Part shown: positions 1 through 32,000 of the stretch, piece by piece
Position numbering within the stretch: the stretch's first letter is position 1
How the letters are laid out: each line of letters starts with the position of its first letter
Assembly: GCA_036689235.1 (NCBI GenBank)
Contig: CP144769.1
Span: 148,481-180,480, forward strand
DNA from: Candidatus Saccharimonadota bacterium
Lineage (GTDB): Bacteria; Pseudomonadota; Gammaproteobacteria; Enterobacterales; Enterobacteriaceae
DNA length: 32,000 bases
Direction of reading: 5' to 3'
Notes under the pieces: model-generated
What the model was told of the DNA's origin: nothing
The model's input: the letters and a program-made list of their open reading frames with translations, nothing else
The model's database searches: none
Position numbers and translations under genes: made by a program

Positions 1-60
1 AAAATATATATAATAATATATAAATTATATGATAAAAATATATTTATAAATATATTATAT

Positions 61-843
61 ATGTATAAAAAAAAATACAAAAATAAAAATATATATAATA
101 TTAATTTAATAATAAAAAAAAATAATAATATAAATTTTATTGAAGAATATTATATAAATAAAAATAATAAAAAAAAATATATAAATTATAAATTTAATAT
201 TATATTAAATAAAAATTCAAAATTAAATTATTTTAGAATAATTAATTTAAATAAAAAAACAAATTTTTATTCTAAACAAAATATTAAAGTTAAAAAAAAT
301 TCTAAATTTTATAAAAATATATTTTTAATTAATTCAAAAAAAATTTTTATTAAAGATAAAATAAATCTATATAAAAATTCTATAATAAATATTAATAATA
401 TATGTATAATTAAAAAAAAAAAATTTTTTTATTATAAAATACATATTATTCATAATAAATATAATTCAAATAGTTATCAAAAACATAAAAATATAATATT
501 ATCTCCAGGAATAATAAAATTTATAGGAATAATAACAATAAATAAAAAATCTTATAATTCAACTGCAATTTTAAAAAACTATAATCTATGTTTTAAAAAA
601 CCAAATTTTATTTTTATAAAACCACAATTAAATATTAAAAATAAAAAAGCTATATGTAAACATAAAGTAAAAATTAATAATATTAATAAAAAAATATATT
701 TTTATTTATCTAGTAAAGGTTTAAATAAATATAAAATTAAAAAAATTATATTTAAAATATTTATAAATGATATAATTAAAAAAATAAAAAATAAAATAAT
801 AAATAAAAAAATATATAAAATAATATTAAAAAAATATAAATAA
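61..843 (+). CDS. sufD: Fe-S cluster assembly protein SufD (start uncertain)
   Basis: The C-terminal third (...STAILKNYNLCFKKPNFIFIKPQLNIKNKKAICKHKVKINNINKKIYFYLSSKGLNK...) follows the SufB/SufD signature (KPQLEI..DDVKCSHGATVG..EQLFYLxSRGI). It lies directly upstream of sufS (1-nt gap), the sufD position in sufABCDSE. Frame 1 has no stop from nt 1 to 60, so the real start may be upstream of the window. TAA stop at 841-843. Confidence 0.7.
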   Translation: MYKKKYKNKNIYNINLIIKKNNNINFIEEYYINKNNKKKYINYKFNIILNKNSKLNYFRIINLNKKTNFYSKQNIKVKKNSKFYKNIFLINSKKIFIKDKINLYKNSIININNICIIKKKKFFYYKIHIIHNKYNSNSYQKHKNIILSPGIIKFIGIITINKKSYNSTAILKNYNLCFKKPNFIFIKPQLNIKNKKAICKHKVKINNINKKIYFYLSSKGLNKYKIKKIIFKIFINDIIKKIKNKIINKKIYKIILKKYK

Positions 844-844
844 A

Positions 845-2077
845 ATGAATTATAATATAAGAAAAATAAGATTAGATTTTCCAATATTAAAAAAAAGAAT
901 AAATAATAAAAGAATAACATATTTAGATAATGCTTCTACAACTCAAAAACCTAAAATTGTAATAAATAATCAAAATAAATTTTATAAAAATTATTATTCT
1001 TCTGTAAACAGAAGTATATATACATTAAGTAATATAAATTCAAATAGAATAGAAGATATAAGAATAAAAATAGCTAAATTTATAAATGCAAAATCTCCAG
1101 AAGAAATAATATTTACTAATAATAGTACAGAATCACTTAATTTTTTATCATATAGTTTAACAAAAAATAAAATCAATAAAAAAAATAATATAATTATTTC
1201 AATAATAGAACATCATGCAAATATAATACCTTGATATTTATTATCTAAAGAAATTAATTTTGAATTAAAAATATTAAAAATTGATAAAAAAGGTTATTTA
1301 AATATAAATAATTTAAAAAAAATAATTAATAAAAATACTAAAATAATATCTATAACACATATTTCTAATGTAATAGGAATTAAAAATCCAATAGAAAAAA
1401 TAATTAAAATATGTAAAAAAAATAAAATTATAAGTATAATAGATGGTTCTCAAGCTATTTCGCATATTAAAGTAGATGTACAAAAAATTAATTGTAATTT
1501 TTATATATTTTCAGGACATAAAATATATTCACCAACTGGTGTTGGAATAATATATGGTAAAAAAAAATATATTAATAATCTTAAAATATGAAAATCAGGA
1601 GGAGGAATTATATCTAATATAAATATAAAAAAAAATATTATAAATGATATACAATTTATAAATTCTCCTTGAAAATTTGAAGCTGGAACACAAAATATAG
1701 AATCTATAATAGGATTAGGAAATTCAATTGATTATATAAATAAAATAGGTATTAAAAATATAATAAATTATGAAAAAAAAATAATTAAATACACACTTAA
1801 TAAAATTAAAAATATTCCTGAAATAATAATATATGGATCTAAAAAAAAAATAAATATAATATCATTTAATATAAAAAATCAACATTGTTATGATATAGGA
1901 ATGTTATTAGATCAAAAAGGAATATTTATAAGAACAGGTAATCAATGTGCTATTCCAATAATAAAATTATATAATATACCAGGAATATGTAGACTATCTA
2001 TAGCTATGTATACTTCAAAAAAAGATATAAATATATTTATATATGAATTAAAAAAAATTATAAATTTAATAAAATAA
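845..2077 (+). CDS. sufS: Cysteine desulfurase SufS (group II, PLP-dependent)
   Basis: 410 codons once in-frame TGA is read as Trp (for example HHANIIPW at 1232-1234). N-terminus is RLDFPIL..ITYLDNASTTQKP. The PLP-lysine motif FSGHKIYSPTGVG and the catalytic-cysteine motif RTGNQCAIP (E. coli RTGHHCAMP) are both present. TAA stop at 2075-2077. Confidence 0.95.
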
Positions 2078-2078
2078 A

Positions 2079-2489
2079 ATGAATAATTTATTATATAAAA
2101 AAAAAATATTTAAAGAAATTAATTTATTAAAAAAAAATAAAGATAAATTAATATATTTAATCGAATTAGGAAAAATATTACCACTAAAAAATAAAAATAT
2201 ACGTAATAAAAAAAATATGATATATGGATGTCAAAGTAACGTTTGATTAAAAATAAATATTAAAAATAATTTAATTAAATTAAATGGAGATAGTAATTCT
2301 TTTATAATAAAAGGAATTTTATTAATAATAATAACAATTTTAAATAATAAAAATATAATATATGTAAAAAATAATATAAATAAAATTATTAAAAAAATAT
2401 ATAAATTAAAAAAAATAATAAATTATAGAATCATAGGATTAAAATCCATTATATTTTATTTAAAAAAAAAAATTAATAATAATATATAA
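2079..2489 (+). CDS. sufE: Cysteine desulfuration (sulfur acceptor) protein SufE
   Basis: 136 aa, ATG 1 nt after the sufS stop. Contains the active-site motif MIYGCQSNV-W-LKI (E. coli GCQSQVWL) with the Trp encoded by TGA. TAA stop at 2487-2489. Confidence 0.9.
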
Positions 2490-2797
2490 TTATATTATAT
2501 AATAAATTATTATTATAATTTTAAAATATAAATAAAAATAAAAAAAATATTAAATATTTTAAAATAAATTATTTAATTATTATATTTTAAAAAATACTTT
2601 TTTTATAAAAAAAATAAAGTAAAATAAATATTTTTTTGTAAATTTTAATATAAATATTTTACTATATTATATTTAAAATATTTAAAATAATAAATAATAA
2701 TAATATATATTATAATATTAATTATTTTTTAATATTATTAATATATTATAAAAATAAATTAATAAAATTAATTATAAAAATATTAAATAACATAATA

Positions 2798-3448
2798 ATG
2801 AATATTAATAAATTATATAAATTATTAAAATTTTCAAATAATAAAAATAAAAAAAAAAATTATAAAATAATAAGAAAATATTTAAATACAATATTATTAT
2901 TTAATTTATTTATATTTATTATATTAATATATTTATCTAAAATATTAATTTTAACTTTTTTAAAATATAAAAAAATAAATATTAATTTAATATCAAAAAA
3001 TATAATAAATTATTCAATAATAATATTTCCATTAATAATAAATAAAATATTAATATATTTTTTATATTTAAATAAAAATAAAAACAAAAATAATAAAATA
3101 TATATTTTTATATTAATATTTATACAATTATTAAATATAATTATTACTAAATTATTTAAATATTCTAAATTATCATCATTAATTATTATATCTCATTATA
3201 TAAATATAATTACAATTTATTTAAAATTAAAAAAAAAAAAAATAATAAAATTAAAATATAAATATAAAAAATTTATTTTTAAAATAATAATATCTTATAT
3301 AATAATAATATTAATATTAAATTATATAACAAAAAATTTAATAAAAAATTTTATTAATCTGAACTTTATATCCAGATTAATAAAATTATTGTTAATATTT
3401 AGTATTAATATATCCTCATATATATTTATATTATTAAAATTAAAATAA
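2798..3448 (+). CDS. Hypothetical multi-pass membrane protein (orphan)
   Basis: A 216-codon ORF with no TAA or TAG. That is very unlikely by chance here, since about 9% of random triplets should be TAA/TAG. It has 5-6 long Ile/Leu/Phe-rich hydrophobic segments separated by Lys/Asn loops. I recognise no family motif. It follows a 308-bp spacer that is nearly pure A/T. Confidence 0.5.
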   Translation: MNINKLYKLLKFSNNKNKKKNYKIIRKYLNTILLFNLFIFIILIYLSKILILTFLKYKKININLISKNIINYSIIIFPLIINKILIYFLYLNKNKNKNNKIYIFILIFIQLLNIIITKLFKYSKLSSLIIISHYINIITIYLKLKKKKIIKLKYKYKKFIFKIIISYIIIILILNYITKNLIKNFINLNFISRLIKLLLIFSINISSYIFILLKLK

Positions 3449-3455
3449 ATTTATA

Positions 3456-3704
3456 TTACTTTTTATCTTTATTTTTTAAAGAATTTATACAATCTATTGC
3501 TGATTGAATATTATTAATTTTTTCAGCTTTATCATCAGATATTTCTACATCAAATTCTTCTTCTAAAGCCATAATTAACTCTATTACATCTAAAGAATCT
3601 GCTCCTAAATCATTTACAAAAGATTTTTCATTATTTATATCTTCTAATTTAATATTTAATTGATCACTAACTATTTTCTTAACGCGATTTTCTATATTAG
3701 ACAT
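3456..3704 (-). CDS. acpP: Acyl carrier protein
   Basis: 82 aa, [16 protein letters not shown]...[29 protein letters not shown], with the canonical DSLD phosphopantetheine attachment site. An AGG Shine-Dalgarno-like element lies 6 nt upstream of the ATG. Confidence 0.97.
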
Positions 3705-3806
3705 ATCTTACCTACAATTATTTAAATTTTTAATTAAAATATTTAAAATAAATATAAATAAATTTTATATATATTTGATATTTTTTTCAAATAAAATATA
3801 AATTAT

Positions 3807-3974
3807 TTATATAATTTTATTACCTTTATAAAAACCATTTTTAGTAATATGATGATATAAACTTATTTCATTACTATTTTTATTTTTAAATAAAACCGGT
3901 AATGTTAAACGAGTATTATTTGATCTACGATGATCTCTTTTAGATCTACTTTTTTTACTTTTTTGTACAGCCAT
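3807..3974 (-). CDS. rpmF: 50S ribosomal protein L32
   Basis: Hand translation gives MAVQKSKKSRSKRDHRRSNNTRLTLPVLFKNKNSNEISLYHHITKNGFYKGNKII. E. coli L32 is [20 protein letters not shown]...HHIT.DGYYRGRKVI. The ORF track missed it because it is only 55 aa. AAGG lies upstream of the ATG. Confidence 0.93.
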   Translation of the reverse strand: MAVQKSKKSRSKRDHRRSNNTRLTLPVLFKNKNSNEISLYHHITKNGFYKGNKII

Positions 3975-3999
3975 AAATTACCTTATTGAAATTTAAAAA

Positions 4000-4935
4000 T
4001 TAAATTAAATTATTTAAAGTTGATAAAAAATTATTATTTAAATTAGAATATAAATTTATATTTTTTTTAAAAAAAGGATGAAAAAAAGATAAAAAATAAG
4101 AATGTAAAAATAATCTTTTTATTTTATATTTTTTTAAAAAAAATTTATTTTTTTTTTTATTACCATAAATATTATCACCTATAATTGGATAACCTAAATT
4201 ACTAGTTTGTAATCTTATCTGATGATTTCTACCAGTAATAGGAATTATTTTTAATAAAGTATATTTACTATAATATTTTTTAACAAAAAATAAAGTTTTA
4301 GATAATTTACCATTATTATTATAATTATTTTTATTAATATAAGAAATATATTTATTTTTAAATATATAATTTTCTATAATTTTAATATTAAAAGGTCAAA
4401 TTCCATTTATTAAAGCTATATATTTTTTTTTAATTTTATTTTCTTTAAAATTTTTATGTAAAAATCGTAACATATTTAAATTTTTAGAAATTAATAAAAT
4501 ACCAGAAGTACTTTTATCAATTCGATGAACTAATTCTAAAAATTCTTCATTTTTATAAATATATTTAAAAATATCTATAATATTTAAATTAATTTTACTA
4601 CCTTTATGAACAGAAATACCATATGGTTTATCTATAGCTAAAATATATTTATCTTCATAAATAATAAATTTTTTAAATTTATCTATAATATATTTATCAA
4701 TATATATTTTTTTTTTTTTAATATTTATTAAAGGAATTCTAATTATATCATTTATTTTTAATTTATAATTATAAGAAATACGTTTTTTATTTACTCTAAT
4801 ATTTCCTTTACGTAATAAAGAATATATTTTATTTTTAGGTAAAATTTTAATAATTTTAAATAAATAATTATCAATTCTTTGATTTACATTATTAATATTA
4901 ACTTTAATAAAATTTAAAAAAAACTTTTTAACCAT
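4000..4935 (-). CDS. rluC: 23S rRNA pseudouridine synthase, RluA family (RluC-like)
   Basis: 311 aa after reading through TGA at 4396-4398. It has an S4-like N-terminus (QRIDNYL...LLRKGNIRVN), the catalytic motif HRIDKSTSGILLISK, and PITGRNHQIRLQ near the C-terminus. It is divergent from rne, as rluC is in E. coli. Confidence 0.85.
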
Positions 4936-5015
4936 ATATATATTATAAATAATTATTTAATAATAAACTATTATTTTAAATAAAAATTAATAATTTTTAA
5001 TAAGATAATAAATCA

Positions 5016-5020
5016 AAGGA
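5016..5020 (+). promoter_or_regulatory. Shine-Dalgarno-like AAGGA upstream of rne
   Basis: aaAAGGAataaaATG, with a 5-nt spacer. This is one of very few G-containing motifs in the 90-bp rluC/rne divergent spacer. Similar AAGG elements precede acpP, rpmF, infC and ybhL, but most other genes lack one. Confidence 0.35.
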
Positions 5021-5025
5021 ATAAA

Positions 5026-6237
5026 ATGAAAAAAATTTTAATAAAATTTACAAAAAATGAAGAATTATATATAGCATTAATAAAAAATAAAAAATTATAT
5101 GATTTAAATATAGAAAATAAAAAATATAAAAATAAAAAATTAAATATATATAAAGGAATAATATCAAAAATACAACCTGGATTAGAAGCAGTATTTATTA
5201 ATTATGGAGAAAAAAAAAATGGTTTTTTACCTATTAAAGAAATATCTAAAAAATATTTAAAAAATAATTTATATAAAGGTCAAGAATTAATTGTTCAAAT
5301 AAATAAAGAAGAAAGAAATAATAAAGGTGCTTTTTTAACTACATTTATAACTATAATAAAAAATAATTTAATATTAATGCCAAATAACCCTAAATTATTA
5401 GGAATATCAAAAAAAATAACTGGAAATAAAAGATATAAATTAAAATTAATAATTAAAAAATTAAATTTACCAAAAAATATGGGCATTATAATACGTACTT
5501 CAGGTATTAATAAATCATTAAAATTATTAAAATTAGATTTAAAATTAAGTATAAATAAATGAAAAAAAATACAAAAAAAAATGAATGAATTAAAAAAACC
5601 AAATTTAATATATAAACAAAATAATATATTAACTAAATTATTGAGAGAATATTTATATGAAAATATAGATGAAATATTAATAGATAATTATAAAATATAT
5701 AAATTAGTTAAAAAATATGTAAAAAAAATAGATAAAAGAAAATTTAAAAATAAAATAAATTTTTATAATAAAAAAATATCATTATTTAAATATTTTAAAA
5801 TAGAAAAACAAATAGAATTAATATATAAAAGAAAAATAATATTACCTTCAGGTGGATCTATAATTATAGATAATACAGAAGCTTTAACATCAATAGATAT
5901 AAATTCATCAAAATATATAAAAGGATCAAATATAGAAACAACAGCTTTAAATACAAATTTAGAAGCTTCTAAAGAAATAATTAGACAATTACGTTTAAGA
6001 AATATAGGAGGTTTAATAGTAATAGATTTTATAGATATGATTTTACATAAAAATCAAAAAATAGTTGAAAATAATTTAAAAAATATTATAAAAAAAGATA
6101 AAGCAAAAATTCATATTGGATATATATCCAAATTTGGATTATTAGAAATGTCAAGACAAAGAATAAATAATTCTTTTATAAAATCAAATTATTATATATG
6201 TCCAAAATGTAATGGATCTGGTAATATAAAAAAATAA
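5026..6237 (+). CDS. rne: Ribonuclease E/G catalytic core (minimal RNase E)
   Basis: 403 aa. Track ORFs 5026-5562 and 5581-6237 share a frame and join through TGA at 5560 (LSINK-W-KKIQ; E. coli LKHWEAIKK). It has an S1 domain (NIYKGIISKIQPGLEAVFINYGEKKNGFLP), the catalytic aspartates (IIDNTEALTSIDINS and GGLIVIDFIDM), LLEMSRQR, and the Zn-link CPKCNGSG, followed by only IKK and TAA. Confidence 0.9.
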
Positions 6238-6378
6238 TATTTATATTAATATAAAAAATAAATATTATCAAATAATTATAAATTAATAATAAATTTAACA
6301 AAATACATATTATATAATAATTTTAATTTAATAAATTAATATATTAATATATTTTTTTTTAAAAAAATAAAATAAAAA

Positions 6379-8844
<2,466 letters not shown>

Positions 8845-8846
8845 TA

Positions 8847-9608
8847 ATGAAAAAAATACATTTTTATAATATAAAAAATATAAATTTAAATAAAAAATAT
8901 AAAATATTTTTTATAATAGGAAACGATTATATAAATAAACAAAATTGTAAAATATATATTAAAAAAAAAATATTATTATTTATAAAAAATTTTAATATTA
9001 TAAATATAATAATAAATAATAAATATAATTGAAATAAATTAGAAAATATTATAATTAATAAAAATTTATTTTCAAAAAAAAAATTAATAATCATAAATAT
9101 AATAGAAGAAATAAATAAAATAAATAAATATATATATAAATATATAATTAAAAAAATAAAAAAAAATAATATTATATATTTTATAATAAATTACAATTTT
9201 GATTATTTAAAAAATATAAATTTTAAAAAAAAACATAAAAATATTTTAATAATAATATGTAAAAAAAATATTATTTATAATAAAAATAATATTTTTTATA
9301 ATAAATATATAAATTCTAATTATATTAAAAATATAATTTTATTAATTTATAAAAATAAAATAGAAAAAATATTTTATATAATTGATAAAATTAAAAAAGA
9401 AAATTATATTAAAATAATATTATTAAATATAATATTTAAATATTTTATAAAAAATTTACATAAATATAATAAATTTGAAACCAAAAAAATATTAAATTTA
9501 ATAAAAGAAAACGAAATAAATATTAAAAAAAATATTAATATAAATTGAATAAATTTAAAAATATTATTATTATTAATAATAAATAAAAATATATTAAATA
9601 TATATTAA
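8847..9608 (+). CDS. holA: DNA polymerase III delta subunit (shortened)
   Basis: 253 aa, fully hand-translated; it starts 2 nt after the leuS stop. The N-terminus IFFIIGNDYINKQN...N-W-NKLENIIINKNLFSKKKLIIINI parallels E. coli HolA YLLLGNDPLLLQE...DWNAIFSLCQAMSLFASRQTLLLL. Its position immediately downstream of leuS supports the call (E. coli order is leuS-lptE-holA). Confidence 0.75.
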
Positions 9609-9617
9609 TTATATAAT

Positions 9618-11489
9618 TTAAAAAATTAATTTTTTAATAAAATTATTACATTTATTATTTTTTTTTTTTATACAATTTAAAAATATATCTTTATTAGAAT
9701 AAATAGTAATTTTTTTTTTAGCTCTAGTAATAGCAGTATATAATATTTCTTTATTTAAAATATTAGAAAAATAATTAGGTATAATTAATAAAATATGATT
9801 AAATTCAGATCCTTGAGATTTATGTACAGTAATTACTCAAGTTAATTTTCAATTAATAAAATTATTAAAATAAATAATTTTATATTTATTATTAAAATCC
9901 GGAAAAAAAATTTTTATTATATTATTTTTATAAACTATAAATCCTATATCACCATTAAATATATTTAAATCATTATTATTTTTAGTAATTATAATTGGTT
10001 GACCAACATAATAAAATTTATTATTAATAATAATATATTTTTTAATATATTTATTTAAAAATAAATTATTAATATATTTATTTAAATATTTAGAACCTAA
10101 TATAGAATTTTTTATTATAGATATAATTTGAAATTTATTAAAATAATATAAAAATTTATTATATTTAAGATTACTACTATTTAAATAATTAATATAATAT
10201 TTATATTTTTTTAAACATAAATTAATTAAAAAATTATAATTAAATTTATCTGAATCATAAAAATTTATATTACAATTAAAATTATTATTAATTATAAATT
10301 TATCAATTTTATTATAATCACCATAATTTATAAAATTAGAAAATATATTTAAATATTTATTTTTTTTAAAACGATAATTTTTTAATAAAAATGATATATT
10401 ATTATTTAATTTATTAATATTTAATAATATTTTATTAAAATTTATTTTCTTTTTTAATAAAAAATTTAATAATTTACTTTTTTTTTTAAATAAAGAATAA
10501 TTATAATTACATATTTCATTTAAAAATGAACAAGATTCTACAGGACCTATTTGATTACTATCTCCTAAAAATATTATTTTTAAAAAATTATCTTTTAATG
10601 AAATAAGTAAATAATATAATGTGACTACATCAATCATAGAAAATTCATCTATTATTAAAATATTAAAACTTAAATTATCACTTTTATTAATATTTATTTT
10701 ATTAAAATTTAAATAATTTAATAATTTATGTATTGTTGTAGCTTTATTTGGTAAAATATTATAATATTTTTTATTAATATTTAATAAATTATAATTTTTT
10801 TTTAATATATTAGTTAAATTAGAAGAAGATTTTCCAGTAAAAGAAACTATTTTAATAAAATCTTTATCTTTTATTTTATATATTTTATATAAAATTAAAA
10901 TTAATTTAACAATAAGAGTAGTTTTACCTGTACCTGGTAAACCAGAAATAAAAGATATTTTATTAAAAAAAACATTTAAAATACAAATTTTTTCATATAT
11001 ATTAAAATTATTTTTTTTTATTATATTAAATATAATATTTATTTTTTTTTTTTCTATTATACTATTTTTATTAATATTTTTTTTAAAAAAAATTACTATA
11101 TAATTTTCATATATTCAAAATTTATATAAATAAATACAATCTTTATATAATATAAAAGGAGTTATATCATTTTTATAATAAAAACTTATCAAATTATATT
11201 TAAATAATATATTTATACTATTATCAATATTTATATATTTATTAAAAAAATATATTAAAAAATTATATATATATTTATTAAATATACTTTCATTAATTAT
11301 TCTATAAATTGGAAGACATGTATGTCCTAATCTACTAGATAAACTAACTAAAAAACTAAATAACATAATAATAGAATAATTAAAATTATTTTTTTTAAAA
11401 TAAAATTTTGAAAAATATATTTCTAATAAATTAGCTTCTTTTCTTTTATAACATGATCATAAAAAATTTTCTATTTCATTAAAATACAT
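9618..11489 (-). CDS. recD: Exodeoxyribonuclease V alpha subunit RecD
   Basis: 623 aa. Track ORFs 9849-10637 and 11115-11366 are in one frame, and I found no TAA or TAG between them. Matching segments: GHTCLPIY and PFILYKDCIYLYKFW (E. coli GHVCLPL, PMILCGDRLYLNRMW), Walker A ISGLPGTGKT, IIDEFSMIDV, IFLGDSNQIGPVE, and the C-terminal VITVHKSQGSEFNHILLIIP...ILYTAITRAKKK. Confidence 0.9.
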
Positions 11490-11501
11490 AACTAATACTT
11501 A

Positions 11502-14500
11502 TTATTTTTTTAACAAATCATTTAATTTAAAAATTAATTTTTTATTAGGTTTAATAAATAAAATACCATTATAAGATCTATAATTATTTTCAATAAATAA
11601 ACCTCTCATGAAAATATAATATATACCACCAAAATTTAAAGAATAATCATAATTTTTAATAAATAAATTTAAATAATTATGTAAAGCAATAGAATATATT
11701 TGATATTGAATATCATACCTTTTAAAAATTATATTTTTTATAATATTAGTTTTATTATAATATAAAATATTATTACCAAATCAATTTGATTTATAATCAA
11801 CAATATAATATTTTTTTTTATATAAAAAAATTAAATCTATAACACCATTTAAATAACCTTTAATATATTTTTTTATACTTAAATTATCACATAAACATGA
11901 AATTTTATCATATTTATTTATAATAATATTATATTTACTAAAATTAAATTTTTTTATATTCAAAAAAAAATCAAATTCTTTTAATAAAAAATTAATATTA
12001 ATATTTATTAAATTTATATTTAATGGATATAAAATAACATTTAATATATTAAATAATATTTTTTTAATATTAAAAAAATATTTTTTTTTAATATCAAAAA
12101 TATACATATATTTTAATAAAAAATTATTATTTATATTTTTATTAAATTTAATTTTTTCTAAAATTTTATGAAAAAATAATCCTACATTTTTACCTTTAGG
12201 TAAATTAATAAAAAAAATATTTTTATTTAAATTATTATTATTATAATTATTAATTAATAATTTATTATTTTTATTTAATAAAATAATTTTAGAATAATTA
12301 ATTATTTTATTAAATATTATTTTTTTTTTATTATTTATATAATTATCATCTAATAAATATTTTATAATATAAAAATTATTTTTTTTTATATAATTAATAA
12401 TATTAATAAAATTAAAATTAATATATTTACACTTATTAAAACTAAAAATTTTATTATTAATTTCAGAAAAATTAAAATTTTTATTATTACCTATAATTCT
12501 ACCTATAGAACTAAAACAAAATTTTAATTTTTTATTAAAATTTTCATATAAAATAATATTACACATATATACAGATCTAGTAATAGATACATATAATAAA
12601 CGCATTTCTTCAGAAATTATTTCTTCATTCATTAAATTATTATATTTTTTAATACCTAAAAAATCTATATTAGTTTTACAATTTTTACGATTATGATAAA
12701 TATTAAAATTAATATTATTATTTGAATAAAATAAAAAAGGTATTCAAACTATATTATATTGTAAACCTTTTGATTTATGTATAGTAGATATTTTAATTCC
12801 ATTATTTTCATAAGAAAAAGAACGTAAATAATATTCTTTATTATTATTATTAGAAGAATTATTAATTTTATTATTTAATCAAATTAATAATAATAATTTA
12901 TCATTAATATAATAAAATTTTTTTTCTAAAATTTCAGATATATGTAATATATTTAAATTATATTGTTCATTTTTATAATTTAAAAAATTATTAATATTTT
13001 TATTTTTTATAAAAAAATTTAATAAACAATAAATACCATATTTATTTAAAATATTATAATAATAATAAAAATCATCTATAATTTTTATATATAAATTATT
13101 ATGATTAATAATTTTATTTATATCATTTAAATTATAATTAAATAAATTAGTAGACAAAGCATTTCTAATATTTAATTTTGAATTAGGAAAAATAACAGCT
13201 TTTAATAAAAAATAAATTTCTTTAGCTTCTAAAGAATCAAAAACATTACTTTTATTTAATATACAATTAATGGGTAAAAAAAATTTTTTTAAAGTATTAA
13301 AAAAAATTTTTATTTCATAATTTTTACGAACTAATATACAAATATCAGAAGGTAATATTTTTCTTTTATTTTTATTATTTTTATATATATAAATATTATT
13401 GGAATTTAAAATTTTATATAATTTTATTGAACAAAATTTAGCTATTTTATTTTTATAATTTAAATTATTTAAATTATTTAATATATAAAAATTCATACTA
13501 TTAAATATTTTATTTTTATTTTTAATAATTAAATTTTTATTTTTATAAGAAGGTAAAATAGATAAATAATTAGTATCTTTAAAAATAAATGGATTATTAA
13601 TTTTATTAAATAAAAAATTTATACTTTTTACTAAAAAAAAAGAAGATCTTCAATTAATATTTAATATATATAAAAAATCAATATTATTTTTAGATTTAAT
13701 ATAACTAAATATATTAGCTCCTCTAAACGTATATATTGATTGTTTTGGATCACCTATAAATATTATTTTTGTGTTATCAAATTTATTTTTTATATATATA
13801 TTATAAAATATATTATATTGTAAAAAATCAGTATCTTGAAATTCATCTATTAAAGATAAAGGATAATTTTTTCTAATAATTTTTATAAAAGAATTATTAT
13901 AATTATTAACACTTAATATATTATTTAATTTACTTATTAAATCATTAAAACTAATAAAATTATTTTCTTTTTTATAGCAATTTAAATTATCTTTAATATA
14001 TTTTAAACATTTAAATATAACAAAATTATATAAATTATTAATTTTAATATATAATTTTTCTATTTTAATAAAAATATATTTAATATCTAAATTTATAAAT
14101 AATTTATATTTAATAATATATTTATATTTAAATTTTTTTAAACAATAAGGAATATAAAAATTGATAGTCTTAGAATTACATCATAAATTTATAATATTAA
14201 ACCAATTATTTATAATTTTATTATTAAATAAATTATAATAATTATTTAAATTAATAAAAAATACATAAATATTATTATAATTTTCAATTCATTCTTTTTT
14301 AAATTTATTAATAAAAAATATAATTTTATTATAACAATCTTCAATAGAATTATATTTTTTAATATTATTAAATTTAAAATCAATAAAATTTAAAATAGGT
14401 AATATAAAATTATATAATTTTTCAGGAGTAGATCAATAAAAAAAAATTATTTTACTTAAATTATAAGATAATTTATAAAAATATTTACGTCAAAAAAATA

Positions 14501-14981
14501 TTATCATTTTATAAATTAAATTATATTCATAATCTAAAATTTTTAAAGAATTATTTATATTAGAATTAATAAAATAAGAAAATAAAATTTTTTTACAAAA
14601 ACTATGTATAGTATATATAGAAGAAATATCAATATTATTTTCATATTGTATTAATATATCTAGTATATTAGGAATATTTTTAATATATAAAAATATATGT
14701 TTTATATAATCATTTAAAAATATATTTTTTATAAAACAAATACGTAATTTTCTTAAATTATTAAGTATTCTTTTCTTAATTTCTAAACATGCTAAATCAG
14801 TAAAAGTAACAATTAATATATTATTTATAAATAAATTTGAAAATTTATTTTCTATATTTATATTTAATAAAAAACGTAAATATAATAAAGATAAAATATT
14901 TGTTTTTCCAGTACCAGCCGATGCTTCTATTAAATTAGATTTACCTAAGTATATATTTAAAAAATCTATATTATTTATCAT
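11502..14981 (-). CDS. recB: Exodeoxyribonuclease V beta subunit RecB (helicase-nuclease)
   Basis: 1159 aa. I hand-checked all inter-fragment gaps (12633-12878 and 13497-14489) and found only TGA, no TAA or TAG. Matching segments: LIEASAGTGKTNILSLLYLRFLL, LIDEFQDTD, IGDPKQSIYTFRGANIF, NINWRS, HKSKGLQYNIVWIPF, LLYVSITRS, the nuclease motif GVIDLIF...YYIVDYKSNW, and RYDIQYQIYSIALHNYL...FGGIYYIFMRG. Confidence 0.93.
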
Positions 14982-14993
14982 AAAATTAAAATA

Positions 14994-17900
14994 TTAATAA
15001 TATTTTATATTATTAATTATTAAATTATTAAAAACAGGTAATAATCATTTTTCTATTTTATTTATTATAAAATTAATATTTAAAAAATTATAATATTTAT
15101 TAATTATATAAGATATATAAATATCATTTATTTCTCCTTTAATAAAAAAATTTCCATATAAAATATTAAATAATTTTTTTTTAGCTTTAATAATATAGTT
15201 TTCATTTAATAAAATTTTATTATTAATATTATAAGCAGATAATATTCATATATTAGAAGATTTAGGTAAAAAAAATAAAGGATAATTATAACTATTTAAA
15301 TATGCATTTACATATTTATTAATATAATAAATACATTTATATTTATTTATTGGTTTTAAACATCATATTCCATTATAACCATATAAATAACTATAATTAA
15401 TACCACCTTTATAACAATATACTAAATGATCTATTCAAAATAATAAAGCATCTATTAAATTTAAATTTTTAGGTAATCATTTAATTAAACCTAAATTATT
15501 ATATTGATTAATATAACCTTTTATATAAAAATTATGAAATTTTACATTTATAAAAACTTTATTAATTTTAAAATAATATTTCTTAATATTACTAATTAAA
15601 TAAAAAATATTTTTTTTTTCTTTTTCTCATAATATTTTACCAAAATAACTTAAAGGTAAAAAATTTAAATTTTGTAAATATAAAAAAATATTTTTATTAT
15701 ATCCATATTTTATAAAAATATCTATTATTTTATATCTAAAAAAATAAATTTTTTTAATATCTAAATCAAAATATTCATTTTTACTAATATATATATTAGA
15801 AATAAAATAATTTATTTTATGAAAATAAAATAAAAAATATTTAATAGGATTAGATCAAAAATTATGTAATTCATTTAAACTAATAATATATTTTTTTTTA
15901 TAAGTTTTAAAATAATTTTCTTTATTTATATAATTAAAAATATTTAAATTATATTTTTTAAATATTATATTTCTTTTTAAATAAATATATTTTTTTTTAT
16001 TTAATTTACTAAAAAAATTTTTATATAAAAAAATATTTATATAATTTTTAAAATAAACTAATAAAATAGAAGGAAAACAAAAATTATTTTTTAAAAAACA
16101 AAAATTAATATAACTTATATATAACTTATCACAAAATAAAATTTTTTGTAAAAATAAATATTTATCATAACTTATTTTATCACGATCACCTAATCTTGAA
16201 TTAATATTAATTAAATTAAAATCACAAAAATCTTTATTTTTAGGATACATATTTTCATTCATACCTATTAAACATGTAATTTTAAAAAATAAAGATTCAG
16301 AATAAATAAATGAACAAAAATTTATAGAATTTATAGAATATATTTTTTTTTTATTTTTATTTTTTAAAAAAAATATTAACATTTTTTTAAAAATATTAAT
16401 ATTTATATATTTATTAAATTTATATATATTATAAATATCTATAATATTTAAAAAATTTTTTTTATTTAAAAATATACTTTTATTAATATATTTCTTATAA
16501 AAAAAAGTTTTTATAAATTTTATACAAATAAAAATTCAATTATTAAATAAATATTTTTTATTTAAAATATCTTTTCAGTATAAAATTTTAAAAATAAAAT
16601 CACATATTTTTTCTATTAAATTATAATAAAAATTATTAGAAAAAAAATTATAAGGTATAATATTATTTCAAATACAATTTTCATTATTTATACAAAAACC
16701 TAATAAAATTCTTTTTAAACTATTTATTCAACTTAAATAATTAAATTTTTTAAAATTAAAAATATCATTTTTAGAATTTACATTTAAACCTATATTTTTA
16801 ATAATATATATTATAATTTTTAATTCTTCATAATTTATATTAAATTTTTTAAAAATTATTTTTTTTTTTAAAAAACACAATAATTCAATAAAATTAAATT
16901 CTAAATTAGATATATTTAATAAATTTAAAAAAATGTTTAATAATTCATTTTCATAAATATTATTACATTCTAAAATTTTATATGGTAAATATCTTTTATA
17001 TTTTAAATCAGAAAAAACAGATTTAATATATGGATAATATTTATTAATATTAGTAACATTTACTATTATGTCACTAGGAACAATATTTTTATTTATAATT
17101 AAATCTAATAAAAAATTTTTTAAATTTATTATTTCTTCTAAATAACCATAAGATTTATTAATTATTATAGAATCATCTTTATTAAAATTTTTATTTTTAT
17201 TATTTATAATAACATCTTTAAAATTTAAAATATTATTTTTAATAATATCCAATTTACTTTTTTTTTTTATATTTAAAAAATAATTTATTTCTTTTATATT
17301 AAATTGTAATAATAATAATAATAATTCAGAAAGACTTTTTCCATAACTTAATAATAAAGAATTATTATTATTTTTATTTTTATAAAAATTAAAAATTAAT
17401 AAATCTTTTTTTAAATTATTTTTATTAAAAATATTATTTTCTTTATTATTAAAATAAAATGTTTCATATCAAAATTTATAAGAAGGATTAAATAAAAAAT
17501 AATAAATATTTTTATAATTAGATATTAAATATAAAATATTTAAATAAATTGGAGGTATAAATGAAATATTAAATATACAAATATAATCAATAAAATTTTT
17601 AGGAAAAATAAAATTTTTATTTCTTAAAATTTTTAGAATTCTAATATAAATATTAGATTTATTTCACTTATATGAAAAATTATTAATAAAATATTTTATT
17701 ATTTTTCTTCATAATATAGATTGTCATTTTTGATGTAAACAATCAATATTTTTAATTAATTTATAATTACTTCATTCATATAACCAATCTATTCTATACA
17801 TCAAATATTCATCAAATATATTAGATATTTTTATAGATAAATTAAACAATTTATTATAATTATAATCATTTTTTAAATATTTTTTAATAGAATAAAATTC

Positions 17901-18221
17901 CTTTAAATTAATAACTTTAGGTAATATATTAAATATTATTCAAACTAAATTATATTTATTAAAATAATATTTTTTTGATAAATTAGATATATTTTTTTTA
18001 CAAAATTTTCATATAAAATCACCTATTAATAAAAACTTAAAATTTGCACATATACCTATATTTTCAGATAAAAAAATTTTTAAATTTAAAGATATATTAT
18101 TATTAGAAACTAATATAAATATTTTTGATAAAAAAATATTGTTTATAATATTTTTTTTAATTATATCTAAAATATTTTTTTTTAAAATATCTAAATTATT
18201 AGATTGATACAATATAAACAT
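14994..18221 (-). CDS. recC: Exodeoxyribonuclease V gamma subunit RecC
   Basis: 1075 aa. The three track fragments (15855-16382, 16728-17252, 18009-18221) are in one frame, and the hand-scanned gaps contain only TGA. The N-terminus MFILYQSNNLDIL...GICANFKFLLIGDFIW matches E. coli MLRVYHSNRLDVL...GIAANIDFPLPASFIW. NIFDEYLMYRIDWLYEW matches DLFDQYLVYRPDWLAQW. There is a 12-nt gap to the recB start. Confidence 0.9.
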
Positions 18222-18232
18222 ATACTTAAAAA

Positions 18233-18751
18233 ATTAATTAATAAATTTTTTATAAAAATTAAATTATTTATAATTATAGACATAAATAATAAAAAAATAC
18301 AAAAATAATAATCATTTTTTTTATTTAAAAAAAAATAAAAAATAGGAATTCTAAATTTTATTTTATAAGGTCATAAAAAAAATACACCTTTATAAGTAAA
18401 CATATCACAAAAAATATGACTAAAATAACCTAAAAAAATAGCAAAAATTATATCAAAATTAAATTTTAAAAAAAATATATTAATATATATAATAAATAAA
18501 ATCAATAATATTAAACCTAAAAAACTATGAGTAATAGTTCTATGTCCAAATAAATTAAATATCATAATAGATATAAATTTAAATTTATATCCTAAAAAAG
18601 ATCTAGGATGGTCTATATCAGGTATTAAACATGATAAAAAAGAAATAGGAATAATACGTAATAAATCTAAGTAAATATTTAATTTTTTTAAAAATTTTCA
18701 AAAAAAAATTATAAATGATAAACAAAAAATTAAATGATTTTTTACACACAC
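18233..18751 (-). CDS. ydjM: Inner-membrane metal-dependent hydrolase YdjM family (DUF457)
   Basis: About 172 aa. LSCLIPDIDHPRSFLGYKF, FGHRTITHSFLGL and LGYFSHIFCDMFTYKGVFFLWP match E. coli YdjM (LLPDIDHPKSFLG, FGHRGFTHSLL, GYLSHILADMLTPAGVPLLWP). There is no in-frame ATG near the N-terminus. I propose a GTG start at 18749-18751, preceded by AGG at a 6-nt spacing; ATT at 18755-18757 is the alternative. The stop is 11 nt upstream of the recC ATG. Confidence 0.8.
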
Positions 18752-18858
18752 AAAAATCCTATTTTATTTAATAAAAATTAATATATAATTATAATAAAGT
18801 TTTAAATTATTTAAAATATAAAAAAATTTAAATATGAAATATAATAAATAATATAAAT

Positions 18859-20058
18859 ATGTTAAAAAATAGAGATCATAGAATAATAAATAAAAATTTA
18901 AATTTATATCATATTAGTAATATATCACCAGGAATGGTTTTTTGACATCAAAATGGATTTATTTTATTAGAAAATATAAAAAATATAATAAGAAAGAAAT
19001 TAAAAAAATATAAATATGAAGAAGTAAATACTACATTTTTGATAGATAAAAATATATGAATTAAAAGTGGTCATTGAAAAAATTATAAAAAATATATATT
19101 TCATACAAAATATAAAAATAGAATATTATGTATAAAACCTATGAATTGTTTAGGACATATAGAAATATATAAACAAAAAATAAAATCTTATAAAGATTTA
19201 CCTATTAGAATATCAGAATTTGGAATATGTCATAGAAATGAAAAATCTGGATCATTACATGGTTTAATGAGAACAAAATCATTTATTCAAGATGATGCAC
19301 ATATATTTTGTACTAAAAAAAAACTTAATATAGAAATATTAAAATGTATAAAAATGATTTATGAAGTATACAAAATTTTTAATTTTAAAAATATAAAAAT
19401 ATTTTTATCTACAAGACCAAATAAATATTTAGGTAATAAAAAAATATGAAATAAAATAGAAAATAAAATTATTAAATTATTAAAAAAAAAAAATATAAAA
19501 TTTAAAATTAAAAATGAAGAAGGTGCATTTTATGGTCCAAAAATAGAATTTATTTTAAAAGATTGTTTAAATAGAGAATGACAATGTGGAACTATTCAAA
19601 TAGATTATTTTTTACCTAAAAAATTAAAAATTATATATATTAATAAAAAAAATATAAAAAAAAATCCTATAATTATACATAGAGCAATTTTAGGTTCATT
19701 AGAAAGGTTTATAGGAATAATTATAGAAGAATATAATGGAAAATTACCAGTATGATTAGCACCAATAAAAATAGTAGTAATAAATATTTCAATAAAAAAT
19801 TTAAAATATTCAAAATATGTATTAAATAAATTAATAAAAAATAATATTAATTCTATAGGAGATTTTAAAAATAAAAAAATAAATTATAAAATAAAAAAAT
19901 ATACTTTACAAAAAATACCTTATATAATAATATGCGGTAATAAAGAAGAAAAAAATAAAATAATAAGTGTAAGATCATATATAAATAATAATTTATATAA
20001 AATAACATTAAAAAAATTTATTAAAAAAATAAATAATAAAATAAAAAAATTTAAATAA
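18859..20058 (+). CDS. thrS: Threonyl-tRNA synthetase, catalytic core plus anticodon-binding domain only
   Basis: 399 aa, fully hand-translated. It starts [29 protein letters not shown], which aligns to about residue 240 of E. coli ThrRS (RDHRKIGKQLDLYH..APGMVFWH). The Zn ligands are kept ([23 protein letters not shown]). An in-frame TAA at 18829-18831 and the ydjM start at 18751 leave no room for the N-terminal domains. Confidence 0.95.
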
Positions 20059-20065
20059 GGATAAA

Positions 20066-20599
20066 ATTATTAAAATTTATAAAAATAAAATATATTTTAA
20101 AAAACATAAAATTAATAATGAAATTAAAAATTATAAAATAAAATTAATAAATAATATTGATAAAAATAAAAATATAATTTTAACTACAGAAGCATTAAAA
20201 ATAGCAAAAAATCTTAATTTAGATTTAGTAGAAATAAATCCTAATTTTAATCCACCAATATGTAAAATATTTGATTATGGAAAATACATATATAAAAAAA
20301 ATAAAAGTAATAAAAAAAATATAAATAATAAAAAAATACAAATAAAAGAAGTAAAATTTAAATTTAATACAGATAAAAATGATTATAATATAAAAATAAA
20401 TAATATAATTAAATTTATAAAAAAAAAATATAAAGTAAAAATATCAATTATATTAAGGGGAAGAGAAATAATACATAAAAACTTAGTAATTAATATGTTA
20501 AATAATATAAAAAAAAAAATAAATAATGATAAAAAAATTTTTATAAAAGAAACAATAAGAAATAGACAAATTTCAATGATATTAATACCAAAAAAATAA
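20066..20599 (+). CDS. infC: Translation initiation factor IF-3 (non-ATG start, probably ATT)
   Basis: KINNEIKNYKIKLIN...TTEALKIAKNLNLDLVEINPNFNPPICKIFDYGKYIYKK...IQIKEVKFKFNTDKNDYNIKIN...ILRGREIIH...ISMILIPKK matches IF3 throughout. The frame is open only from 20045 and has no ATG before the conserved region. ATT codons at 20066 and 20069 follow AAGGA (20057-20061). Confidence 0.88.
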   Translation: MIKIYKNKIYFKKHKINNEIKNYKIKLINNIDKNKNIILTTEALKIAKNLNLDLVEINPNFNPPICKIFDYGKYIYKKNKSNKKNINNKKIQIKEVKFKFNTDKNDYNIKINNIIKFIKKKYKVKISIILRGREIIHKNLVINMLNNIKKKINNDKKIFIKETIRNRQISMILIPKK

Positions 20600-20600
20600 T

Positions 20601-20798
20601 ATGTTTAAAATAAAAAGTATAAATTCAATTAAAAAAAGAATTAAAAAAACTTCTTTAGGAAAATTAAAATTTAAATGTTGTAATTTACGTCATATTTTAA
20701 CAAAGAAAAATAGAAAAAAAAAAAGAAAATTAAAAAAAAAAAAAATTATAAATAAATCAATTAGTAAAAAAATTAAAAAAATAAATCCATATTTATAA
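20601..20798 (+). CDS. rpmI: 50S ribosomal protein L35
   Basis: MFKIKSINSIKKRIKKTSLGKLKFKCCNLRHILTKKNRKKKRKL matches L35 (MPKIKT..AKRFKKT..G.FK....NLRHILTKK..K.KR.L). It starts 1 nt after the infC stop. Confidence 0.95.
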   Translation: MFKIKSINSIKKRIKKTSLGKLKFKCCNLRHILTKKNRKKKRKLKKKKIINKSISKKIKKINPYL

Positions 20799-20819
20799 AT
20801 AATATAATAAGATAATTTT

Positions 20820-21164
20820 ATGGTTAGAATTAAAAGAAGTGTAATTGCTCATAAAAAACATAAAAAAATAATTAAAAAAGCTAAAGGATATTATTCTTGT
20901 AGATCAAAAACATATAAATCAGCAAAACAAGCTGTAATAAAATCAGGTCAATATTCATATAGAGATAGAAAACAAAAAAAAAGATATTTTAGAAAAATAT
21001 GAATTATGCAAATAAATGCAAAAGTAAGAGAATATGGATTAACATATAGTAAGTTTATAAAAAAAATAAAAACTTTACTTAATTTAAATAGAAAAATATT
21101 ATGTGAAATAATAAATAAAGAAAATAAAAGTTTTAACAAAATAATATCATTAATAAAAAAATAA
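20820..21164 (+). CDS. rplT: 50S ribosomal protein L20
   Basis: 114 aa: [80 protein letters not shown]. The track ORF stops at the conserved Trp (TGA at 21000-21002), and the rest continues in frame to TAA at 21162-21164. Confidence 0.95.
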
Positions 21165-21187
21165 TAAAATAATTTATTTAAAATAAA

Positions 21188-22162
21188 ATGTTAAATTTTA
21201 ATAAATATATAAATAAATTTAATAAAAATATTAAAAATAAAAATAATATAAAATATATAGAGAAAATACGTATAAAATATTTAGGTAAAAAAGGATATAT
21301 AAATAATTTAATAAAAAAAATTAAAAAATTATCTAAAAATAAAAGACCTAAATTAGGTAGAATAATTAACAAGATTAAAAAATATATAAAAAATAAAATA
21401 TATTTAAAAAAAAAAAAAATAATAAAAAAAAATATAAAATTAAATAAAAATTATATAGATATTTCTTTACCAGGAAAAGTACCAATAATAGGAAATAAAC
21501 ATATTATTAGTATAACTTTAAATAAAATAGAAAATTTTTTTCAAAAACTAGGATTTTTAAATATAGTAGGTAATGAAATAGAAAATAAATATTATAATTT
21601 TGATTCATTAAATATTAATAAATATCATCCTTCTAGATCTAAAAAAGATACTTTTTGAATTAATAAAAATATTTTATTACGTACTCAAACATCTTGTTTA
21701 CAAATAAAATATATGAAAAAAAAAAAACCTCCTATTAAAATAATTACATCAGGATGTGTTTTTAGAAAAGATTATGATAAAACTCATACTCCTATTTTTC
21801 ATCAATTAGATTTATTTTTAGTTGATAAAAATATAAATTTTTGTAATTTAAAATATATAATTATAAAATTTTTAATGTATTTTTTTGATAAGAAAATAAA
21901 AATTAAATTTATACCATCATATTTTCCTTTTACAGAACCTTCAGCTGAAGTTTTTATAAAAAAAAATAACAAAAAGTGATTAGAAATATTAGGATGTGGT
22001 TTAATACATCCAAAAATATTAAAAAAATTAAATATTAATTCAAAAATATATTCAGGAATAGCTTTTGGTATAGGTATAGAAAGATTAATAATGATTAAAT
22101 ATAATATAAAAAATATAAAATTATTATATAAAAATAATATTAAATTATTAAAACAATTCTAA
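21188..22162 (+). CDS. pheS: Phenylalanyl-tRNA synthetase alpha subunit
   Basis: 324 aa. Track ORFs 21188-21658 and 21713-21979 share a frame and join through TGA. Matching segments: HPSRSKKDTFW, LLRTQTS, class II motifs GCVFRKDYDKTHTPIFHQLD, PSYFPFTEPSAEV, W-LEILGCGLIHPKIL, GIAFGIGIERL. Only 23 nt separate it from rplT, so there is no room for a pheM leader. Confidence 0.95.
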
Positions 22163-22177
22163 TAATATGGTATAAAA

Positions 22178-24424
22178 ATGAAATTTCATATAAAGTGAAT
22201 TAAAAAATATATAAAAAATAATTTAAATATTAAAAATATAATTAATTTATTAAATAATAATGGTTTTGAAATAAATTGTATTAATTTATATAAAAATAAA
22301 AAATATATAATAAAAAAAATTATATCATATAAAAAATATTCATTAAAATGATCTTATATAAAAATAAAATATAAAAAAAAAATACATAAAATTTATACAA
22401 TATATATTAAAGAAAATATAAAAAATAAATATATTTTAATTAATAAAAAAGATATAAAAAATAATTTTTTTTTTATTAAAAAAAAACAATATTATAAAGA
22501 TTATATTTTTATATTATATAAAAAAAATAATATATTAAATAAAAATATAAAATATTTAAATAAAATAAATTTATTAGAAATAAATATACCTTATAATAAA
22601 ACAAATTGTAATAATATATATTCTATATGTAAAGAAATATCAATAATAATAAAAAAAAAAATAAAAATTAATTTAAATAAAATAAAAAAAATAAAAAAAA
22701 ATAAAATAATTATAAATAATAAATATATAAATAAAAATATAATTAATTATAAATATATAATAATAAAAAATATAAAAAATATAAATAAAAAAATTAATAT
22801 TAATAATGAAAATAAATTAAATTTATTAAATATTAAAATTAATAATAATATAAAAGATATAATAAATTATATATTAATAGAATCAGGACAAAAAATAGTA
22901 TATTTAGATTTAGATAAAATAATTAAATTTAATAAAATTAATAATAAAAATATTATAAAAATAAAAGAAAAATTTCTAATAAAAAAAAATATAAAAAAAT
23001 ATTATATTAAAAAAAATACTAAAAATTTAATTTTAATATCCCCATTATATAATTATAAATATTTTATTAAAAAAAATTTTTATAATAAAAAAATAGATAA
23101 ATATATAAGTAATAATTATAAAAATATACAAAATATATTTTTACAAAAAACTTCTGAAATAATTAAAAAAATATATAAAGGAAATTTAAATAAAATTAAT
23201 ATAATATATAATTTAAAAAATAATAATAAAAAAAAAAAAAATAAAATTTTATTTATAAAATATAATTATATAAAAAAAAAAATAGGTTTTAATATAAAAA
23301 AAAAAAAAATTATAAATATATTAAAATTAATGGAATATAAATTAATTAAAAAAAAAAAAAAATATATTTCTATTAAAATACCAAAATGAAAAAATAATAT
23401 AAATATAGTAGAAAATATTATATCTGAAATATTAAAAATATATGGATATAATAAAATTCCAATTAAAAATTTTAAAACAAATATAATTGTATCAAATAAA
23501 AAAAATATATCAAAAAAAATATATAATATAAAAAATATAATAACAAATATAGGTTATAAAGAAATAATAAATTTTCCATTTACTAATAAAATTAAAGAAA
23601 ATATATTTTTTAAAAAAAAGAAAAATAATATTAAAATATATAATCCTCTATTAAAAAATATGAAATTATTAAGATATTCTTTAATACCAAATATGATAGA
23701 TACATTAACTTTTAATATAAAAAAACAACAACAAGAAAGTATTAGTTTTTTTGAAATAGGAACATGCTTTAAAAAAAAAAAAAATAATAAAATAAAAGAA
23801 ATAAAAAAATTATCTCTATTGAGATATGGATATAAAAATAAAAATAAATGATATATAGAAAATAATTTTTTTGATTTTTATGATATTAAAGGAGATTTAA
23901 TATATTTATTTAAAAAAAAAAATAAAGAAAAATATTTAAATATTAAAAAATCAAATAATAAAATATTAGATAAATATCAAAATACAGATATATATTTTAA
24001 AAATAAAAAAATAGGTTATATGGGTATGCTAAATAAAAAAATACAATATAAATATTCTTTAAAATATTCAATATTTTTATTTGAAATAAAAATAAAAAAT
24101 ATATTATTTAAAAAAAATATTAAAATAAATAAAATATCAAAATATCAAAATAATAAAAGAGATATAACATTAATTATAGATGAAAAAATATCAATAAATA
24201 ATTTAATTAAAACATGTTTTTTAATAAATAAAAAAATAATAAAAAAAATTAATATTATTAAAATATATAAAAACAATGAATTAAAAAAAAATAAAAAAAA
24301 AAATATAACTTTAAGATTAAATATACAAAATAATAAAAAAACATTAAAATCAAATGAAATAAATAATATTATATATAAATGTAAAAAAATATTAAAAAAA
24401 AAATTTAATGCATTAATAAATTAA
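22178..24424 (+). CDS. pheT: Phenylalanyl-tRNA synthetase beta subunit
   Basis: 748 aa. I hand-translated 22178-23400 without meeting TAA or TAG, and track ORFs 23660-23851 and 24020-24424 are in the same frame. The N-terminus is MKFHIKWIKKYI. DIINYILIESGQKIVYLDLDKI matches E. coli [22 protein letters not shown]. Also VENIISEILKIYGYNKIP, LRYSLIPNM, FFEIG, FYDIKGDL, and the C-terminal ISKYQNNKRDITLII...ITLRLNIQ...TL. Confidence 0.9.
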
Positions 24425-24462
24425 TTAATTGAATTATATTTAAAAATAAAAGGAAAATAATT

Positions 24463-25164
24463 ATGAAGAAATATTTTTATATATCTATATTTAATATAAT
24501 TAATATTAGTAAATATATATATAAAATATATAATTGAATATTATTTAGTTTATTAATAACATTAATCATATCATTTAATGTAATTAAAATACCGTATTTT
24601 TTTAAAATATTTTTTTTAAATAAATTTTTTTTATTTACTATATTATCAACACAATTAATAATTGTTTTTTTAATATCAAATTTTATTAATATAATAAATA
24701 CAAAAAATATTATATTATTATTTATAATTTATTCAATATTAAAAGGAATATTTATATCAAATATATTTTTAATATATACATATAATTCAATAAAAATATC
24801 ATTTTTAATATGTAATATTATATTTTATATTATGAGTATAATAGGATATAATTCAAAAAATAATCTAATAAAAATAGAAAATTTTTCATCATTATTAATA
24901 ATAATAACTATTATAAGTATAATTATTAATATAATATTAAAAAATTCTTTAATTACTTACATTATTTCATATATAAATATATTATTATTTAGTGCATTAA
25001 TATTATGAGATATTAAAAAATTAAGAGAAATAGAATTAAATGTAATAAAAAATAATAATAAAAATAAATATTCTATATTAGGAGCATTAATTTTATATTT
25101 AAATTTTATAAATTTATATTTATTTATATTAGAATTATCAGGTATTAAAATAATAAAAAAATAA
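24463..25164 (+). CDS. ybhL: BAX inhibitor-1/YccA family inner membrane protein (YbhL-like)
   Basis: 233 aa, fully hand-translated, with two TGA-Trp codons. KYSILGALILYLNFINLYLFILELSG matches E. coli YbhL KYSILGALTLYLDFINLFLMLLRIFG. LLFIIYSILKGIFISNIFLIYT matches MLFMLYSALTGLTLSSIFIVYT. It has about 7 hydrophobic segments. AAGGA lies 8 nt upstream of the ATG. Confidence 0.88.
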
Positions 25165-25170
25165 ATATAA

Positions 25171-25206
25171 TTTTCTTATAAGAAAAAAAATATTTCTTAT
25201 AAGAAA
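25171..25206. terminator. Two copies of the palindrome TTTCTTATAAGAAA; candidate intrinsic terminator for ppa and possibly ybhL
   Basis: Both lie in the 50-bp convergent spacer between the ybhL stop (25164) and the ppa stop (25215). 25171-25186 is a perfect 16-bp palindrome (ttttcttataagaaaa). 25193-25206 repeats its 14-bp core, with centres 21 bp apart. On the minus strand the second hairpin is followed by TAT8. The stems are short and weak (6 bp, one G:C pair). Confidence 0.3.
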
Positions 25207-25214
25207 ATAATATA

Positions 25215-25751
25215 TTATTTAATATTTTTTTTTTTATATAAATTAATTGAATTTAAAATAATATTTTTTGCTTTATGAACATCATATCAATCATCAATTT
25301 TTACTCATTTATCTTCTTCTAAATCTTTATAATGTTCAAAAAAATATCATATATTATTTAATTTTTTTTTTGAAATATCACATATATCTTGAATTGAATC
25401 ATATTTATTTGTAATATTATAATTAGGTACAGCTAATATTTTATTATCTTCACCACATTCATCAATTAATTTTAATACTCCTATAGGACGACAATGTATA
25501 ACTGAATTAATATGTAAAGAATAATCACAAATTAATAATACATCTAAATAATCATTATCTTTAGATAAAGTATTATTAATATATCCATAATTAAAAGGAT
25601 AAAATATAGGAATATTAATAAATCTATCTACTCAAATACAATTATATTTCTTACTTTTTTCATATTTAATATAATATGTATTTAAAGGAATTTCTATAAT
25701 AACATAAATATCATTTGGAATATCTTTTCCTGATGGAATATTATTTTTCAT
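25215..25751 (-). CDS. ppa: Inorganic pyrophosphatase
   Basis: 178 aa by hand translation: [22 protein letters not shown]...IKYEKSKK...VDRF...[24 protein letters not shown]...[22 protein letters not shown]...[19 protein letters not shown]. It is collinear with E. coli Ppa and has four TGA-Trp codons. It is absent from the ORF track. Confidence 0.95.
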
Positions 25752-25840
25752 TAATATAAATCCTTATATAAAAAATATTAACAAACAACTTAAATATAAT
25801 ATAATATATATATTATTATTATAAATATAAAAAATAAATT

Positions 25841-27184
25841 ATGATTACAAATAATATTATATATAAATATATTAAAAAAATAAAAAAAATATTTAAAACA
25901 ATTAAAAAAAAAATAAAAACAAAAATAGAAATTAAAATTAAAATTTATAAAGAAAAAAATATAAAAATAAAAAATAAAAAAATAGAAAATATAGATATCA
26001 AAAAAAATATATTATTAAATATAAATTCATATTTAAAAAAAAAAAAATGTAATATTATTTTAAATAATTTAAATAAAAAAAATATAAAAAAATGTATAAA
26101 TTATATAACTAATAAAAAAAATTATATATTAAATAAAAATAATAATTTATTTGATAAAAATATATTTAATAAAAAACAAAAAAAAAATTTAGGAATATAT
26201 TTTAAAGATAATTTTAATATTAAAGAAATAATTAATATATTAAAAAATATAGAACAAAATTCAATTAATTTAAATAAAAATATTTTAAGTGATGATACGA
26301 TATTTAATAAAACAAAATATATATATATTATATATAATAATTATCACAAAATAAAAATTTATAAATGTAAATTTTATTTATTACTACATAATATAATTAT
26401 CAGAAAAAAAAATATTATGGAATATGATTATATATATTTATATAGACATAAATTATTAGATATAATAAATAATTATCATAATTTAAATAAAAAAATAATA
26501 AAAAACATAAAAATTAAAATTAAACAAAAAAATATAAAAACTAATAATTATTCTATAATATTTAAAAATGAAATAAGTAGTGAAATTCTAGGATATTTAT
26601 ATAATCTAATAAATGGAAAAAATATATATAATAAAATATCAATTTTTCATAAAAAATTAAATAAAAGAATATTTCCTAAATGAATTGATATTATAGAAGA
26701 CCCACATTTTTATAAAGGTATAGGTACAAAACCATTTGATAATGAAGGATTAAATACAAAAAAATATTATTTAATTAAAAAAGGTATATTAAAAACATGG
26801 ATTTTAAATTCATATTATTCTAAAAAATTAAATAAAAAAAATACATTTAATTCAGGTGGAATTCATAATTGAATAATAAAAAATAATAAAAATAATATAT
26901 CATTCAAAAAATTAATAAAATTAATGAATAATGGAATTATTATAGATAAACTTTTAGGACAAGGAATAAATATAAGTACAGGATTATATTCAAAAGGAAT
27001 ATCAGGATTTTTCGTAAAAAATGGAAAAATAAAATATTATATAAATGAAGCATTAATATCAGGTAATCTAATAGATTTATATAAAAACATAAAAAATATA
27101 AGTAATGATATAAATAATAATTCTAAAATTAGAATAGGATCAATCTTAATAAATAATATAAATGTAATAGGTAAAAAAAAATAA
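25841..27184 (+). CDS. pmbA: Metalloprotease PmbA (TldE)
   Basis: 447 aa. Track ORFs 25841-26683 and 26924-27184 share a frame and join through TGA. The C-terminal half is collinear with E. coli PmbA: PFDNEGLNTKKYYLIKKGILKTWILNSYYSKKL, SGGIHNWII, MNNGIIIDKLLGQGINISTGLYSKGISGFFVKNGKIKYYINEALISGNL. The N-terminal 280 aa are almost pure Lys/Asn/Ile and cannot be recognised by eye. Confidence 0.85.
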
Positions 27185-27496
27185 TTATACTAATATTTAT
27201 TTTAAATAATAATTTATAATTTTTATTAATTTTATATATTTAAATTATTAATAATTATTAATATATTTTATTTAATCTAAAATAAATTAAAAAAAATATT
27301 TTTAATATTATATAATTATTAAAAAATAAATTTAATAATTATAAAATAATAAAATTAAATTTAATTAAATATTTAATTTAAAAAAAAAAATATAAATTAT
27401 AAAATATTTAAATATTTTAATAATTAATTTATATATATAAATATAAATTAATATCAATTAAAATATATATATATAAATGTTATAAAAATAATAAAA

Positions 27497-28054
27497 ATGG
27501 AATATATATTAATATATATAAATAAAAGTTATTGAAATATAATGTATATATTATATTTAATTAATAAAATAATAGAATTTCCAATAATAATAATTACATA
27601 TATAATATTATTTTATATATATATAAAAAATATAAAAAAAAGTAATAAATTTAAAATAATTTTACTAATAAATTTAACATTATTAATATCTTTAATAATA
27701 AAAGAAATAATAAAAAAAATAATATTTATAAAAAGACCATATATATATTTAATATATAAAATTAAAAAAGATAAAACTGTAAAAAAATATTATAAAATAC
27801 CATTATGATTAAAAAAAAATTGAATAAGTAAAAAAAATAGTTCATTTCCATCTGGACATACAATATTTTCTATATTTTGAATAAAATTATATAAAAAAAA
27901 AAAAATATGATATATAAATATAATAAAAAATATATTTAAATTAATAATAATAAGTAGAATATTATTATATTTACATACAATAGAAGATATAATATTTAGT
28001 ATTATATTAAATACAATAATTAAAAAAACAATATATTATATTTTAAAAATATAA
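27497..28054 (+). CDS. pgpB: PAP2-family lipid phosphatase (PgpB-like phosphatidylglycerophosphatase / undecaprenyl-diphosphatase)
   Basis: 185 aa. All three PAP2 motifs are present: KEIIKKIIFIKRP (KxxxxxxRP), SFPSGHT (PSGH) and SRILLYLHTIEDI (SRxxxxxHxxxD). The spacing and context (RPYIYLIYK; NWISKKNSSFPSGHTIF) resemble E. coli PgpB (RPFVIWLEK; HWQKETGFAFPSGHTMF). The ATG at 27497 is in frame, 15 codons upstream of the track ORF start and across a TGA. The 3' end overlaps rnz by 19 nt. Confidence 0.75.
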
Positions 28055-28947
28055 AAATCTCTAGCTATTTTTGTATTAATAAAATATTTATAACAATCAT
28101 TTAACATTAAAATAAGATCTTTATAAGAATATCTTGAACTAAAATGAGTAATAATTAATTTTTTTACATTATATTTTTTAGCAATTATAGCTGCTTGTAT
28201 ATTAGTAGAATGTCCTCTACTATTAGCTTCTTTATACATATTATTATTTAAAGTTGATTCATACACTAATAAATTTAAATTATATAAATATTTACATTTT
28301 TTTATTAAAGGAGAAGTATCTCCTAAAATAGCTATTTTTTTTCCAATTTTTTTTTTTCCTAAATATTTTTTTCCATTTATAATTTTATTATTAAAATTAA
28401 TTTTGTGACCTAATTTTAAAAATTTATATATAGGACCTGGATATATACCTTCAGATATTAATTTATTTACATTTAAATTACCAGATTTATCACATTGTTT
28501 TATATAAAAACCATAACATTCTAATGTATGATTTAATAAAAAACAACTTACTTTATAATTACCATTATTAAATAATTTACCTTCTTTAATTTCAATAATT
28601 TTTAAAGGAAAATTAATATGACAATTAGTTAGTTTTAAAGATAAATTTATAAATTTTTTTATACCTTTAGTACCATAAATTTCTAATGAACTATTAGTAT
28701 TATACATAGATCTACTAGTTAATAAACCTAATAAACCAAAAATATGATCACCATGCATATGAGTAATAAATATTTTTTTAATTTTATTTAATTTTATTGA
28801 AGTATACAAAATTTGATGTTGAGTTCCTTCACCACAATCAAATAATCAAATTTCATAAATATTATCATCTAAAATAAGAGCTATACTACTAACATTTCTT
28901 CTAATAGAAGGAGTACCAGCATTAGTACCTAAAAATTGAATATACAT
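28036..28947 (-). CDS. rnz: Ribonuclease Z / RNase BN (metallo-beta-lactamase tRNA 3' endonuclease)
   Basis: 303 aa. The track ORF 28036-28809 extends upstream through TGA at 28846 to the ATG at 28945-28947. MYIQFLGTNAGTPSIRRNVSSIAL...IWLFDCGEGTQHQIL...KIFITHMHGDHIFGLLGLLTSRSM...NSRGHST...LIITHFSSRY is collinear with E. coli RNase BN (ElaC). Confidence 0.93.
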
Positions 28948-29429
28948 TAAAATACCAAAATAAAAAATTAATAATTACCAATATTTATTATATATATAAT
29001 AAATTTATATAAATATTTAATTAAATAATAAATATTTTAAATAAAATAATATTTTAATAATATATTTTATGTTAAATTTAACATAATATCTATATAAAAT
29101 TAATTTACCTATAAAATTTAAATAATATAAAAAATTATTATAAAATTAATAAAATATTTTAAAATATATAAAATTAATTTATATTATTTATAAATAAATA
29201 TATAATTATATAAATAATTATTAAAATATAAATTATATTTAAAAAAATAAATATTTATTTAATTAAATAAAAGTAAAATAAATAATAATAATAAAATATA
29301 TTATTTTATAAAAAATAATAATAAAATTTTTAAATATTATAATTAATTAAAATATTTTGATTATCAAAATATTATAAATTAATTTTAAAAATATATTTTA
29401 TAAAACAATAAATATAAATATTAAATAAA

Positions 29430-31028
29430 ATGAATAATAAAAATTTTATATATAAAAAAATAAATGAAGATATAAAAAATAAAAAATATAAAAAAATAAT
29501 AACAAGATTTGCTCCAGAACCAAATGGTTTTTTACACATAGGTCATGCAAAATCTATATTTATAAATTTTGAAATTGCTAAATATTATAATGGTATATGT
29601 AACTTAAGATTTGATGATACAAATCCTGATACTATAAAAAAAAAATATATCTATTATATAATAAAAGATATAAAATGATTAGGTTACAAATGATATAAAA
29701 ATATAAAATATACATCAGATTATTTTGATAAATATTATAATTATGCTTTAATATTAATAAAAAAAAATTTAGCATATGTAGAAGAATTATCAAAAGAAAA
29801 AATAAAAAAATATAGGGGAAATTTTAAAAAAAAAGGAAAAAATAGTCCTTTTAGAAATAGAAGTATAAAAGATAATATTAATTTATTTAAAAAAATGAAA
29901 AATGGATTATTTTCAGAAAAAAAAATGTGTTTAAGAGCAAAAATTAATATGAATTCAAAAAATATTATATTAAGAGATCCTATATTATATAGAATTAAAT
30001 ACAAAAAACATATAAGAACAAAAGATAAATGATGTATATATCCTACATATGATTTTTCACATTGCATAGCTGATTCTATAGAAAAAATAAGCCATTCTTT
30101 ATGTACATTAGAATTTTTAAATAATAAAATATTATATAATTGAATTTTAAATAATATAGATATAAAACATAAACCAAAACAATATGAATTTTCAAGATTA
30201 AATATTACAAATAATATAACTTCTAAAAGAAAAATAAATGTTTTAATTAAAAAAAAAATAATAAAAAATTGAAATGATCCAAGATTAATGACTATATCAG
30301 GAATGAAAAAAAAAGGATATACAAAAAAATGTATATTAAATTTTTGTAAATATTTAGGAATAAGTAAACAAGAAAGTATAATAAATATTAATGTATTAAA
30401 AAATTTATTAAGAAAAGATTTAAATAAAACTTCATTAAGAACAATGGGAATAATAAATCCTATTAAAATAATTTTAATAAATATTAAAAAAAAAGAAAAA
30501 ATATATATACCTAATCATCCAAATAATAATAGTTTTGGTAAAAGAAAAATATATTTATATAAAAAAATATATATAGATAAAAAAGATATTAAAATAAATA
30601 AAAATTTAAAATTGAATAAAATATCATTATTAAATAATAAATTAAAATTAAAATATTCTAAAATTATAATTATAAAAGATATAATATTTAATAAAAAAAA
30701 TAAAATTAAATTTATAAAATGTAAAATTTCAAAAGAAAAATATATTAAAAAAAAATATAAAATAATACATTGAATATCAAAAAATGATTCAATAAAAGTA
30801 AAATTTAAAATATTTAAAAATTTATTTAAAAAATATAATTTATTAAAAAATAATAATAATTTTTTAAATTATATAAATAAAAAATCTATAAAAAATAAAA
30901 TAGGATATATAAATAAAGATATATTAAATAATAAAAATAAAATTTTTCAATTAGAAAGAGAAGGTTATTTTAAAATTAAATTTAAAAATAATATAATATT
31001 AAATAAAATAATATCTTTAAAAAAATAA
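29430..31028 (+). CDS. glnS: Glutaminyl-tRNA synthetase
   Basis: 532 aa. Track ORFs 29430-29678 and 30288-30773 share a frame. Matching segments: [18 protein letters not shown] (HIGH), [95 protein letters not shown], and the C-terminal FQLEREGYF. Confidence 0.95.
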
Positions 31029-31035
31029 TAATTAA

Positions 31036-31758
31036 ATGAACAAATCTATTAAAATTAAAAAAAAAAAAAAAAATTTTTATAGAAATAATTTAAGTAAAAT
31101 ATTAAATTTTTTTTTATATAAAATATATTATTTTAATAAAAAAAACATAAAAAAAATAATAAATTTTTTTAGTAAAAAATATAATTTTCATAATTTAAAA
31201 AAAATATTTAAAAAAATATCTTTTATAATAGATAAAAAAATATTAAATATATATAAAAAAAAAAAAATATATAAAAAAATAAATATATTATATAATTTAA
31301 TAGTAAAATTAAATAATAGTCATATATATATATATATATATATATTATATAATAAAAAAAATTTTTTTTTAATAAAAATAGATTTAGAAATATATACATA
31401 TAAATATTTACCATTAAAAATAATAAATTACTTAATTTCAAAATTTAAATCAGATATAATATTAATTAATTATAAAATAACAAAATTTATAAATAAAAAA
31501 AATATATATAATAAATATAAAATAAAATCATTACAAAATTTTATAAATAAAAAGTATAAAAAAAAATATGATTTACTAGATATAAATTTATATAATGAAA
31601 ATATATTCCAAACTAAAATGATAATTAAAAAAATAAATTTAAAGAAAAATATTTTTAATTATAAAAATAAAAAATTTAATAAAAAAAAAAAAATAAATAT
31701 ATTACAATTAATATGAAAAGAAATTAAAAAAATATATTATAATAAAAAAAAATTATAA
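31036..31758 (+). CDS. Hypothetical Lys/Asn/Ile-rich protein (orphan, or too diverged to recognise)
   Basis: 240 codons with no TAA or TAG (one TGA at 31714). It starts 7 nt after the glnS stop. I recognise no catalytic or family motif. It contains an A17 run (31057-31073, KKKKK) and an in-frame (AT)12 repeat. Its last two codons overlap the 3' end of map on the other strand. Confidence 0.45.
31322..31345. repeat. (AT)12 dinucleotide microsatellite inside the orphan ORF
   Basis: Perfect atatat...at run of 24 nt, read in frame as HIYIYIYI. Confidence 0.9.
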
Positions 31759-32000
31759 AGTTAAAATTTTATATCCATTTTTAGTAACTAAAATAGTATG
31801 TTCATATTGAGCTGATAAACTATTATCTTTTGTTTTAACTGTTCATCCATCTTTATCAATATAAGTATCACTTTTACCTAAATTAATCATTGGTTCAATA
31901 GTAAAAACCATACCAGTTTTCATATAAAAATTATAATTATTTTTATAATGTAAAATTTGTGGAAATTCATGAAGTTTTTTTCCTATTCCATGTCCACAAT
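31753..32000 (-). CDS. map: Methionine aminopeptidase type I (3' part; 5' end beyond the window)
   Basis: The reverse strand reads ...[21 protein letters not shown]...[17 protein letters not shown]...[36 protein letters not shown]. This matches E. coli Map GHGIG..FHE.PQVLHY...PGMTFTIEPM.N.G....[30 protein letters not shown]. Confidence 0.93.

Follow-up and report, generated by a model that had tools for sequence, protein, structure and literature searches.

The recBCD operon of "Candidatus Stammera capleta", a tortoise-beetle symbiont, is already known from public genomes, its genes being orthologous to those of a textbook enzyme; a RecBCD "putative operon" has been described in the Stammera assembly GCA_036689255 (Baktfold preprint, 2026). 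The symbiont's genome measures 0.21–0.33 Mb, its use of genetic code 4 and the high synteny of its chromosomes were previously established, and it is described as extracellular. A literature search pairing Stammera with recA, repair or recombination returned nothing specific.

The window analysed here, a stretch of 32,000 nucleotides, comes from a strain of this symbiont. Sequence comparison makes it highly probable that its recC-recB-recD block is the orthologous locus of Stammera, encoding a complete RecBCD (exonuclease V) that would serve canonical repair together with RecA.

Reading Frame and Organization of the Block

Translated with table 11, positions 9618–18751 yield short ORFs only. 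Reading TGA as Trp (code 4) leaves recD, recB and recC, along with a ydjM homologue, uninterrupted on the minus strand. Trp positions match a Trp of the E. coli orthologue in 30 of 34 cases (32 TGA, 2 TGG), including 9 of 9 in RecB and 18 of 19 in RecC. The longest run without stops is 1163 codons, compared with 112 codons in 200 shuffles, and the probability of such long open frames arising at random at the given composition is 10^-30 to 10^-55.

The ydjM homologue (18191–18751, minus strand) encodes 186 aa from a GTG start and contains two in-frame TGA codons read as Trp. It is followed on the same strand by recC (14994–18221; 1075 aa; Trp codons 18 TGA and 1 TGG), recB (11502–14981; 1159 aa; an SF1A helicase with a C-terminal PD-(D/E)XK nuclease) and recD (9618–11489; 623 aa; an SF1B helicase). 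The original prediction of near full-length RecC, RecB and RecD without real stops, filling about 8.6 kb or 27% of the window, is borne out by these open code-4 frames, which total 8604 nt (26.9%). It had also described four co-oriented, tightly packed genes with ptrA gone from between recC and recB, and no ptrA is present in the block. Two of its three spacers, the 12-nt gaps of recC/recB and recB/recD, were reproduced; the third, 11 nt between ydjM and recC, is actually a 31-nt overlap between the ydjM stop (TAG, 18193–18191) and the recC ATG at 18221. The same overlap occurs in the closest relative, CP144817.

Upstream of ydjM, the divergent spacer that separates it from thrS on the plus strand (18752–18858) measures 107 nt, the length given before, and presumably holds one or more promoters. 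Within it, 6–9 nt before the ydjM GTG, lies a purine motif resembling a Shine-Dalgarno sequence, AGGA (18757–18760, minus strand). A single transcript starting in this spacer probably covers all four genes. Promoter-like matches in the region were at chance level (192, against 186 ± 15 expected), and a terminator scan of the region detected none, the 10% GC limiting the resolution of transcription units. Scans of the window for tRNAs and Rfam families gave no matches.

Two other features of base composition were considered. Very low GC as the sign of an unusual strain was rejected, as the type strain's corresponding region is 11.2% GC; the type-strain genome averages 15.4%, so the window's value cannot be extrapolated to the genome. 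A replication origin at the ydjM/thrS divergence, where GC skew reaches a minimum near 18.8 kb, was likewise rejected, since cumulative skew tracks the coding strand across the whole window.

Conservation of the RecBCD Subunits

The three proteins carry the signatures of their families. RecB matches TIGR00609 at 719.2 bits (cut-off 696) over residues 6–1157 and PDB 1W36_B with E = 1.9e-145. Its helicase motifs include Walker A (EASAGTGKT), DEFQD and GDPKQ, and the nuclease residues H956, D1067, D1080 and K1082 are all present, in a domain with the motifs FFHKILE, GVIDLIF, IVDYKSN and QYQIY. RecD matches TIGR01447 over its full length at 366.6 bits (cut-off 310) and retains Walker A (GLPGTGKTT), DEFSM, TVHKSQGSEF and YTAITRAK. 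RecC has Pfam matches to PF04257 (192.8 bits) and PF17946 (67.2 bits), both well over their cut-offs, and aligns end to end with E. coli RecC at 25.6% identity. It also matches NF008289 and TIGR01450 over its full length; the TIGR01450 score of 439.8 bits lies under the equivalog cut-off of 582.9, which is consistent with a fast-evolving orthologue.

The Rec proteins are only 36–60% identical among six Stammera genomes, yet this divergence has spared their helicase and nuclease motifs. The window and five other Stammera strains all keep Walker A plus motifs II, III, V and VI in both RecB and RecD. The expectation that both helicase Walker A sites and the RecB nuclease motif survive thus extends to all the catalytic motifs, which are intact. 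By its sequence, RecBCD appears catalytically complete, with a predicted 3'-5' motor and nuclease in RecB and a 5'-3' motor in RecD.

Selection on recC, recB and recD

The dN/dS values of recC, recB and recD (0.47–0.57) are about twice those of most neighbouring housekeeping genes (0.22–0.38; rluC reaches 0.69). Selection on the three genes is purifying but relatively relaxed. The original prediction of strong selection is therefore correct in that the genes are maintained by selection, and overstated as to its strength.

These ratios, together with a RecC score below the equivalog cut-off and RecB calls cut off at poly(A) tracts in three strains, would fit a reading of recBCD as a set of decaying, non-functional relics awaiting deletion. 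Such decay is extremely improbable and is effectively refuted by the remaining evidence. Frames of 623–1159 codons remain open, against a maximum of 112 codons in random sequence, and the active-site residues are invariant across strains over deep divergence. The one truncated RecB inspected results from a single frameshift within a run of 18 A; downstream of it the nuclease domain is intact and perfectly conserved. Moreover, recBCD is found in every Stammera genome sampled, and full-length RecB is present in about 39 genomes of 212–326 kb.

Gene Order and the Place of ydjM

The order thrS, ydjM-recC-recB-recD, holA-leuS is shared with the six other Stammera strains examined, with two variants. 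Strain L009 (CP144853) retains hxpB, giving thrS followed by hxpB-ydjM-recC, while L010 (Logan contig, SRR23946976) has recCBD straight after thrS with no ydjM remnant; the block is also found in L005, L007, L008 and L134. The original prediction had allowed that the ydjM-recC adjacency might be absent from all relatives; it is present in six of seven Stammera genomes, that is, the window and five of its six relatives. The junction itself varies among strains: ydjM and recC overlap by 31 nt in two genomes and are separated by 1 nt in one and by 35 nt in another. A RecC-based search of genome contigs returned no relatives, the likely causes being strain-specific peptides and TGA-encoded Trp.

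The identity of the first gene is clear. YdjM scores 91.5 bits against PF04307 (cut-off 29) and 135 bits against NF008651, shares 37.6% identity with its E. coli counterpart, and has the signature LPDIDH, R..THS, SH..DM and WP, which is shared by five Stammera strains and E. coli. Its start codon is GTG at the same position in five strains and ATG in the type strain. AGG(A/G) or AAGGTG is conserved at this putative Shine-Dalgarno position in the window, L007, L134 and L008 despite a GC content of about 10%.

The E. coli YdjM is an SOS-regulated, membrane metal-hydrolase-like protein. No LexA box (CTGT-N8-ACAG, at most one mismatch) was found in the whole window. Its absence upstream of ydjM had been noted correctly, although it is uninformative, as chance predicts only 0.44 matches at about 10% GC.

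These features raise the question of whether ydjM-recC-recB-recD is a functional unit in which YdjM acts with or regulates RecBCD and the adjacency or overlap has been selected. Adjacency in six of seven genomes and overlap in two would fit such a unit, as would the conserved YdjM signature residues, the conserved start and Shine-Dalgarno-like motif of ydjM, which recC does not have, and the retention of ydjM even in a 212-kb Stammera genome. It is nonetheless very unlikely. L010 has recCBD without ydjM, no ydjM lies upstream of recCBD in Buchnera or the Donacia symbiont, the ydjM and rec loci of E. coli are about 1.15 Mb apart, and comparison of the closest pair gives ydjM a dN/dS of about 1.0. 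In addition, conservation of adjacency is expected without selection where gene order is frozen, and ancestry accounts for the place of ydjM. In E. coli, ydjM lies 7.6 kb from thrS in divergent orientation, with hxpB directly upstream of ydjM; as judged from this arrangement, the position of ydjM beside thrS in Stammera represents ancestral, E. coli-like thrS-hxpB-ydjM synteny. Given this ancestry, the frozen synteny, the loss of ydjM in one strain and the lack of adjacency in Buchnera and the Donacia symbiont, the conserved ydjM-recC adjacency is weak evidence of functional coupling, and we take ydjM to be a passenger with no obligatory tie to recCBD.

The block probably formed as follows. 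Genome reduction deleted ptrA, bringing recC, recB and recD to within 12 nt of one another. The ancestral thrS-hxpB-ydjM neighbourhood was compacted and fused to recC early in Stammera evolution, and gene order was afterwards frozen in the highly syntenic Stammera chromosomes.

RecA and the Repair Pathway

The role of RecBCD depends on its partner. Buchnera is known to have no recA, and the original prediction had raised a similar, mainly exonucleolytic and RecA-less role for the Stammera enzyme while calling for a genome-wide search for recA. An intact RecA was found, and that role is not supported. RecA (P0241, 335 aa) lies on a 239,864-bp contig and is assigned to the window's genome by the identical length of the contig that carries the window's RecB; the protein matches TIGR02012 at 485 bits (cut-off 325). 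Intact recA is present in five Stammera chromosomes and in more than 30 Stammera-size contigs, and RecA is 91–96% identical among close strains.

With intact motors, an intact nuclease and RecA in the same genome, canonical function is most likely, and a RecBCD-RecA pathway is the best reading of the locus. RecBCD would bind double-strand ends, such as those of broken or reversed replication forks, unwind and degrade them, and pass a 3' tail to RecA, which would lead to recombinational repair or fork restart.

A purely or mainly RecA-independent exonuclease of the Buchnera type, acting without recombination and without Chi, is unlikely. Its proposed substrates would be linear DNA, reversed forks, over-replicated termini or foreign DNA. 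Buchnera provides the precedent of recCBD kept in a reduced genome, the Chi-channel residues of RecC show poor conservation and strain-to-strain variation, and E. coli Chi is not possible at this base composition. Defence against foreign DNA is also conceivable for an extracellular symbiont. Against this stands the intact, highly conserved RecA of this genome and clade. With RecA present, the premise that recombination is impossible falls, though RecA-independent activities may still contribute.

The retention of RecBCD and RecA also bears on a published remark of minimal recombination in Stammera, which reflects clonality and not absent machinery.

Chi Recognition

Canonical Chi, GCTGGTGG, was not found in the window, as had been noted before. 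The inference drawn from its absence does not hold, because only 0.08 matches are expected by chance at about 10% GC and the absence carries no information.

Twelve RecC residues known to affect Chi recognition (PMC5959072) were checked: Q38, T40, Q44, L64, W70, D133, L134, D136, 137, R142, R186 and D705. Five are identical to E. coli (L64, W70, D136, R142 and D705) and seven are changed (Q38S, T40N, Q44L, D133N, L134I, Q137E and R186K), and these positions vary among Stammera strains. The seven changes argue against E. coli-type Chi specificity, though not against membership in the RecBCD family, and the Chi-dependent switch that couples RecBCD to RecA loading may be altered or lost.

We tentatively propose, as a possibility clearly short of an even chance, that the enzyme reads a new, necessarily AT-rich Chi-like sequence that co-evolves with the extreme base composition, or that it loads RecA without Chi. 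Either state, if true, would be unusual regulation for a RecBCD-type enzyme. A divergent RecC Chi channel at about 10% GC offers a modest lead on the evolution of Chi specificity.

Comparison with Known Systems

A comparison with E. coli RecBCD (PDB 1W36) shows how much of the enzyme has been kept. The three subunits are of near-equal length and align end to end at 26–28% identity, the motor ATPase motifs and RecB nuclease catalytic residues are identical, and RecA is encoded in both genomes. The differences lie around this core: no ptrA separates recC from recB, the code is code 4, the GC content of the region is about 10%, and 7 of 12 RecC Chi residues are changed. GCTGGTGG cannot act as Chi here, and the gene upstream of recC is ydjM instead of the ppdC of E. 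coli.

The blocks of other Stammera strains (for example CP024013, CP144817, CP144780 and CP043989) are orthologous, use code 4 and share the flanks thrS and holA-leuS-rne-rluC. They differ in protein identity (36–81%) and in the ydjM/recC junction.

Buchnera aphidicola and the Donacia symbiont are likewise reduced Enterobacterales that have lost ptrA and have a tight, co-oriented recC-recB-recD, with RecB 35–40% identical. In contrast to Stammera, they use the standard code, have no ydjM upstream, and are flanked by mscS/argA and mutH/rplS, respectively. The Donacia symbiont is recA-positive, as is Stammera. Unlike Buchnera, Stammera keeps both RecBCD and RecA clade-wide at 0.21–0.33 Mb, a retention that fits an extracellular, externally transmitted symbiont possibly facing more DNA breakage.

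Four intact genes read under genetic code 4

Read with the standard bacterial code, the 9.6–18.8 kb stretch splits into open reading frames that are all shorter than 300 codons. Under table 4, in which TGA encodes tryptophan, it yields four co-oriented genes on the minus strand at 9618–18751. These are ydjM (18191–18751; 186 aa, GTG start), recC (14994–18221; 1075 aa), recB (11502–14981; 1159 aa), and recD (9618–11489; 623 aa). The four proteins contain 34 tryptophan positions, 32 encoded by TGA and 2 by TGG, and 30 of the 34 align with tryptophans of the E. coli orthologues (9/9 in RecB and 18/19 in RecC). At the 10.4% G+C content of the window, a random codon is TAA or TAG with a probability of 0.10; therefore, frames of 623–1159 codons would stay open by chance at 10^-30 to 10^-55. 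None of 200 shuffles gave more than 112 codons without a stop, compared with an observed run of 1163, and each gene has 71–231 stops in its two alternative frames. The reading of TGA as tryptophan is thus backed by tryptophan alignment and open-frame statistics rather than by convenience.

This reading confirms the gene lengths and coordinates of the original prediction, along with its two 12-nt spacers and the 107-nt upstream spacer. The 11-nt spacer it placed between ydjM and recC does not exist: the in-frame stop of ydjM is the TAG at 18193–18191, so the two genes overlap by 31 nt.

RecB and RecD score above their NCBIfam equivalog cut-offs (719 vs. 696 and 367 vs. 310, respectively). The RecC match is full-length and falls below its cut-off (440 vs. 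583), with both Pfam domains of the protein scoring far over threshold. YdjM matches PF04307 at 91.5 bits, and RecB matches E. coli RecB in PDB 1W36 with E = 1.9e-145. Aligned pairwise and end to end with their E. coli K-12 counterparts, the Rec subunits are 26–28% identical and YdjM 38%. In these alignments, RecB keeps the Walker A sequence EASAGTGKT, DEFQD, GDPKQ, and motifs V/VI, together with nuclease residues H956, D1067, D1080, and K1082, while RecD keeps Walker A, DE(F)SM, and motifs III, V, and VI. All catalytic motifs are kept in the six Stammera genomes compared. The observation of an intact recBCD was correct, and it is an ordinary, already public feature of Stammera.

Host lineage and base composition

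A RecB search recovered about 40 NCBI genomes of 212–326 kb with RecB identities of 42–82%, followed at about 35% by Buchnera, Blochmannia, Donacia symbionts, and others. One of the roughly 40 genomes, CP024013.1 (271,175 bp), is ‘Candidatus Stammera capleta’, an extracellular, pectinolytic symbiont of tortoise beetles in which code 4 has been known since 2017 and prfB is lost. This search result and the known use of code 4 in Stammera identify the window as another Stammera strain. The type strain has 255 coding sequences and averages 15.4% GC, with 11.2% in its counterpart of the window region; the window itself is at approximately 10%. This part of the chromosome has a higher AT content than the genome as a whole. 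GC skew in the window tracks the coding strand, and no replication switch is visible.

Origin of the ydjM-recC junction

In E. coli K-12, ydjM lies 7.6 kb from thrS in divergent orientation with hxpB directly upstream, and recC-ptrA-recB-recD lies about 1.15 Mb away from ydjM. In the window, ydjM is likewise divergent from thrS-infC-(rpmI-rplT)-pheS-pheT, so its adjacency to thrS is an ancestral synteny compacted by deletion. The order thrS, ydjM-recC-recB-recD, holA-leuS-rne-rluC is found in CP024013, CP144817, CP144780, and CP043989. Between ydjM and recC there is a 1-nt gap in CP024013, the same 31-nt overlap as in the window in CP144817, and a 35-nt gap in CP144780; in CP043989 (212,704 bp), ydjM is present but uncalled. 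CP144853 (325 kb) keeps hxpB, followed first by an uncalled intact ydjM and then by recC. The junction is a single early rearrangement specific to the lineage and preserved by its chromosomes, which are reported to be highly syntenic.

The ydjM start codon is conserved among strains as GTG (ATG in the type strain), as are an upstream AGG(A/G) motif and the YdjM signature residues, features by which ydjM looks like a real gene. The uncalled GTG-start frames, at 6069–6620 of the CP144853 locus and 3280–3720 of the CP043989 locus, probably represent a gene-calling gap at non-ATG starts. At the latter locus, the opposite strand carries a called 101-aa gene instead.

ydjM is dispensable for keeping recCBD. 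On Logan contig SRR23946976, thrS and recC are separated by only 235 nt (6379–6613 of the locus) with no ydjM remnant. This contig belongs to a divergent Stammera-like strain (locus GC 16%, RecB 40–42% identical) in which rluC is split over two calls and infC is uncalled. Compact recC-recB-recD blocks lacking ptrA also occur in Buchnera, between mscS and argA, and in a Donacia symbiont, between mutH and rplS, in both cases without ydjM upstream; genome reduction has thus produced such blocks repeatedly. A 22 kb contig from Logan SRR23525770 carries recB-recD in the standard code without recC directly upstream; a short-chain dehydrogenase encoded on the opposite strand lies before recB-recD. 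At 32% identity, the RecB of this contig still outscores those of the named symbionts.

In the window, as in every Stammera locus inspected, ThrS (18859–20058) is about 400 aa long, compared with 642 aa in E. coli, so it lacks the N-terminal third. The rne frame (RNase E, 4984–6237) has 418 codons, compared with calls of 445–574 aa in relatives. murJ (2490–3448) seems truncated: its sole open frame, 2654–3448 (265 codons; 216 aa from the ATG at 2798), matches the C-terminal part of MurJ in CP144817, and MurJ has 499–512 aa in four relatives. Directly upstream, sufE is intact (approximately 2079–2489, motif GCQSNVW). Two Lys/Asn/Ile-rich frames have no confident assignment: one of 281 codons (1–843) that runs off the window start upstream of sufS, the expected place of sufD, and one of 241 codons (31036–31758).

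Purifying selection on recBCD

Nei-Gojobori estimates under code 4 against the closest relative, CP144817, gave dN/dS values of 0.47 for recC, 0.48 for recB, and 0.57 for recD. Values were 0.22–0.38 for thrS, pheS, rne, rplT, rpmI, leuS, holA, infC, and pheT, 0.69 for rluC, and 1.04 for ydjM, the last from only about 100 synonymous sites. All ratios are inflated because A/T-bound synonymous sites keep dS at only about 0.2. In a deeper comparison, the Rec proteins are 36–50% identical, similar to holA and pheT and lower than thrS and leuS.

In three further Stammera genomes, the RecB call breaks off ahead of the nuclease domain, at a poly-Lys/poly(A) run. The one break examined, in CP043989.1 (9600–9680 of the locus), is a frameshift inside a run of 18 A, and an intact nuclease domain follows in the +1 frame. 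It could reflect an assembly error in the homopolymer, a genuine frameshift, or slippage during transcription; the intact continuation points to homopolymer error or slippage rather than decay. Selection on recBCD is thus clearly purifying without being especially strong. The strong selection originally proposed is corrected to purifying selection that is relaxed relative to most neighbouring genes.

RecA accompanies RecBCD

GTDB species-representative genomes were scanned for the RecA motif TTGGNALKFY in an AT-codon form. Five Stammera chromosomes matched, all with an intact recA frame of about 328 aa. In a protein search from one of these, RecA turned up on over 30 contigs of Stammera size, among them those of the type strain and the closest relatives of the window. 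One such RecA, P0241, belongs to the 90%-identity cluster of a second, P0123, and scores 485 bits against the RecA equivalog model (cut-off 325). Its contig and the one encoding the window's RecB have the same length, 239,864 bp; therefore, the window's genome has RecA, and the analogy with Buchnera, which has RecBCD without RecA, does not hold.

The scan also matched a 226 kb weevil endosymbiont (NZ_AP018160.1), whose frame is a full-length RecA, and Shikimatogenerans (CP099828.1, 164 kb) by the motif alone. RecA retention may be common among tiny beetle symbionts.

Regulatory signals and Chi recognition

Scans for Chi, LexA-box, promoter, and terminator signals were all uninformative. Allowing one mismatch, neither GCTGGTGG nor CTGT-N8-ACAG was found in the window, with only 0.08 and 0.44 matches expected by chance; the absences noted originally are real and carry no inference. 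Promoter-like sites in 9300–19100 number 192 (186 ± 15 by chance), and no G+C-rich terminators were found or expected. recBCD is probably co-transcribed with ydjM, the ancestral neighbour of thrS, and RecBCD and RecA would probably carry out canonical double-strand-end processing.

Stammera RecBCD may use a new AT-rich Chi or no Chi at all. Unlike the signal scans, the RecC channel is informative, and its positions 38, 40, 44, 133, and 186 vary between Stammera strains. An effect on Chi recognition is reported for twelve RecC residues, all of which are kept in Pseudomonas even though its Chi differs (PMC5959072). The window RecC is identical at five of the 12 (L64, W70, D136, R142, and D705), and judged from these residues, E. 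coli-type Chi recognition is unlikely.

Follow-up and report, generated by a model that had tools for sequence, protein, structure and literature searches.

A threonyl-tRNA synthetase without its editing half in a Candidatus Stammera capleta genome, the probable end point of stepwise decay in place

The window (the whole stretch of DNA that was analysed, 32 kb in length) carries a thrS gene for a threonyl-tRNA synthetase (ThrRS) of 399 aa, which by descent is an ordinary Enterobacterales ThrRS minus two of its four domains. Comparison with relatives and analogy with characterised enzymes make it very likely that this thrS is a functional gene for an enzyme without proofreading, that it represents the end point of a decay in place, and that Thr-to-Ser errors are tolerated without compensation.

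Stammera lives with tortoise leaf beetles as their extracellular pectinolytic symbiont. The closest genomic matches of the window were three genomes of Candidatus Stammera capleta (CP144813, CP144815 and CP144817; 244-246 kb each), with 85-86% aa identity. Relatives, genetic code 4, AT content and gene order all agree in placing the window in the Candidatus Stammera capleta lineage. The GC content of the 32-kb window was 10.45%, and the thrS frame contained six TGA codons and no TGG codon (TGA = Trp, code 4). With translation table 11, the thrS region yielded only an ORF of 102 aa, and ORF calling fragmented every gene of the window; the window, thrS included, can be read coherently only with genetic code 4. 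The reassignment of UGA to Trp in Stammera is already published (Salem 2017, as cited in PMC8629427), and Stammera genomes are listed at 216-341 kb with 201-317 CDS (Table S2 of bioRxiv 10.1101/2023.12.12.571295). For annotation, the lesson is that the standard code shows this thrS as fragments, and that pipelines leave the missing domains unflagged.

With code 4, an in-frame TAA (18829-18831) was followed by a frame open from 18832 to 20058, in which the first ATG was at 18859. The start of the frame after the TAA and the position of the first Met agree with those given in a preliminary description of this DNA. The features of the locus are collected in Table 1.

Table 1. Features of the thrS locus, with positions counted from the first nucleotide of the window.
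Feature	Positions	Strand	Description
thrS	18859..20058	+	natural deltaN threonyl-tRNA synthetase, 399 aa + TAA, code 4
Class II catalytic core (tRNA-synt_2b)	19111..19734	+	aa 85-292; Pfam E 1.6e-47
Anticodon-binding domain (HGTP_anticodon)	19768..20037	+	aa 304-393; Pfam E 1.4e-14
ydjM, divergent	18191..18751	-	inner-membrane protein; Pfam YdjM E 1.6e-25; GTG start at 18751
ydjM-thrS spacer	18752..18858	.	107 bp, 3.7% GC, without remnant of the N-terminal half
infC (IF3)	20045..20599	+	IF3_N and IF3_C domains

Pfam returned tRNA-synt_2b and HGTP_anticodon for the 399-aa product, and no other domain. The TGS (N1) domain was not found in the ThrRS by Pfam, and the region of the N2 editing domain (tRNA_SAD; HxxxH and CxxxH motifs, H73/H77/C182/H186) was missing from it by both Pfam and alignment. 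The loss of the TGS and editing half had been claimed in the preliminary description together with the proposal of an alignment to domain HMMs, and was thereby borne out. In a phmmer search of the PDB, residues 4-396 of the query aligned gap-free with residues 241-633 of E. coli ThrRS (1qf6; E 4.6e-137), close to the start at about residue 240 that had been estimated earlier; the N-terminus of the protein sits 3 residues ahead of E. coli position 241. The same search gave an end-to-end match to the engineered deltaN constructs 1evk/1evl (401 aa), and the match to the solved deltaN-ThrRS structures reached 461 bits, likewise gap-free. Identity to E. coli was 46% over the core and 29% over the HGTP_anticodon domain.

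Upstream there is no room for the missing codons, as had been claimed earlier: ydjM starts at 18751 and leaves only the 107-bp spacer. The gene order was kept at all Stammera loci compared, with recB-recC-ydjM followed on the opposite strand by thrS-infC-rpmI-rplT-pheS-pheT. As the position of ydjM is the same in long-form and short-form Stammera loci, this gene gives the ancestral limit of thrS on its upstream side. On the other side lies infC, which belongs to the conserved thrS-infC-rpmI-rplT-pheS-pheT cluster; its 5' end lacks an ATG, and it shares 14 nt with the end of thrS, the stop codon included. No tblastn match at E<=1 was obtained anywhere in the 32 kb of the window with N-domain queries (E. 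coli, Buchnera, the Pedicinus symbiont and four long-form Stammera). The same queries did detect long-form and remnant loci, and gave none at E<=1 for the partly deleted locus L022 described below. These searches were run with default statistics; with SEG and composition correction off, hundreds of spurious K/N/I-rich matches were obtained. No tRNA gene was found in the window by ARAGORN, and an Rfam scan of the window at gathering thresholds had no match.

The short form and the ydjM-thrS synteny were common to at least 28 relatives. An architecture of 398-414 aa with a spacer of about 50-110 bp recurred in many independently assembled genomes, and a Logan contig carried a ThrRS 93% identical to the window protein. 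That the 5' half was removed or concealed by an error of sequencing, assembly or annotation is thus extremely improbable. Mis-annotation would be easy with a gene that looks fragmented under table 11; against it stand the recurrence of the 398-414 aa form in independent assemblies and in the Logan contig, and the TAA, which closes the frame shortly ahead of the alignment at the core boundary. Assembly error had been named in the preliminary description as what could overturn the truncation, and it fails on the recurrence of the architecture in dozens of independent assemblies.

The remaining core is conserved where catalysis would require it. The Zn ligands Cys97, His148 and His274 correspond to E. 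coli C334, H385 and H511, and beside them R363, E365, Q381, D383, Y462, K465, Q479, Q484 and R520 were identical to E. coli. Class II motifs 2 and 3 were present (R363, E365, R520). All of the catalytic/Zn positions (12/12) were invariant across 122 aligned ThrRS (120 database homologues, E. coli ThrRS and the window protein), the 46 truncated ones included. Pairwise dN/dS against six Stammera orthologues was 0.24-0.31 (about 0.25), with dS hard to estimate at 10% GC. The dN/dS values and the conserved residues together point to purifying selection on thrS, with the requirements for threonine activation and transfer kept. We infer that the ThrRS retains everything known to be needed for these two steps. 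By analogy with characterised enzymes, dimerisation, zinc binding, threonine activation and the charging of tRNA(Thr) have most likely all been retained. The view that the core looks functional, put forward earlier from the Cys/His/His Zn ligands and the class II motifs, was upheld by the alignment, in which these residues are identical to E. coli, as a predicted function.

The core might also compensate for the lost half, by a tighter rejection of serine or a strong pre-transfer editing, so that loss of the domain would be near neutral for fidelity. Some synthetases without editing do gain specificity (PMC11415595), and in yeast mitochondrial ThrRS the catalytic core carries out pre-transfer editing that depends on tRNA (PMC4267643). 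However, 31 of 34 pocket residues were the same as in E. coli, and the three that differ (P335L, V376T and V483I) occur in long-form (full-length) relatives too. A scan for substitutions common to independently truncated lineages returned one weak position, H585Y; as the sole position in this convergence scan, and a weak one, it was rejected as a compensatory substitution. Pre-transfer editing on its own did not suffice to prevent Ser-tRNA(Thr) in the ThrRS of E. coli or in the cytosolic and mitochondrial ThrRS of yeast (PMC4267643). Compensation by the core is therefore unlikely, and a functional core with uncompensated loss of editing remains the preferred reading.

Relatives arranged by the state of the N-terminal half formed a series of six stages. 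The first stage, full-length with an intact editing site (H73, H77, K156, D180, C182, H186), was represented in the 122-sequence alignment only by E. coli and two Dasytiphilus sequences. To the second, full-length with the editing residues replaced, belonged almost every Buchnera (YQKDDQ) as well as many other symbionts. In the third stage, Stammera P0014-P0027 had proteins of 581-631 aa, of which the N-terminal 187-236 residues were K/N/I-rich filler; these long forms had no Pfam match to TGS or SAD and none of the editing residues. A long-form locus (L021) had identical recC-ydjM/thrS synteny.

The fourth stage was found in CP144825 (L024), where about 780 bp separate ydjM from a core ORF of 410 aa. 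A remnant ORF of 118 aa in this interval shared 59% identity with residues 1-108 of the long-form P0014; past it, the sequence was frameshifted and stop-riddled, still homologous to the N-terminal half, and an internal ATG has become the new start of the core. In the fifth stage, CP144837 (L022), flanks and core had about 87% DNA identity to the long-form CP144834 (L023). This locus keeps the ancestral start and the first ~5 codons (MIKTK; MIKIK in L023), and relative to L023 an in-frame deletion of about 520 bp joins them directly to the DHRIINK core boundary. The sixth stage comprised clean short forms, in which 2-8 residues precede RDHR at the boundary and ydjM and thrS lie 50-110 bp apart; it included the window and L001-L006, L011 and L013.

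The preservation of the ydjM/thrS order at every locus means that the N-terminal half was lost in place. A split thrS, with the TGS and editing half encoded separately elsewhere and associating with the core, is in this light highly improbable. L024 does have a separate N-terminal ORF upstream of the core, a transient two-ORF state. Yet that ORF lies in the ancestral position, holds only about 108 residues of the half and no editing residues, and runs into stop-filled frameshifted sequence; the window has only its 107-bp spacer and no match to N-domain queries in 32 kb, and synteny indicates loss in place and no relocation. The preliminary description had listed a split gene as a second possible refutation, and the decay of the N-terminal half at its original site in relatives makes it very unlikely. 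As judged from the residues, the loss of editing preceded the deletion of the domain, since long-form Stammera and Buchnera are without H73/H77/C182/H186. With the editing residues already gone in the long forms, the deletion of the domain itself probably changed fidelity little.

In a neighbour-joining (NJ) tree of the core, the basal Stammera branches were short forms and long forms were nested among short ones, P0018 (long) with P0017 (short) and P0014 (long) with P0011 (short). Because of this nesting, and because regaining about 200 codons is implausible, several independent deletions are suggested. Read literally, the tree implies up to nine in Stammera, an uncertain count given a single-gene NJ tree without support values and built from compositionally extreme sequences. 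At least three Stammera deletions are backed by the distinct molecular scars of stages 4, 5 and 6. Outside Stammera, ThrRS cut to 404-431 aa were found in Enterobacteriaceae that live as symbionts in reed beetles (Donacia, Plateumaris, Macroplea and Neohaemonia), and also in Blochmannia of Colobopsis nipponica and in the P0046 lineage. On balance, the N-terminal half appears to have been excised repeatedly, by at least three routes in Stammera and again in the reed-beetle symbionts, Blochmannia and P0046, at the same boundary and never while the editing residues were still intact. If so, Stammera would be a phylogenetically replicated natural experiment on how much loss of proofreading is tolerable, with ThrRS, LeuRS and PheRS taken together. 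With living intermediates in sequenced sister lineages, it would further reveal whether domains are lost in a predictable order.

The driving forces of this degenerative series would be deletion bias and relaxed selection, in a genome of only about 250 kb. The editing residues would mutate first, the N-terminal half would then become unrecognisable filler, and a frameshift or an excision up to the core boundary (about E. coli 241) would follow. By analogy, a ThrRS without post-transfer editing in cis would release the Ser-tRNA(Thr) that arises from misactivation of serine, and pre-transfer hydrolysis by the synthetic site would be the sole possible remaining check on it. The engineered E. coli deltaN-ThrRS is reported to mischarge with Ser (Dock-Bregeon et al. 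2000). The organism would then tolerate a low level of Thr-to-Ser substitution without compensation.

The other synthetases of the window point in the same direction. Its LeuRS lacked about 30 residues, had the substitutions T252L, D342N and D345Y, and showed 18% identity over CP1 vs 39% overall. Its PheRS-beta had H265V and E334I, and the B3_4 domain was not detected in it. The editing sites of LeuRS and PheRS-beta are thus predicted to be dead, and with ThrRS three editing activities would be lost in one 32-kb window. Threonine made up 2.2% of the 9,353 residues encoded in the window, so few codons are exposed to Thr-to-Ser error. Domains of the tRNA_edit, tRNA_SAD, Tyr_Deacylase and TGS families were absent from the 25 ORFs of the window.

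Fidelity could alternatively be kept in trans, by a free-standing deacylase elsewhere in the genome (YeaK/ProXp-ST-type, AlaX-type or ThrRS-ed-like) that clears Ser-tRNA(Thr). Archaea offer a precedent in which a catalytic-only ThrRS works with a free-standing editing protein (PMC4267643), PDB 3a31 matches the query, and the search covered the 32-kb window, ~13% of a genome of about 250 kb. This alternative is nevertheless improbable: neither an editing nor a TGS domain occurs in the 25 window ORFs, and Stammera genomes encode merely 201-317 proteins. Long forms lost the editing residues yet kept the domain, which speaks for a function abandoned and not outsourced. As the LeuRS and PheRS-beta sites are dead too, several different trans-editors would be required. 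Tolerance of Thr-to-Ser errors is suggested instead by the loss of the editing residues long before that of the domain, by the dead LeuRS and PheRS-beta sites, by the lack of a trans-editor in the window and by the rarity of threonine. The preliminary description had posed a choice between tolerated Thr-to-Ser mistranslation and trans-editing; this dichotomy was judged right, and dead editing sites in relatives favour its first term.

For free-living cells, proofreading by aminoacyl-tRNA synthetases (aaRS) is commonly seen as close to indispensable, and natural enzymes without it define how much mistranslation life tolerates. The ThrRS of the window is a chromosomal, sole-copy bacterial counterpart of the construct that biochemists made by hand in E. 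coli, with each intermediate preserved in relatives. The comparative series could be used for Thr-to-Ser error rates and for the role of the N-domain in charging once editing is dead. In a full-text literature search on Stammera and reed-beetle symbionts, no mention was found of thrS, synthetase truncation or editing. The search did not tie loss of the ThrRS editing domain to Buchnera, Carsonella or insect symbionts; Melnikov 2018 may already list cases. The replicated series of stepwise deletions is possibly an addition not reported before. Editing loss in host-restricted organisms is an established trend, within which the ThrRS of the window is expected and overturns no concept.

Among known systems, the window enzyme is most directly comparable with the engineered E. 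coli deltaN-ThrRS (242-642; PDB 1evk/1evl/1fyf/1kog), with boundaries within 1-3 residues, a gap-free alignment, 46% core identity and the same Zn ligands and catalytic residues. Unlike that construct, it is natural and under apparent purifying selection, and serves as the sole ThrRS. A bacterial ThrRS minus its editing domain is a dimer with full activation, less efficient tRNA charging and no post-transfer editing (PMC4267643).

The yeast mitochondrial ThrRS is naturally core-only; it keeps pre-transfer editing and accumulates Ser-tRNA(Thr) in vitro (PMC4267643). Like this enzyme (MST1/ScmtThrRS, PDB 3ugq; query match E 2.4e-71), the window protein consists of a catalytic core and a tRNA-binding domain only and works in a reduced genetic system. 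Its origin is independent, as it is of Enterobacterales type (E. coli match E 4.6e-137). MST1 also co-evolved with an unusual tRNA(Thr)1, nothing comparable being known for the window enzyme, and MST1 serves about 8 mitochondrial proteins, whereas the window enzyme serves a whole bacterial proteome. With the crenarchaeal ThrRS-cat (PDB 3a31; query match E 2.7e-42) it shares a catalytic-only polypeptide; those archaea edit by means of a separate ThrRS-ed, whereas none was found in the window, and in the relatives the editing half decayed and did not become a separate protein.

That aaRS editing sites are lost or mutated in Mycoplasma and other host-restricted bacteria is well documented (PMC7373986, PMC10057733 and PMC4014445, with Li 2011 and Melnikov 2018 therein). 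A review among these three sources gives no Mycoplasma as known to have lost three or more editing activities. The window resembles such cases in its reduced genome, in host restriction and in the predicted loss of ThrRS, LeuRS and PheRS editing, for which a 'statistical proteome' was proposed there. It differs from the Mycoplasma cases in that the whole TGS and editing half of its ThrRS is physically gone, not just mutated.

The GC content of the window was 10.45%, and I, K and N together made up 50% of the residues encoded in it; whole published Stammera genomes have a GC content of 13.9-20.4% (Table S2 of bioRxiv 10.1101/2023.12.12.571295, in which the GC column is headed 'AT Content'). Neither tRNA genes (ARAGORN) nor Rfam matches (gathering thresholds) were found in the whole 32-kb window. 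The 262-aa ORF occupies the place after leuS that lptE and holA have in E. coli. The MurJ-like open frame scored 25.2 bits against MurJ (cut-off 27.4 bits), and is probably a decaying flippase gene. The open frames of the RecBCD operon encode 626, 1163 and 1079 aa and take up 8.6 kb, in a genome that totals about 250 kb; the operon adjoins ydjM, the divergent neighbour of thrS, an arrangement conserved in all Stammera loci examined.

Coordinates of the features in the window and in the thrS locus L024 of a relative
Feature	Location	Strand	Description
MurJ-like open frame	window 2654-3448	+	sub-threshold match, C-terminal half of MurJ
leuS	window 6376-8844	+	LeuRS with eroded CP1 editing site
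262-aa ORF	window 8820-9608	+	no Pfam match
recD-recB-recC	window 9618-18233	-	complete RecBCD operon
infC	window 20045-20599	+	IF3 open frame; 14-nt overlap with thrS stop
pheT	window 22166-24424	+	PheRS-beta with replaced editing residues
240-aa ORF	window 31036-31758	+	no Pfam match
thrS N-terminus remnant region	L024 3365-4000 (CP144825.1)		118-aa ORF, then broken N-half

No ATG was present near the 5' end of the window infC frame, while the IF3_N domain begins at residue 23 of that frame, so that a non-ATG start is implied. The infC gene of E. coli likewise has a non-ATG start codon, AUU. Annotations of infC in the relatives comprised just a 52-aa IF3_C fragment, or no call.

Intermediate stages of thrS decay were found in the relatives. 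The 118-aa ORF of L024 had no Pfam match and was 59% identical to residues 1-108 of the long-form Stammera ThrRS P0014; it is the remnant of the thrS N-terminus. Downstream of it the N-half sequence was frameshifted and interrupted by stops, the break lying in an A-rich run, and the core followed as a 410-aa ORF from a new ATG. L022 and L023 come from sister genomes (DNA identity about 87%); relative to L023, about 520 bp inside thrS are deleted in frame in L022 (L022 about 4001-4070 vs. L023 4001-4590), and the ancestral start codon is kept. The ThrRS-like protein P0121 (414 aa; 291,640-bp NCBI contig) had a degenerate N-half and a catalytic core ending after about 414 residues, with the anticodon-binding domain absent from the protein as called. 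A broken thrS, or an artefact of annotation, in a hispine-beetle Stammera may account for it.

The editing region of the window LeuRS matched the Pfam editing-domain model only in part, had about 30 residues deleted and carried the replacements T252L, D342N, D345Y, T248K, R249N and D251N relative to E. coli; identity to the E. coli enzyme was 18% in CP1 vs. 39% overall. No B3_4 (editing) domain was detectable with Pfam in the window PheRS-beta, and the E. coli editing residues were substituted (H265V and E334I). In the Stammera relatives, B3_4 was still matched in the PheRS-beta of the long-form locus L021, weakly matched in L022 and not matched in L023. With the leuS and pheT sites eroded on top of ThrRS, three editing activities appear to have been lost in one organism, whereas, according to one review, no Mycoplasma is known to be missing at least three.
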